NCBI GenBank assembly: GCA_963809895.1
Contig: CAWELD010000003.1
Location: 2,848,001-2,912,000 of the forward strand
DNA: 64,000 nucleotides
Direction of reading: 5' to 3'
From: an uncultured Gemmatimonadales bacterium
GTDB lineage: Bacteria > Gemmatimonadota > Gemmatimonadetes > Longimicrobiales > Gaopeijiaceae
Part shown: piece by piece, positions 1 to 64,000 of the stretch
Layout of the letters: every line of letters begins with the position of its first letter
How positions within the stretch are numbered: the first letter of the stretch is position 1
Notes under the pieces: model-generated
The model's database searches: none
What the model saw: only the letters and a program-made list of their open reading frames with translations
What the model was told of the DNA's origin: nothing
Translations under genes and position numbers: made by a program

Positions 1-2
1 AC

Positions 3-605
3 GCCGGCGTCCAGGACGTCGGTGGCGATGTCCACCAGCTCGGCGGCCAGCGTCACGCCCTCGTCGGCCGCTTCCAGGCGTGCCTGCGCCCGCAGGTCCT
101 GCACGTACGAAAGGGCGGCGCCCACGGCCGCCGTCTCTTCGGCCTGGGACTCGCGCTCGCGACTCGCGGCCAGCGAAGCCCGCGCTCCCTTCACCCGCTC
201 GACAGCGCTCCAGTCGAAGAGGGTCTGCTGCAGGGTTCCCCGGGCGTCCACGGTCTGCACGGGGCCCACCACTTCTCCCCGCGGATCGAAGAGCGGAGGC
301 TGGCCCTCGGGAGCGGGGAATTCCAGCCCGAAGCTCGCCGTGTTGAAGGTGCGCCCCAGACGTTGTGCCGTGACCGAGAGGTCCGGCAGCAGCGACGCCC
401 GCTCCTGCACCACCCGGGACGATGCCCCCGAGGTGGCCAACTGGGCTTCCTCCACGCCCGCGCTGCGCTGGGCGGCCATGGAGACCGCATCGGCCAGCGT
501 CAGCCTGAGGGTGTCGCCGGCGCCCGCCGCCTGGGCCCGAAGCGGGCCTGGGGTGGCACCGACCACGAAGCACACGAGGCCCATTGTGGTAACTCGCCCG
601 GTCAT
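3..605 (-). CDS. TolC-family outer-membrane efflux protein (N-terminal part; runs off window edge)
   Basis: Hand translation from ATG 605 (ATGA overlap with TetR stop): MTGRVTTMGLVCFVVGATPGPLRAQ...DTLRLTLADAVSMAAQ...ERASLLPDLS...LQQTLFDWSA. These are typical TolC/OEP signatures. Absent from the ORF track because it has no stop in the window. Confidence 0.8.
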   Translation of the reverse strand, partial: MTGRVTTMGLVCFVVGATPGPLRAQAAGAGDTLRLTLADAVSMAAQRSAGVEEAQLATSGASSRVVQERASLLPDLSVTAQRLGRTFNTASFGLEFPAPEGQPPLFDPRGEVVGPVQTVDARGTLQQTLFDWSAVERVKGARASLAASRERESQAEETAAVGAALSYVQDLRAQARLEAADEGVTLAAELVDIATDVLDAG

Positions 606-1252
606 TCGGTCCTCCGCGACGGGGGCACGGTCCCCAGGGCAGTGAAGTAGAAGTCCATGATCTCTTGCAGCACTTCGTCGTCGGTTCGTGATCCGAGGTC
701 CGAGATGAGCTCGCGTCGGGCGCTCCACACCGCGTGTTTGATGAGCAGCGCCAACAGCATGCGAGCCCTCACCACCGCATCCCCTTCGCTGAACTCCCCC
801 GCGCGCACCCCCTCTCGGAGGAGGGGTTGGGCGACCTCCGCGAGCGGCACACGGACTTCGCGGGCGTACTCCCGTATCAGCTCGGGAAAGGCGTTCACCT
901 CCGCGAGCGCCAAGCGATACACGGCATCGAACTCGGCGGAACGGAGCTGCCGCCAGTATCCCGACACGAACGCCTCCAGGCGCTCCGCGTTCGTCCCCTC
1001 GTCGGGGATGTCGGCGGCCGCACCCATGAGGCCCGCGATCCTCGCGAGGATCATCTCGCGAAAGAGCTCGACCTTGCTGGGGAAGTAGAGGTAGACCGTG
1101 GCCTTGGACACGCCGGCACGTTCCGCGATGTCCTCGACGCGGGCCGCCTCCAGCCCGTGGGCCGAGAAGACCGACAGCGCCGCGTCCATGATCTGCCCAG
1201 GCCGCTGATCCGGCTGTCGCCGCCAGCGAGGCTCTTCAACGGGGGTCGTCAT
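602..1252 (-). CDS. TetR/AcrR-family transcriptional regulator
   Basis: N-terminal HTH IMDAALSVFSAHGLEAARVEDIAERAGVSKATVYLYFPSKVELF; coupled to the TolC gene. Confidence 0.93.
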   Translation of the reverse strand: MTTPVEEPRWRRQPDQRPGQIMDAALSVFSAHGLEAARVEDIAERAGVSKATVYLYFPSKVELFREMILARIAGLMGAAADIPDEGTNAERLEAFVSGYWRQLRSAEFDAVYRLALAEVNAFPELIREYAREVRVPLAEVAQPLLREGVRAGEFSEGDAVVRARMLLALLIKHAVWSARRELISDLGSRTDDEVLQEIMDFYFTALGTVPPSRRTE

Positions 1253-1265
1253 GGCTCCAGTAACT

Positions 1266-1281
1266 AACTGACCAGTCAGTT
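1266..1281. promoter_or_regulatory. Putative TetR operator (palindrome AACTGAC-CA-GTCAGTT)
   Basis: Perfect 7-2-7 inverted repeat in an AT-rich patch about 13 nt upstream of the TetR ATG. Confidence 0.65.
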
Positions 1282-1434
1282 TTAACGAATTCAGAAGCTA
1301 ACGACGACCACGTTCCTGATCAACGGGGCCCCACCGCCACCGGGTCCGGGCGATGGGACCCCTCCGCAACTCTGGGGTAAGGGGTAGCGAATGCCGGCAG
1401 AGCCGGCAGCAATCCCTGCACAGGAGGAACCGAG

Positions 1435-1950
1435 ATTTCCGATCCACGCGTCAACGACCAGATCCGTATCAGCCCTGTTCGACTGATCGGAGCCGACGGA
1501 GAACAGGTGGGCATCGTTTCGCTGGACCAGGCTCGGGAGCGGGCCGATGCGGCGGGCCTCGACATGGTCGAGGTGGCGGCTCAGGCGCGGCCGCCGGTGG
1601 TGAAGCTGATGGACTGGGGCAAGTACCGGTACGAACAACAGAAGAAGGCCCGCGAGGCCCGGAAGAACCAGACGCACCAGGAGGTCAAGGAGGTGCAGCT
1701 GCGACCCCGGACCGACGATCACGATTTCGAAGTGAAGCTCAAGCGGGCTCGCCGTTTTCTCGAGGAAGGCAATCTGGTGCGGGTGGTCCTGCGCTTTCGG
1801 GGGCGCGAGTTGCGGCGGCCCGAAGTCGGCGTGGCGACCCTGGACCGCATGATCGAAGCCACCGACGACGTTGCCCGCGTCGAGCATCGATCGAACACCA
1901 TCGAAGGCCGCCGCCTGGTGGCAATCCTGGAGCCGGACTCGAGCAACTGA
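1435..1950 (+). CDS. infC: Translation initiation factor IF-3 (AUU start)
   Basis: ATT at 1435, 7 nt after AGGAGG (1422-1427), in frame with ORF 1507..1950. This adds SDPRVNDQIRISPVRLIGADGEQ. Downstream motifs: PPVVKLMDWGKYRYEQQKK, VKEVQLRP, FRGRE. Confidence 0.95.
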   Translation: MSDPRVNDQIRISPVRLIGADGEQVGIVSLDQARERADAAGLDMVEVAAQARPPVVKLMDWGKYRYEQQKKAREARKNQTHQEVKEVQLRPRTDDHDFEVKLKRARRFLEEGNLVRVVLRFRGRELRRPEVGVATLDRMIEATDDVARVEHRSNTIEGRRLVAILEPDSSN

Positions 1951-1982
1951 GCCGGGAGCGCCATCCCCGGTGACGACGACGA

Positions 1983-2027
1983 GGTGATGGGCCCGGAGCG
2001 ACCGTGTGGCCGCCCGGGCCCATCGCC
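1983..2027 (+). terminator. GC-rich hairpin after infC, probable terminator
   Basis: GGTGATGGGCCCGG (1983-1996) pairs with CCGGGCCCATCGCC (2014-2027); no clear U-tract. Confidence 0.4.
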
Positions 2028-2172
2028 GTCCCCTGGGGTTCTATCCACGCGTGGCGTCGCATGATGCCTCCTGCCGGGCCGAGAGGGTCGGAGCCGGCGA
2101 ACGGCTCTCCTTCAATCGGGGTACGTCGCCAGGACCCACAGCAGACGGGTTCCCACCTCCACCTGATCCCTG

Positions 2173-3789
2173 ATGGACCGACGAGTCTCCCACAACGGCC
2201 GAGCGGCCATGCCCTGGCGCGCTTCCGTCGTCCCTGCGCTGATCCTGGTCGCCGGGGCCTTCGCCGTCGTGCTGGCCGGCGTCGACTCGCAGGTCTTCGA
2301 CCTCGAGCGGTATCTGGAGCCCAAGTCCCTCGACCTTCACCTGACGGCACTGGCCCTTCTCCTGATCGTCCCGAGCCGTCTGCGTCTCGGCAGCCGGGAG
2401 CCGGTGGCGGTTCTCCTGGTAGCGTTCGTCGCGTTGGGCGCCCTCTCGGCGCTGGCGGCGGTCAACCGGTGGCTCGCTCTGGAAGCCTGGGGGATCTCCT
2501 TCTCGGGGATGATCCTCTTCCTGACGGCTCGCCGGCTACCCGCCGAAGCTCGCCGCTTCGTGCTCGCCGGCGTCCTGAGCGCGGTGGTGCTGGGGGCGGG
2601 CCTGGGTGTGGCCCAGGCGTACGGACTCCAGTGGACCCTGCTGGCCGAGGCGCGGCCACCGGGCGGGACCTTCGGGAATCGCAATTTCCTCGCCCACTTC
2701 GCGGCCCTGGGTGCTCCTCCTCTTCTGGCACTCGCCGTCGGCGTCAGAGGACGAGGTTGGCGGCTCCTGACCCTCGGCGGCCTCGCGGTGCTGGTGGCGG
2801 CCGTGGTGCTCACCCGCTCCAGGGGCGCCTGGCTGGGAACCGCCGCCGGCCTGGGCGTCACGGCCGTCGCCCTGGTCCTGGGTGTCCGTCGGCGTCACCG
2901 TGCACACGCCTCGGGCGACGACGCACCCTGGTGGCGCCCGGGAAGGACCGCCGTAACCGTGCTGACGCTGGTGGTGGCGGCCGGCGTGGCCGTGGCGCTG
3001 CCGAACCGACTCCAGTGGAATTCCGAAACGCCCTACGCGGGCACGCTGAGCCGTATCGTGGACTTCCGGGAGGGGTCCGGGCGCGGGCGGATCATCCAGT
3101 ACGGGAATTCCCTGGAACTGGTGGCGGACGCGCCCGTGCTCGGTGTGGGGCCCGGGAACTGGTTCGTGCACTACCCCCGGGTGACGGAAGACGGCGACCC
3201 GTCGTTCGCCGGGCACCTCGCCATCCCCACGAACCCGTGGCCGAGCAGCGACTGGGTGGCCTTCCTCACCGAGCGGGGAGCGCTGGCGACGGTGCTGCTC
3301 CTGGGGGCCGGGCTCATCCTCTTCCTTCAGGGCGCACGCGCAGCGCTGACCGGCGCCACCGCCGAGGAGGAGCACGCCGGCGCGGCCCTCGCCGGTCTAC
3401 TGGCGGCCACGTTGGTCACGGGAGCCTTCGACGCGGTGCTCCTGCTGGCGGCGCCCACCTACATGGTCGCGGTCACGGCGGGCTCTCTGGCCACGGGTCG
3501 TGAGAGCGCCGCCGGTCATGAGGACCGGCGCTCGTGGCTGCGCTGGATCCCCATCGTGATCGCGGCGGCGCTGACGGTTGTCGCGGGGCTGCACACCCTG
3601 GCGATCGCCACCACGGCCGAGGGTCGCGATACCGGCACCTTGCTGCGCGCGGCGCGCCTGGCCCCCGGCGAGCACAGGCTGCAGTTGCTCCTGGCGGAGC
3701 GCGGGAGGTGTGATCACGCGAGAAAGGCGGCGCGGCTGATGCCGTACCACCCGGGCGTGAAATCGCTGCTGGAGGACTGCAGCCCGTAG
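2173..3789 (+). CDS. O-antigen ligase (Wzy_C)-family membrane protein
   Basis: About 12 hydrophobic segments; motifs GTFGNRNFLA, LTRSRGAWLG and PVLGVGPGNW. Confidence 0.8.
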   Translation: MDRRVSHNGRAAMPWRASVVPALILVAGAFAVVLAGVDSQVFDLERYLEPKSLDLHLTALALLLIVPSRLRLGSREPVAVLLVAFVALGALSALAAVNRWLALEAWGISFSGMILFLTARRLPAEARRFVLAGVLSAVVLGAGLGVAQAYGLQWTLLAEARPPGGTFGNRNFLAHFAALGAPPLLALAVGVRGRGWRLLTLGGLAVLVAAVVLTRSRGAWLGTAAGLGVTAVALVLGVRRRHRAHASGDDAPWWRPGRTAVTVLTLVVAAGVAVALPNRLQWNSETPYAGTLSRIVDFREGSGRGRIIQYGNSLELVADAPVLGVGPGNWFVHYPRVTEDGDPSFAGHLAIPTNPWPSSDWVAFLTERGALATVLLLGAGLILFLQGARAALTGATAEEEHAGAALAGLLAATLVTGAFDAVLLLAAPTYMVAVTAGSLATGRESAAGHEDRRSWLRWIPIVIAAALTVVAGLHTLAIATTAEGRDTGTLLRAARLAPGEHRLQLLLAERGRCDHARKAARLMPYHPGVKSLLEDCSP

Positions 3790-3827
3790 AAGCCGGGCCT
3801 GCCGCGGGACCTCCAGAACGACGAATG

Positions 3828-3859
3828 CCCGGGCGGCCGCGGTCGTGCGACCGCCCGGG
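3828..3859 (-). terminator. Hairpin between convergent O-antigen ligase and HU genes
   Basis: CCCGGGCGGCCGC / GCGACCGCCCGGG 13-bp stem; the single mismatch becomes a G-U pair on the minus (HU) transcript. Confidence 0.55.
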
Positions 3860-3869
3860 GTCAACCGAT

Positions 3870-4163
3870 TCAGTCGCGGACGCGGTCCTTCAGCCCACGA
3901 CCGGCGCGGAAGGTCGGAACCGTCATGGCCGGGATCGTGATGGACTTCCCGGTGCGGGGGTTGCGCCCCTCGCGAGCCTTGCGATGCCGCGTGCCGAACG
4001 TGCCGAAGCCGGTGATGGTGAAGTCGCGACCGGCATCGAGCTCGACGGCAATGATCCCCTCGCGGGGCTCGGTGGAGAAGATGGCGTCGATCACATCCTT
4101 CGCCTTCGCCTTCGAGAGGTCGGTCTTCTTCGCCAGCTTCTCCGCGAACTCGTCCTTCGTCAT
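3870..4163 (-). CDS. hup: HU-family DNA-binding protein
   Basis: MTKDEFAEKLAKKTDLSK...GFGTF...RKAREGRNPRTGKSITIPA...FRAGRGLKD; ATG at 4163 with GGAG upstream. Confidence 0.95.
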   Translation of the reverse strand: MTKDEFAEKLAKKTDLSKAKAKDVIDAIFSTEPREGIIAVELDAGRDFTITGFGTFGTRHRKAREGRNPRTGKSITIPAMTVPTFRAGRGLKDRVRD

Positions 4164-4350
4164 CCGATCATCTCCCGCGTGGGGTGTGGAGGAGTTGGAT
4201 GCGGGAAGCATTCCCTCCCACATCGGCGGGGGCACGAAGGCGCCTCCGTCCTAGCGACACTACATCCCCCGAGGCTCAGGCTCAAGCGTGTTCCGTGGAT
4301 CGGTCTCGGCGAAATCCCTCGCCTCGACCCCCCGCGAGTCATCAGGGGTC

Positions 4351-4379
4351 TTGACGGCGAAGCTTGTCGACGCCATCAT
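4351..4379 (+). promoter_or_regulatory. Possible sigma70 promoter for the cold-shock gene
   Basis: TTGACG-N17-CATCAT; would give a leader of about 190 nt. Confidence 0.3.
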
Positions 4380-4572
4380 AGCGACGTTGCGAGCACGTGC
4401 CGGGAGAGGCCCCGGATCCAGTGTACAGAGGACCTGGACGCAGTATGTCCGGTCCTCTTTTTTCTAACACCGCAACACCGAGCGGGCGCGGAATCCGCCC
4501 GAGTTCGACTGATGATCCGTTGGTGAGGACTAGTCCAGACCCGGTCATCGTCACAAGCACCAGGAGTCTGGT

Positions 4573-4782
4573 ATGCGCACCACCGGAACCGTGAAGTGGT
4601 TCAACGATCAGAAGGGCTTTGGCTTCATCACGCCCGAGGACGGCGGTAAGGACTGCTTCGTCCACCACTCCGCCATTCAGGGCTCGGGCTTCAAGTCCCT
4701 GAACGAAGGCGAGAAGGTCGAGTTCGACGTCGTGCAGGGCCAGAAGGGCCCCGCGGCTGAGAACGTCACCCGCCTCGGCTGA
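4573..4782 (+). CDS. csp: Cold-shock protein (CspA family)
   Basis: [17 protein letters not shown]...[18 protein letters not shown], carrying RNP1/RNP2; SD AGGAG at 4562-4566. Confidence 0.97.
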
Positions 4783-4833
4783 CCGAGCGGGCGGACTTTC
4801 CGCCGTCTGGGAGCCCGCTCCCAGCCATCTTCA

Positions 4834-4864
4834 CGGGCCAGTCCGGACAATCCGGGCTGGCCCG
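4834..4864 (+). terminator. Hairpin downstream of csp
   Basis: CGGGCCAGTCCGGA-CAA-TCCGGGCTGGCCCG 14-bp stem; a second stem lies at 4785-4820. Confidence 0.55.
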
Positions 4865-4957
4865 CGTTGCGTCCAGAGGGGATTCTCCCCACCGCCGGTT
4901 CAGCGACTTCCCCGCAGCATCCGCTATTCCCCTCCGACCTCACGTCCCCTATCTTGG

Positions 4958-4979
4958 TTGAGACTCGCTTTCATTCTCA
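4958..4979. promoter_or_regulatory. Putative Fur-type iron box upstream of feoAB
   Basis: TTGAGACTCGCTTTCATTCTCA resembles the TGA(T/G)AATnATT(A/C)TCA 7-1-7 Fur consensus. It is an AT-richer island in GC-rich DNA, about 50 nt before feoA. Confidence 0.5.
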
Positions 4980-5031
4980 GCCACCTCCGGCGTGGCCTCG
5001 ACGCCCCCGGAGACCTCGAGGAACCGAGCCC

Positions 5032-5334
5032 TTGGCACTTCCGCTTCAGATGATCGAGACCCAGGCCACCGCGCCTGATGTCGCACGGGAGCCGGAGCGA
5101 TTCCTGGACGACATCGCGCTGCGCGAGGTGGTCGAGCTCGTACGCATCGATCTGCCGGCGGACGAAGTGGAGCCGCTCCTGGAGCGAGGAATCCTCCCGG
5201 GCTGTCAGCTGTGCCCCGTCCGCATGTCGCCGGCGGGTGACCCCATCGTCATGGTGGAAGGCTCGCTCCTGGCGCTTCGGCGTGAGACCGCCTGCTGCCT
5301 GTGCGTGAAGCAGCCGGGCCGCGCCTCCGACTGA
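5032..5334 (+). CDS. feoA: Ferrous iron transport protein A
   Basis: LLERGILPG...SPAGDPIVMVEGSLLALRRETA; immediately precedes feoB. Start is TTG 5032 (GAGG upstream) or ATG 5050. Confidence 0.85.
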   Translation: MALPLQMIETQATAPDVAREPERFLDDIALREVVELVRIDLPADEVEPLLERGILPGCQLCPVRMSPAGDPIVMVEGSLLALRRETACCLCVKQPGRASD

Positions 5335-5346
5335 TCCCGACCGGCG

Positions 5347-7278
5347 GTGTCCACCCCTCCCCTGGCCGGTAGCCACAGGGAATCCCTGACGACCGTCCAG
5401 GCTCCATCACGAGGCGAGCCGCCGCTGGTGGCGCTGGTGGGTCCGCCCAACTCGGGCAAGTCCACGCTCTTCAACCAGCTCACGGGCCTCCGCCAGAAGG
5501 TCGCCAACTACCCCGGCGTCACCGTCGAAAAGCACGTCGGCCAGGCGCGCCTCGACGACGGCAGGTTCGTCGAGTTGGTGGACCTCCCCGGCGTGAACGG
5601 CTTTTCGGCCCGTACCCTGGACGAGCGCGTGACCCGCGACGTGCTGGAAGGCCGGGCTCCCGGGCTGCGCGCGCCCGACGCCCTGGTCCTGATCGTGGAC
5701 TCCACGCGGCTCGAGTCGCAGCTCATGCTGGTGGAGCCCATTCTCGAGCTGGACCTGCCCACCATGTTGGTCCTCAACATGTCCGACGAGCTCGAGCGTC
5801 GTGGCGGCCGGGTCAACGATTCCGCGCTGGCGCAGGAGCTCGGCGTCGAGGTCGTCCGCTCCAACGCCCGGGCCGGCGAGGGGCTGGACGGAATCCGCGC
5901 GTTCCTGGCGCGGGCCGCCGACCACGGACCACGGCCGGAACGGCCGCCGCGGACCGTCGCCAACGTCTCCCGGAGCGTCAAGCTGCCGGTCGTCGACGTG
6001 TTCGCGGACCGCAGGCGACGCATCCGGGAGGTGGGCCGCAAGGCGGATTTCGCTCCGCCCGGACCGTCGCGCCTGACGGACCGTCTCGATTCCGTCTTCC
6101 TGCATCGTGTCTTCGGCCCACTCGTCTTCCTTGCGGTGGTGGTGCTGGTCTTCCAGTCCATCTTCACCTGGGCGGTCCCCCTCATGGACGGGCTGGACTT
6201 CCTCATCACCTCGTCGGGACAGTGGGTGGCCACCCGCCTGCCCGACACCTGGTTCCGCTCCCTCCTCATCGACGGCGTCTGGACCGGGGTGGGCTCGGTG
6301 CTCGTGTTCCTTCCGCAGATCCTGATCCTCTTCCTCTTCCTCGGGGTTCTGGAAGATTCGGGCTACATGGCGCGCGCCGCGGTCATCGCCGATCGGCTCA
6401 TGTACCGGGTGGGGCTCCAGGGACGGGCCTTCCTGCCCCTGCTGTCCGCCTACGCCTGCGCCGTACCCGCCATCCTGTCCGCCAGGACAGTGGAGAACGA
6501 GAGGGACCGCTTGGCCACCATCTTCGTGGCCCCCTTCATGACCTGCTCGGCGCGCCTTCCGGTGTACGCCCTGCTCATCGCCGCCTTCATCCCCGAGAAG
6601 AAGCTCCTGGGGCCCGTCATGGGCACGCGGGCAGCCACGCTTCTGGGCCTCTACCTCCTCGGCGCTCTCGCGGCGGTGGTCACGGCGTTCCTCCTGAAGC
6701 GAACGTTGCTACGCGGGCAACGGTCGTCGTTTCTCATGGAGCTGCCGCCGTATCGGGTTCCCTCGCTCAAGTCGCTGGCGCTGCGACTCCTGGATCGGAG
6801 CCGCATCTTCCTGCGCCGCGCCGGTCGGATCATCCTGGCCGTCACCGTCGTGCTGTGGGCCCTCACCCAGCTCCCGCTCCGCCAGGGGCAGGCGCCACCC
6901 ATCGGCGACAGCGTGCTCGGCCAGATGGGCAAGGTCATCGAGCCGGCGATCCGTCCGCTGGGCTTCGACTGGCGCATCGGTGTGGGGTTGGTGTCCTCGC
7001 TCTCGGCCCGCGAGGTCATCGTCGGCACGCTGGGCACCATCTACGGCGTCGAGAACGCCGACGAGGGATCCATCCAGCTCCAGGCGGCGCTGAAGCAGCA
7101 CATGGACCTGGGCAGCGCCGTGGCCCTGCTGGTCTTCTTCGCGTTCGCCCTGCAGTGCATGTCCACCGTGGCGGTGATGAAACGCGAGACCGCGGGCTGG
7201 CGATGGCCGACCCTGCAGTTCCTCTACATGCTCGGACTGGCCTACGGAGGCGCCTTCCTGGCCAACTGGCTAATCTGA
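5347..7278 (+). CDS. feoB: Ferrous iron transporter B
   Basis: GPPNSGKST, VANYPGVTVE, DLPG and NMSD G-motifs; LEDSGYMAR, PFMTCSARLPVY and ELPPYR. Confidence 0.97.
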   Translation: MSTPPLAGSHRESLTTVQAPSRGEPPLVALVGPPNSGKSTLFNQLTGLRQKVANYPGVTVEKHVGQARLDDGRFVELVDLPGVNGFSARTLDERVTRDVLEGRAPGLRAPDALVLIVDSTRLESQLMLVEPILELDLPTMLVLNMSDELERRGGRVNDSALAQELGVEVVRSNARAGEGLDGIRAFLARAADHGPRPERPPRTVANVSRSVKLPVVDVFADRRRRIREVGRKADFAPPGPSRLTDRLDSVFLHRVFGPLVFLAVVVLVFQSIFTWAVPLMDGLDFLITSSGQWVATRLPDTWFRSLLIDGVWTGVGSVLVFLPQILILFLFLGVLEDSGYMARAAVIADRLMYRVGLQGRAFLPLLSAYACAVPAILSARTVENERDRLATIFVAPFMTCSARLPVYALLIAAFIPEKKLLGPVMGTRAATLLGLYLLGALAAVVTAFLLKRTLLRGQRSSFLMELPPYRVPSLKSLALRLLDRSRIFLRRAGRIILAVTVVLWALTQLPLRQGQAPPIGDSVLGQMGKVIEPAIRPLGFDWRIGVGLVSSLSAREVIVGTLGTIYGVENADEGSIQLQAALKQHMDLGSAVALLVFFAFALQCMSTVAVMKRETAGWRWPTLQFLYMLGLAYGGAFLANWLI

Positions 7279-7281
7279 GGC

Positions 7282-8526
7282 ATGGAGCTCTCACTGCTGG
7301 CCCAACTCGGGCTCGCCCTCGGACTCGGCCTGCTGGTCGGGCTGGAACGCGAATGGGCCGTGGACGAAGTCGCCGGCATTCGCACCTTCGCCCTGATCAC
7401 GGTCCTGGGCACCCTGGCATCGACGCTGGCCGTCTCGTTCGGGGGATGGATCGTGGCCGCCGGCGGAGCCGGGCTCGCCGCGCTCATCGCGGTGGCCAAC
7501 TTCGCCCGCCAACGAACGCCGTCGCCAGACACGGGCATCACGACGGAGGTCGCGGCACTGGTGATGTTCCTGGTGGGCGCGGCCATCCCCCTGGGCTACG
7601 TGGTCCCGGCCATCGTGCTCGGGGGGAGCGTGGCCGTGCTGCTCCACTGGAAGGTTCCCCTGCACACCTTCACCGAGCGCATCGGCAAGGACGACTTCGC
7701 CGCCATCATCCGCCTCGTGCTGGTGGCGCTGGTCATCCTGCCTCTGCTGCCCGACCGGGACATGGGCCCCTTCCAGGTCCTGAACCCCTTCCGCATCTGG
7801 CTCATGGTGGTGCTGATCGTGAGCATCAGCACCGCCGGGTACGTGGCTTCGAAGATCTTCGGGGACCGCACGGGGTCGCTGGCGAGCGGACTGCTCGGCG
7901 GCCTCATCTCCAGTACCGCCACCACCGTCAGCTACGCGCGCCGCACCGTGGATCGGCCCCGGCGGAGTCCCGCCGCGACGCTGGTCATCACCCTGGCGTC
8001 GGCGGTGGTCTTCGGGCGGGTCCTGGTCGAGGTCGCGCTGGTGGCGCCCGGGCACTTCCGCCAGACGGCTGGACCCCTCGGCGCCATGTTGGCGCTGATG
8101 GCGCTGCTGTCCGTGGTGCTGCTGGCCACGACGCGAGGCGGGGAAGAAGAGGAGGTGAGGGACCGTGGACCACCGTCGGACCTCATGGCCGCCATCGTTT
8201 TCGCGCTCCTCTACGCCGCCGTGCTCCTCGGCGTGGCTCTAGCGCGCGAAAACCTGGGGCGTGGCGGACTCTTCGTGGTGGCCGCGCTGTCGGGGCTCAC
8301 CGACGTGGACGCCATCACGCTGTCCACCGCCCAGCTCATGAAGAGTGGCGGCCTGGAGCCGACGCTCGGCTGGAAGGTCATCCAGGTCGGCGCGCTCTCC
8401 AACCTGGTGTTCAAAGGCGGAATCGTGGTGGCGCTGGGCCACCGACGGCTCCGCTCGCGAATCCTGGGCGTGTTCGGGCTGGGCCTCGCCGGGGGGCTGG
8501 CGCTTCTGCTCCTGTGGCCGGGTTGA
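7282..8526 (+). CDS. MgtC/SapB + DUF4010 membrane protein
   Basis: LGLLVGLERE...AGIRTF, GITTEVA, GGLISSTATT and GLTDVDAITLS. Confidence 0.88.
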   Translation: MELSLLAQLGLALGLGLLVGLEREWAVDEVAGIRTFALITVLGTLASTLAVSFGGWIVAAGGAGLAALIAVANFARQRTPSPDTGITTEVAALVMFLVGAAIPLGYVVPAIVLGGSVAVLLHWKVPLHTFTERIGKDDFAAIIRLVLVALVILPLLPDRDMGPFQVLNPFRIWLMVVLIVSISTAGYVASKIFGDRTGSLASGLLGGLISSTATTVSYARRTVDRPRRSPAATLVITLASAVVFGRVLVEVALVAPGHFRQTAGPLGAMLALMALLSVVLLATTRGGEEEEVRDRGPPSDLMAAIVFALLYAAVLLGVALARENLGRGGLFVVAALSGLTDVDAITLSTAQLMKSGGLEPTLGWKVIQVGALSNLVFKGGIVVALGHRRLRSRILGVFGLGLAGGLALLLLWPG

Positions 8527-8542
8527 GCGTGCCCGGCCGCCC

Positions 8543-9097
8543 TCAGTCCGCCGAGGCGGCCCGGTCGATGGCGTCGCCGCCCCCGGGCAACATGAGGTCT
8601 TCCAGAAAGTAGGCCGCCAGCTCGGCCCGACCCGACAAACCCGCCTTCTGATACACCATCACCGAGTGCTGCCGCACCGTGCGCTCCGAACGGTCCGTCT
8701 CACGGGCGATGGCCTTGTGACTCTTGCCCTTGAGCAGGTGCAGGGCGACCTCGCGCTCCGTGGGGGTCAGGCCCCACGTATCGAACTGGCGGTCGATGGC
8801 CTCGGCCAGACCCTGCAACGCTCGACGGGCACTGGCACGCCACTCGTCCCGCTCCGCGCGGCGCTCCTCGAGGGACTCACGGACCCTGGCCACCTCGTGC
8901 TCCGCCTTCCACCAGCCCATCCACACCACCACGGCCATGGCGAGGGCGACGACGTAGGTCAGGAGGTCCAGCATCACGTGCAGCGAGAGCCACCGCTCCG
9001 GCGAATCCAGCACGAGATTCACGCCGCCGGCTGCGACGAAGACCAGCAACAACGACGCGAGGGCGACTCTCAGCCCTCGACGTGACTCCGCGTCCAT
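8543..9097 (-). CDS. Membrane-anchored LuxR-type HTH regulator
   Basis: Two N-terminal TM helices, a coiled coil, then WGLTPTEREVALHLLKGKSHKAIA...SERTVRQH...VYQKAGLSGRAEL. Start ATG 9097 chosen. Confidence 0.85.
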   Translation of the reverse strand: MDAESRRGLRVALASLLLVFVAAGGVNLVLDSPERWLSLHVMLDLLTYVVALAMAVVVWMGWWKAEHEVARVRESLEERRAERDEWRASARRALQGLAEAIDRQFDTWGLTPTEREVALHLLKGKSHKAIARETDRSERTVRQHSVMVYQKAGLSGRAELAAYFLEDLMLPGGGDAIDRAASAD

Positions 9098-9292
9098 CGG
9101 ACCTCTGTCATTTGCCGGAGTTGCGTGCGCCCCCACCCCTGTCCCATGCCGGATGGCCTCTGCCCTGCCCGGATCGGAGGTTCAAGGGTGGCCGGTTCGA
9201 TACCTGGCGAGCCCGCCGAAATGTCGAGCCTCCCACCCGGATGGACAATCCACCGGGCGCAACGCTCAGGTTCCGAGAAGCCGGAACGAACG

Positions 9293-10357
9293 ATGAGAAT
9301 CACGCGATGGGTCGCTACGATGGGTGGACTCCTGCTCATGCAGGCCTGCGGAGGTGAGTCCGCCCGCCAGTCTGCCACCGACGCCGTGCCTGCCACCCGG
9401 GCCGCGGCCCTGCAGGCGTTCCAACCCCTGCCCGAAGCCATGCCGTCGGAGAGCAACCCGATGACGCCGGCGAAGGTGGATCTGGGGCGCATGCTCTACT
9501 ACGACACTCGCCTTTCCAGCAGCGGTGACATCTCCTGCTACGTCTGTCATCCGCTCCACGACTACGGCACCAGCCACCGCGCCACGGGGGTGGGCCACGA
9601 CGCCCTGCCCGGCGGCCGCAACGAGCCCACCGTCTACAACGCCGCAGGCCACGTCGCGCAGTTCTGGGACGGTCGTGCGCCCGACGTGGAAGCGCAGGCC
9701 CTCGGCCCGGTGCTGAACCCCGTCGAGATGGGGATGGCCGATGGCCCGTCCGTGCTGGCGGTGCTCCAGGGGATCCCCGGCTACGTGGACGCCTTCCACA
9801 CGGCGTTCCCCGACGACGCCGCGCCCCTGACCTTCGAAAACGTGGGACGAGCGATCGCCGCCTTCGAGCGCGGTCTGGTGACCCCCTCTCGCTGGGATCG
9901 CTATCTGGAGGGAGACGTCGCGGCCTTGAGCCCCGAAGAAGTGTCGGGCTTCGATGCCTTCGTCGAGACGGGATGCGCGCAATGCCACACAGGTCCTTAC
10001 GTGGGTGGCGCGTTCTACCAGAAGGCCGGACTGGTGAATCCCTGGTTCCGCCTGGACGACGCAGGTCGTTTCCAGGTGACGGGCGATCCCGCCGACCGCA
10101 TGGTCTTCAAGGTCCCGTCACTCCGGAACGTCGAAGAGACGTGGCCCTACTTCCACGACGGCTCGGTCCAGCGTCTGGAAGACGCGGTCCGCCTCATGGC
10201 GTGGCATCAGACCGGCCGGGAGCTGAACGAGACTCAGGTGGCGTCCATCGTCACCTGGCTCCGGACGCTGACCGGACCCGTGGACTACGAGTACATCAAC
10301 GAGCCGCGCCTTCCGGCCTCACCGGCCTCGAGCCTCTCTTCGGAGCCGCTTCGCTGA
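9293..10357 (+). CDS. Di-haem cytochrome c peroxidase (CcpA/MauG family), lipoprotein
   Basis: Haem motifs CYVCH and CAQCH; QFWDGRA, FKVPSLRNV and PYFHDGS; lipobox LMQAC. Confidence 0.93.
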   Translation: MRITRWVATMGGLLLMQACGGESARQSATDAVPATRAAALQAFQPLPEAMPSESNPMTPAKVDLGRMLYYDTRLSSSGDISCYVCHPLHDYGTSHRATGVGHDALPGGRNEPTVYNAAGHVAQFWDGRAPDVEAQALGPVLNPVEMGMADGPSVLAVLQGIPGYVDAFHTAFPDDAAPLTFENVGRAIAAFERGLVTPSRWDRYLEGDVAALSPEEVSGFDAFVETGCAQCHTGPYVGGAFYQKAGLVNPWFRLDDAGRFQVTGDPADRMVFKVPSLRNVEETWPYFHDGSVQRLEDAVRLMAWHQTGRELNETQVASIVTWLRTLTGPVDYEYINEPRLPASPASSLSSEPLR

Positions 10358-10384
10358 AGCGATAGGGCTCCCTGGGTGGACCGG

Positions 10385-11035
10385 TCAGCGCAGTTCGCGG
10401 TGCCGGTCCACCCAGTAGCTCCAGGGCACGAAGATCCAGAGCGCGAGGCCGCTCACGGCCAGCGTCCGGACGTCGGGAGGGGGCGGCCCCAGCCCCGCCG
10501 CCAGATAGGCGACCGCCAGGAACGCGACCATGGCCACGAATCCCCAGCGGCCCACGCCGTCCACGGCGCGCGTGGTCCGCGCGTAGAGCCACACGCCCAG
10601 GGCGAAGAACCCTCCTTCCAGCACCAGCGTCGCGGCCATGGAGTTCCAGAGCCCCAGCCCGACGCGCATACCGGATCCGGGCCACAAGGGCAGATCCGGG
10701 CGATGCACGATCACATCCAGGAACCAGTGACTCACGACCACCGACCCCACCACGAGCGCGCCACGCCGATCTCGCCGGATGCCCAGGTAGACGAGCCCCA
10801 ACAGGAGTCCCCACAGCACGGCGAAGAGCAGGCTGTGGGTAAAGGGATAGTGCACGAAATCCAGTGGACTCGCCGCCATGAGTCCGGGCTCGATGCGGAC
10901 GCGCTCGATACCGAGAAGGAGGAGCACCGGCCAGACCTCGTCGGCGAGCTGTGCGGCCAACACCAGCGTGCCCAGCGAGGTCCTGGGCGCCGCCCGTTTC
11001 GAGCCCAGTGCGACGGCGTAGTGACCGAGAAACAT
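10385..11035 (-). CDS. Membrane metal-dependent hydrolase (YdjM-like)
   Basis: MFLGHYAVAL...QLAD...PFTHSLL...SHWFLDVIVH; the true start is ATG 11035 inside ORF 10385..12817. Confidence 0.8.
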   Translation of the reverse strand: MFLGHYAVALGSKRAAPRTSLGTLVLAAQLADEVWPVLLLLGIERVRIEPGLMAASPLDFVHYPFTHSLLFAVLWGLLLGLVYLGIRRDRRGALVVGSVVVSHWFLDVIVHRPDLPLWPGSGMRVGLGLWNSMAATLVLEGGFFALGVWLYARTTRAVDGVGRWGFVAMVAFLAVAYLAAGLGPPPPDVRTLAVSGLALWIFVPWSYWVDRHRELR

Positions 11036-11257
11036 GTCTTCGTCCAGGAGGGAGGGATGGTCCCTGGAGGATACACGTCCGCCCGACCCCACCGCGAGTC
11101 GCGACTTCGCCGCCCCGCGGCCCGGCAGGGACCCGCGGCGCCCATGAGGTGTCGAACAGCCGACGGCAAGGCGTGCCGCCGGGAGTCGGCCGGGCGCGGC
11201 TCCGAGACTCTCCGTCCCGCCAGGGCTCCCAGGACTTCCAGGAAAGGACCGACAGAC

Positions 11258-13195
11258 ATGCGCACCTCGTTCTTCGTGCTGGCCGGCGTGCTCATCGCTC
11301 TCCCGCTGCAGGCGCAGACCGCACTTCCCCCGACGAATCAGGAGATCTTCGCCCCCCTCGACCTGCCGGCCGCCAACGCCATGAGGACCGGCGGCGGCGC
11401 CCCGGGAGCCGAGTACTGGCAGAACCGGGCCGATTACCGGATCACGGCCAGTCTCGACACCGTGGCGCACAGGGTCACGGGTTCGGAGACCATCCACTAC
11501 ACCAACAACTCGCCCGACTCCCTCCGGTTTCTGTGGCTGCAGCTCGATCAGAATCTCTTCAAGCCCGGGAGCATGGGCGCGCTCGTCAACAGCGGGAACC
11601 GCTGGCGCGGGGCCTTCGCCGATGGAGGGGACCGGATCGACCACGTGCAGGTGACGCTGGCGGGCCGGACCTCGAGCGCGTCGCCCATGGTGGCCGACAC
11701 GCGCATGCGGGTGGACCTGCCCTCTCCGCTGCCGCCACACGGGGGCACCGTGGACCTCGATATTGGCTGGAGCTTCGTGATACCGGAGTACGGGGCCGAC
11801 CGCACGGGCCGCTACCACGGTCAGGACGGCTGGGTCTACGAGGTCGCCCAGTGGTACCCACGCATGTACGTGTACGACGACGTGCACGGCTGGAATCCGA
11901 TGCCCTACCAGGGCCAGGGCGAGTTCTACCTGGAATACGGCAGCTTCGACGTGGCCATCACCGTGCCCCACGACGTGATCGTGGTGGCCACCGGTGAGCT
12001 CGAGAATCCCGACGAGGTGCTCACCACGGAGCAGCGCAGGCGGCTGGATCGGGCCCGCGGCACCGCGGAGACCGTGGCGGTGGTGTCGCCCGACGAGGTG
12101 CGCAGCGACGCGATCCGACCTCCCGGAGACGGGCCCCTGACCTGGCGGTTCCACGCAGACAACGTGCGCGACGTCTCCTGGGGAGCGTCGCGGGCGTTCA
12201 TCTGGGACGCGACCTCCTGGGAAGACGTCCTGATCATGTCCGCCTACCCCCGAGAAGGGTTGGGCACACCGAAGGAGCCGGGCTGGGAGATGGCGGCCCA
12301 GTACGCCCGCCACACCATCTCCTACTACTCGACGCAGTGGTACCGCTACCCCTACCCGGTGGCCATCAACGTCGCCGGCGTCGTGGGCGGGATGGAGTAC
12401 CCCATGATCGTCTTCTGCAGCGTCGACTCCCGCGACGCCGGGCTGTTCAGCGTGACGGACCACGAGCTCGGCCACTCGTGGTTCCCCATGATCGTGGGCA
12501 GCGACGAGCGACGCTGGGCGTGGATGGACGAGGGCTTCAACACCTTCATCAACCACTATTCCAACCTGGACTACTACGGCGACGCAGCGCTGTCGTCGCT
12601 CCGCACACAGGCGCCCTACATCGTGGCGCAGCAGAGGTCTCCGTTGGCGGACCAGCCCATCATGACCTATCCCGACGAGCTGCGCCGGAACGGCCTGGGA
12701 TTCCTCGCCTACCGCAAGCCCGGGTACGGGTTGGTGATGCTGCGTGAGGACATCCTGGGCAGGGACCGCTTCGACGCGGCCTTCCGCGAGTACATCCGCC
12801 GCTGGGCCTTCAAGCATCCCAAGCCCCAGGACTTCTTCCGCACCATGGAGGACGTGTCGGGAGCGGATCTCGACTGGTTCTGGCGCGGCTGGTTCTTCGG
12901 CACGGGCACCCTGGACCAGGCCGTGGACGGCGTCACGACCGACGCTTCGGGCTCACACGTAGCCCTCTCGAACAGGAACGAGCTGGTGATGCCGGTGATC
13001 CTGGAGCTCACCTACGACGACGGCACCCGCGACGTTCGTCATCTTCCCGTGGAGATCTGGGCCACGGGAGACCACTACACGCTGGACGTGCCGGATCACA
13101 CCGTGGTGGGCGCTCGGCTGGACCCCGACGACCTCTATCCCGACGTGGTGTCGAACAACGACGCCTGGCCGGTGGTGAGCATGGGCGGCAGCTGA
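11258..13195 (+). CDS. Secreted M1-family zinc aminopeptidase
   Basis: Signal peptide MRTSFFVLAG...LQAQ; GGMEYP, HELGH and WMDEG motifs. Confidence 0.92.
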   Translation: MRTSFFVLAGVLIALPLQAQTALPPTNQEIFAPLDLPAANAMRTGGGAPGAEYWQNRADYRITASLDTVAHRVTGSETIHYTNNSPDSLRFLWLQLDQNLFKPGSMGALVNSGNRWRGAFADGGDRIDHVQVTLAGRTSSASPMVADTRMRVDLPSPLPPHGGTVDLDIGWSFVIPEYGADRTGRYHGQDGWVYEVAQWYPRMYVYDDVHGWNPMPYQGQGEFYLEYGSFDVAITVPHDVIVVATGELENPDEVLTTEQRRRLDRARGTAETVAVVSPDEVRSDAIRPPGDGPLTWRFHADNVRDVSWGASRAFIWDATSWEDVLIMSAYPREGLGTPKEPGWEMAAQYARHTISYYSTQWYRYPYPVAINVAGVVGGMEYPMIVFCSVDSRDAGLFSVTDHELGHSWFPMIVGSDERRWAWMDEGFNTFINHYSNLDYYGDAALSSLRTQAPYIVAQQRSPLADQPIMTYPDELRRNGLGFLAYRKPGYGLVMLREDILGRDRFDAAFREYIRRWAFKHPKPQDFFRTMEDVSGADLDWFWRGWFFGTGTLDQAVDGVTTDASGSHVALSNRNELVMPVILELTYDDGTRDVRHLPVEIWATGDHYTLDVPDHTVVGARLDPDDLYPDVVSNNDAWPVVSMGGS

Positions 13196-13232
13196 ACAGG
13201 CCGGGCCGCGGCCCTGGACGGGCTGCGGGTCG

Positions 13233-16200
13233 TCAGCGGTTCCCGCCGAAGGTGATCCGCAGCCCGAACTGCATCTGCCACTGCGAATCGGGCGACACCA
13301 CGGCCCAGGGCTCCGTGGGGTTCACCTGACCGCCTGCGTCCTTCGCCGGAAGTGAGGGGCCCGCCCAGGCCGAGATCAACTCGCCGGTCCCCTCTCTCCG
13401 GCCCACCGGCTCGAGCAGGCTGGTGTTCGCCTTGACCGACTCCACCTTGCCCCAGTCGGCGTTGAGGAGGTTGAGGAAGTTGATCATGTCGGCTTCGAGA
13501 CGGACCTCGGCGCCGCGCACGTGCGTGATCTGCGACAGACGCACGTCGAGGCGGTTCTGCCAGGGCGAGCGGCACGAGTTGCGGGGGATGATCTCGCCTC
13601 GCGACGCCGCCAGGCACGCGTCGCTCTTGAGCGCCTTGCTCAAGAGTCCCGTGGTGGCGAAGCTGGCGGGCAACTCGCTGGGGTCGTCGGGCACGTAGAT
13701 GAGGTCGTTGGTGCGGTCGAAGGCGGGGCCCTGGCCGGGGTAGCCGTCGCCGTTGATGTCGCCGTAGTACACGTACGAGAAGGGCAGCCCCGACTGGCCG
13801 GTGTAGAGCAGCGAGATCTGGGTGTCGTCGAGCCCCGGGAAGGGCGCGCCGTAGACCGACAGCACCAGCTTGTGCGGCCGGTCGAAGTTCGAGGTGGTGA
13901 GCTCGGTGCGGTTGGGGTCCGTCCGCGTGGGCGTGAGGCCGTAGTTGGCCACCATGTCGGTGGACACCAGGCTCATCTTGTCGTAGGAGCGGGCGTAGGA
14001 ATAACCGGTCTGGAAGCCCAGCCGGTCGGTGAGCTGCCCCCGAAGCTCGGCCGTGATCGAAAAGCCCCAGTCCTCGCTCTCGTTCGTCGCCAGCAGCACG
14101 TGAGCGAACTCCGGGTGGTCCCAGGTGGGAACCCAGCCCTTCGTCGCCTGCCGGCCGTAGCGCTTGCGCTCGAAGCCGCCGTAGCCGTTCAGCGGTCCCT
14201 GGTTCCCCGCCGGATCGCCCAGGTTCAGCTCCTGCAGCACGATCTGGTTGATGGCCCGGTTGAAGAGAAAGCCCAACGAGCCGCTGATGCGCGAGCTGAA
14301 TTCCTGATCCACCACCACCGAGAATTTCAGGTCCTGGGGATACTTGAACTCGGGATCGAACACCGTCACCGTGCGCAGCAGATTCGGCTCCCCGGCGTAG
14401 CACGTGTCGGGGGGATTGAAGGGGTCGAAGGGCGGCACCGTGTTGCCCGAGAGCGGGTCGTCGGTGACGCGGCCGGTGCAGGTCATGGTGATGTGGCTCA
14501 TGCCGTCGTACTGGAACGCGTTGGAGAGCCACACGAAGGGGAACTGACCCACGAACATGCCCAGCCCGCCCCGCACCTGGGTCGTGCGCTCGCCCTCGCT
14601 CTGCCAGTTGAAGCCCCAGCGGGGCGAGATGAGGAACTGGCCCGTGGGCAGGTGACTGGTCTTGTAGCCGAACAGGTCGGTGACCTGGAAGTTCTCGTCG
14701 GGATGATCCAGCACGTAGGGCACATCGATGCGGAGCCCGAAGCGCATGGTGAGCCCCTTGCCGGCATCGATCTGGTCCTGCAGGAACGCCCCCCACTGGA
14801 GCACCGAGAAGTTCGTGGTCGGATCCGCCCCGTCGGCCAGGAGCGTGCGCTCGTAGCGCTGCGGGGCGTTGTTGCGGACGTCGTTCATGCTGGCGAAGAA
14901 GTAGCTCCCCGTCTCGCCGGGCACGTAGCGGTGGCTGATGCCGTAGTAGGCGCCGGTCAGCCCCAGCGTGTACACGCTCCCGGTGCCGGTGCCCTCGTCG
15001 GGATCCTTGTTCAGCGACAGCGTGTTGGTGAACTGGATGTTGGTCTGGCGCAGATCGTTGTTCTGGGCGTAGAACTGCGAGCCCACCCGCACGCCTCGCT
15101 GAAAGCCCGACCCGTCGACGCTGCTGATGAGGTCGGCTTCCACCTGTGGCCAGGTCACCGCCGGGGTGGACTCGTCCACGCTGCGTTGGATGGAGACGTT
15201 GAGCTCGTTGGCGCCCCGGTCGCCCAGGTCCGAGAAGAGCTGGAACGAGGTCGTGTTGTTGAGCCCCTTCCGATGCACCGCGTTGGACGACAGCCCGTAC
15301 GGCTCGAAGGCGAACCGGTTCGGGCTCTCGTCGTTCGACGCGTACGCGAACACGTTGCGCACCGTCATGCGCTGCCCGTTGGCCAGCGTCCAGTCCACCC
15401 GGCCGAACACGTTGGCCAGCTCCTGCTTCAGCGGATACGGCCCGGCGATCCCCGCATCCAGCCCGAACTGGTTCGCCAGCTCGTCGGAGAAGTCGCCCAC
15501 CGCTTCGGGCGACAGCCGCACCAGTTGTGGGTCGTCACGCAGCAGGTTGTAGCCCGTGGGCGGCTGCTTGCGCCGCTCGAACTCGCCCGACACGAAGAGG
15601 TGTGCCCGGTCCTGGATGATGGGCCCGCCCACCGACAGCCCCAGCAGCGTGCGGTCCACCCCCGAGGCCTCCACCGGCCCCGTGGGCAGGCTCAGGTCGC
15701 CGATGAGCGCTTCGGCCCGGTAGGCGCCGAACGCCCGCGCGTTCCACTGGTTGGTGCCCGTCTTGGTCACCGCGTTCATCACCCCGCCCGTGAACCCCGA
15801 CAGCCGCACGTCGAAGGGCGCCACCAGCACCTCGTACTGGGCCACCGCGTCCAGCGGGATCAGCTTGGCCCCCGCCTGCCCCCCAGGCACGCCGCCCGCC
15901 GTCAGCCCGAACACGTCCTTGCTCGCCACCCCGTCGATCAGGATCGAGTTGTAGCGATCGTTCTGACCCGCCACCGAGAAGCCCCCGCCCTCGGTGGTCT
16001 TCACCAGCGGCGACAGCACCGCCAGCTCCATCAGGTTCCGGGACAGGATCGGCACCGACTCCACCACCCGCTCGTCCATGCGCGTCGCCGGACCCACCTG
16101 GCTCGGGTTGAAGATCTCCGCCCGCTCCGCCGTCACGTCGATCCCTTCCACCTCGATGGCCTGCTCCTGCATGCGCACGTCCAGCGTGACCACGTCGCCC

Positions 16201-16515
16201 ACCTGCAGGTGGATGTCCTCCAGCGTCGCGTCGGCGTAGCCCAGACTCTGCACCAGCAGCGTGTACGGCCCGCCGGGTTGGAGTTGCAGGATCAGGTAGC
16301 GGCCCTCGGCGTTGGTGGCCACCCGCTTGAGCGCTCCTGTCTCCTCCTGGCGCAGCGTCACCACCGCCGCCGACAGCGGCTCGCCCGCCTGGTTCGTCAC
16401 CGTGCCCCGCACCGCCGCCGTGGTGCGGGACTGTGCCGCCAGCGGCAGCGCCGTGCCCCCCAGCGCCAGGACGAGAAGGACCAGCCGGAAGAACGTCGAC
16501 GTGGATCCGGTTCAT
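13233..16515 (-). CDS. TonB-dependent receptor (Oar-like, N-terminal carboxypeptidase-regulatory domain); +1 frameshift right after the ATG
   Basis: ORF 13233..16412 has a plug region (IPLDAVAQYEVLVAPFDVR, GGVMNAVTKTGTN) and ends QFGLRITF. The signal peptide lies upstream in frame, but the ATG at 16515 is one base out of frame. Confidence 0.88.
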
Positions 16516-16681
16516 GGATTGCCGCGCGGTTGGAGAAGGGAGTGCCGAGTGAGGGGCACTGAAGGGAGAGACAGGGGAGAGGGCTGGAATGTTGTGCAAC
16601 CCGCCGTCACCCGCTACCGCCCGAAGGTGACACGTCCGACATTGGCTTTGACCGATTCCACACCACCGCCGGGTGGAACGG

Positions 16682-18292
16682 TCAGTTTCCGGCGACATCA
16701 CCGGGATTCCGTGCCCGGGCCTGGTCGAAGGCGTCGTAGGCCGCCCTTCTGTCGCGGAGCACCGACGCGGACACCTGATCCGGAAGCGCGTCACTCCCGT
16801 ACAACTCGATGAAGAGGGGCTCGAGACTGCTGCTGAAAGCCGGAAACTCCCGGAACGTCCCTGGCACCAGATCGCCCCACCCCCGGTCGTCGAGATATTC
16901 GGTGAAGGGACCGTAGTGGTAAAGCTCGATGCGCTTCTCGTACTTGAACGCCTCCCACAGGCCTCCACAGGTGCCGTCCGCGCGCTGGGGCACGCAGCGC
17001 GCTCCCCCGGGCACAGCCCCACCCGGCGTGGACAGCGGTGGCAGATCGCCTCGCGCCCGAGACGCGTTCACGATCTGCATGGCAGAGGCGCGATCACCGA
17101 GGCGGAAGAAGGCCTCGGCTCGAATGAAGTCCAGCTCCTTCACGGGAAAGTCGACGTACCGGCCGACGCCTTCGGCCTCCAGGAGCGGAGCGAATCGTGC
17201 ATCGGCGTAGAAGGAGAAATGGTCCATCCCCCGCTCGGGCCGGAAGATGGACGAGGCTTCGTAACGGACGTAGAGCCCGTCCTGATCCGGCGCCGCTCCG
17301 GTGATGCGCCGATCATCGGTATCGATGAGAAAGGGGCGTCGGTCCGCCGGCGTTGCATTGATCCAGGTCTCCCATGCGCCGCTGGCGTCGGCGGGTCCGA
17401 TGGTGCGGTAGTCCAGCCTGGCCCAGTCCGGCTGCACGCCGGCCCAGAGCTTGTCCATGCCCCAGGCCCAGTTGGAGTCGTAGTCCCCGTCGTAGTAGCC
17501 GGCCCAGTCGCGGGCGATTCCCTGATCGAGGTCATCGAGCACCGCCGCCCAATCCACCAGGGCCCGCTCCTGCGGGTTACGGGCCACCGAGATCGCGATC
17601 CTGGCTCGGTAGGAGTGGGCCATCCGCACGAACATGTCCCGGTCCCAGTCCTGATCGAACCCGACCCAGGCCGCAGGAATCACGAATCCTTCGCCGCTAT
17701 CGGCGACCTCCACGGCCTCGGCCAGCTTGGCCATGGCGGCGGCGCGCACCTCGGGGTACGGTGACAACGAGATCGACGACGGGCTGACGTGTTCGTCCAG
17801 CACGAATGCAGCCGAGAAGAGCTCGGCGAGCTCACCGAGGGCCATGCCCTGGACCAGCTTGGCGAAGGCCACTGCCCGTCGGGTGTCGACCTCGGAGTCA
17901 CCCAGGGTCACCCCTTCGTCGATGGCCTTGAGAACATCGCGCGCGGAGGCCAGTGCGCGGTGGAGCTCGGTCCACGGGATTTCAGTGAGGTTGAAGCGAT
18001 AGTCCGGATCCAGGTTCAGGGGCATCCGCGGCTCCGCACCGGCGTCGAGCATCCCCCAGTTCCGCCACGACGAGGTATGGGCATCGGCGGCAGTGGAGAG
18101 CGCCGCTCCGGGGACCGCACCATGCGATGCGCGCCACACCGGTGCGAGACTCGTCGACACCATGGCCTCGACCTCTGTCGCCGCCGCGGCACTGAACGCC
18201 GGCGGAGGAGGCGCGGTCACCGTGGCCGGGTCGTCGGAGCATGCCGCCACCAACAAACCCAGAAGTCCCACCCCGATCGCAGTCCTGTGCAT
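16682..18292 (-). CDS. RagB/SusD-like outer-membrane lipoprotein
   Basis: Lipobox LVAAC; AFAKLVQGMALG, ELDFIRAEAFFRLG, IVNASR and EKRIEL patterns typical of SusD. Confidence 0.75.
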   Translation of the reverse strand: MHRTAIGVGLLGLLVAACSDDPATVTAPPPPAFSAAAATEVEAMVSTSLAPVWRASHGAVPGAALSTAADAHTSSWRNWGMLDAGAEPRMPLNLDPDYRFNLTEIPWTELHRALASARDVLKAIDEGVTLGDSEVDTRRAVAFAKLVQGMALGELAELFSAAFVLDEHVSPSSISLSPYPEVRAAAMAKLAEAVEVADSGEGFVIPAAWVGFDQDWDRDMFVRMAHSYRARIAISVARNPQERALVDWAAVLDDLDQGIARDWAGYYDGDYDSNWAWGMDKLWAGVQPDWARLDYRTIGPADASGAWETWINATPADRRPFLIDTDDRRITGAAPDQDGLYVRYEASSIFRPERGMDHFSFYADARFAPLLEAEGVGRYVDFPVKELDFIRAEAFFRLGDRASAMQIVNASRARGDLPPLSTPGGAVPGGARCVPQRADGTCGGLWEAFKYEKRIELYHYGPFTEYLDDRGWGDLVPGTFREFPAFSSSLEPLFIELYGSDALPDQVSASVLRDRRAAYDAFDQARARNPGDVAGN

Positions 18293-18356
18293 GCCTCACC
18301 TTCCCGCTCTCGATTCCTTCGCAGGGCGCCGCACCGGGCGCCTTGATCGTTCGAGA

Positions 18357-18430
18357 AGGAGACGTGTGCAGGTCACGGATTCTGTCACGAGCCGGGGGTC
18401 CGGCAGAAAACCGTCGGCTGGCTCGTCACC
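18357..18430. promoter_or_regulatory. Pair of divergent ECF-type promoters CAGAA-N15-CGTCWCCT
   Basis: Minus strand: CAGAA 18384-18380 and CGTC 18364-18361. Plus strand: CAGAA 18404-18408 and CGTC 18424-18427. Spacing is identical. Confidence 0.55.
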
Positions 18431-18448
18431 TCTATACGGTCGTACCGT

Positions 18449-20965
18449 ATGCTGAAGCGAGCAGGATCTGGACCCGATGCCGGAGAACAGCCTGTGCGAG
18501 AACGTCATCTGCGGGCCCTGACGAGCCTGGGAGCCGCCCTGGTGGCACTCCTGGGTGTCGCGCCCGGCGTGACCGCTCAGTCTCGCGCGCAGGGCTCCGT
18601 GCGCGGCTCCGTGGTGGAGGCGGCCACCGATCGCCCGGTCGCCGGGGCCACCGTGACCCTGTCACCCGATTCGCTGTCGGCAGGGTCGGATGACGCGACA
18701 CGGGACGCCGCACCGCGCAGGGTTCTCACCGACCGCCACGGCAGCTATGGCTTCAGGGCCGTGGAGCCCGGCCGGTACCGGGTGGAGGTGACGGGATTGG
18801 GATACCGGACCGCCGTGGTCTGGATCGATCTCCCCGCCGCCTGGAAGGTCCGGCGGAGCGTGGGCCTCGAAGTCGAACCGGTGGCCCTGGATCCCATCGA
18901 GATCACGTATCTGGCCCGACGCCACGCCCTTCCTGCGGGGATGGGTACGGCATCATCGAGGCCCGACGTCCCCGGGGACGAGTGGCGCGAGACCTCGCGT
19001 TCCGCCGACTACACCCTCGATGCTCGCGTGCTGGATCCCGACAGCCTGCCTGGCATCGGCACGCTGGGCGAACCCGACGTGTTCCGGGCGCTTCAGCGCC
19101 TTCCCGGAGTCTCCGGTCGTGGCGACTTCTCCGCCACGCTCTGGACTCGTGACGCGCCGTGGGGGCTCACCAGGATCGTCCTGGACGGCCTGCCCCTGTA
19201 CGACCCACTCCACCTCGGAGGCGTCGCGGCCGGTCTGACCGCCGACGGACTCGGCCAGGTGACGCTCCTGCCGGGCGTCCGCCCCCCTTCGGCAGCAGAG
19301 GGGGCCGCGGGCACGCTGGAGCTCACGACCCGAGCAGCACGCCGGAACCGGAGCCTCTCTGCAGGGCTGTCGTCCATGGCCGCCAGGGTCCACGCCGAAG
19401 ACCGCTGGATGGACGACCGCATCGGTGTGTCGGTTACCGGGCGGCGTTCCTGGTGGGACGTCGTGCATCCCCCCACGGTCTTCACGGGCGAGCCGGCGGA
19501 CGGCTCCATCGACTACCGCTTCTCGGATCTCACTGCGCGCTTCGATGCGCGACTGGGCGACCGCACGCTCCTCGAGGCCGGCGGGCTCCGGGAGCAGGAC
19601 CGGATCCGTGGCGACATCCCGGGCCTGGTGTCCTCGTCCGCCGGTACCTGGGGAAACGCCATGGGATGGGTCGGCGTCCGGCAGTCGCTCGGAAATCTGC
19701 GAGTCTCGGCACGCCTCGGTGGGGTGCGCTACGCGGTGAAGACGCGTCCGCTTCCGTGGGCTTCCTTCAAGGGGCCCGACGGGCTTCCGTCGCTCGGTCT
19801 GCTGGTCACCCGTTTGGGGCATACCATGGCGCGACTGGAGGTCGCCGGAGGGAGTCCCGACGATCGCCTGGAATGGGCCGTAGGCTATCGGCGGCTCGTG
19901 GACCGGCTGTCGCAGCAGGGTCCCGAAGCCGAGGACCATCTGGCCCCGGGTGTGGCCACCACCGCCGAGTTGCGACGCGGGGTCGCGTGGACTCAGGCAC
20001 AGTTCCACCTGGGCCGGGTCGATCTCGCCGGGGGCGCCAGCTTCGACCTCACGGAGAGCAGGATGCGTCTGAAGGGCGGCGGGGTTCGGCCGAGCGTTCG
20101 AGCACGTTGGGCTCCCCTGCGGTGGCTGTCCGTGGAGGCCGCCACCGGCGTGAGCCGACAGTTCGAGTACCCACTCGCCCCTGCCGGGGTCTCGCTCGGC
20201 CCCTCCCTCGGCGTGGGACACGTCTGGATCCTGGCCGGAGAGGACCGCCCACCCTTGACGTCGCGAACCAGCACGCTCGGGGCGGCGGCGCTGCTTCCGT
20301 GGGGAGTGCAGGCCCATCTCACGGGCTGGACCCGACACACGGACGGAGTATGGATGGCCGGGATCTCCGGTTCGGGCGCCGGTCAGCAGACCACGCCCGT
20401 GGAGGATCCAGCCACAGGCAGCGAGCGGGGGCAGGGCGTCGAGCTCGGTCTGAGCTGGACCGGCGAGGCCGTGGCCGTCGAGGGCGGCTACTCTCTGGGC
20501 CGGTCCCACTTCTCCGGGCCCGATACGCCGACCTGGGCATCGCCGGCTCAACGGACCCACTCCGTCGACCTGCACGCCTCCGGTCGTCTGCCCGTGGGGC
20601 TGACGCTCGGCGCCGAGCTCACGGCCGAGTCTGGGTGGCCTCTGAGACTCAGGGACCCGAGCACGTGCAATTCGGACGAGAGCCAGTGCGCCGGCGGGGA
20701 AAGCCGGCCCAACGGCCATTCGGACGCCCCTTCCTATGCTTCCCTGGATCTCTCCATGGCCTGGACCCACACCCTCGGCCCCGTGGCCTTCGATCTCGTG
20801 ACCTCCCTTCGTAACACCCTCGGCCGCGACAACACCGCGGCATACAAGGCAACGACCTGCACGGGCGTCACGCTCATCTCGATCATCTGTGAGTCGGGCC
20901 AGGGCCGCTTCTCGCCCGGGCTGACCCGGCCCACACCCTCTATCGCCCTCCAGGTGCGTTTCTGA
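18449..20965 (+). CDS. TonB-dependent receptor with carboxypeptidase-regulatory-like domain
   Basis: Signal peptide, GSVRGSVVEAATDRPVAGATVTL, plug GEPDVFRALQRLPGV...LDGLPLYDP, C-terminal Phe (LQVRF). Start uncertain. Confidence 0.8.
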   Translation: MLKRAGSGPDAGEQPVRERHLRALTSLGAALVALLGVAPGVTAQSRAQGSVRGSVVEAATDRPVAGATVTLSPDSLSAGSDDATRDAAPRRVLTDRHGSYGFRAVEPGRYRVEVTGLGYRTAVVWIDLPAAWKVRRSVGLEVEPVALDPIEITYLARRHALPAGMGTASSRPDVPGDEWRETSRSADYTLDARVLDPDSLPGIGTLGEPDVFRALQRLPGVSGRGDFSATLWTRDAPWGLTRIVLDGLPLYDPLHLGGVAAGLTADGLGQVTLLPGVRPPSAAEGAAGTLELTTRAARRNRSLSAGLSSMAARVHAEDRWMDDRIGVSVTGRRSWWDVVHPPTVFTGEPADGSIDYRFSDLTARFDARLGDRTLLEAGGLREQDRIRGDIPGLVSSSAGTWGNAMGWVGVRQSLGNLRVSARLGGVRYAVKTRPLPWASFKGPDGLPSLGLLVTRLGHTMARLEVAGGSPDDRLEWAVGYRRLVDRLSQQGPEAEDHLAPGVATTAELRRGVAWTQAQFHLGRVDLAGGASFDLTESRMRLKGGGVRPSVRARWAPLRWLSVEAATGVSRQFEYPLAPAGVSLGPSLGVGHVWILAGEDRPPLTSRTSTLGAAALLPWGVQAHLTGWTRHTDGVWMAGISGSGAGQQTTPVEDPATGSERGQGVELGLSWTGEAVAVEGGYSLGRSHFSGPDTPTWASPAQRTHSVDLHASGRLPVGLTLGAELTAESGWPLRLRDPSTCNSDESQCAGGESRPNGHSDAPSYASLDLSMAWTHTLGPVAFDLVTSLRNTLGRDNTAAYKATTCTGVTLISIICESGQGRFSPGLTRPTPSIALQVRF

Positions 20966-20975
20966 TCCCTCCCGC

Positions 20976-21473
20976 ATGGATGTCGAGCATGTCTTCCGCA
21001 CCCACCACGACGCCCTCTTCCGCTACCTGGCGCGGGCATGTGGCGACCCTCACCTGGCCAAGGATGCGGTCCAGGAGACCTTCGTCCGCCTCCAGGAGCA
21101 GCGCTCCGTGCGCCCCGCGGCCGTACGCTCCTGGCTCTTCACGACCGGCATGAACGTGGTGCGAGACGTCCGGCGTCAGGAAGCGACGCACGCGCGCATC
21201 CTGGAGACCCGTCCCCGGCACGTGCCGACACCGGCACCCTCGGCGGACCCGTCGGACCGTGTCGAGCGCGCCGAGGATCGTGCGCGTCTCGCCACCGCGC
21301 TCTCCGAGCTTCGCGAGCGGGAGAGGCGGGCCCTGCTCATGCGCGAAGAAGGCTTCAAGCACCGGGAGATCGCGGAAGCTCTCGAGACCACCACGGGCTC
21401 CGTGGGCACCCTCCTGGCCCGGGCTCTGGACAAGCTCGCCCGGGCCATGGGACCACTCGAGGAGGCTCCATGA
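20976..21473 (+). CDS. ECF RNA polymerase sigma factor
   Basis: LAKDAVQETFVRL (sigma2); GFKHREIAEALETTTGSVGTLLARA (sigma4). Confidence 0.93.
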   Translation: MDVEHVFRTHHDALFRYLARACGDPHLAKDAVQETFVRLQEQRSVRPAAVRSWLFTTGMNVVRDVRRQEATHARILETRPRHVPTPAPSADPSDRVERAEDRARLATALSELRERERRALLMREEGFKHREIAEALETTTGSVGTLLARALDKLARAMGPLEEAP

Positions 21474-22171
21474 CCGTTCGGCCTCGGGAACAGTGTCCGG
21501 ATGACGCAGGCCTCATCGCCTTTCTCGACGATGCCATGGACGTCGAGGAACGCCTCCGTGTCGAGGGCCACCTGCGTACGTGCGCCACCTGCGATGAGCG
21601 CGTGCGACGCCTCCGCGCCCGCTCCGAGGCGGTCACCGCCTGGCTGCAGCGGCACGATACCTCGCCGCCTCCACGATCCGCCTACGACCTGCGTCCCCGA
21701 CGGCGCGCGTCGTCCGTGAGGGGCTGGGCCGTGGCGGCCAGCGTCGTGCTGGCAGCGGCCGTGGCGGCAGGGCCCGCGCGGGGATGGCTCCTCTCCAGGC
21801 TCGGACTCCGCGCGCCGGAGACTCCGACGGTCAGCTCTCCTGCGCCGGTTTCGAGAGACGCCACTTCCTTCCGGCCCACGGGGCCCGAGATCAGCATCGT
21901 CTTCACCATGGAAGCCGGCCCCCGCCGGCTGCTCTTCACGCGCACCGACGATTCGTTGGTGACCGTGCGGGCTCCCGGCCCCGAGGCCGAGCTCCTGCTT
22001 CGGCCGGGCTCGGTGGAGATCCGCGACCCCTCGCCCGTGCGGCGCGATTTCGGCGTGTCGCTCCCCCCCTTCGTCCAGCGCGTCAGGGTCCGCATGGCGA
22101 GCGCGTCCGACACGCTCATCGAGCTGCCGGACGCGGGCGGGGCGACGACGGTGGATCTCCCGGGAGGCTGA
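21470..22171 (+). CDS. Zinc-finger (zf-HC2/ZAS) membrane anti-sigma factor
   Basis: ATGA overlap with the sigma gene; C...HLRTCATC motif, one TM helix, then an extracytoplasmic beta-rich domain. Confidence 0.85.
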   Translation: MTVRPREQCPDDAGLIAFLDDAMDVEERLRVEGHLRTCATCDERVRRLRARSEAVTAWLQRHDTSPPPRSAYDLRPRRRASSVRGWAVAASVVLAAAVAAGPARGWLLSRLGLRAPETPTVSSPAPVSRDATSFRPTGPEISIVFTMEAGPRRLLFTRTDDSLVTVRAPGPEAELLLRPGSVEIRDPSPVRRDFGVSLPPFVQRVRVRMASASDTLIELPDAGGATTVDLPGG

Positions 22172-22253
22172 GCGCTCTTCCGCCTTGCCCCGGCGACCGG
22201 CCGGCTCTACCGTGCCCTCTCCTTCATCCCGAACCCCAAGGAGCTGGCGCGCC

Positions 22254-25040
22254 ATGGCTGCCTCCCCCCTCCGTCGACATCTCCTGCGACGCTGGTCTGC
22301 CGTCGCGGCCCTCGGCCTCGCGCTCGCCTCGCCCCTCGTCGCGCAACAAGCGGCTCTCGAGACCCGGGACCCGAATCAGCGGCAGGACGACGACTTCGCG
22401 AAGGCGGTGGCCGAGTGGACCACCAAGCCGGAGTTCATCAGCCCGCTGGTGGATCACCTGCCGGTGGTGGAGGGCGTGCCCTCGCCCAAGGACGTCCTGG
22501 GATACCACATCGGCGCCCCGAAGAAGCTCACCTACTACAGCGACATCCTGGCATACTACCGGGCCCTGGCCGATGCCTCGCCGCGGGTGAAGATCATGCC
22601 GGTGGGCTCCACCGACGAGGGGCGCGAGGCCGTGGTGGTGTTCGTGGGCTCGGAGGAGTCCATCGCCGACCTGGATCGCTACAAGGCGGACCTGGCCAAG
22701 CTGGCGGACCCGCGGGGGCTCAGCGAGGCCGAGGCGGACCAGGTCATCGCCGACGCCAAGCCGCTCTACCACGTCATGGGGGGACTCCACAGCGGAGAGA
22801 CCGGGCCACCCGAGATGCTCATGGAGCTGGCCTACCGCCTGGCCACCGAGGACTCCCCCCTCATCCGGACCATCCGCGACAACGTGATCGTGTCCATCAC
22901 CCCGGTGGCGGAGCCCGACGGCCGGGACCGCTACGTGGACTGGTATTACCGATACCTGGTCGACGTCGACGACGAGAACGAGCGTCCGGGCGGCCCGCCC
23001 TACTGGGGCAAGTACGTGCTGCATGACAACAACCGCGACATCAACTATTCGCAGATGACCATGCAGACGCTGCTGGATTGGTACCTGGACTGGCACCCGC
23101 CCATCATGCACGAGCTGCACGAGTCCATCCCCTTCATGTACGACTACAGCGGGCAGGCGCCGCAGAATCCCGACTTCGACCCGATCCTGTTCGGCGAGCT
23201 GCCCTGGTACGCCAACTTCGAGATGGCGCAGATGATCAAGTACGGGATGCCGGGCGTGTGGACCCACGGCTTCATGGACGCCTGGTCGCCCGGCTACCTG
23301 GGGGCCATGGCGTACAACCACAACGGCATGATGCGCATGTACGAGATCTTCGGGAACGGGGGCGCCACCACCATGGAGCGCGACCTGTCCCGGGGCGGCG
23401 GCGACACCTCGCGAGAGTGGTATCGTCCGGTGCCGCCCTACGAGAAGGTGGTCTGGTCCATGCGCAACAACACCAACTACTCCGAAACCGGCGTGCTCCT
23501 GGGGCTGCAGCTCACCTCCGAGTTCCCCAAAGTGGTGCTGGAGAACTTCTACAAGAAGTCGCTGCACTCCATCCAGGACGGCGAAAACGAGACGCCTCAC
23601 GGCTTCGTCGTGCCCGCGGGCCAGCGCGACATGACCCGGGTGGCGCTCATGGTGAACCTGTTGCGCACGCAGGGGATCGAGGTCGGGCGCGCACGGCGCG
23701 AGGTGGAGGTGGGCGACAGCACCTACCCCGCCGGCTCCTACATCGTGAAGCGCAATCAACCGTACGGGCGCCTCGCCAAGATCCTCCTGGAGCGGCAGGA
23801 CTTCCCTGACGGCGATCTGCGCACCTACGACGACAGCGGCTGGACCATGGGTCTGTTGCTGAACACCGAGGTGGTGCCGGTGGACGACGAGGCCATCCTG
23901 GATGTGGACGTGACGCCGGTGGACCGGGTGGCGCTCCAGGGTACCGTCACCGGCGAAAGCAGCCCCGCGTTCTTCGCGGTGGCGCACCTGGGGTCCACGA
24001 ACATGATCACGCTGCGCTACCGCCTGCGGGACCTGGACGTCCAGGCCGCCGAGGCCGCCTTCGATGCCGACGGCACCGACATGCCCGCCGGGTCGTTCCT
24101 GATTCCCGCCTCCGGCGATGCGGACCGCATCCGCCAAGCGGTGGAGGAGCTGGGGCTGACCGCCGTGGGGCTGGAGGACGCGCCCGACGTGGCCACGCAC
24201 GCCCTGGACCTGCCCCGCATCGCCATGTTCACCACCTGGAGCAGCACCCAGGACGTGGGCTGGGTGCGCTACGCCTTCGACCAGTTCGAGATCCCCTACG
24301 ACCTGATCTACAAGGAACGGGTGAAGCAGGGGGATCTCCGCCGTGACTACGACGTCATCGTCATGCCGAGCCAGGGACGCGACGGCAAGAGCTTCGTGGT
24401 GGGCATTTCGCCGGACAACGGGCCGTTGGCCTATACCAGGACCGACCGCTTCCAGAACCTGGGCATGTACGGCTCGTCGGAGGACATCACCGGCGGCATG
24501 GGGCTCGACGGCGTCCTGGAGATCCAGAAGTTCGTGGAGGCGGGCGGCGTGCTCATGTCCCTGGGCAACGCCAGCACCTTCGCGCCGGACCTGGGCATCA
24601 CGCGCGACATCAACGCGTCGCGCACTTCCGGCGGCTTCTACGCGCCGCGGCCGGTGGTGGAGGCCGAAGTGACCCGACCGGAGCACCCTCTGTTCTACGG
24701 CTACACCAACACGACGCTGCCCATCAAGTACACCAACGGCCCCCAGCTTCAGGTCCCCCGCGACAAGGAGGACGACGAGGTCCTGATGAAGTACGTCGGG
24801 GGCGACGACGCGGTGCTGAGCGGCCTCATGCGGGGCGCGTCGCAGATCAAGGACCGCCCGGCCATCGTCGACGTGCCGGTGGGCCAGGGCCGGGTGCTTC
24901 TCTACTCCACCAACCCGGTCTATCGGTGGCAGAACCACGGAGAGTTCAACATGCTCTTCAACGCCATCATGAACTACGACGATCTGGCGGTGCCGCCGAA
25001 GAAGAAGGACGCCACGGTCACCGACGACGGGCACCTGTAG
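22254..25040 (+). CDS. Secreted M14-family zinc carboxypeptidase
   Basis: GLHSGE, EPDG, DNNRD and HELHE; C-terminal GATase-like region; AAGGAG SD. Confidence 0.85.
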   Translation: MAASPLRRHLLRRWSAVAALGLALASPLVAQQAALETRDPNQRQDDDFAKAVAEWTTKPEFISPLVDHLPVVEGVPSPKDVLGYHIGAPKKLTYYSDILAYYRALADASPRVKIMPVGSTDEGREAVVVFVGSEESIADLDRYKADLAKLADPRGLSEAEADQVIADAKPLYHVMGGLHSGETGPPEMLMELAYRLATEDSPLIRTIRDNVIVSITPVAEPDGRDRYVDWYYRYLVDVDDENERPGGPPYWGKYVLHDNNRDINYSQMTMQTLLDWYLDWHPPIMHELHESIPFMYDYSGQAPQNPDFDPILFGELPWYANFEMAQMIKYGMPGVWTHGFMDAWSPGYLGAMAYNHNGMMRMYEIFGNGGATTMERDLSRGGGDTSREWYRPVPPYEKVVWSMRNNTNYSETGVLLGLQLTSEFPKVVLENFYKKSLHSIQDGENETPHGFVVPAGQRDMTRVALMVNLLRTQGIEVGRARREVEVGDSTYPAGSYIVKRNQPYGRLAKILLERQDFPDGDLRTYDDSGWTMGLLLNTEVVPVDDEAILDVDVTPVDRVALQGTVTGESSPAFFAVAHLGSTNMITLRYRLRDLDVQAAEAAFDADGTDMPAGSFLIPASGDADRIRQAVEELGLTAVGLEDAPDVATHALDLPRIAMFTTWSSTQDVGWVRYAFDQFEIPYDLIYKERVKQGDLRRDYDVIVMPSQGRDGKSFVVGISPDNGPLAYTRTDRFQNLGMYGSSEDITGGMGLDGVLEIQKFVEAGGVLMSLGNASTFAPDLGITRDINASRTSGGFYAPRPVVEAEVTRPEHPLFYGYTNTTLPIKYTNGPQLQVPRDKEDDEVLMKYVGGDDAVLSGLMRGASQIKDRPAIVDVPVGQGRVLLYSTNPVYRWQNHGEFNMLFNAIMNYDDLAVPPKKKDATVTDDGHL

Positions 25041-25186
25041 CGGCCCGGCGCTTGGCGCTCATCCGCCCCCTCGTCGCCGATCCGGCGCCCGAGGGGGCGG
25101 ATGCGTCGCGGCCACGCGACTCTTGCCCAACCCCCCGTCGGTCCCGAGTGTCCATGGTGTGAGGTTTGCCAGACACAGGGGGAGAG

Positions 25187-25666
25187 ATGAAGCGTGTCAT
25201 CCAGTTCCTCCTGAACGGCGAGCCCACCGAGATCGACGTGGAGCCACGCAGGCCCCTCCTCTGGGTGCTGCGCGCCGATCTCGGGCTCACCGGCACCAAG
25301 TACGGGTGCGGTGAGCGGGAGTGCGGAGCCTGCACGGTCCTCCTCGAAGGACGACCGATCTACGCATGCCGCACCCCGGTGAGCTCCGTTCAGGACCGTG
25401 AAGTCGTCACCATCGAGGGGTTGGCCGGCCCCGACGACCTCCATCCGGTCCAGCAGGCGTTCGCCGACCACGGCGCCCTGCAATGCGGCTTCTGCACGCC
25501 GGGCATGATCATGCGCGCCGTGGGGCTGCTGCAGCGCAATCCCGATCCGACGGACGAGGACATCGCCGCGGGGCTGGAATCCAACCTGTGCCGGTGCGGG
25601 ACCTACAACCGCATCATCCGGGCGGTGCGTCAGGCCGCCGAGGCGATGCAGGGAGACGCGCCATGA
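25187..25666 (+). CDS. (2Fe-2S) small subunit of a xanthine-oxidase-family enzyme (IorA/CoxS-like)
   Basis: GTKYGCGERECGACTVL, QCGFCTPG and NLCRCGTY. Confidence 0.95.
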   Translation: MKRVIQFLLNGEPTEIDVEPRRPLLWVLRADLGLTGTKYGCGERECGACTVLLEGRPIYACRTPVSSVQDREVVTIEGLAGPDDLHPVQQAFADHGALQCGFCTPGMIMRAVGLLQRNPDPTDEDIAAGLESNLCRCGTYNRIIRAVRQAAEAMQGDAP

Positions 25667-27771
25667 GCACCTCACGCCGCAACTTCCTGAAGATCACAGG
25701 GTCGGGGATCATCGTGCTCTTCACGGTGGACATCACCGACATCCTGGCGCGCCGGACCATGCAGGTCCCGGGCTATCCCACCGACCTGAACTCCTACCTG
25801 CGCATCGGCGAAGACGGCCGCATCTCGCTGTTCACCGGCAAGATCGAGATGGGTCAGGGGATCTACACATCGCTGCCCCAGATGCTGGCCGAAGAGCTCG
25901 ACGTGCCCCTCTCTGCCATCGATCCCGTGCTGGGTGACACCGATCTGTGTCCGTGGGACATGGGCACCTTCGGATCCATGAGCACACGCTTCTTCGGGCC
26001 GCCCATGCGCCGGGCCGCCGCCGAGGCCAAGGCCGTTCTCAAGGAGCTGGCCAGCGAGCGCCTGGACGTGCCGGTGGCCCGCCTGGGCACCCGCGACGGC
26101 ACGGTGTTCGACTCCGACCACCCCGCCACCTCGGTGACCTACGCCGAGCTCGCGCAGGGCCAGCGCATCGAGCGCGAGGTCCCCGGCAACGCGCCGCTGG
26201 ACGACGCCGACGACTACACGGTGTGTGGCGTGCCCACGGCGCGTATCGATGCCGCCATGAAGGTCACCGGGCGCGCCGAGTACTCCGGCGACATCCGCCT
26301 GCCCGGCATGTTGTTCGCCAAGCTCCTGCGGCCCCCGGCCCACGGCGCTCGTCTCGTCGACGTGGACGTGAGTCGGGCCGAGGCCGTCGAAGGCGCCATG
26401 GTCGTGCGGGAAGGAGACATGGTCGCCGTCCTGCATGAACGTCCCGACGTGGCGGAAGACGCCGTGACCGCCATCCGCGCGCAGTGGGAAGAGCCGGAAT
26501 CCGGCGTGGACAACAGCACCATCTTCGAGCACCTGCTCGCCAACCTCCCCGACGCCCGCGTGGTGACGGAGGCCGGCGACCTCGGCCATGGCCGGGAGGC
26601 CGCGGCCCGGAGCGTGGAGTCCACCTTCCGCGCCCAGTACGTGGCGCATGCTCCCATGGAGCCGCATGCCGCGGTGGCGCAGCCCGAGGGCGACCGCATC
26701 ACCGTATGGGCCTCCACCCAGAACCCCTTCCCCCTGAAGCAGAACATCGCACGGTCGCTGTCCCTGGCCGAGGACCGGGTGCACGTCATCACGCCCTTCG
26801 TGGGCGGGGGATTCGGAGGCAAGACCGCCAACCGCCAGGCCCAGGAGGCCGCGCGGCTCGCCATGAAGGTCCAGCGACCGGTCCAGGTCCTGTGGAGCCG
26901 CCGCGAGGAGTTCTTCTACGACACCTTCCGGCCCGCCACCATCGTGCGCGTGGCGTCGGGCATCGACGACCAGGGGCGTGTCACCTTCTGGGACTACGCC
27001 AACATGCACGGCGGCGACCGGGGCTCCAGCCCGGTCTACCACCTGCCCAACCACCGCGTGACGTCGCAGGGCGGGTGGGGCGGCGACGGACCCCGCTATC
27101 ACCCGCTGGCCGTCGGCGCGTGGCGTGGCCCCGGCGCCAACGTCAATCACTTCGCCATGGAGTCGCAGATCGACGTCATGGCCGCGGCCGCCGGCATGGA
27201 TCCGGTCTCGTTCCGGCTGGCGAACCTCAACGACGAGCGCATGAAGCGCGTTATCCGCGCGGCCGCCGAGGCCTTCGGTGAGGAGTGGACGCCGGCGCCG
27301 TCGGGCCGAGGCATCGGCATCGCCCTCGGGGCCGACGCCGGCACCTACGTGGCCACCATGGCACGGGTGCGGGTCGACCGGGACCGGGGCGACGTGCGGG
27401 TCGAGCGCATCGTGTGCGCCCAGGACATGGGCGAGATCATCAACCCCGAGGGCGCCCTCATGCAGGCCGAGGGGGGACTGATCCAGGGCCTGGGATACAC
27501 ACTGCGCGAGGAGGTGCGCTTCGATCGCGGCGCCATCTTCGACGAGAACTTCGACTCCTACAGCATTCCGCGCTTCTCCTGGCTGCCCGAGGTCGAGGTC
27601 GTCCTGGTGCCGAGCCCCGAGCTGGGCCCCCAGGGCGGCGGCGAGCCCTCGGTGACCACCGTGGGCGCCGTGGTGGCCAACGCCATCCACGATGCCGTGG
27701 GTGCCCGGATGTACGAGCTGCCCATGACCCCGACGCGCGTCCGGGCGGCGCTGGCAGAGACACAGCAGTAG
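25663..27771 (+). CDS. Molybdopterin large subunit (IorB-like) with Tat signal
   Basis: SRRNFLK Tat motif; GKIEMGQG, AHAPMEP, GGGFGGK and GGGEP. Confidence 0.9.
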   Translation: MSTSRRNFLKITGSGIIVLFTVDITDILARRTMQVPGYPTDLNSYLRIGEDGRISLFTGKIEMGQGIYTSLPQMLAEELDVPLSAIDPVLGDTDLCPWDMGTFGSMSTRFFGPPMRRAAAEAKAVLKELASERLDVPVARLGTRDGTVFDSDHPATSVTYAELAQGQRIEREVPGNAPLDDADDYTVCGVPTARIDAAMKVTGRAEYSGDIRLPGMLFAKLLRPPAHGARLVDVDVSRAEAVEGAMVVREGDMVAVLHERPDVAEDAVTAIRAQWEEPESGVDNSTIFEHLLANLPDARVVTEAGDLGHGREAAARSVESTFRAQYVAHAPMEPHAAVAQPEGDRITVWASTQNPFPLKQNIARSLSLAEDRVHVITPFVGGGFGGKTANRQAQEAARLAMKVQRPVQVLWSRREEFFYDTFRPATIVRVASGIDDQGRVTFWDYANMHGGDRGSSPVYHLPNHRVTSQGGWGGDGPRYHPLAVGAWRGPGANVNHFAMESQIDVMAAAAGMDPVSFRLANLNDERMKRVIRAAAEAFGEEWTPAPSGRGIGIALGADAGTYVATMARVRVDRDRGDVRVERIVCAQDMGEIINPEGALMQAEGGLIQGLGYTLREEVRFDRGAIFDENFDSYSIPRFSWLPEVEVVLVPSPELGPQGGGEPSVTTVGAVVANAIHDAVGARMYELPMTPTRVRAALAETQQ

Positions 27772-27783
27772 GGGGGCATCCCC

Positions 27784-28692
27784 TCAGGGCCAGGCCGCGA
27801 AGCCGAACCCCAACTGGGTCGTGTGTCTCCCCTGGAACTGGCCCAGAGGCGACGGCCCCGTGAGGAGCTCGAGGTTGGTGCGGATCCTCCGGCGCCCCCC
27901 GACCGGGGGCAGCCAGAACCCGAGCTGGGCCGCCACGCGAGGCGCCCAGCCCCAGTTCTGGTCCAGCTCGGCGTCGACGACCAGATGGAACCGGGAGATC
28001 TCGTATCCGCTCTCGGGCGGTACCAGCTCGGCCCCGACGCGGACGGACCAGGGCAGGGTAGTCCACGGATGCACGTTGTAGGCGTAGCGGCTCCCCGCGT
28101 AGGCGGCGAACGCCGAGGTCACCCGAACGTGGGCCACGACCTCGGCGGCGTCCCTCGATACATTGGCCCCCGCGGTGTCGAAGCGATTGGCGTATTCGTC
28201 GCCGAGGTGGCTGCTGGTGTGAAAGAAGCCCACCCGGATCCAGTGGGGGCCGATATGCCGGATGAGCGGCACGGCGAAGACCCAGTCCGTCGCCACCAGC
28301 TCCCGCTGCAGGATCTTGAGGGTGAAGCGCGCGAACACCCCGGCTTCCAGACCGAGCACGGTGGCGTGGTCATCGTCGGAACCGGCGAGCCGGAGGACCG
28401 GAAGCGCGCTCCCCAGCGCCACCTCGCCCGCCGGACCCTCGTGGTACGCGGAAGGGTCCTCGAAGACGTGCAGGAACTGCGCCTTCACCGCCGGATCCCG
28501 GGGCCCGAAGAGATCGGGTATGAGCGCTCGATCGGGAAACCAGCGACTCGATCCGGCCGACGTGGCGCTGCCGCCGTCGGACGAGGACAGGGCCTGCGCG
28601 CCGGCGCCGGTCGCGGTAGCCAGGATCGCGAAGCCAGCGAGGACGAAGAGACGGACCGGCGCCCAGGCCTCGGCTCGCCGTGGAATGGTCAT
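27784..28692 (-). CDS. DUF1207-like outer-membrane protein
   Basis: Signal peptide; HTSSHLGDEY and GPSPLGQF motifs; alternating beta-strand pattern. Confidence 0.65.
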   Translation of the reverse strand: MTIPRRAEAWAPVRLFVLAGFAILATATGAGAQALSSSDGGSATSAGSSRWFPDRALIPDLFGPRDPAVKAQFLHVFEDPSAYHEGPAGEVALGSALPVLRLAGSDDDHATVLGLEAGVFARFTLKILQRELVATDWVFAVPLIRHIGPHWIRVGFFHTSSHLGDEYANRFDTAGANVSRDAAEVVAHVRVTSAFAAYAGSRYAYNVHPWTTLPWSVRVGAELVPPESGYEISRFHLVVDAELDQNWGWAPRVAAQLGFWLPPVGGRRRIRTNLELLTGPSPLGQFQGRHTTQLGFGFAAWP

Positions 28693-28871
28693 GCGATCAA
28701 ACCTCCGGAACGACGCCGCCCGGGCGTCGTCGATGAGCAGGAGGGTCGATCGTGTATCTTGACGGTAGCACCGACCGGGGCGCCGTTGAAGGATGTCCAC
28801 TCCTTGCACGTAATTTGGTGGGGTCGTCTCGTTTCTCGTCGCCCGGGCTCGTCTCTCGCCAGGAGCACCGC

Positions 28872-30233
28872 ATGCCACGTCTGTCCGCCGGTCCGCCGCT
28901 CGCCGCCATGACTCTCGTCGCCGCGCTGGGCATCCCCACCGGACTCGGGGCCCAGGAGCCGGATCCCGTCAACGAGGCCGCCATCCACTGGGTCGAGCTG
29001 CTGAAGGCCGAGCAGTTCGATTCCGCCGCGTCGTTGGTGGCTCCCAGCCTTCAGGATCGCCTGGGTTCGACGCAGCTCCAGGAACTGTGGTCCCAGCTCT
29101 CGGCGCAGTTCGGCGAGCTTCAGGAGCTCGCGCCGGGCAGCCGCAGCCAATCGTCCGGCTACGAGATCGCCGACCTGGCCGCCACCTTCGCCAACGGCGC
29201 GTACACGGTGCGAGTGGTCCTGGACGACGACATGAAGGTGGGGGGGTTCTTCATCCGCCCACCGGAGGGCGGCGGTGGCGCCGAAATACCGGAGTGGACG
29301 GCGCCCGCCTATGCCGATCCGAACGCCTTCGTGGAGAGCGACGTGAAGGTCGGGCGCGAGCCCTGGCTTCTGGACGGCACCCTCACCCTGCCGGTGGGCG
29401 AAGGCCCGGTGCCGGGCATCGTGCTGGTCCACGGCTCGGGACCCCAGGACCAGGACGAGACCATCGGCCCGAACAAGGTGTTCAAGGATCTCGCCTGGGG
29501 CCTGGCTTCAGACGGGATCGCCGTGTTGCGCTACGAGAAGCGCACCCATGCCTACGGCAGCCGCATGGCCGCCGAGGGTGACGTCAATCTCGATGCGGAG
29601 GTGATCCAGGACGCCCTGTCCGGCATCGACGTCCTGCGTGCCCACCGCGAGGTGAATCCCCGGGCCATCTTCGTTCTGGGACACTCCCTGGGCGGCACCA
29701 TGGCACCGGAGATCGCACGCCGCGACCACCGCCTCGCGGGCATCGTGATCATGGCGGGCTCGGCCCGGCCCTTCACCGAGATCGTCCGCGCGCAACTCGA
29801 CTATCTGAGGGGCCTGCCCGAGAACGGCTCGGCCCAGGCCCAGCAGCAGATCGACGACATTCTCGCCACCCTGGACCGCTACGACGCCGGGCAGCTCGAC
29901 GACACCGCCTCCATCATGGGCGCTCCGGTCTCGTACGTTCGCGAGTTGGAGGCCCGGGACCCGGTGGGCACCCTGGCGGCCATCGACACGCCGGCACTGC
30001 TCCTGCAGGGCGGACGGGACTACCAGGTCACCATGGGCGAGGACTTCCAGCTGTGGCAGAACGGGCTGAAGGGGAGAGCCAACACGACGTTCCTGAGCTA
30101 TCCGAGCCTGAGCCACCTCTTCACCCCCGGAGAGGGCATGGCCACGCCCACCGAGTACGCCACCGAGCGCAAGCACGTCTCCGGTAAGGTGATCCACGAC
30201 ATCGCCGACTGGATCCGGCAGACCGCCGGCTGA
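28872..30233 (+). CDS. Secreted alpha/beta hydrolase with N-terminal DUF3887-like domain
   Basis: VHGSGPQDQD, GHSLGG nucleophile elbow, QGGRDYQV and SHLF. Confidence 0.88.
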   Translation: MPRLSAGPPLAAMTLVAALGIPTGLGAQEPDPVNEAAIHWVELLKAEQFDSAASLVAPSLQDRLGSTQLQELWSQLSAQFGELQELAPGSRSQSSGYEIADLAATFANGAYTVRVVLDDDMKVGGFFIRPPEGGGGAEIPEWTAPAYADPNAFVESDVKVGREPWLLDGTLTLPVGEGPVPGIVLVHGSGPQDQDETIGPNKVFKDLAWGLASDGIAVLRYEKRTHAYGSRMAAEGDVNLDAEVIQDALSGIDVLRAHREVNPRAIFVLGHSLGGTMAPEIARRDHRLAGIVIMAGSARPFTEIVRAQLDYLRGLPENGSAQAQQQIDDILATLDRYDAGQLDDTASIMGAPVSYVRELEARDPVGTLAAIDTPALLLQGGRDYQVTMGEDFQLWQNGLKGRANTTFLSYPSLSHLFTPGEGMATPTEYATERKHVSGKVIHDIADWIRQTAG

Positions 30234-30320
30234 GCCGGCGCCAGCCCCACGGCGTGGACCGTGGGGCGTGGCCCCCGTAGGTTGGCGAGCATCGGCAACC
30301 ACCCACCCGGAGCCTCATCC

Positions 30321-31430
30321 ATGCGCCGCTGCCGCCTCGCCGTCACCACCCTCCTCTTCGCGCTGCTCGCCGCGGGCGCGGTCCAGGCGCAATCCGCCAC
30401 CGAGGCCGTCTACCCCGGCACCACCTGGGAGCGCGTCGACCGCGACGGCCTGCGCGACTACGGCTGGTCGCCCGAGGACCTGCGTCGGACCTTCGAGTTC
30501 ATCCGGGACAGCGCCAACACCACCGGGCTCGTGGTGGTGGACCGGGGGCGGGTCGTCTTCACCTACGGCGACATCGAAGAGCTCAGCTATCTGGCCTCGG
30601 TGCGGAAGAGCATCCTGTCCATGCTGTACGGCAAATGGGTGGAGAACGGCACCATCGACCTGGACGCCACCCTGGCGGACATGGGGATGGACGACGTGGG
30701 TGGCCTTCTGGACGTAGAGAAGCGCGCCACGATCCACGACCTCGTCACCGCGCGCTCGGGGGTCTATCACGCGGCCTCCAACGGAGGCGACGATCTCGCC
30801 TCCGCCCCCGAGCGGGGATCCCAGGAGCCGGGCACCTACATGCTCTACAACAACTGGGATTTCAACGCCGCCGGTGCCGCCTTCGAGCTCGCCACCGGAC
30901 GAGACATCTACGACGAGCTCGGTGAGCAGCTCGCCGGCCCCCTGCAGTTCCAGGACTGGGACCGCAGCGCCCAGCACAAGAGCGGGAACCTGGAGATCTC
31001 CCGGAATCCCGCCTACCACTTCTGGCTGTCCACGCGCGACATGGCCCGCATCGGCTACCTCATGCTGCGCGAAGGGGAGTGGAACGGCGATCAGATCGTG
31101 TCAGGGGATTGGATCCACCGCATCACCGGCGTCTTCACGCCTCTCGAGGAGATGCATCCGCTCAGCCGGCGCGACGGCTACTTCGGATACGGCTACATGT
31201 GGTGGGTGTGGGACGGCCCCCGCGCGGTGGGCCCCTTCGAGGGCGCCTACACGGCGCGCGGCGCCATCGGGCAGTGGATCACCGTGCTTCCCGCCGTGGA
31301 CATGGTGATCGCCCACAAGACGAACTCCGTCTATTCCCGCACCACGAGCTGGGAGTCCTGGCAGCGCATGATCGAGCTTCTGTTCGAGGCCCACGGGGTG
31401 GCCATGCCCGGGCCGTATCCCTGGGGATGA
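30321..31430 (+). CDS. Serine hydrolase (beta-lactamase/S12 family)
   Basis: SVRK (SxxK), YNN and ARDMAR-like motifs; signal peptide. Confidence 0.88.
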   Translation: MRRCRLAVTTLLFALLAAGAVQAQSATEAVYPGTTWERVDRDGLRDYGWSPEDLRRTFEFIRDSANTTGLVVVDRGRVVFTYGDIEELSYLASVRKSILSMLYGKWVENGTIDLDATLADMGMDDVGGLLDVEKRATIHDLVTARSGVYHAASNGGDDLASAPERGSQEPGTYMLYNNWDFNAAGAAFELATGRDIYDELGEQLAGPLQFQDWDRSAQHKSGNLEISRNPAYHFWLSTRDMARIGYLMLREGEWNGDQIVSGDWIHRITGVFTPLEEMHPLSRRDGYFGYGYMWWVWDGPRAVGPFEGAYTARGAIGQWITVLPAVDMVIAHKTNSVYSRTTSWESWQRMIELLFEAHGVAMPGPYPWG

Positions 31431-32278
31431 CCGCCCTGCACCTGGCCGTGCTCCTGTTCGGCGCGGCCGGGCTCTTCGGCAAGCTCGTGCCCCTGCCGGC
31501 CGTGACCCTGGTCCTGGGCCGGGTGATCTTCGCGTCCCTCTCTCTCGGACTCCTCCTGGGATTCAGGGGGACGCCTCTTCTCCCCGACAGCCGGCGCGAG
31601 GCCCTGCGCCTGTTCGTGCCCGGGGCGCTCCTGACGCTCCATTGGGTGGCCTTCTTCCGGGCGATCCAGCTCTCCACGGTGGCCGTGGGCCTCCTCACCT
31701 TCGCCACCTTCCCGATCTTCACCGCGTTTCTGGAGCCGCGCCTGGGCGGAGACGACTTCCGTTGGCGCGACGCCGCCGCGGCGCTCGTGACCTTCGCCGG
31801 CGTGGCGCTGGTGGTGCCTCGCTTCGATCTGGCCGCGGCCGCCACCCGGGGGGCGCTGTGGGGCGTCGGCTCCGGCCTGTCCTTCGCGTTTCTGAGCATC
31901 GTCAACCGCCGCCTGGTACAGCGCCGGTCCAGCCTCGTGGTGGCCTTTCATCAGGATCTGGTGGCTGCCGTCCTGTTGGTGCCGACCCTGGTCTGGATTC
32001 ACCCCTCGCCCTCCCCCCGGGACCTGGTCCTGCTGGTGCTGCTGGGCACGGTGTTCACGGCGCTGGCCCACAGCCTCTTCATCCGGGGACTGCGTACCGT
32101 CGAGGCCCGCACCGCCAGCATCGTCACGACGCTGGAGCCTCTCTACGGGATCCTCCTGGCCGCCCTCCTCCTGGGGGAGGTTCCGGGCCCGCGCATCCTG
32201 GCCGGGGGAGGACTCATCCTCGCGGCGACGGCCTGGGTTACGCTGCGAACGCCGCCGACCCCGGTATCACCAGGTTAG
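31427..32278 (+). CDS. DMT/EamA-family transporter
   Basis: About 10 TM helices, two EamA repeats, LEPLYGILLAALLLGE; ATGA overlap. Confidence 0.88.
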   Translation: MTALHLAVLLFGAAGLFGKLVPLPAVTLVLGRVIFASLSLGLLLGFRGTPLLPDSRREALRLFVPGALLTLHWVAFFRAIQLSTVAVGLLTFATFPIFTAFLEPRLGGDDFRWRDAAAALVTFAGVALVVPRFDLAAAATRGALWGVGSGLSFAFLSIVNRRLVQRRSSLVVAFHQDLVAAVLLVPTLVWIHPSPSPRDLVLLVLLGTVFTALAHSLFIRGLRTVEARTASIVTTLEPLYGILLAALLLGEVPGPRILAGGGLILAATAWVTLRTPPTPVSPG

Positions 32279-32351
32279 CCACGGTGCACCGTCGATCCCA
32301 GCAGCCAGGCTCCCTGACCGCGTCCTCGTCCCTCGCTCCCCCCGTGCCGCC

Positions 32352-34281
32352 GTGTTGATCTTCGCCTTCTCCGTTGCCGCCTCCCTGACGCTGGGCTCCA
32401 CGCCCGACACCACGGCCTACGAGGTGCTGAACCACGGGCGCCACGCCGGCGACATGATCGTGGTGCGCCAGGCCGACACCGTCCACGTCCGCTACATCTA
32501 CCGGGACCGCAACCGGGGCACGCGCCGCGAGGTCCTCTACCACATGGCCCCCGACGGGGGCGTCGCCGGCGCGGCGTCCGCCGTCGTGGACGCCGACGGC
32601 CAGGCCCGAGATCCCGACGAACGCTTCGTGGTGGAGGGCGACCGGGTGCGGTGGACCCGCAACGGGCGCGCCGACTCGGCCTCGGCCGAAGAACGGAGCG
32701 CTCTACGACCTCGGCGGCGACACTCCCTTCGATCGGGCGGCGCTGGCCAGGTCGCTGCTACGGCATCCCGACGGCCGAGCTCCCCTGCTTCCGTCGGGAG
32801 AGGCCCAGGCATGGGTGGCGGCCGACACGGCGCTGGCAGGGGGCGACGACGGGCGCCTCCGCTTCGTGCTGGTACGAGAGACCACGGGCTCGGAGGCCCA
32901 GGGGCGCTGGACCGACGAATGGGGGGTGTGGCTGGACTCCGAAGGGCGTCTGGTGGCCACCGACGCCGGCTGGTTCATCACCGTGCTGGAGGGCAGACAG
33001 GCGCTGCTCCCGGCGCTCCGGGCCATGGAGACCCGGGTGCGCGAGGTCCGCGCCCAGGAGCTGGAGCAGGCCGTTCGGCAACCCGTGGCGGGGCAGCTGG
33101 TGATCGCCGGCGGCGACGTGTTCGACAGCGAGAGCGGCACGGTCCTGCCCGACATGACGGTGGTGGTCGAGGACGACCGCATCACCCGCGTGGTCCCGGC
33201 CTCGGACTACCAGGCGCCCGCCGACGCCACCGTGGTGGACGCCCGCGGCCGCACCGTGCTGCCGGGACTGTGGGACATGCACGTGCACCTGAACTTCGGC
33301 AGCCAGACCGTCGGCATGGTGACCAAGCTCGCTGCGGGCGTCACCAGCGCCCGGGACATGGCCTCGGACCTGGACGTGGCACTCTCCCACCGCCGGCGCG
33401 CCGACCAGGGCACCATCGCCTCGCCCCGCATGCTCCTGGCCGGCTTCATGGAGGGTCCCGGAGCCTGGGCGGGCCCCACCGAGGTGCTGGTGCGGGACGA
33501 GGCCGAGGCGCTGCGCTGGGTGGCGCGCTACGACTCGCTGGGCTACCGACAGATCAAGCTCTACAACCTCATCCACCCGGACCTCGTGCCCACCATCTCC
33601 CGGGAAGCGCACCGCCGGGGCATGCGGCTGAGCGGACACATCCCCCGCGGGCTCAGCCTCGAGGCCGCCGTGGAGCTCGGCTACGACGAGGTGAACCACG
33701 CGGCGTTCCTCTTCTCCACCTTCTTTCCCGACTCGCTGTTCGTGCCCACCATGCGTCCCTACTCGGGAGTGGCGTCGGCGGTGGCGGGGGATTTCGATGT
33801 CGACGGTCCCGCCATGAACGGCCTGCTCGAGTTCCTGAAGGACCACGGCACGGTGGTGGACGGCACCTTCGCCATCTGGGAAGGATGGGGGATGCTGGAC
33901 GGCCAGGGGCCGCCCTCCGCCCACGCCTATGAACGGCTGCTCCGACGCCTCTTCGAGGAGGGGGTCACGCTGGTCCCGGGCACCGACGCGGCCAGCGGCA
34001 CCCAGCTCCTCGTCGAGTTGGAGCTGTACGAGCACGCCGGCATCCCCGCCCCCGAGGTGCTGCGCATCGCGACCCTGATCCCGGCCACCGTCATGGGCGA
34101 GGCCGCGGACTACGGAAGCGTGACCGCGGGCAAGATCGCGGATCTCGTCATCGTCGACGGCCGTCCCGCCGAACACATCCGTGACCTGCGACGGACGGAG
34201 TGGGTGGTGCGCGCCGGGCGTCTCTACCGGTCGGAGGATCTTTATCGCGCGGCGGGCGTCGTGCCTCCGCCGCACCCGTGA
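32352..34281 (+). pseudogene. Secreted amidohydrolase, split by a +1 frameshift near 32690 (pseudogene or sequence error)
   Basis: The N-terminal part (signal peptide) is in frame 32352. The catalytic part (PGLWDMHVH, IKLY, SGH, GTD, GKIADLVIVDG) is in frame 32815, which stays open back past 32701. Confidence 0.75.
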
Positions 34282-34288
34282 GCGATTC

Positions 34289-35947
34289 CTACTGCTTCGT
34301 GACCGTCACGGTCCCCACGGCGGTCCCGCCGCCGGTGAAGTAGACGGTGAAGTCGGCCGTGTGGCTGCTGGCGCTGTTGGTCCCCGAGTAGTCCCAGGCA
34401 TCGATGCCGCTGGTGGGTACGGACACGCTGGACAGGTCGAACGAGCCCGGCGCCAGGTCGAACTGCACCGGTCCGTGCGAGGGTGAGGTGTAGTCCACCA
34501 TCATCGTCTCGGCCTTCAGGGTGCCCACGATGGTCATGGGCGGCGGATCCGACGTGCCGAACACGAACCCGTCCACGTCCAGGATCAGCGTGGCCTTCAG
34601 ATTGTCGACGTCGATGGTCAGCGTGGCGTTGATCGCGCCCGTGGACGCATAGGTCGTATTGGTCCAGCTCCCGGCCCACGTTCCGGCCCACTGGGTCCAG
34701 TCGATGGTGGAGGTGAGGTCGGCCGTGCCCTCGATGCCGTCGACGCTGGCCGTGATGGTCACCGCCCCCGGCGCCAGCGTGGTCACCAGCCCGTCTCCGT
34801 CCACCGTGGCCACGCTCTCGTCGGAGCTGCTCCACGCGAGCGTCTCGCCCTGGAGCTCGTTGTCGCCCGCGTCCAGCGCCTTGCCGGACATCTGGACCGT
34901 CCCCCCGGACACGACGCCCAGCACCGGGGTCGTGACCACCACGGAAGCGACGGTGTTCTGGACGGTGATGGCCGCGGTGCCCTCCACACCCTCCGAGGTC
35001 GCCGTGACGGTGGCGGATCCTTCGGCCATGCCCGTCACCAGGCCCTCGTCGTCCACGGTGGCCACCGCGTCGTCGGAGCTCGCCCAACCAACGTCCCGCT
35101 CCAGGGCATCGCCGTTCGCGTCGCGGGGCGTGGCCGTGAGGGCGACGCTGCCGCCGACGCCGATCTGCGCCTCGGCGGGATCGACGGTCACCGAGGCCAC
35201 CGGGATCCGCACCGTGACGGTGCTGCTGCCCTGCGCCCCCTCGCTGGTGGCCGTCACCGTGGTGGCGCCTTCGCCCTGGCCGGTGACCAGGCCGTCGGCA
35301 TCCACGGTGGCCACCGCTTCGTCGCCGCTGCTCCAGGTCACTTCGCGGTCGAGCAGTTCCAGGCCGTCCGCCGACTTCGGGTGCGCGGTGAGCTGACCGG
35401 TCGCTCCCAGGTCGACGGCGAGCTCGGCCGGGGTCACGTCCACGCCCGCCACGTGCGGCCCCAGCACGCCGTAGACGCTGAAGCTGTTGATGGACCCGCT
35501 CACGGTATTGCTGCCGGCGTCGACGGTGCTGCCCTGCACCTCTTCCCAGCCACCGCTCACGGCCTTATAGAGCCCCAGCTCCTGCTCGCGCACGCCCGCC
35601 GGCAACTGGCCGGGATCATAGCCCAGGGTGAGACCCACGGGCTGCGAGAACTGGGTGCCGTCGGGCCCCAGATCACGATCCGAGCCACCGACCAGGAAAT
35701 CGTCGGCGGGGCCCCCACCCAGCTGCACGGTCACCGTCAGGTCCGACGACACGGCGCCGGCCGGGAACACCAGCACGACCCCGCCGTTCTGAAAGGAGAG
35801 CGTACCGCCGTCGGGTCCCACCGTGTCTTCCGGCCCCTCGGGTCCCGACGGAGACCCGTCGTCTCCCCCGCACGCCTGCACGAGGACGAGCGGAGCGAGG
35901 AGCGTGAGCAGGCCGGCAAGCGCGCGGAAAGCCCGGGAGCGGATCAT
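34289..35947 (-). CDS. Lipoprotein with a ZU5-like domain and three Big_2 (Ig-like) repeats
   Basis: Lipobox LVQAC; VGPDGGTL...FPAGAV...LGPDGTQFSQPV; three W-x-S-x-D-x-x-VATVD-x-x-GLVT repeats. Confidence 0.8.
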   Translation of the reverse strand: MIRSRAFRALAGLLTLLAPLVLVQACGGDDGSPSGPEGPEDTVGPDGGTLSFQNGGVVLVFPAGAVSSDLTVTVQLGGGPADDFLVGGSDRDLGPDGTQFSQPVGLTLGYDPGQLPAGVREQELGLYKAVSGGWEEVQGSTVDAGSNTVSGSINSFSVYGVLGPHVAGVDVTPAELAVDLGATGQLTAHPKSADGLELLDREVTWSSGDEAVATVDADGLVTGQGEGATTVTATSEGAQGSSTVTVRIPVASVTVDPAEAQIGVGGSVALTATPRDANGDALERDVGWASSDDAVATVDDEGLVTGMAEGSATVTATSEGVEGTAAITVQNTVASVVVTTPVLGVVSGGTVQMSGKALDAGDNELQGETLAWSSSDESVATVDGDGLVTTLAPGAVTITASVDGIEGTADLTSTIDWTQWAGTWAGSWTNTTYASTGAINATLTIDVDNLKATLILDVDGFVFGTSDPPPMTIVGTLKAETMMVDYTSPSHGPVQFDLAPGSFDLSSVSVPTSGIDAWDYSGTNSASSHTADFTVYFTGGGTAVGTVTVTKQ

Positions 35948-36051
35948 TCCGGTATCCTGTGGGGAGGGACACGAAGACTCGTCTCGTTCCAAGTTGAGCC
36001 TCTCCGCCCGCGCCAGACAACCGTGTCGCCTCCGGCGGTGGCCCCGACCCC

Positions 36052-36743
<692 letters not shown>

Positions 36744-36747
<4 letters not shown>

Positions 36748-37877
36748 GGGCGGAACACCTCGCCCGGATAGACCCGCCGGAGCTTCCAGAGTGGCAACCA
36801 CGCCGCCAGCATCCCCAGCACCAGCGCTCCCAGAACCGTCGCCGGCACCGTCCACGGCCCGGCCGCGAAGGCGATCTCGGGCATGACGCTCCGGGCCACC
36901 AGGGCGGCGCATGCATACACGAGGACACCGGCGCCCAGCCCGCACACGACGGTGAAGAAGGCCTGGCGCAGGACGAGGCCGTCCACCCAGCGTGACCCGG
37001 CACCCACCGCCTTCAGGAGCGCGTAGTCCTCGCGGCGTTCCAGAACCCCACCGTACAGCAGCAGTGACAGGATCACTCCGCCCACCACGACCCCGAACAC
37101 GGTCAGCGTCCAGAGCAGCGGCAGCACGCCGGTGCGCATCTCGGCCACGTTGTTCGCGCTGAACTCGGCCTGCGTGAAGGTGTTGAGCTCGTCGAAACGA
37201 GCTCGCAGCGTGTCGGTGACCGTGCGCGCCGTGGTCCCGGACGTGGCCTGCACCAGCAGGTAGCTGACGATGCCCTCGAAGCCCAGGAGCCGCTGCGCGT
37301 CAGGGAGCGTGGCGAAGGCGAACTGGGTGACCAGAGCGTTGGTGCCGGAGGTGAGACCTCCGACGCGGAAGGTCAGGCCCTGGACCTCGATGGAGTCGCC
37401 CATGGTGAGGCCGTAGCGAGCCGCCAGCGCACGGTCCACGAGCAGCGTGCCCGGCTCCGGCGTCGGCTGGCCCGCCACCACGGTGGGACGCGTGGCGTCG
37501 GCCCGCGGATCGATCCCCAGGATGAAGAAGGTGGCCCGGCGACCCCGGATGCGCGTGCTGGCGATGACCCGCAGAAGGGGATCCACCCGACCGACCCCGG
37601 GAATGGTCCGCAGCCCCTCCGCCATCTCCTCCTGCATGTACGAGACACTGCGCACCAGGTTGGTGGAGTTCCGGTGCATGACCCATGCGTCCACGGGCCG
37701 GGCCGCCACGTAACCGTTGCCCTCCAGCAGAGCGCCCTGGTAGACGGTGAAGAGGAAGAGAACGAGACCCACCGTCATGCCCACCCCGGCCACGGTGAGC
37801 CCGAAGCGGGCCCGGTCGTGCACCAGCATGCGGCGCCCGACCGGTACGCGGCCGCCGAGCCCCGGCAGCGAGCTCAA
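36744..37877 (-). CDS. ABC permease (MacB/FtsX type)
   Basis: TM1, a large periplasmic domain, three C-terminal TMs, and ERREDYALLKAVGA. Confidence 0.88.
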
Positions 37878-37907
37878 GACCGGTGCATCCCGCCGGAGCG
37901 GGACCCG

Positions 37908-39761
37908 TCAGTCACCACCCCACCGGTTGTCGTCCCGATTCACGTCGGGCATGAATCGGTCGGGATCGATGACCACCGAGGTCACCTCACCGTCGACGGT
38001 GAGCTGGATACGGTGGTCCTGCCAGGCGTCCACGTCCTGACGCAGCCGCTGCAGGGTGCCGTCGGCGGTCTCGACCAGGAGGAGGACCGGCATGGGGATC
38101 GAACCCCGGTCCTCGAGCACGATGGTCGATTCCTCCGAACCCGGGCGCACCTCGGCCACCGCCTGGTCCAGCACCCGGGTGGTGTACATCCACGGATAGA
38201 AGAACCAGTCCAGATCCTCACCGCTGACATCCTCGAAGGTCCAGAAGAGGTCCAGGGGGTCGGGGTGCTTGAACGCCCAGCGGCGGGTGTACTCCCGCAG
38301 CGCGCGATCGAAGATCTCCTGACCCAGCACCGCGCGCAGGGCGCGCATGACCGACGCCGGCTTGCCGTAGGAGGCCATCCCCCGATTGCCGAAGGGGCCG
38401 TAGAGATCCGCATGCCGCATGCTGGGCGTCTCACGGTCCGACCCCGCCAGGCGAACGTAGCCGTTCATGTCGTTGAGCCCACCGTCGGTTCCGAAGAGCT
38501 CCTGGCTCGACAGGTTCTCGGCGAAGGAGGCGAGGCCCTCGTCCATCCACGCGTGCGCCTTCTCGTTGGACCCCACCACCATGGGCCACCACATGTGCCC
38601 CAGCTCGTGGGCAATCACGCTGTAGAGCGAGGCGGGCGTCCGGCCTCCGCCGATGATGGTGATCATGGGATACTCCATCCCCCCGCCGATCACCCCTTCG
38701 TTCACCGTGGCCTGGGGATACGGGTACGGGAACCAGGTGGAATGGCTCTCGATGGCGTGGCGCGCGAACTCCGCCGACTGGCTCCAGTTCGACTGATCGG
38801 GCCGGTACAGCGTCTGGATCAGGGGATGCCGCCGCACCTGGGGTCCATCCGAGTAGTCGGCCATGGTGGCGTCCCAGACGTACTCGTCCGAGGCGCCCCA
38901 GGCGAAATCGCGCACGTTGCGCGCCGTGAAGTGCCAGGTGAGCAAGCCGTCGTCACCCCCGTCGCGGGTGGAGCGGCCCGCATCCCGGTCTTCGGTGGAC
39001 ACCACGTGCACGATGCTGTCGGTAGAGGCGTCGTTGAGCCGCGCCATGGCCTCGGGACGGAGCACCTGAGATGCGTTCTGCAGCTCGCCCGACGCGCCCA
39101 CCAGCCATCCCTCGGGCACCGTCACCTCCACGTCGAAGTCCCCGTACTCGAGATAGAATTCGCCGTCGCCCATGTAGGGGTCCCGCACCCAGCCCACAAG
39201 GTCGTCGTAGACCGCGATCTGCGGGTACCACTGCCCGAGGAAGAACACCTCGTGGCCCACCCGACCCATGCGAAACGTCCCTTCCGGCACGGTGAAGGAC
39301 CACGTGGCCTGGAGCTCGACGGTGGCGCCGGGAGCCAACGGACGGGCCAGCGGCAGGCTCAGCACCGTGGGCAGAGAGCGGCCGGTCGGTGCGGACACCT
39401 CCACGACGTTTCCACCCAACACGACCCGCTCCAGCGTGATGCCTCCGGTGATGGGAACCGTGCGATTCCTCACGTTGCCCGGCGCGAACACGTTCTGGCC
39501 CAGGTTGAGCACGATCTGGTTCAGGGTGTCCGGCGAGTTGTTCGTGTAGCGAACGCTCTCCTCGCCGCGCAGGAGCGCGGCCACCGGATCCAGGCCCGCG
39601 CGGATCGCGTATGCCACCCTCTGCTGCCAATATCTCGGGCCCGGGGCTCCGGTGCGGGCCCGGGTGCCGGCGGCCAGCGCCTGTTGGTAGGCGTGGGGAA
39701 CGGGCAATGTGTCGGCGGGCTGACCCAGGGCCAACCCGGCCAGAAGCAGAAATCTGATCAC
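37908..39761 (-). CDS. Secreted M1-family zinc aminopeptidase (paralog of 11258..13195)
   Basis: GTG 39761 after GGAGG; GGMEYP, HELGH and WMDEG. Confidence 0.9.
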   Translation of the reverse strand: MIRFLLLAGLALGQPADTLPVPHAYQQALAAGTRARTGAPGPRYWQQRVAYAIRAGLDPVAALLRGEESVRYTNNSPDTLNQIVLNLGQNVFAPGNVRNRTVPITGGITLERVVLGGNVVEVSAPTGRSLPTVLSLPLARPLAPGATVELQATWSFTVPEGTFRMGRVGHEVFFLGQWYPQIAVYDDLVGWVRDPYMGDGEFYLEYGDFDVEVTVPEGWLVGASGELQNASQVLRPEAMARLNDASTDSIVHVVSTEDRDAGRSTRDGGDDGLLTWHFTARNVRDFAWGASDEYVWDATMADYSDGPQVRRHPLIQTLYRPDQSNWSQSAEFARHAIESHSTWFPYPYPQATVNEGVIGGGMEYPMITIIGGGRTPASLYSVIAHELGHMWWPMVVGSNEKAHAWMDEGLASFAENLSSQELFGTDGGLNDMNGYVRLAGSDRETPSMRHADLYGPFGNRGMASYGKPASVMRALRAVLGQEIFDRALREYTRRWAFKHPDPLDLFWTFEDVSGEDLDWFFYPWMYTTRVLDQAVAEVRPGSEESTIVLEDRGSIPMPVLLLVETADGTLQRLRQDVDAWQDHRIQLTVDGEVTSVVIDPDRFMPDVNRDDNRWGGD

Positions 39762-39825
39762 GGTTCGAGCGCCTCCGGAGGGTCGAGCGGTTGCCGTTGC
39801 AGTTGAGGGTGAGCGAGTCCGAGGG

Positions 39826-40221
39826 TCAAGGCGGCCGGACGAAGGACTCGAAGAGACGATCGAGCTCGACGGCCGGATGGTCACAGACGCCCTCGTGCAC
39901 CGGCGAGCACTGCAGCACGTCCGATCGGGGTGACGTGATCCAGTGGAAACGCTCCGAGGGCGGCGCCAGCGCCACCGGTCCCGCTTCGGCGTCACCCTGG
40001 CAGACCGCCCGCGCCGACAGCAGATAGCGCTGGAGCAGCTCCACATCGGTCTCGGGCACGCGACGCCGCAACTCGGCAGCATCGTCCAGAACGCGGATCC
40101 CGAGGTACTCGCGGGTGCGGGCGTGGAGCACGACCCCGACGTTGGTGAACGCGCCGAGATGAACGTGCGGCACCGCGCGCAGCACGGCGAAGGCGTAGGC
40201 GACCGAGCCCTCGGAGCTCAT
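39826..40221 (-). CDS. DUF3037 domain protein
   Basis: YAFAVLRAVP...NVGVVL...ERFHWITSPRSDVLQCSPVHEG; ATGA overlap with the kinase. Confidence 0.85.
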   Translation of the reverse strand: MSSEGSVAYAFAVLRAVPHVHLGAFTNVGVVLHARTREYLGIRVLDDAAELRRRVPETDVELLQRYLLSARAVCQGDAEAGPVALAPPSERFHWITSPRSDVLQCSPVHEGVCDHPAVELDRLFESFVRPP

Positions 40222-41051
40222 CGCCGGGCCTGCAGCCGAGTGGGAGGGCTGTCCGCTCGGCGCTGCTTGGCGGCGGCGGCTTCCTCCACGAACGCGCGCC
40301 GGGCGCCGAGGCGAGTGAGGAGGTAGCGCCGGTAGCGGGCACGGGCCTCGTCGCCGGTGGTGAACGGATCCACCTCGGGTCGGTCCAGGAGGAGATCGTC
40401 GGGCACGGCCTGGAGCACGTCGGTGAGCAGCTCGGGGGTCAGGCGCGCGCTCATGCGACGGTCGGCGTCGCCGAGGTCTCCGGCGCGGGCCAGGAGCACG
40501 TGATCGCGGATCAGCGCGAAGGGCGTCGTGGTCCTCGCGTCGTCCACGCGGCTCCAGTCGTGGTGGGCGTACAGGGCGGCGCCGTGATCGATGAGCCAGG
40601 CACGCCGCTCCCAGACCAGCAGATTGGGGTTGCGGTGCGTGCGGTCGGGGTTGGTGACGTATGCATCGAACCACACCAGATCTGCCGCGAGCTCCGCCGA
40701 TACCAGCTCACCGGCCGCCATCTCGTCGTAGTTGAAGGCACCGTCGAGATAGCGCATGGCCACGTTGATTCCGTGGCTGGCCCGCAAAATGTCCTGGATC
40801 TCGGGATCGGGCTCCTGGCGCCCGAAGGCCGGCGCCACCTCGATGAGCGCCAGGTCGGGGACCGGGAGGCCGAGCTCCCGGGCGAGCAGTCCCACCACCA
40901 GCTCGGCGACGAGGGCCTTGGCACCCTGGCCCGCACCGCGGAACTTCGCGACGTAGAGGCCGTCGTCGGTGTCCACGACCGCCGGCAGCGATCCGCCCTC
41001 CCGAAGAGGCTGCACGTACCGGGTGGCCCGGTGCTTCGCCAGCTCGATCAT
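40218..41051 (-). CDS. HipA-like kinase
   Basis: LREGGSLP P-loop, VAKFRGAGQG, NPDRTHRNPN and LIDHG. Confidence 0.85.
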   Translation of the reverse strand: MIELAKHRATRYVQPLREGGSLPAVVDTDDGLYVAKFRGAGQGAKALVAELVVGLLARELGLPVPDLALIEVAPAFGRQEPDPEIQDILRASHGINVAMRYLDGAFNYDEMAAGELVSAELAADLVWFDAYVTNPDRTHRNPNLLVWERRAWLIDHGAALYAHHDWSRVDDARTTTPFALIRDHVLLARAGDLGDADRRMSARLTPELLTDVLQAVPDDLLLDRPEVDPFTTGDEARARYRRYLLTRLGARRAFVEEAAAAKQRRADSPPTRLQARR

Positions 41052-41163
41052 GACGTACAGCTTACCGGGCCGGAGCGGACCGCGGGAGGGGCGGTCACGG
41101 TTGCGCACGGGAAGAGCGGTCCTCTATCGTCGATGTGAGGCCCTCCCCCAATCCCCCGGCGCC

Positions 41164-41721
41164 ATGTCCGGACCTCCGGATGTCACCCAGCTGCTGGCCG
41201 CCATTCGCGGCGGGGACCGGAGCTCGTTCGAGCCCCTCTTCCGGCTGGTCTACGAGGAGCTGTATCGGCGGGCCCATTTTCAGCGGCGAGACGGCCCCGC
41301 CACCCCCACGCTCAACACGACGGCGCTGGTCCACGAAGCCTATCTGAAGCTCGCAGGCGCCGGAAACCCGGACTGGGAGGATCGGCGACACTTCTTTCGC
41401 GTGGCCGCACGGGCCATGCGTCAGATTCTCGTGGACGCCGCCCGCCGGCGTGCCGCCGGGAAGCGGGGTGGGGGCGGACCCGTGCTGGATCTCGACGCCG
41501 CCGAGATCGGCGCCGATACGCAGGCCGACGAGATCCTGGCCCTCGAAGAGGCGCTCTCACGTCTGGAGGGCATGAATCCCCGTCTCGCGCGCGTGGTCGA
41601 GTTGCGGTTCTTCGCGGGCCTCACGGTGGAAGAGACCGCGGAGGCCATGGAGACGTCGGAGCGCACGGTGAAGCGCGATTGGCGATTGGCCCGGGCCTTT
41701 CTCCATCAGGCCCTCACATGA
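41164..41721 (+). CDS. ECF sigma factor, ECF43/TIGR02999 type (kinase-associated)
   Basis: DVTQLL, TLNTTALVHEAYLKL, AARAMRQILVDAARR and TVKRDWRLARAFL. Confidence 0.9.
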   Translation: MSGPPDVTQLLAAIRGGDRSSFEPLFRLVYEELYRRAHFQRRDGPATPTLNTTALVHEAYLKLAGAGNPDWEDRRHFFRVAARAMRQILVDAARRRAAGKRGGGGPVLDLDAAEIGADTQADEILALEEALSRLEGMNPRLARVVELRFFAGLTVEETAEAMETSERTVKRDWRLARAFLHQALT

Positions 41722-44600
41722 CCGACCGACCCCTGGACTCCGCCACCTGGTCGAGGATCGAGGCCATCTTCCAGGAGGCGCTGGATCGTCCGGCCGACCA
41801 GCGCGACGCGTTCGTGCGTGTGGCCTGCGCGGGCGAAGGAGGGCTCGTAGAACGGGTCGAGGCGCTCCTGGCCGCGGACCGCGCGGGGCCGGGGCTCCTG
41901 GACACCTCTCCGCTGGAGGCCGCGGGCCTGCTCCTGGCCGGCGCCCCGTCGACGGGTGATCTTCCAGCCACCGTCCCGCTACCCCCCGATACACGGGTCG
42001 GCCCCTTCCGCGTCCTGGACGTGCTGGGACGGGGTGGGATGGGCACCGTCTACCGTGCCGAGCGCGCCGACGGGGCCTACCAGCAGCAGGTGGCGCTCAA
42101 GGTCGTGAGCGGAGGTCCGCTGGCCGGGGACCTCGAGCGGCGCTTCCTCCGGGAGCGGCAGATCCTGGCGCGCCTACAACACCCTGGGATCTCCCGGCTC
42201 CTGGACGGGGGCCTCACCGACGAGGGCCACCCCTATCTCGCCATGGAGTTGGTGGAAGGCCGACCCCTCCTGGAATGGGCGGAGGCCACGGATGCCGATC
42301 TGGAAGCCCGCATCCGGCTCATGTTGGAAATCTGCGACGCGGTGCAGTACGCCCACCGGAACCTGGTGGTCCACCGCGACCTGAAGCCCTCCAACGTGCT
42401 CGTGGATGCCGGCGGCCGGCCCCACCTGCTGGACTTCGGAATCGCCCATCTGCTGGAAGCGGACGCCGGGGATCCCGACGATGCGGCGACTCGCACGGGG
42501 ATGCTCCTGCTCACGCCGCAGTACGCCGCTCCGGAACAACTCCGCGGCGGAACCGCCACCACGGCGACCGACGTCTACTCGCTGGGGGCGGTCCTCTACG
42601 AGTTGCTGGCGCGGCGCCGGCCCTTCGAGGGCGATCTCGGGTCCTGGGAGCAGATGCTGCAATCGACCCGCGAGGATCCACCCATCATGAGCCGCGCGGT
42701 GCCCGCCGACGAGGTTCACCTCCGGCGGTCGCTCCGGGGGGATCTGGATACGATCGTGGCCAAGGCGCTCCGACGGCAGCCGGAGCGGCGCTATCCGTCG
42801 GTCGAGGCCCTCGCCGACGATCTAGAACGGTATCTGGCGCAGCGCCCGGTGTCGGCACGGCCCGACACCCTGACCTACCGCCTCGGCCGCTACGTGCGCC
42901 GGCACAGAACCGGAGTGGCCGCCGCCCTGACCGTGGCCGTGGCCCTGGTAGCGGGCCTGGCGTCGACGGCCTGGCAGGCCCGGGCCACGCGCCTCGAGGC
43001 CAGGCGCACGCGCGAGGTGAGCGACTTCCTCTTCAGCCTCTTCGACGCCGCCGACCCCGAGCAGAATGCCGGCGTCATTCCCGACGCCCGCGAGCTCCTG
43101 GACCGAGGTGCCGCGCGCGTCCGGTCGCTCGGCACCGGCGCGGGCCCGGAGATCCGCGCGGACATCTTCACCACGCTGGGTCTCCTCTACCAGAAGCTCG
43201 GCCTGCTGGAGCGGGCGGACACGCTGCTGCGAGAGGCGGTCGAACTCGCCCAGAGCTCGCTGGGCGACGACGAGCGGACCGCGCGGGCGTTGGGCGCCCT
43301 GGGCACGGTGGCCATCGACGAAGGGCGCTACCAGGAGGCGGAGGACGTGCTGCGGCGGAGCCTCGAGCTTCGCGACCGGATCGGCTCTCCGGACACGCTC
43401 CGCGCCGAGGCGCTGGGGAACCTGGGAGTTCTGCAGAGCGTCGCGGGGCGCCTGGACAGCGCCGTGGCGCTCCATCGCCGCGCGCTGGCCATAGACCGTC
43501 GGGCATTGGGCCCCGCCGCTCCGCGGGTGGCCACGGACCTCAACAACCTGGGGCTCGCCCTGGACGGAGCCGGGAATCCCGAGGAAGCCGAGCCGTTGCT
43601 GCGCGACGCGCTGCGCATTCGCCTGGCCGCCTACGGGGAGCGCCACCCGCTGGTGGCCGCGAGCTACGCCAACCTGGCCGCGCCCGTGGGCAGTCTGGGC
43701 GACCTGGCCGGCGCCGAAGCACTCCACCGGAAGGCGCTGGCGATCCGCCGGGAAATCTACGGCAGCGAGCACCCGGACATCGCCCGCGCCCTGGACCAGA
43801 TCGCCCTGTACGCCGACCAGCAGGGGCGCTTCCACGAGGCAGACAGCCTCTATCGCGAAGCGTTGGCCATGAGGCGGCGGCTTCTCGGAGAGGACCATCC
43901 GGACGTGGCCGCAACGCTGAACAACCTCGCCACGCTTCGCTACCGCATGGGCGACTACGCCGGGGCCGCTGCTGCCCAGGTGGAAGTGGTGCGGCTGTGG
44001 AAGGAGAGCCTGGGGCCGGAACACGCGAACTACGCCACCGCCCTCAACAACCTGGGCGTCATGCGGATGAAGGCCGGCGATCCGGTCCAGGGAGAACGGG
44101 ACCTGGAAGAAGCCCTGGCCCTGCGAAGGCGGATCCGGGGCGAGATGCACGAAGACGTGGGCGCCAGTCTCCTCAACGTGGGGGACGCCCGGCGTGCCCG
44201 AGGGCGCCTTTCGGAGGCGGACTCCCTGTACAGGGCGGGGCTCGTCGTGCTCCGCGAATCCACGGTGCCGGGGCACTGGCGCCGTGCCGACGCCGAGGTG
44301 CGCCTGGGGCGCGTGTTGGTGGAGGAGGGGCGTCCCGGTGACGCGATCGACATCCTGCGTGACGGGCTGGACATCCGCGAGGCCACCTTCGTAGAGGACG
44401 ACCTGCGCATCGCCGAGGCCCGCCTGTGGCTGGGCGTTGCCCTGGCCCATGCGGGCAGCACCGCCGAGGCCCGGCCCCTCCTCTCGGAGGCTCGGGACAG
44501 CTACCTGGAGCAGAGGGGACCGGACGACGCCGACGCGCTGCGCGCGGCCGCGGAGCTGGCCCGACTCGGGGCCCCTGAGCGGCCCGCCGACGGGCGGTAG
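41718..44600 (+). CDS. Membrane Ser/Thr (Hanks) kinase with extracytoplasmic TPR repeats
   Basis: GRGGMG, VALK, HRDLKPSN, DFG and APE; one TM helix; repeated HPDVAATLNNLA-type TPRs. Confidence 0.95.
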   Translation: MTDRPLDSATWSRIEAIFQEALDRPADQRDAFVRVACAGEGGLVERVEALLAADRAGPGLLDTSPLEAAGLLLAGAPSTGDLPATVPLPPDTRVGPFRVLDVLGRGGMGTVYRAERADGAYQQQVALKVVSGGPLAGDLERRFLRERQILARLQHPGISRLLDGGLTDEGHPYLAMELVEGRPLLEWAEATDADLEARIRLMLEICDAVQYAHRNLVVHRDLKPSNVLVDAGGRPHLLDFGIAHLLEADAGDPDDAATRTGMLLLTPQYAAPEQLRGGTATTATDVYSLGAVLYELLARRRPFEGDLGSWEQMLQSTREDPPIMSRAVPADEVHLRRSLRGDLDTIVAKALRRQPERRYPSVEALADDLERYLAQRPVSARPDTLTYRLGRYVRRHRTGVAAALTVAVALVAGLASTAWQARATRLEARRTREVSDFLFSLFDAADPEQNAGVIPDARELLDRGAARVRSLGTGAGPEIRADIFTTLGLLYQKLGLLERADTLLREAVELAQSSLGDDERTARALGALGTVAIDEGRYQEAEDVLRRSLELRDRIGSPDTLRAEALGNLGVLQSVAGRLDSAVALHRRALAIDRRALGPAAPRVATDLNNLGLALDGAGNPEEAEPLLRDALRIRLAAYGERHPLVAASYANLAAPVGSLGDLAGAEALHRKALAIRREIYGSEHPDIARALDQIALYADQQGRFHEADSLYREALAMRRRLLGEDHPDVAATLNNLATLRYRMGDYAGAAAAQVEVVRLWKESLGPEHANYATALNNLGVMRMKAGDPVQGERDLEEALALRRRIRGEMHEDVGASLLNVGDARRARGRLSEADSLYRAGLVVLRESTVPGHWRRADAEVRLGRVLVEEGRPGDAIDILRDGLDIREATFVEDDLRIAEARLWLGVALAHAGSTAEARPLLSEARDSYLEQRGPDDADALRAAAELARLGAPERPADGR

Positions 44601-44622
44601 TCCGGACCTGGTGCCACCGGCC

Positions 44623-45213
44623 TCACCGCAACCGGGACATGACGATCCCGGCCAGCGTCGCCACGGCCTCCCGCGTCGGTCCGTTCAGGAGCACCACCAC
44701 GGCGTCCTGGGCGTCCTTCTCGACCGTGGCGGTCCAGCCACCTTCGCCGGCATCACGCAACGCGGCGGCATGGCCGTCCAGCGACAGCGCACTCCAGCGT
44801 CCGCCCTCGACGAGGCTCGCCATGTCCGGGTCGGCGTCGTCCAGGTCCTCGTTCAGGCGCGCGGCGAGGGCGGCGGAGGTCGTGGGCGGGCCCCACGAGC
44901 CGCTCTGTCGGACGGTGAGGTTCACCGCATTGGGCCATCCACCGTCATAGATGCAGATCGTCACCAGGCTCCTGGGCACGCCCTCGGGGGCGTAGCCACC
45001 GTCCGCTTCCCGCCGCGTGGGCTCGGCCACCGGGACGCCGATGGCGTCTCCCACCTCGGCCGGCGTGAGGAGGGAGCACGCGTCGATGCGCGTGAGCGAT
45101 TCGGCCACCCGGCTCCCCCCTTCGGAGTCTCCGCCCCCCCCGCAGGCCAGGGTGAAGATCGGCGCGCAGAGGGCGACGCTGACGAGCGTGGGTGCGCGTG
45201 AGAACGATCGCAT
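44623..45213 (-). CDS. Hypothetical lipoprotein (DACxLLT...CxY, DUF3558-like)
   Basis: Lipobox TLAC; DACSLLTPAEV...TICIY. Confidence 0.7.
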   Translation of the reverse strand: MRSFSRAPTLVSVALCAPIFTLACGGGGDSEGGSRVAESLTRIDACSLLTPAEVGDAIGVPVAEPTRREADGGYAPEGVPRSLVTICIYDGGWPNAVNLTVRQSGSWGPPTTSAALAARLNEDLDDADPDMASLVEGGRWSALSLDGHAAALRDAGEGGWTATVEKDAQDAVVVLLNGPTREAVATLAGIVMSRLR

Positions 45214-45255
45214 GGAATCTCTCCGTTCGTTGACGTTGGACAACGTAGCACCAGC

Positions 45256-45909
45256 TCAGTCCGATCGGCGGTACCGGTCGGCCATGAACTGGTAGTAGAT
45301 GAAACCGTATCGGTCGAACCAGGCATCCTCGCCGAAGATCTGCGCCTCGCAGGCGGCGATCCCCTTCAGCGCGGCTTCGAGCGTGCCCACCAACTCCGCG
45401 TACTTGTCGTCGTAGGCAGCCTGTACCCCCTTCTGGGACGTCTGGATCTTCGTGCGCTCGCGCATCCAGGCGAGGCCCGCAACAGGGTGGACGCCCGCAA
45501 TCGCGTCGCCGAAGGCGATGGCCTCCTTGATCATGTCCTGGCTCGAGGAGTAGATGCGCCTGAGCGCTTCGAACCGGAGGCGGACCCGCTGTAGATCGGC
45601 GTAGGGTTGCTCGAAACACGCCTGGCACTCGGCCGACCCCTTGCAGCGGGAGGGCAGTTGGGGCATTCCCGGCGGAGAGGGGTCGGGATCGTACCCCGCG
45701 TCCTTCGGAGAGAACGGATCCATCCAGTCGAAGATCTTCTTGCCGCCGTCGAAGGACTTCTTGATGGGATCGTAGGCCTTCTTGCTGTTGTCCCACATCT
45801 TCTTCAGGGCGGACCAATCGTCCAGTCCGGGCGCCAGCGAGGACTGGGCGGACGCCGGCAGGTGGAACAGGGCGCACAGGCCCGCCAGGAGGAGCACGCG
45901 ACGAATCAT
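45256..45909 (-). CDS. Hypothetical secreted alpha-helical protein
   Basis: Sec signal ending ASA-Q; coding-like codon usage; ATGA overlap with the upstream gene. Confidence 0.8.
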   Translation of the reverse strand: MIRRVLLLAGLCALFHLPASAQSSLAPGLDDWSALKKMWDNSKKAYDPIKKSFDGGKKIFDWMDPFSPKDAGYDPDPSPPGMPQLPSRCKGSAECQACFEQPYADLQRVRLRFEALRRIYSSSQDMIKEAIAFGDAIAGVHPVAGLAWMRERTKIQTSQKGVQAAYDDKYAELVGTLEAALKGIAACEAQIFGEDAWFDRYGFIYYQFMADRYRRSD

Positions 45910-46589
45910 GAGACGTTCCTCCGCACCAGGAGCACGGTAGCCAGGACCAGGAGGCCACCCGCCAGGAAAGCAGCGAGCACGACGAAGGGGACGGAGGCCC
46001 CTCGGCCCGACGCTCCCTCCGACGACGCCACGCCAGAGGCCGGCTCCAGCGACGCCCGGGTCGCGCGAAACTCCTCGGGCGTGAGGATCACGTCGTCGGC
46101 GAGGTCGGGGGTGACCTCGTCACCCACCCAGGCCACGAGTCCGAAGGCGACGGGGGTAGGTCCTGGACCCCGCACACGGATGTTCACCACACCCTCGGTC
46201 CGGAGCTCGAAGGTGACTGCGCCGTCGGGGCCCGTCGCCCCCGACCGAAGCGGGTCCGTCCATCCGTCGGCCATGAGATCCACGCGGACGTCGTCGCCGG
46301 CGGCGGACAGCACCGTGATGACCGTGGGCTGGAGAACGCTCAGGTTCCCGAGGCGTAGCTTGAGCCCCGCGCTGTCGACCTGCCCGTGACGGATGGCCAC
46401 CTCGCCCCCGGGCAACGCCGGATCCGGCCGGCGGTCCAGCACCGTGACGTCCGGTGCCGGGTCCGTGGGGTCGAAGGAGGGCACGTCTTCCCCCGCGGGG
46501 TCCTGGGCTCGGGCCTGCGGGGAAGCGACGCACAGCGCCATGGGGACGATCGCGCAGACGAGCCACCGCCGTCGTATGCTCTCCAGCAT
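45906..46589 (-). CDS. Hypothetical exported protein with C-terminal membrane anchor
   Basis: AGGAGG SD, signal peptide ending ARA-Q, beta-rich core, Ser/Gly linker, TM helix and RRN tail. Confidence 0.75.
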   Translation of the reverse strand: MLESIRRRWLVCAIVPMALCVASPQARAQDPAGEDVPSFDPTDPAPDVTVLDRRPDPALPGGEVAIRHGQVDSAGLKLRLGNLSVLQPTVITVLSAAGDDVRVDLMADGWTDPLRSGATGPDGAVTFELRTEGVVNIRVRGPGPTPVAFGLVAWVGDEVTPDLADDVILTPEEFRATRASLEPASGVASSEGASGRGASVPFVVLAAFLAGGLLVLATVLLVRRNVS

Positions 46590-46644
46590 GCGGTCCTCCT
46601 GTGGGGGTGCGGCGGGCGGCGGAGTTCCAACCGCCGTCATCACC

Positions 46645-46718
46645 CACCCAGACGGAACTCCGGGCGATGAGGGGACAGGGCACCCTGGCCCCCCGCCGTC
46701 GCACCCTGCGTCTGGATG
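46645..46718. promoter_or_regulatory. Mirror-image ECF-type promoters CCCTGKCCCC-N16-CGTCTGGRTG
   Basis: Minus strand: TGTCCCC (46677-46671), N16, CGTCTGG (46654-46648). Plus strand: TGGCCCC (46686-46692), N16, CGTCTGG (46709-46715). Confidence 0.7.
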
Positions 46719-46781
46719 ATCGGGACCGGCGGCACACGCCCCGAACCCCGAGGTCCCGCCTGCTACCTTCCGGAGGCCCCC

Positions 46782-48179
46782 ATGCCGCGACACACCACCC
46801 TCACCCTGATGCTCCTCGCCCAGGTCATCGCCTGCGGTGCATGCGGACGCGACGGCTCGGAGGCGCGAGCTTCGTCGGACGAGGTGCCTGCCGGCGCTCC
46901 GGGGGTGGCCGATCCGGTCGCGTCGCCGGCCCCCGCTGAAGCGTCTCCAGCACCCACCACCGGGACCGGGCTCGACGGACTCCTCGCCGGCCTCGATCAG
47001 CTCGCCGATGCAGTGTCCGGAGACGAGACGCCCCTGGAGCCGTGGCCACTGGAGCAGCCGCCGGCGGGCTGGGAAGAGGCGGCGCCTGACGCCATCCCCC
47101 TGACCGAGGGCCTCACCGTCGTGACGGCCGTCGCCGAACCCCGGGGCGACTACGAGTCCATGAAGCAGGTGCGCGAGGCCGACGAGTCGTCGGTGCTCAT
47201 CCACTACCGCACCCGGAGCGACGACCCGGCGCTGCCCCGGTTGGAGCAATGGCGGCGGGTGTCACGCGAAGACCTTCGTGAAGCCCGGGGCTATCGCATG
47301 ATCTTCGGCCAGGACGACGAGTCCTCGTATCCCGGCCAGACGGCTCTGGGCGTGTCCACCGCGGTGCTGGACGCGCTCAGGCGCGGGGATCAGCCGGAGT
47401 TCGAGTTGACGGGAGACGCCGATATGTTCGCGAGCCTGATGGGGGCCGCATTCGGCGGAGATCCCGTTCCCCTCCGCGGCCAGCTTCAGCGGGTGGAAGG
47501 CCCGCCGCAGGCCGTTCCCGTCCTCCTCAACGGCAGCCGGGTCTGGCTGCCCGCCATCCACGCCCGCGGCACCCTTCAGGGACTCCTGAGCCCGTTCCCG
47601 GTGGAGTTCTGGTTCCTGGACGATTCGAGCAATCCCCTCACACTCCGCGCCCATACGACGAGCATGCGCCTTCAAGCGGTCCGCATCGACCTGCCCGCGC
47701 CCGCGGCCGTGGCCACGGAGCTGGAGAGCGCGCTGGCCTCACGGGAGTCCGCCGAACTCTTCGGCGTCTACTTCGAGTTCGCCAGCGACGAGCTCCAGCC
47801 CGAATCGGACGCCGTGTTGGACGAGGTGGCAGCCCTCCTGGAGCGACATCCCGACTGGCGGCTGCGTGTGGAGGGCCACACCGACGACGTGGGCCGCCCG
47901 GAGGACAACCTGGATCTCTCCGAGCGTCGCGCCGCCGCAGTGGTGGCGGCCCTCGCAGCCCGTGTCCCGGCGGCCGTGGACCGGCTGGAAGCCCGGGGGT
48001 TCGGGGAGACCCGTCCCCGCGAGTCCAACGAGACCCTGGAAGGGCGGGCCCGCAATCGTCGGGTGGAGCTCGCGCGCGTCGGCGCGGACGCCCTCCCTGC
48101 CCCACTCCCGGATTCCGGGCGGGGACGTTCGTGGGACCGCACCCGCATCGCAGGCCTGGCAGCCCGGAGAAACCCATGA
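46782..48179 (+). CDS. OmpA-family (peptidoglycan-binding) lipoprotein with large N-terminal domain
   Basis: GGAGG SD, Cys-ending signal; C-terminal VYFEFAS...VEGHTDDVG...LSERRA...RARNRRVEL. Confidence 0.88.
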   Translation: MPRHTTLTLMLLAQVIACGACGRDGSEARASSDEVPAGAPGVADPVASPAPAEASPAPTTGTGLDGLLAGLDQLADAVSGDETPLEPWPLEQPPAGWEEAAPDAIPLTEGLTVVTAVAEPRGDYESMKQVREADESSVLIHYRTRSDDPALPRLEQWRRVSREDLREARGYRMIFGQDDESSYPGQTALGVSTAVLDALRRGDQPEFELTGDADMFASLMGAAFGGDPVPLRGQLQRVEGPPQAVPVLLNGSRVWLPAIHARGTLQGLLSPFPVEFWFLDDSSNPLTLRAHTTSMRLQAVRIDLPAPAAVATELESALASRESAELFGVYFEFASDELQPESDAVLDEVAALLERHPDWRLRVEGHTDDVGRPEDNLDLSERRAAAVVAALAARVPAAVDRLEARGFGETRPRESNETLEGRARNRRVELARVGADALPAPLPDSGRGRSWDRTRIAGLAARRNP

Positions 48180-48760
48180 GCACCTTGTCGCCGATCCGCA
48201 CCGCCACCGCCCTCGCCGTCCTCGTCCTCGTCGCCGCCTGTGGACGGAGCCCGGACGCCGATCGCCCAGGCCAGGCACCGGAGACCGAGCCAGACGCGGC
48301 CGATGTGGCTCCGTCCGGCAGGGCCGCGGCCCCACGCGATGCATGCGAGCTCATGACCTCCCGAGAGGTCGCCGCGTTCTACGGGGGCGACGTGGAGGTG
48401 GTGGGCGTGCCCGATGCCGGCGCCACGTGGAGCTCCTGCCACTACACGACGCCGGAAGACGACTTTCCCTTCATGGAGCTCACCGTCTATTGGGAGAACG
48501 GCAGGGAAGAGTGGCGGAGCTGGCAGGCGGCCAACGGCGTGGCACCCTCGGTCATGGCGACGCCGGGCGTGAACGTCGATTCCATCATCCGGCCCGGTCC
48601 GGTGGCTGGGCTCGGCGACGCCGCCTACTACAGCTCCATGCTCCCGTCGCTCATCCTGGTGGGAGATCGCCTGCTCGAGATCGCCATCCCCCTGATGCCC
48701 GACGCGGAGATGCACTTCAGGACGATCGGCGAGACGCTCCTCTCCCGGTTGGATCGATAG
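48176..48760 (+). CDS. Hypothetical lipoprotein (DACxLMT...CxY, DUF3558-like)
   Basis: Lipobox LVAAC; DACELMTSREV...SSCHY...VAGLGDAAYY; ATGA overlap with the OmpA gene. Confidence 0.75.
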   Translation: MSTLSPIRTATALAVLVLVAACGRSPDADRPGQAPETEPDAADVAPSGRAAAPRDACELMTSREVAAFYGGDVEVVGVPDAGATWSSCHYTTPEDDFPFMELTVYWENGREEWRSWQAANGVAPSVMATPGVNVDSIIRPGPVAGLGDAAYYSSMLPSLILVGDRLLEIAIPLMPDAEMHFRTIGETLLSRLDR

Positions 48761-48794
48761 CGGTGAAAGACCCCGTGCCCAGGCCGGTCGGTGC

Positions 48795-49115
48795 CTATTC
48801 GCAGCAGGGCCCTTCGCGCCATCCGGCCTCCGCCGGCGGAGCCTCACCCGTGGCGTCGCCCATTTCCTCGAGGACTTCGGGCTCGAGGGAGTAGTGCACC
48901 CACCGACCCTGGCGGCGGTCGCGCACGATACCGGCGTCCTTGAGCTTCTTCAGATGGAAGGAAAGTCGCGACTGGGGGGCGCCGAGCTGCTCTTGAAGCT
49001 CACAGACACAGCGCTCGCCACCGGTGAGCAGGCGCACGATCTCGATGCGCGTCAGGTCGGCCACAGCCTGGAATCCTCGCACCAGGGCGGAATCGGGGAG
49101 GGCCGTTCTGGACAT
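48795..49115 (-). CDS. ArsR/SmtB-family metalloregulator
   Basis: FQAVADLTRIEIVRLL..ERCVCEL...QSRLSFHLKKLKDAG...GRWVHYSL; ends in CCE. Confidence 0.92.
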   Translation of the reverse strand: MSRTALPDSALVRGFQAVADLTRIEIVRLLTGGERCVCELQEQLGAPQSRLSFHLKKLKDAGIVRDRRQGRWVHYSLEPEVLEEMGDATGEAPPAEAGWREGPCCE

Positions 49116-49196
49116 AGTCAATATGTCCGGGATGCCTTGCCGCGGCAACTCGCGGCTCAGGTTGAGCGGCGCCTCCGCCCTCGCGCGGCACGCGCC

Positions 49197-49349
49197 GTTT
49201 CACGAGACGTTCCGCCAGGGGTGCCGAACGTTCCGTGAAACAGACGCAGGACGGGTCGGGCACAGCCGTTCGGCAGCCCCAAGCCGTTGACACATCGCGA
49301 GTTGTCGCCCCAGAGCACCGACCGGGGGGTCGTCGGCCCGCACATTGCA
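49197..49349 (+). promoter_or_regulatory. Putative sigma54 promoter with upstream inverted-repeat enhancer
   Basis: CGGCCCG-CACA-TTGCA at 49334-49349 (GG-N10-GC). Inverted repeat at 49197-49215 / 49223-49241, 16 of 19 matching. Confidence 0.5.
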
Positions 49350-49431
49350 CTCTTATGGCTCCGCTGGGAACCCCCCACACCCCTCTCTCGGGGCTCGGTT
49401 CCGCACACTGTCATCAGACGGAGGACATCTC

Positions 49432-50616
49432 ATGAGGCATTGGAAGACCGTACCTCTTCTGGCGTTGACCGCGGTCGCCGCGGTGGCCTGCAACGACGCC
49501 ACGGATCCCGCTACCGTCACGTCGCCGGACGTGGTCACCGCGGCCTCGCCCGCCGGCGGCTCCCCGTCCATCCGCACGGGGGCCGTCTACCTGCAGTCCA
49601 ACGAGGCGGACGGCAACCACGTGCTGGTCTACAACCGGGCCGCAGACGGCTCACTCACGGCCGCCTCGCCGGTGGCCACCGGCGGAGACGGCACGGGCGA
49701 CGGCCTGGGCAACCAGGGCGCGTTGGCGCTGACGAACAACGGCCGGCTCCTCCTGGTGGTGAACGCGGGCTCCAACTCCATCACGTCGTTCCGGGTGACC
49801 CACAGCGGCCTGCAGTGGGCCGACATGGCCCCGTCCGGCGGTGATCGGCCCGTCAGTCTCACCATTCACGGCAACCTGGTCTACGTGCTGAATGCGGCGC
49901 GCGACGCGGGAGACGGCGGGCCCAACAACATCAGCGCGCTGTGGCTGGGGAACGACGGATCGTTGGAGCCCATGGCAGGCTCGTCGCGGCCGCTGAGCGA
50001 CGACTACGTCGGACCGGCTCAGGTGAGCTTCTCGCCCGACGGGCACGTGTTGGCGGTCACCGAGAAGGGCACGAATCTGATCACTACCTACACCGTGGAC
50101 TCCGACGGCATGGCCTCCGGGCCCACTTGGTTCGCCTCCGCCGCACCCACGCCCTTCGGCTTCGCCTTCGATCGCGATGGACACCTCATCGTCAGTGAAG
50201 CCGCCGGTGGCGCTGCCGACGCCAGCAGCGTGTCGTCGTACGACGTGGGTTGGGACGGTTCGCTGAGCCTGATCACCGATGCGCTCGCCACGACCGAGAC
50301 CGCGGCATGCTGGATCGCCATCTCGAACAACAGCCGCTTCGCGTACACGACGAACGGCGGCAGCGGCACGATCTCCGGCGTTAGCATCGGCCATGACGGC
50401 AGCTTGAGCCTGCTGGACGCCGATGGTGTCACGGGCGACTCAGGAGCCGGCAGCACGCCTCTGGACGCCGCCTTCTCGTCCGGCGGCCGGTACCTCTACG
50501 TGCTGGCGGCGGGTGTGCCCGGTATCGCCGTCTTCGAGATCGACTCCCATGGTGGGCTCACCGAGCTGCCGGGTGTGTCGCTTCCGGCGGGCGCGAACGG
50601 GATGGCAGCACGGTAG
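49432..50616 (+). CDS. Lactonase-family beta-propeller lipoprotein (6-phosphogluconolactonase-like)
   Basis: Lipobox VAC; repeated blades (LVVNAGSNSITSF, VYVLNA, FSPDG, ACWIAIS, GRYLYVL). Confidence 0.85.
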   Translation: MRHWKTVPLLALTAVAAVACNDATDPATVTSPDVVTAASPAGGSPSIRTGAVYLQSNEADGNHVLVYNRAADGSLTAASPVATGGDGTGDGLGNQGALALTNNGRLLLVVNAGSNSITSFRVTHSGLQWADMAPSGGDRPVSLTIHGNLVYVLNAARDAGDGGPNNISALWLGNDGSLEPMAGSSRPLSDDYVGPAQVSFSPDGHVLAVTEKGTNLITTYTVDSDGMASGPTWFASAAPTPFGFAFDRDGHLIVSEAAGGAADASSVSSYDVGWDGSLSLITDALATTETAACWIAISNNSRFAYTTNGGSGTISGVSIGHDGSLSLLDADGVTGDSGAGSTPLDAAFSSGGRYLYVLAAGVPGIAVFEIDSHGGLTELPGVSLPAGANGMAAR

Positions 50617-50641
50617 GAACCGTCAGCTGCAGAATCTCGCG

Positions 50642-50679
50642 ACCCCTCCCCCTCCGGCCTACGCCGGGGGCGGAGGGGT
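50642..50679. terminator. Hairpin terminator between convergent genes
   Basis: ACCCCTCC-CCCTCCGGC-CTAC-GCCGGGGG-C-GGAGGGGT, followed by TTCT. Confidence 0.7.
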
Positions 50680-50688
50680 TTCTCGCGT

Positions 50689-51468
50689 TCAGGCGCCGGC
50701 GGGCACCAGCGCCAATACCCGCAACGGGCTGCCGCTTCCATCGACGATCTTGAGCGGCGCCGCGACCACCACGGCCCCCTTCGCCGGTAGCTGATCCAGG
50801 TTCGTTAGGCTCGCGAGCCCGAACCTGCCGGCCCCGTGCATGAGGGTGTGGTTCGGAAACGGCGGGTCGAAGCCCCCGGCCTGACCGGCGTCGGTGCCGA
50901 TGGTCTCCACCCCGACCCCGAGCACGTCACGATCGATGAGGAGCTCGGTGGCGTCCTTGCGCATACCCGGCGAGTGCGGGCCGTCGTCGGCCACGTTCAG
51001 GAAGTCGTCCGGATCCATGCGCTTGCTCCAGTCGCTCCGCACCAGGACCCAGGAATCGGCGGGAATGCGGCCGTGGTCGGCCTCCCACGCCTCGATGCGC
51101 GCGGGCGTCAGCAGGAAGTCCGGGTCGTCGGCGACCTCCGCGGAGACGTCGATGACGCACGCGGGGCCCACGAACCGCTCCGGGGGGATCGTGTCGCAGC
51201 GGTTGTCGGGCAGATCCTTGCCCGTCACCCAGTGCACCGGCGCGTCGAAATGGGTGCCGGTGTGCTCCCCCAGGCGCAACGTGTTCCAGTACCAGCCCGG
51301 GCCTCGATCGTCGTAGCGGCTGATCTCCTCCACGGTGAGTCCCGGGGACTGCGCGAAGATGTCGGGCAATCCGATGACCGGCGTGCCCGGTCCCAGAGGT
51401 TGGGTCAGATCCACGACCCGGATGCGGCCGGCGGCGAGATCGGAGACGAGCTGGTCGAGCGAAGCCAT
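50689..51468 (-). CDS. Cyclase-family metallohydrolase (kynurenine formamidase/isatin hydrolase-like)
   Basis: EHTGTHFDAPVH motif; GSGSPLRVLA. Confidence 0.9.
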   Translation of the reverse strand: MASLDQLVSDLAAGRIRVVDLTQPLGPGTPVIGLPDIFAQSPGLTVEEISRYDDRGPGWYWNTLRLGEHTGTHFDAPVHWVTGKDLPDNRCDTIPPERFVGPACVIDVSAEVADDPDFLLTPARIEAWEADHGRIPADSWVLVRSDWSKRMDPDDFLNVADDGPHSPGMRKDATELLIDRDVLGVGVETIGTDAGQAGGFDPPFPNHTLMHGAGRFGLASLTNLDQLPAKGAVVVAAPLKIVDGSGSPLRVLALVPAGA

Positions 51469-51500
51469 GTGGTGGTCCTCGGGGATCGGATTCTGGGGGC

Positions 51501-52088
51501 TCAGCCCCGCGCGTGGGCTTGCTTGCGCTCCTGGATACAGCGCCGGAAGCGGAAGGCGTTCTCGGGCAGATGCAGGTCCATGCCGTAGTGGTCGGGCCCG
51601 GTGGCGCGCACGCGGGCGACGATGACGCTGAGGGCCTCGCGCTCCAGCGCCTCCAGAGCGGCCTCGCCGAACTCCAGCGGCGTGGCCACGTCGGCCACGT
51701 GCTCGATACCGGCTCCCCGGGCTATCGCGGCCAGGTCCGTGACACCGGAAGCGGTTTGCGAGTCGAAGCCACCGGTGGACAGCAGGCTGCCGTTGTCGAA
51801 CACGACGTGGATGAGGTTGGGTGGCCGGTAGCGCGCCAGCGTAGCCAGGGTACCCAGGTTCATGAGCACCGAGCCGTCGCCGTCCAGGACGAAGACGCGC
51901 TCGTGGGGCAGATGACGCGCCAGCCCGAGGCCGATGGACGACGCCAGACCCATGGCGTGCTGCAGATAGAAGAAATTGTCCCGGTCGCCCAGGTCGTAGA
52001 GCTCCTGGGCGCAGGCCCCCATGATGGTGACCACGAGCCGGTCTTCCAGCTCCGGATAGAGGACCTCGAGGCACTGGGCGCGTTCCAC
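51501..52088 (-). CDS. TPP-binding decarboxylase beta subunit (sulfopyruvate decarboxylase ComE-like)
   Basis: MGLASSIGLGLA, DGDGSVLMN...DNG and STGG TPP motif. Confidence 0.8.
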   Translation of the reverse strand: MERAQCLEVLYPELEDRLVVTIMGACAQELYDLGDRDNFFYLQHAMGLASSIGLGLARHLPHERVFVLDGDGSVLMNLGTLATLARYRPPNLIHVVFDNGSLLSTGGFDSQTASGVTDLAAIARGAGIEHVADVATPLEFGEAALEALEREALSVIVARVRATGPDHYGMDLHLPENAFRFRRCIQERKQAHARG

Positions 52089-52089
52089 G

Positions 52090-52599
52090 TCAGTCCTCCA
52101 TGAGGTCGCGGGTCAGGAGCAGCGCCACCGGCGACAACGAGCTCTGCGAGAAGGTGTGGGCCTCGCGGATCTGTCGGCCCACCTCGGCCGGGTCCCGGGC
52201 GTAGGCGAAGGGGATGGAGAGCGCCCTGAGCACCTCTTCGGTGACGATGCCGCCCCGCGTGTGCCAGGGATAGGGCTCCCCCCAGTGACCCCGCAGCGCG
52301 ATGAGCATGCACAGAGGCACGCTGTAGAGCTCCGCCAGCGACACGATGCCGTTGATGGCCGCCAAAAAGCCGTGGTTCTGCATGAGGAGCGCGTGGGGCT
52401 CACCGGCGAACCAGGCCCCCGCCGCCACCCCGATGGCCTCTTCCTCCTTGGCCACCTGGATCAGATCCATGTCCGGATCGTCCTCGGCCCGCTGCAGCAG
52501 GAGGCCCAGCCAGGTCTCGGGAAGCGCCGAGATCGAGCGAATGCCAGCCGCCTTGATCCCCTGGTAGACGATCTTGGAGTTGTCGTACGAGACCGGCAT
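52090..52599 (-). CDS. Decarboxylase alpha subunit (ComD-like)
   Basis: KEEEAIGVAAGA, MQNHG and ALRG...E. Confidence 0.8.
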   Translation of the reverse strand: MPVSYDNSKIVYQGIKAAGIRSISALPETWLGLLLQRAEDDPDMDLIQVAKEEEAIGVAAGAWFAGEPHALLMQNHGFLAAINGIVSLAELYSVPLCMLIALRGHWGEPYPWHTRGGIVTEEVLRALSIPFAYARDPAEVGRQIREAHTFSQSSLSPVALLLTRDLMED

Positions 52600-52677
52600 G
52601 CATTCGCCCCCACGGCCAGGGTTCCACGAAGGGGGCGAGGATAGAGGCAGAGGCGGGGCCGGGCAAGAGGAGAGCGG

Positions 52678-52699
52678 GTGTTTGACGCGTGTTTGACGC
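52678..52699. promoter_or_regulatory. Perfect tandem 11-bp repeat (GTGTTTGACGC)x2
   Basis: Seen directly in the divergent intergenic region, 55 nt upstream of the 52755 ATG. Confidence 0.55.
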
Positions 52700-52754
52700 C
52701 CGCGCGCGAACATGGGCGACCTTCACCGTTCGGTCCCGCCGCGGAGGCTCATCC

Positions 52755-53819
52755 ATGCGTCGTCCCCTGCTCGTCCTGCTGCCCCTCGTCCTCGCCACGC
52801 TCGCAGGCTGCGAAGGCCCCGACGCCGCATCCGTCGTCAGCCCAGAGCTGGCCCGGTCCAAGGGCGACCACGGCAAGCCCGGCGGGTCGGTCACCGCGCC
52901 CACCCTGGACGAGTTCTTCGTCTACGAGGGGGCCGGCGGCCAGGACTACGTCCACGTGGTGGTGGACGGGCCGGCGACCGTCATCTCGTTCAACTCGGTC
53001 TTCGACCACTTCCAGAACGGCGTGCGGGACGACGATCCCCCGTTCGACACGCACTACGAGTTCTTCCACCGCGGCTTCGCACCCGACCAGCCGCCCGAGG
53101 CTCTCGGTGACGGACGGGTCCACGTGGACATCCCCTTCGACGGCACCTTCGCCGACTACGACCCCGCCATCGACGACTACCGGCCGGCCACCTTCTTCGA
53201 CCACCCCTATCAGGATCTGGACGGCAATGGCGCCGACGCCTACGCCCTCCGCCTCGTCTGGCAGTGGGACGACGGTGGCACGCAGACGGAGAGCATGACC
53301 CCCTACTCGGTGATCGGCTCCAACGACACCGGCCTGCACGACGGGGCGACCACCTCCACCTTCGCCCGCTTCAAGGGCGCCGCGGCACCGAGCCAGGTCT
53401 ACGTCTCGGCCATGTCCGCTGCGCCGGCCCGCTGCTCCACTACCACCGTGCGCTCCGGCAAGGGGAAGAACCGCACGGAGGAGACGGTGACGCAGGTCGA
53501 CGTGGACGTGTCGTATACCCTGGGCACCTCCGGCGTGGGCGATCCTGCCGACGCCGATCCCTGGGTCGAGTTCCACCTGCAGGACGGTGATCTCCTCTCC
53601 TACCGAGCCTCCGTCATCGCCGATGCCTGGAGCGGGACCCTGACGCTGGAGCTCCCGGCCGGCTCCAACCTCGGCGACCTGCGCTTCATCGTCGACTACG
53701 TGTATCCGGACGCCGCCTGGGGTGTGTACGACCCCGGCCAGAACGACGTCACCACCGAGACCGGCCCCGACAGCGAGCCCGTGGCCTTCGTGAGTGTGGA
53801 CACCAGCGCCTGCTCGTAA
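52755..53819 (+). CDS. Hypothetical acidic lipoprotein
   Basis: GGAGG SD, lipobox LAGC, strong GC3 codon bias; no family recognised. Confidence 0.75.
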   Translation: MRRPLLVLLPLVLATLAGCEGPDAASVVSPELARSKGDHGKPGGSVTAPTLDEFFVYEGAGGQDYVHVVVDGPATVISFNSVFDHFQNGVRDDDPPFDTHYEFFHRGFAPDQPPEALGDGRVHVDIPFDGTFADYDPAIDDYRPATFFDHPYQDLDGNGADAYALRLVWQWDDGGTQTESMTPYSVIGSNDTGLHDGATTSTFARFKGAAAPSQVYVSAMSAAPARCSTTTVRSGKGKNRTEETVTQVDVDVSYTLGTSGVGDPADADPWVEFHLQDGDLLSYRASVIADAWSGTLTLELPAGSNLGDLRFIVDYVYPDAAWGVYDPGQNDVTTETGPDSEPVAFVSVDTSACS

Positions 53820-53978
53820 CGCCGGAGCAGACGAGGGTCTGACAGGCCGAAGCCCCGGAGCGGCGCCGCGGAACGCGCTGCCGAGCGCTGGGCCTGGTGG
53901 TGACCCTCCGCGTCGACGGTCAGCCGGGGGAGCTTGGGAGTCGTACGGGCACGGCTGGCCGTTCGGCGCGAGTCGCAC

Positions 53979-54008
53979 GGGGTGGGCGTCCGCTGAGACG
54001 CCCACCCC
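53979..54008. terminator. Hairpin between convergent genes
   Basis: GGGGTGGGCGTC-CGCTGA-GACGCCCACCCC, a perfect 12-bp stem. Confidence 0.65.
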
Positions 54009-54021
54009 TTCGTCTATCCGA

Positions 54022-55926
<1,905 letters not shown>

Positions 55927-56149
55927 GCGCCCTCCTTGAAGGGTACGCGGATCCGAAACCGCCATGGGAGGGGGATGGCGGCGCGACCGGGACCGGCGGG
56001 TCGTCCCTGGCTTCATGCTAGGGCTCCGGGCCTTGACCTGCCAGCGTCCCGTCAGGCGCGGGGGTCGGGTCCGTGGGGCGCTTTTGAACACTCGGACGAC
56101 TGCGTGGTATGAGAGAGGGTTGGTATCTCTGTCCCTCCTTCCCGGGAAG

Positions 56150-56839
56150 ATGATGGCCCTCAGCGACTTGGCGCTCCACGAACAGATCATGCTCCTCGTC
56201 CTCACGCGCCGGGACGGCTCGCTCCTGGAGACCACCCAATACCAGTACGCCGTCGCCGGAGGGATCCTGGCGCAGCTCGTGCTGGAGGGTTACGTGGAGC
56301 TCAAGGCCGGCTCGAGCGGTCCCCTGGTGACGGTGATTCGCGAGGAGCCCACGGGGGATCCGGTCCTGGACGAAGCCCTGGAGCAACTCCGGGACGGAAC
56401 CCGCCGTGCGAGCCCACGTCGCTGGATCGGACGTTTCGCCGAAGACGAAGAGCTCCACCTGCGCGTCACGCGCCAGCTGTGCCGAAAGGGCGTCGTGGAC
56501 GAGCACCCGGGCCGTGCCAGGCTCATCTTCCTGCGCAGCGTCTACGTGGACCTGGACCCCGAAACGAAGGAATCCGTGGTCGAGCGCGTTCGCCAGGCGA
56601 TCTTCGGCGACGGTCCTGTCGACGTGCGCACCGCGGTCGTCACGGCGCTGGCCGGTGCGGGTGACGTGTTGCGCTACGTCTTCGATCCGGGCGAGGTGCT
56701 GGCTCGGGGGCCGCGCATCCGGTCGATGGTGGACAACGCCGAGACCGGCGAAGCCGTGCGCGAAGCTCTCCGCGAGGCCGAGGCGGCGGTGGTGTCGGCC
56801 ACGGACACAGCCGTCCTGGAAAGGGCCGCCGGCGTCTGA
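56150..56839 (+). CDS. GPP34 (GOLPH3/Vps74-like) family protein
   Basis: LHEQIMLL...[12 protein letters not shown]...[11 protein letters not shown]...W...L..KGV. Confidence 0.75.
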
Positions 56840-56872
56840 TCGCAGGCGGCCGGGTGCGGGACCCCGGTCGGG

Positions 56873-57700
56873 TCAGTAGCCCAGGTCGAACGACCGCAGG
56901 CGAAACTCCAGGGTCCGCAGCACCGGGAGCCTGGACTTGAGCATCACGAGCAGGTGCAGCGAGTCGTCGGTGAAGAAAAGCTCCGCTTCGCCACCCTGTC
57001 CGAAGAGACCCGTGGTCTGGATCGTGGGGCGAACGACGATGGTCTCGAACTGGCCGGCCGGAACCCGAACCGTCTGTTTCCGGACCACGTCCAGAACCAG
57101 GGGATTCCCATTCTCGCGGAAGTAGTCCTTCAGGACGTAACGGTTTCCGACTTCCAGGGGCAACGCCCGCACGTAGTAGACGAAGGAGATGTCGTCCAGC
57201 GGGTTCGCCGAGGGTAGTGGTCCCGACTCCCCCGCGCCCTCCTCGTCGGTGCGGCGCCACTCGCCCTCGTCGGGATAGAACTCGTAGACCTGGTGTGTAT
57301 GGGTCTTGGGTTCGTCCTGGTCCTTCTGGAACCGCAACGCCCTCATGGTGGCGGGGTCCAGCCACGACTGGAGCACGTCGTCTACGGTCACGGATCCGAA
57401 CAGGGCCGAGGCGTGCAGCTCCAGACGCACGTTGTAGACCGGCGTGCCCCGCACCGAGTCCGCCCGCACCTCCAGGATCCCCTCGCCCACGTTACCCAGG
57501 AAACCCACGTGGGCATCGTACTCCAGGCGTTCGCCGGGCCGATACGGATGATACATCCCATGGCGGGGAGGCAACGGCGTGCTGGAGCTCATGGCGCTGT
57601 CCGCTCCCCTACCATCGTTCGACTGGCCGGCGAGGGGCCCGGCCGCTGCCAGAACGGCAGCCGCTGCAAGACCGAAGGCGAGTCGTGGCAAGGAAGGCAT
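56873..57700 (-). CDS. DUF3108-like exported protein
   Basis: PGERLEY, LDDISFVYYVR and VRVPAGQFET. Confidence 0.75.
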   Translation of the reverse strand: MPSLPRLAFGLAAAAVLAAAGPLAGQSNDGRGADSAMSSSTPLPPRHGMYHPYRPGERLEYDAHVGFLGNVGEGILEVRADSVRGTPVYNVRLELHASALFGSVTVDDVLQSWLDPATMRALRFQKDQDEPKTHTHQVYEFYPDEGEWRRTDEEGAGESGPLPSANPLDDISFVYYVRALPLEVGNRYVLKDYFRENGNPLVLDVVRKQTVRVPAGQFETIVVRPTIQTTGLFGQGGEAELFFTDDSLHLLVMLKSRLPVLRTLEFRLRSFDLGY

Positions 57701-57920
57701 GGTCTGCGGACGAGGGGACGAAAAGGACGGATCCGGCACTGGAAGGCGCCGCAATCGCGGGAGGGTCTTGAACACCGCGCATCCCCGCCCCGTTCCCCGC
57801 GCGCTGGACCGCCGCAGTTCCCCTTCGTGCGCCGTAGACCTATAGTCGTGGCCGCGTGGGCGGATTCGAGCCACCCTGAGATCCGCTGGACCCGCGCGGG
57901 CATCTCAACAGAGGTCGGGC

Positions 57921-59774
57921 ATGAGCGAAACCAGTACCGGAGCCGCCGGCGAACACTGGGAGTTCGCCGGGTGGGGCAAGGCGGAGCGGGTCACCGACCT
58001 GGCCCCGACTCCCCCGGAGCAGTTCACGCACCTCGACCAGCCGCACAAACACCTGCTGGGCCAATGGCGCGCCACCGCCATCTGCGGCAACGACATCACC
58101 TCCAGCGTCCTGTACGTTTCCGCGCTGTGCGCTGCCCAGGCCGGTGCGCTGGCGCCGGTCGTGCTCGTCATCGTGGCCGGCGTCCTCTTCCTCTACCGAC
58201 GCATCTACGCCGAGGTCGGAAGCGCGCTGCCACTGAACGGCGGCACGTACACGGTGCTGCTCAACACCACCAACAAGCGTCTCGCCGCGGCCGCGGCCGT
58301 ACTCACGCTGCTGTCCTACATCGCCACGGCCGTGATCAGCTCCAGCGAGGCGATGCACTACGCCCACAATCTCGCGCCCGGGCTCCCCGTGATCGCGGCG
58401 ACCGTGGGGGTGCTGGGGATCTTCGCGTTCCTGAACATCATGGGCGTCAGCGAATCGGCGATGGTGGCGCTGGGCATCTTCGTCATCCACATCCTGACGC
58501 TCACCGTGCTGGCCGTTGCGGCGAGCATCCGGGTCGTCCGCGACCCGTCGCTCCTCATGGCGAACTGGACCATGCCCGATCCCCGGGGCCTGGGGTCCGC
58601 GCTCTTTCTCGGGTTCGCAGCGGGTATGCTGGGGATCAGCGGCTTCGAGAGCTCAGCGAATTTCATCGAGGAGCAGGAACGGGGCGTTTTTCCCAAGACG
58701 TTGCGCAACATGTGGGTGGCGGTGGCCATCTTCAATCCGCTGATCAGCCTGCTCTCGCTCGGGCTACTACCGTTGCAGGAGATCCGCTCGGTGCCCCCGG
58801 ATCTGCTGGCACAGATGGGCACCCAGTCGGTGTCGCCCTGGCTCGGCCGCTGGGTGAGCCTCGACGCGGTCCTGGTCCTGTCGGGTGCCGTGCTCACCAG
58901 CTTCGTCGGCGTCACCGGCCTCGTCCGCCGCATGAGCCTGGATCAATGCCTGCCCCAGATCCTGCTACGGGAGAACCGCTGGCGAGGCACGAACCACTGG
59001 ATCATTCTCGGCTTCTTCGCCCTGTGCACCTCCATCCTCTTCGTGACCCGGGGCGACATCTCGACGTTGGCCGGCGTCTACACGCTCTCGTTCCTGAGCG
59101 TCATGGCGCTCTTCGCCATCGGCAACATGCTGCTCAAGCGCCGCCGGGCTCGCCTGCCCCGGGCGGTACGCGCGAGCTGGCCGGGCGTGGTGTTCGCCCT
59201 GGCCGCGGTGCTGGCCGGCATCATCGGCAACGTCCAGCTCAACCCGCACAACGTGGAGGTCTTCTCCATCTACTTCGTGGTGGCGGCGCTGGCCGTGGCG
59301 CTCATGTTCATCAGACGGGAGCTCCTGCGGGGGATTCTCGGCGCGTCGAGCGCCGTGGTGGAGCGCGTGCGAGACGTCAACGAGCGGGTGCGGGGATTCG
59401 TCACCGGCAAGCTGGACGAGATCAACCGCATGGGCGTCATCTACTTCACCAAGGGCGACGACGCCGCCATCCTGAATCGCGCGGCGCTCTACGTGCGGAC
59501 CAACGAACAGACGAACCGAATGCGCGTGGTGCACGTGTTCGAGAACGAGAAGGACATCCCCGCGCACCTGGCGGAGCAGCTCTCGGAGATCGACCACCTC
59601 TATCCCGAGCTACGCATCGACTTCGTGGCGGTGAAGGGCACCTTCGGACCCGCCATCATCGAGAGTCTGTCGCGGCGCTACCGGGTACCCAAGAACCTCA
59701 TGTTCATCGGCACGCCGGGCGACCGCTTCCCCCATCGCATCTCGGAGCTGGGGGGAGTGCGGGTGATTCTCTAG
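57921..59774 (+). CDS. APC-family amino-acid permease with cytoplasmic C-terminal domain
   Basis: About 12 TMs; GNDITSSVLY, LPLNGGTY and GISGFES. Confidence 0.88.
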   Translation: MSETSTGAAGEHWEFAGWGKAERVTDLAPTPPEQFTHLDQPHKHLLGQWRATAICGNDITSSVLYVSALCAAQAGALAPVVLVIVAGVLFLYRRIYAEVGSALPLNGGTYTVLLNTTNKRLAAAAAVLTLLSYIATAVISSSEAMHYAHNLAPGLPVIAATVGVLGIFAFLNIMGVSESAMVALGIFVIHILTLTVLAVAASIRVVRDPSLLMANWTMPDPRGLGSALFLGFAAGMLGISGFESSANFIEEQERGVFPKTLRNMWVAVAIFNPLISLLSLGLLPLQEIRSVPPDLLAQMGTQSVSPWLGRWVSLDAVLVLSGAVLTSFVGVTGLVRRMSLDQCLPQILLRENRWRGTNHWIILGFFALCTSILFVTRGDISTLAGVYTLSFLSVMALFAIGNMLLKRRRARLPRAVRASWPGVVFALAAVLAGIIGNVQLNPHNVEVFSIYFVVAALAVALMFIRRELLRGILGASSAVVERVRDVNERVRGFVTGKLDEINRMGVIYFTKGDDAAILNRAALYVRTNEQTNRMRVVHVFENEKDIPAHLAEQLSEIDHLYPELRIDFVAVKGTFGPAIIESLSRRYRVPKNLMFIGTPGDRFPHRISELGGVRVIL

Positions 59775-60073
59775 CGAGGCAGGGAGATCTCGGGCTCGTC
59801 GGGGAACGGGCGGTAGAGCACCATGGTGCGACCGATGGTCTGCACCACGTGCACGTCTTCGAGGCTGTCCCGGATGGCATCGGCCGCCTCGTCCACGTCC
59901 ACGGGAGCCCCCATCAGGACCTTGAGCTTCACAAGCTCCCGGGTGTTGAAGGCCTCCTCCACGCTACGGAGCACGGCCGCGGTCACACCGTCGCCGCCCA
60001 CCTGGAAGACCGGCTTCAGCCGTTGGGCGAGCGAGCGCAGGTGGGCGCGCTGCTTCGACGTGAGGGTCGTCAT
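59771..60073 (-). CDS. yhbY: YhbY/CRM-domain RNA-binding protein
   Basis: LTSKQRAHLRSLAQRLKPVFQVG...ELVKLKV...VQTIGRTMVLYR. Confidence 0.92.
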   Translation of the reverse strand: MTTLTSKQRAHLRSLAQRLKPVFQVGGDGVTAAVLRSVEEAFNTRELVKLKVLMGAPVDVDEAADAIRDSLEDVHVVQTIGRTMVLYRPFPDEPEISLPR

Positions 60074-60082
60074 GGCGGACGC

Positions 60083-60358
60083 CTATTCGAAGCCCGCGTA
60101 GGCCGCGTCCAGATCCTCTTTCGAGAGGATCCGGAACGCCACGTGCGTCTCCGTGCGCTCGAGCCCTTCCACCGCGGTGATCTTCTCCGTCACCACCTCG
60201 GCGATTTCGTCCCACTCGGCGACCCGCACCATGGCGACGAGGTCCCATTCGCCCGTGACGGAGTACACCTCGGCCACCCCCTCGAATCCCGCGATGCTGC
60301 GAGCAGCATGAGGGACCTTCTCGGGTTGGCAGCGAATCATGACCAGAGCGACGAACAT
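60083..60358 (-). CDS. Stand-alone Lrp/AsnC ligand-binding (RAM) domain protein
   Basis: GVAEVYSVTGEWDLVAMVRV...TETHVAF; no HTH. Confidence 0.88.
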   Translation of the reverse strand: MFVALVMIRCQPEKVPHAARSIAGFEGVAEVYSVTGEWDLVAMVRVAEWDEIAEVVTEKITAVEGLERTETHVAFRILSKEDLDAAYAGFE

Positions 60359-60540
60359 GCATTCCCCCTGAGCGAGACCCGTGCGCGGTCAGTGCGCCGC
60401 GCATCCCGCGAGAAACCTGACGAAAGCCGGGCCCCGGGGCAAAGGGGCGGCGGGTCCGGCCGTTGGCATCCGGGTGAAATGCGCCTAACATGGTTGGGAT
60501 CGGCCCTCCCGAACACAGGTTCCCGATTCCGGAGGCGAAT

Positions 60541-60918
60541 GTGAGGAAGCCGGCCTTCACCGCCCTGCTCGTCCTGACAATGGCTGCCTGCGCATCGCCA
60601 GGCACACCGCGGGCGTCCAGACCCAACCCCGACCTCATCACGCGAGCCGAGATCGAAGAGGCCGGGCCCTCGTCGGCCTACGACCTGATCCAGAAGCTGC
60701 GCCCCACCTGGCTGCGCAAGCGTGGCAACACGAGCTTCACCCAGGACACGGATCTCGTGGTCTATCTGGACGGCACGCGCATGGGCAACCGGGACGCGCT
60801 CCGCAACGTGTCCACCAACTACATCCAGTCCATCGAGTACCTGGACAGCCGCCGGGCGACGAACCGGTTCGGAACGGGCCATGTCGCCGGAGCGATCTTG
60901 ATCCACACGGGGAACTGA
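60541..60918 (+). CDS. Small lipoprotein consisting of a TonB plug-like domain
   Basis: GTG after GGAGG; lipobox MAAC; ITRAEI..SAYDLIQKLRP..VYLDG..IQSIEYL..ATNRFG..GAILIHT. Confidence 0.75.
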   Translation: MRKPAFTALLVLTMAACASPGTPRASRPNPDLITRAEIEEAGPSSAYDLIQKLRPTWLRKRGNTSFTQDTDLVVYLDGTRMGNRDALRNVSTNYIQSIEYLDSRRATNRFGTGHVAGAILIHTGN

Positions 60919-60944
60919 GCCAGCAGTCCGTTTCTGGAGAGCCC

Positions 60945-61808
60945 ATGCCCATCGAGCACATCTCGGACACCGCCCGCTGGGTGGCAGTGTACCGGGCCAT
61001 GGAAACCGAGCGGCCCGACGCCATCTTCCGGGATCCTTTCGCCCGGCGCCTGGCGGGCGCGCGGGGCGAAGAGATCGTCGAGGGAATCAAGCGCGGACGA
61101 TCCATCGCCTGGTCCATGATCGTGCGCACCGCGCTCTTCGACGAGATCCTGATGCGGGTGCTCGGCGAGGCGAAGGTGGAACTGGTGCTCAACCTGGCGG
61201 CGGGGCTCGACGCCCGGCCCTGGCGCCTGGATCTGCCGGAGTCGCTGCGCTGGGTGGATGCGGACCTCCCGGGCATCCTGGACTACAAGCTCGACGCCCT
61301 CCGCGACGAGACCCCCCGCTGCGACTACGAGGGCGTGCGCATCGATCTCAGGGAGCGCGAGCCGCGGCGGGAGCTCTTCGCCCGCCTGGCCGAGAACAGC
61401 CGCTCGACCCTGGTGTTGACCGAGGGGCTCCTGCTCTACCTCGAGCCGGAATCGGTAGGAGAGCTGGCCAGCGACCTGGCGGCAGAGAAGGGCTTCCACT
61501 CGTGGATCATCGATCTGGCCAATCCCCGCCTCCTGAAGATGATGCTCCGCTGGATGGGCAAGACCACGTCGGCCGGGGGCGCCGAGTTCCGGTTCGCGCC
61601 CGCCGAGGGCACCGGCTTCTTCGCGCGCTTCGGCTGGCGCGAGGCCGAGTATCGCTCCATGTGGGACGAGTCGCAGCGCCTGAAGCGCGAGATGCGGGGG
61701 GCCTGGCTGTGGCGCTTCCTCAGCCGCTTCTCGTCCCAGCGCCGGCGCGAAGAGGCCCGCCGGATGTCGGGCGTGGTGCTCCTGCAGCGGGAGGGCGAGG
61801 TCGGCTGA
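60945..61808 (+). CDS. SAM-dependent methyltransferase (LCM/ML2640-like)
   Basis: TARWVAVYRA, DPFARRLAG, NLAAGLDAR and EGLLLYL. Confidence 0.9.
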   Translation: MPIEHISDTARWVAVYRAMETERPDAIFRDPFARRLAGARGEEIVEGIKRGRSIAWSMIVRTALFDEILMRVLGEAKVELVLNLAAGLDARPWRLDLPESLRWVDADLPGILDYKLDALRDETPRCDYEGVRIDLREREPRRELFARLAENSRSTLVLTEGLLLYLEPESVGELASDLAAEKGFHSWIIDLANPRLLKMMLRWMGKTTSAGGAEFRFAPAEGTGFFARFGWREAEYRSMWDESQRLKREMRGAWLWRFLSRFSSQRRREEARRMSGVVLLQREGEVG

Positions 61809-63309
61809 GCCCGTCGTCCGTCCCCACCGCCCGTCGCTCGAGCAGGATCACCGCCGTGTCGTCGGCGTACCAGCGCTCCCAGTGCCCCGACTGCTCGGCA
61901 GCGCGCGCCAGCGGTGCGGCCGGAGGCACCAGCAGCATGTCGATGCCGCGGCGCTCCAACGCCGTCTCCCACCCGGGCTCGGCGAGCATCACCGACGTGT
62001 ATTCGGCCATGAGCGACGCCCCGAAGAAGTTGGCCATGCCGTCGATGTAGATGCGCTCGCCGGGCCAGGCCCACAGGACGTAGCCACCCCAGAGGTACGC
62101 GTTGAACATGCGCCGGTCCTCGAGACCGGCCTCGCGGGCCCGCGCTACGGCCTCCACCGGAAAGGCCCGGCGCGAGAAGGCGTCGGGGACGATCTGCACG
62201 GGCCCCAGCCTTCCAGAGGTCACGACCAGCCCCGTCAGCACCAGCACGGCGCCGACGATCCAGGGTGCGGTGACGGCCCGGGCATCGTCCTCCTCCATGG
62301 TCCGCCGCGCGCGCTCCACCGGCGCCCAACGCCAACGTCGCAGGGGCTCGGCCGCCACCGACACGGCCAGGGGCAGCGCGAAGAGTCCGAAGAGGGTGAT
62401 GTTTCGCTGGGCCGTCACCCCCGCGACCACCGCCGCCGCCAGAGGCAGCGCCACCGCCCACGGCGGCCGGCGGCGCCGGGCGATCAGCAGGACCACCACA
62501 CCCGACACCACGGCGAAGAAGAGCAGCCCGTATCCGGAGCGAAGGCTCGGCGGCTGGAACTCCTGGATCAGCCCCAGCGCGCCGGTGTCGCCCAGGTGTC
62601 TTAGGATCTCCCGGTGGAGTCCCCATCCCATGGGGTTGAGGAGCGTGGCGCCGACGGCGACCAGGCCCGACAACACGTCTCCCCGGATCCGCGCCGCCCT
62701 GCGGTGATCCAGCATGTCGCCGAGCAGATAGGCCCCCAGGATGGCGACGCCGTAGAAGAACCCCGGATGCAGGTTGGCCCATAGAGCGAAGAGCACGCCC
62801 AGCGCCAGGTGGCGCTTCCAGTCCGGCGGGCGGGTGACGATGCCCAGAAGCAACGACAGGCACAGGAACGAGAACAGGTGGGGACGCGCGATCCAGTGCG
62901 GTCCCGTGAACACCGCCGCCAGGAAGGCCACCGGAACCGCCACCGCCGGCTCGACCCGGGGACGGAGGTAGCGCATGACCAATGCGATGGAGGTGGCGAT
63001 CAACAGCGCCGCGAGCACGGCCACGGCGGCCAGGCCACCCACGCGCTCCGTGAGCCACAGGATCACCTCGCTGAGCCACTCGTAGGCCCGGAAGGGCTCG
63101 CCCGGAAGGGTGTGCGAGAAGACATCGGCGAACACCACCCCGTGCCCGAGGATGTAGCGTCCGAGCACGAGATGCCGGGGAAGGTCCCCGTCACCGTTGA
63201 GCAGGCGCGCCCCGAAGACCACGGGTGTGGCCAGCGCGAGGATGCCGAACAGCAGGGCAGTACCCGAGGGCTGACGGCGCCGTCGCTGGGGGGGCGGGCT
63301 GGAGGTCAT
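61720..63309 (-). CDS. Hypothetical polytopic membrane protein (GT-C glycosyltransferase-like)
   Basis: DGDLPRHL..G, YEWLS, RPHLFS, LWANLHPG, LNP.G, IQEF and IDG motifs; about 11 TMs. Confidence 0.7.
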   Translation of the reverse strand: MTSSPPPQRRRRQPSGTALLFGILALATPVVFGARLLNGDGDLPRHLVLGRYILGHGVVFADVFSHTLPGEPFRAYEWLSEVILWLTERVGGLAAVAVLAALLIATSIALVMRYLRPRVEPAVAVPVAFLAAVFTGPHWIARPHLFSFLCLSLLLGIVTRPPDWKRHLALGVLFALWANLHPGFFYGVAILGAYLLGDMLDHRRAARIRGDVLSGLVAVGATLLNPMGWGLHREILRHLGDTGALGLIQEFQPPSLRSGYGLLFFAVVSGVVVLLIARRRRPPWAVALPLAAAVVAGVTAQRNITLFGLFALPLAVSVAAEPLRRWRWAPVERARRTMEEDDARAVTAPWIVGAVLVLTGLVVTSGRLGPVQIVPDAFSRRAFPVEAVARAREAGLEDRRMFNAYLWGGYVLWAWPGERIYIDGMANFFGASLMAEYTSVMLAEPGWETALERRGIDMLLVPPAAPLARAAEQSGHWERWYADDTAVILLERRAVGTDDGLSRPRPPAAGAPRPTSGGPLRAGAGTRSG

Positions 63310-63432
63310 GCATCGGATGCTAGGGCACCCTACGCGCAACGGCCAGGGTTGACGCCGCGTGTCACGGGCGCCAGATCGCCATCGTACATGGACCAGCCGG
63401 ACGTGCAGTCTCCCCTCTCGGAGGACCCTTCC

Positions 63433-63999
63433 ATGAAGCGCACCGGACTGACCGCCGTTCTCGTCGCGGCGCTGGCCTCACCCCTGGCCGCACAGAACGC
63501 CACCCCCGCCGACCTCACCGCCGAGTACCTCTCCGACATGGCCACCGTGGAGGAAAAGCTGGTGGCCCTGGCCGAGGCCATTCCCGAGGAGCAGTACGGG
63601 TGGCGGCCCATGGAGGGAGTCCGCTCGGTGAGCGAAGCCTTCATGCACGTCACCAGCGAGAACTACTTCTACATGCCCGCAACGCTGGGCGCCGGCCCCC
63701 CGGCGGACCTGAACATGGGCACCGGCCGGGAGATCCCCGGCAACCTGGAGAAGGTGACCAGCAAGGCCGACGTGATCCGGCACCTGCACGCCTCCTACGC
63801 CTACCAGAAAAAGGTGTTGGCCGATTCGGAGGCCAAGCTGGCCACCGGCAAGCTCATGGTGTTCGGCCAGGAGCGCACGGTGGCCGGGCTCTTCAACCTG
63901 TTCCTGGCGGACCAGCACGAGCACCTGGGCCAGCTCATCGCCTACGCCCGCTCGCTGAAGGTCGTGCCGCCGTGGTCGGCGGGGAACGGCGGCGGCTGA
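63433..63999 (+). CDS. Secreted DinB-family protein
   Basis: Signal peptide; AEAIPEEQYGWRP..VRSVSEAFMHV and HEHLGQLIAYAR. Confidence 0.88.
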   Translation: MKRTGLTAVLVAALASPLAAQNATPADLTAEYLSDMATVEEKLVALAEAIPEEQYGWRPMEGVRSVSEAFMHVTSENYFYMPATLGAGPPADLNMGTGREIPGNLEKVTSKADVIRHLHASYAYQKKVLADSEAKLATGKLMVFGQERTVAGLFNLFLADQHEHLGQLIAYARSLKVVPPWSAGNGGG

Positions 64000-64000
64000 T

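What the first reader, a model, noticed from the sequence alone, without database searches (positions are those of the whole stretch)
41164..48760. Candidate undescribed system: kinase/ECF-controlled divergent five-gene envelope cassette
Seen: next to the ECF43-kinase pair are two divergent operons encoding only exported proteins. Left arm: membrane-anchored protein, secreted helical protein, DACxLLT lipoprotein. Right arm: OmpA lipoprotein, DACxLMT lipoprotein. Both arms have ATGA overlaps, both end in a related lipoprotein, and they share twin promoters. Known: characterised ECF43 systems control antagonism or envelope defence (T6SS against amoebae, polymyxin resistance). Inference: an inducible peptidoglycan-anchored surface complex for contact sensing, defence or effector display. 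I recognise no named system with this gene set.
Basis: partly seen in the sequence, partly recalled or inferred. Interest (0 to 1): 0.8.

Follow-up and report, generated by a model that had tools for sequence, protein, structure and literature searches.

The report
Two-gene envelope module with internal signal
Two neighbouring genes without a named family occur together across five bacterial phyla and are often fused into one chain that likely cuts itself at an internal export signal, giving a membrane-tethered protein and a free helical hairpin that would reinforce the cell envelope when a dedicated sensor likely switches them on.

Summary
The seven genes and the twin promoter-like sites are real. 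The conserved unit is not five genes but two: a membrane-anchored beta-rich protein (Mem, 45906-46589) and a secreted cysteine-stapled helical hairpin (Hel, 45256-45909). Neither has a Pfam, NCBIfam or PDB family. Mem lies directly upstream of Hel in 46 of 46 genome loci from five phyla and was not found without Hel in 520 other genomes. In 29 of 46 loci they are one ORF: Mem, membrane anchor, basic loop, second signal peptide, Hel. An OmpA protein is near in 32 of 46; here its N-terminal domain is predicted LolA-like. Regulation by a TPR-domain sensor recurs: ECF43/kinase here and in Nevskiales, a hybrid histidine kinase in Flavobacteriaceae, each with its own upstream motif. The module is patchy: no other genome among 400 of this phylum had it. 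Best reading, inferred: an inducible periplasmic envelope-reinforcement module (0.45). Rivals: toxin with tethered partner, sensor ligand, lipid shuttle. No function or interaction is shown.

The parts
41164..41721 (+). ECF43-type sigma factor, 185 aa, NTTA motif in region 2.2; one of 10 paralogs in the genome
   Evidence: PF07638 2.6e-56, TIGR02999 over cut-off, paralogs, motif read from translation
41718..44600 (+). Hanks-type Ser/Thr kinase, one TM helix (400-418), TPR array; ATGA overlap with the sigma gene
   Evidence: Pkinase and TPR_12/TPR_10, hydropathy
44623..45213 (-). Left lipoprotein, 196 aa, DUF3558-like by relatives (accessory part)
   Evidence: no own Pfam hit; 3 of 9 homologs carry PF12079; hhalign to right lipoprotein family 92%
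45256..45909 (-). Hel, 217 aa: signal peptide, variable N-terminus, predicted long helical hairpin (93-138, 142-192) with an almost uncharged Gly/Ala/Ser-rich tip (130-148), four conserved Cys, aromatic C-terminal helix (core part)
   Evidence: model pLDDT 83.8; conservation in 192 homologs; 476 clusters at 50% identity; no family
45906..46589 (-). Mem, 227 aa: signal peptide, about 130-aa beta-rich domain (PPC-like only as a weak lead), flexible linker, C-terminal TM helix and basic tail; ATGA overlap with Hel (core part)
   Evidence: ESM Atlas lead PF04151 on 12% of one cluster; no family
46645..46680 (-). Promoter-like site for the left arm, CCCTGTCCCC-N16-CGTCTGGGTG; the CGTCT element ends 60 nt before the Mem ATG
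46683..46718 (+). Promoter-like site for the right arm, CCCTGGCCCC-N16-CGTCTGGATG; the CGTCT element ends 68 nt before the OmpA ATG
46782..48179 (+). Probable lipoprotein, 465 aa: low-complexity linker, predicted LolA-like beta-cup (about 105-305), OmpA peptidoglycan-binding domain (330-426) (frequent accessory part)
   Evidence: PF00691; model pLDDT 82; N-domain matches 4fvs Z 11.0, LmcA 9.7, DUF1849 9.5, YmcC 9.1, MucB 7.9
48176..48760 (+). Right lipoprotein, 194 aa, DUF3558 (accessory part)
   Evidence: PF12079 1.1e-8, 35.6 bits over cut-off 34.1

Best explanation
The conserved core is a pair of exported proteins, a membrane-tethered beta-rich protein (Mem) and a hairpin protein (Hel) that is likely released free, and the pair would form an inducible periplasmic module that likely reinforces or patches the cell envelope. 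Shown by sequence: Mem precedes Hel on the same strand in every genome locus examined, by ATGA-type overlap or short gap or as one ORF, and every long fusion scored keeps TM - basic loop - short hydrophobic stretch - small-residue motif before Hel. Inferred steps: (1) the TPR domain of the membrane kinase senses an outside cue and the kinase phosphorylates the NTTA threonine of the sigma factor, as in EcfP and EcfK; (2) the sigma factor fires the two back-to-back promoters; (3) Sec and signal peptidase I deliver Mem anchored in the inner membrane and Hel free in the periplasm in equal amounts, and in fused forms an internal cleavage gives the same two products; (4) Mem on its flexible stalk holds the cysteine-stapled base of the roughly 70 A hairpin, whose uncharged small-residue tip dips into a membrane leaflet or packs with other tips; (5) OmpA clamps the assembly to peptidoglycan while its LolA-like cup and the DUF3558 lipoproteins handle lipids or other hydrophobic cargo. 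Steps 4 and 5 are the weakest.
For: Mem upstream of Hel in 46 of 46 genome loci, fused in 29. Genome scans: Flavobacteriaceae Hel 22 of 301, Mem 21 of 301, all in Hel genomes, the 22nd found by a broader local profile; Vicinamibacterales 10 of 251 for both, same genomes. 43 of 47 long homologs carry Mem; 43 of 43 have TM, basic patch and second hydrophobic stretch; strict [AVS]xA in 27 of 43 against 18% in control windows and 99 of 125 in free Hel signal peptides; [AGS]Q after the second stretch in 27 of 29 fused loci by a loose pattern, control 16%, in line with the Bacteroidota Q-rule (PMC5837995, abstract). Tip has 1.2 charged and 9.7 small residues in 19 and a favourable interface energy, unlike the flanking helices. 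OmpA within 5 kb in 32 of 46 loci; LolA-like companions recur as the OmpA N-domain (9 loci), DUF4412 (10) and DUF3108-like genes. TGTCGT-N17-CGTC precedes the kinase and cassette genes in ECF43-headed Nevskiales loci; TGTTACA-N14-TGTTACA occurs in 12 of 16 flavobacterial loci with an upstream hybrid kinase and 1 of 11 without. Characterised ECF43s answer envelope or predator stress (PMC8999054, PMC13147305, passages). Gly-rich hairpin proteins SlyB and YfgH stabilise the outer membrane under stress (10.64898/2025.12.22.696046, abstract).
Against: No phenotype, expression or localisation data. No specific fold relative for Hel (best Z 8.5, generic helical bundles) and no glycine-zipper Pfam hit in 53 members. 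The tip holds a conserved Asp and His and is a tight turn in the model, so it may bind protein rather than lipid. 8 of 40 loci with full context lack both OmpA and cassette lipoproteins. A read-through fusion of two overlapping genes would give this topology by itself, so the internal signal peptide need not mean that release is selected. The promoter assignment is indirect: the window's sigma is only 38% identical to the cassette-linked Nevskiales ECF43, the motif was not enriched around 30 other ECF43 genes nor found at the nine paralogous loci, it resembles ECF41/ECF42 motifs, the published predicted ECF43 -10 is CAG, and the genome encodes ECF41- and ECF42-type factors. The patchy distribution is more typical of conflict systems than of envelope upkeep.
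Confidence: 0.45

Rival explanations
1. Hel is a membrane-active toxin or effector that would leave the cell or act on contact, and Mem is its tethered immunity protein or chaperone, co-exported one to one.
For: Amphipathic hairpin with an uncharged small-residue tip; very patchy spread; highly variable N-terminus; DUF3558 genes are enriched beside secreted ESX-4 substrates (PMC13491425, passages); an LprI lysozyme-inhibitor gene and TPR-CHAT genes are neighbours in some loci; EcfK controls a T6SS (PMC6653060, passages).
Against: No Mem without Hel in 279 + 241 genomes, whereas orphan immunity genes are common in toxin systems (own knowledge); the hairpin tip is conserved, not polymorphic; no secretion machine among recurring neighbours; flavobacterial Hel ends in the conserved helix with no room for a T9SS C-terminal domain.
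Confidence: 0.2
2. Mem and Hel are part of the signalling circuit: Hel is the ligand or damper of the TPR sensor and Mem its co-receptor, so the cassette is feedback control, not an output.
For: Two unrelated kinases next to the cassette both carry extracytoplasmic TPR arrays; Hel has a strongly conserved C-terminal helix (W197, G202, Y213 at 98-100%), and TPR arrays often bind helical peptides (own knowledge).
Against: The Vicinamibacterales loci and 11 of 27 flavobacterial loci have no such sensor nearby; six divergent flavobacterial Hel proteins keep the hairpin but have lost the aromatic C-terminal motif; ECF43-kinase loci of the same Nevskiales subclade lack Mem and Hel in the stretch fetched (gene calls by eye).
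Confidence: 0.15
3. The cassette is a trans-periplasmic shuttle for a lipid or other hydrophobic compound, with the LolA-like cup as carrier and Mem/Hel as docking scaffold, unrelated to stress.
For: LolA-like folds recur as non-homologous replacements (OmpA N-domain, DUF4412, DUF3108-like); the N-domain also occurs as a stand-alone gene in Nevskiales.
Against: No transporter, ATPase or outer-membrane channel recurs in the neighbourhoods; the cup domains are missing from many loci; Z scores of 8-11 show a fold, not a ligand.
Confidence: 0.12
4. The five genes are a chance gathering of exported-protein genes behind a mobile ECF43-kinase pair; only Mem-Hel is a unit and the twin sites are read by another ECF.
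For: A second ECF43-kinase locus of this genome is also followed by OmpA and DUF3558 genes without Mem/Hel; DUF3558 genes also follow other Nevskiales ECF43 loci; the motif resembles ECF41/42 sites.
Against: The same OmpA N-domain family and DUF3558 genes flank Mem-Hel in Acidobacteriota and Gammaproteobacteria; the twin sites are unique in the genome and serve both arms.
Confidence: 0.08

Closest known systems
ECF43 / Hanks-kinase systems: EcfK-PknS (Xanthomonas citri) and EcfP-PknT (Vibrio parahaemolyticus)
   Same: Sigma70_ECF sigma with a TTA motif, kinase in +1 with one TM helix and TPR repeats (PMC7826278 supplement part 13, PMC13147305 and PMC8999054 passages).
   Different: The adjacent genes are not a T6SS or a known polymyxin-resistance set; in Flavobacteriaceae the same output genes sit behind a hybrid histidine kinase instead.
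Glycine-zipper outer-membrane stabilisers SlyB and YfgH
   Same: Gly-rich helical element and a stress-linked envelope role (works-like comparison; 10.64898/2025.12.22.696046, abstract only).
   Different: Hel is not lipidated, has no glycine-zipper Pfam hit, has a much longer cysteine-stapled hairpin and a dedicated membrane-anchored partner.
LolA-fold carriers (BDI_3050, LmcA, DUF1849, YmcC, MucB)
   Same: Predicted fold of the OmpA N-terminal domain, Z 7.9-11.0, rmsd 3.7-4.0 A over 126-171 residues.
   Different: 5-13% identity; fused to a peptidoglycan-binding OmpA domain; ligand unknown.
DUF3558 proteins of the M. abscessus SigM/ESX-4 regulon
   Same: ECF-induced DUF3558 genes beside secreted helical proteins (PMC13491425, passages).
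   Different: No WXG100, PE/PPE or ESX genes were seen here; Hel has a Sec-type signal peptide.
Myxobacterial TraA/TraB and the proteobacterial dedicated sortase system (PdsO) (both recalled)
   Same: A C-terminally anchored exported protein paired with an OmpA-domain protein.
   Different: OmpA hits to TraB and PdsO models cover only the OmpA domain and stay far below cut-off; no CTERM model reached cut-off on 15 split Mem proteins; no barrel or sortase was seen.
Viral glycoprotein precursors cut at internal signal peptides (recalled; search listing one search shows eukaryotic and viral cases)
   Same: Ectodomain - TM - short cytoplasmic loop - second signal peptide - second ectodomain.
   Different: Analogy of topology only; no sequence or fold link.

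Membership tests
ECF43 sigma/kinase pair | Sigma70_ECF (PF07638) domain / TIGR02999 | tested here: met
ECF43 sigma/kinase pair | S/T-rich motif (QTTA/STTA) replacing DAED in region 2.2 | tested here: met
   NTTA in the translation; definition
ECF43 sigma/kinase pair | Kinase in +1 with one TM helix and TPR repeats | tested here: met
ECF43 sigma/kinase pair | Sigma activated by phosphorylation by this kinase | not testable with these tools
   needs biochemistry
ECF43 regulon (this cassette as target) | Promoter recognised by this sigma factor | tested here: inconclusive
   twin sites unique and same architecture as in Nevskiales ECF43 loci, but not general to ECF43 and similar to ECF41/42 motifs
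EcfK-type T6SS locus | T6SS structural genes beside the sigma/kinase pair | tested here: not met
   none among the genes called from 3 kb upstream to 9 kb downstream of the sigma gene; the rest of the genome was not searched for T6SS
Glycine-zipper lipoproteins (SlyB/YfgH) | Glycine-zipper Pfam domain | tested here: not met
   0 of 53 Hel members at E 0.1
Glycine-zipper lipoproteins (SlyB/YfgH) | N-terminal lipidated Cys | tested here: not met
   Hel signal ends ASA|Q; no conserved N-terminal Cys
Alpha-helical pore-forming toxins and translocators | Fold match above generic helical bundles | tested here: inconclusive
   IpaB coiled coil Z 7.8, LapD2 8.0, PspA 7.1, all within background; no Foldseek hit at E 0.001
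Alpha-helical pore-forming toxins and translocators | Membrane permeabilisation | not testable with these tools
   needs liposome or cell assay
PPC / PliG beta-sandwich (Mem) | PF04151 hit or profile match to PliG | tested here: inconclusive
   0 of 52 members hit PPC; hhalign to E. coli PliG 0.1% against a single sequence; ESM Atlas lead 0.90; Mem was not folded
C-terminal sorting-signal substrates (GlyGly-, PEP-, MYXO-CTERM, LPXTG) | NCBIfam CTERM model over cut-off | tested here: not met
   only sub-threshold hits on 15 split Mem proteins and 3 fusions
LolA-like fold (OmpA N-domain) | Curved beta-sheet cup capped by helices, matching LolA-fold structures | tested here: met
   at least eight such entries align to residues 104-306, best Z 11.0; searched as part of the full-length model
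LolA-like fold (OmpA N-domain) | Binds lipid or acyl chains | not testable with these tools
   needs ligand analysis
DUF3558 (PF12079) | Pfam score over gathering cut-off | tested here: met
   right lipoprotein 35.6 bits against 34.1; the left lipoprotein has no hit of its own
TraA/TraB outer-membrane exchange | TraB beta-barrel fused to OmpA | tested here: not met
   NF033763 64 bits against cut-off 700, OmpA part only; the model shows no barrel of that kind

The most novel reading that the evidence does not exclude
Mem-Hel is a new class of bacterial two-component envelope machine made, in many lineages, as a polyprotein that signal peptidase splits at an internal signal peptide: a tethered receptor plus a released membrane-inserting hairpin that bridges, patches or attacks membranes when a TPR-sensor kinase detects a predator or envelope-damaging agent.
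Probability: 0.3. Interest if true: 0.8.

Novelty: categorically new. Interest (0 to 1): 0.62.

Why it matters
If right, it names the output of a widespread but little-studied sensor class (ECF43/kinase and TPR hybrid kinases) in soil, wetland and marine bacteria, and adds an envelope-stress or antagonism module with no described family. The fusion gives a natural, testable case of internal signal-peptidase processing in bacteria that has likely arisen or been lost several times. The paired promoter and operator motifs give ready reporters to find what these TPR sensors detect, which is open even for PknS and PknT. Cultured, non-pathogenic carriers exist (Maribacter antarcticus DSM 21422, Sinimarinibacterium sp. 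CAU 1509). The label 'categorically new' applies to the Mem-Hel core only and rests on absence from the libraries and open literature searched; the regulator is an ordinary new member of ECF43.

Tried and rejected
Complex prediction of the Mem domain with Hel 64-217 gave 'no answer' (median 0.25, mark 0.32, controls not run) and is not used either way. Fold searches of Hel in PDB and BFVD gave only generic coiled coils; the ESM Atlas gave no usable hit for Hel. Profile searches of Mem against PDB sequences gave only chance hits; PliG comparison failed. PPC loci fetched were not used further. No RNA holder was listed for the region; this says nothing on expression. GGAACT on both strands of the intergenic region was considered as a -35 element and dropped because it has no matched -10 (read). 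The promoter motif as a general ECF43 signature was rejected. A DNA search of 19 same-genus genomes listed matches to the upstream genes, ECF/kinase paralogs, ArsR and one short OmpA piece but none to Mem, Hel or the lipoproteins among the 150 rows shown; 96 weaker rows were not listed. A weak 'midcut-by-XrtH' hit (E 0.12, far under cut-off) on the internal segment of one fusion was noted and not pursued. Patristic correlation of Mem and Hel trees (r 0.54) is not taken as co-evolution because kin share history. My gene caller mis-called strands in several high-GC loci, so counts rest on six-frame profile searches. Literature: searches for ECF43+promoter+kinase, EcfK+promoter motif+TagK (63), DUF3558/OmpA (64), EcfK+T6SS+Xanthomonas (83), DUF3558 (113), internal signal peptide terms and SlyB (125) listed no description of this gene set or of a bacterial precursor of this layout; most subscription papers and bioRxiv supplements are outside the library. 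Three look-ups of earlier scan findings by sequence or words were blank.

Full report
Observation. The sigma factor passes TIGR02999 and PF07638 and has NTTA in region 2.2; the kinase has a Pkinase domain, one TM helix and a TPR array. The genome (5.3 Mb, 11 contigs) holds ten such sigma genes, so the regulator is ordinary. The host is probably a member of Gemmatimonadota: the nearest named Hel relative is from a Gemmatimonadaceae genome and an earlier AI note on this genome uses that name; I did not test this directly. Each arm has one ATGA overlap; Hel and the left lipoprotein are 42 nt apart, and the OmpA overlap depends on a 36-residue tail that homologs lack. The lipoproteins are related only by profile. 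The 192-nt intergenic region holds two outward-facing copies of CCCTGKCCCC-N16-CGTCTGGRTG, the only two in the genome; 1 of 500 shuffles and 0 of 49 real divergent regions from the first 1.5 Mb of the contig reach that similarity.

The conserved core. Hel has 476 relatives at the 50% cluster level, 432 of them at E 1e-10 or better, so it is a discrete family. It has no Pfam, NCBIfam, Atlas or fold assignment. It was found in Gemmatimonadota, Acidobacteriota, Myxococcota, Bacteroidota and Gammaproteobacteria but is rare: 0 of 60 relatives and 0 of 400 genomes of the phylum (overlapping samples), 22 of 301 Flavobacteriaceae, 10 of 251 Vicinamibacterales, 3 of 151 genomes of the order around Sinimarinibacterium (each count includes the centre genome, which was chosen for having Hel). 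In 46 genome-derived loci (about 43 genomes; duplicate fetches L073 and L081 and all metagenome loci left out) Mem is directly upstream on the same strand in 46. Because the Mem profile was built from Hel neighbours, I ran the reverse test: Mem occurred in 21 of 301 and 10 of 251 genomes, all Hel-positive, and in none of the 520 Hel-negative ones; the one miss was recovered locally. Among 32 metagenome loci, Mem was missing only where under about 450 nt lay upstream of the Hel match centre, and in L045, where Hel is a short C-terminal piece.

The fusion. In 29 of 46 loci the two genes are one ORF; of the 17 split ones, 12 show a 4-nt overlap, one an 8-nt overlap, two a 9-nt gap and two were not resolved by the script. 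Among 192 homologous proteins, 47 are 300 aa or longer and 43 of these carry Mem. All 43 read TM helix, two or more basic residues, a 10-residue hydrophobic stretch and a small-residue motif; the strict [AVS]xA form is present in 27 of 43, against 18% of control windows and 99 of 125 free Hel signal peptides. In the fused loci a small residue followed by Gln occurs in 27 of 29 by a loose pattern (control 16%); about four of these matches lie before the probable site. Gln after the cut is the Bacteroidota rule for signal peptidase I substrates (PMC5837995, abstract and outline seen). Fused and split states change at least five times on a FastTree tree of 54 loci whose deep nodes are weak. I infer that both layouts give the same two mature products. 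A read-through of overlapping genes would create this layout without selection, so cleavage must be tested.

Anatomy. The Hel model (pLDDT 83.8) is a hairpin of two 46-51-residue helices with a short C-terminal helix. In 192 sequences C89, C95, C98 and C187 are 94-100% conserved, the tip reads AIAFGDxxSGxHGxxGLAW and the C-terminus WYxRYGFIYYxFM. The tip is almost uncharged and rich in small residues. Large low-complexity inserts in flavobacterial copies fall between the first two cysteines. Mem is beta-rich with a flexible linker and a TM anchor; a PPC-like fold is only a weak lead. The OmpA protein model (pLDDT 82) has an N-terminal domain that aligns to BDI_3050, LmcA, DUF1849, YmcC, MucB and lipid-transfer barrels (Z up to 11.0), that is, a LolA-like cup (family label from own knowledge).

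Accessory genes. Within 5 kb of Hel: OmpA in 32 of 46, the LolA-like N-domain in 9, DUF3558-like lipoproteins of the window's two families in 7, two flavobacterial lipoprotein families in 20 (one weakly like DUF3558, hhalign 64%; the other unrelated), DUF4412 in 10. Eight of 40 loci with full context have neither OmpA nor these lipoproteins. A divergent OmpA / Mem-Hel layout recurs in Vicinamibacterales; Nevskiales loci are co-directional. The exact five-gene layout was seen only here.

Regulation. ECF43-kinase pairs head the cassette in G441 and G1078, the kinase in L013, and probably in G1138 where the cassette spans two contigs. These loci carry TGTCGT-N17-CGTC before the kinase and before cassette genes, as do three loci of the same sigma subclade with other exported genes downstream (L133-L135). 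The spacing and -10 equal the window's sites. Against: 1 of 30 other ECF43 neighbourhoods had a TGTC...CGTC site at this spacing; of the 20 longer ECF43 loci fetched, only the four of that subclade show it upstream of genes; the nine paralogous loci here lack it; the window's sigma is closer to other ECF43s than to the cassette-linked one; the published predicted motifs are TGTCACA/CGTC for ECF41, TGTCGAT/CGTC for ECF42 and GTC/CAG for ECF43 (PMC7826278, supplement part 13), and this genome has ECF41- and ECF42-type genes. In Flavobacteriaceae a TPR-HisKA-HATPase-REC-AraC gene (domains checked in six loci) lies upstream in 16 of 27 loci, and TGTTACA-N14-TGTTACA is present in 12 of those 16 and 1 of the other 11. 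So two unrelated TPR sensors appear to have been recruited to the same output (inference).

Mechanism and rivals. I favour an inducible periplasmic envelope-reinforcement module (0.45): all parts are exported, the recurring partners bind peptidoglycan or have lipid-carrier folds, no export machine recurs, Mem was never found alone, and characterised ECF43s answer polymyxin or amoebae (PMC8999054, PMC13147305, PMC6653060; passages seen). SlyB and YfgH show that Gly-rich helical proteins can stabilise a stressed outer membrane (10.64898/2025.12.22.696046; abstract and outline seen), but Hel fails membership of that family. The toxin-with-partner reading (0.2) fits the hairpin, the patchy spread and the DUF3558 link to ESX-4 substrates (PMC13491425; passages seen) but not the lack of orphan Mem. 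A sensor-ligand role (0.15), a lipid shuttle (0.12) and a chance gathering (0.08) remain open. No step of function is shown.

Verdict. Nothing on this gene set came up in eight literature searches; papers of subscription journals, including the original EcfP and EcfK regulon studies, and bioRxiv supplements could not be seen and may define the ECF43 promoter. Interest 0.62.

Noticed in passing
G000:C10:591911-600755 (L082): A second ECF43-kinase locus of this genome is followed by a 1113-aa secreted BTRD1-repeat/beta-lactamase-fold protein, an OmpA protein and a DUF3558 lipoprotein, without Mem, Hel or the twin motif.
   Followed up: partly
L133-L135 (G1019, G1145, G1106): One Nevskiales ECF43 subclade carries up to four TGTCGTG-N16-CGTC sites before the kinase and a run of exported genes including a CsgG-like gene; a clean candidate ECF43 regulon.
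   Followed up: partly
L008, L009, L011, L044, L057, L063, L064: TPR-CHAT protease genes, in L044 with an ECF sigma and a TPR gene, lie 5-8 kb from the flavobacterial cassette.
   Followed up: no
L032:7402-7875: A small lipoprotein-like gene carries only the C-terminal part of Hel, between two tandem Mem-Hel cassettes.
   Followed up: no
L057, L065-L069: A divergent flavobacterial Hel subfamily keeps the hairpin and internal signal peptide but has lost the aromatic C-terminal motif.
   Followed up: partly
window 39826-41108 (-): HipA-like kinase (PF20613) and a small overlapping downstream gene, divergent from the sigma gene; conserved in many same-genus genomes without the cassette.
   Followed up: partly
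G000:C3:1817985-1818825: The ECF41-type sigma gene matches in two reading frames, a possible frameshift or assembly error.
   Followed up: no
G000:C3:2401952-2402900: One ECF43 paralog is followed by only a 91-aa kinase N-terminal remnant.
   Followed up: no
L027:5896-6300: An LprI lysozyme-inhibitor gene sits between OmpA and Mem in one metagenome locus flanked by IS genes.
   Followed up: no
L005:6790-7130: A short tandem repeat (ACACTGAAC/T units) with an inverted copy lies upstream of the fused gene.
   Followed up: no
L077: In a Vicinamibacterales bin the Mem-Hel pair groups with a flavobacterial pair at support 1.0; recent transfer or mis-binning.
   Followed up: no
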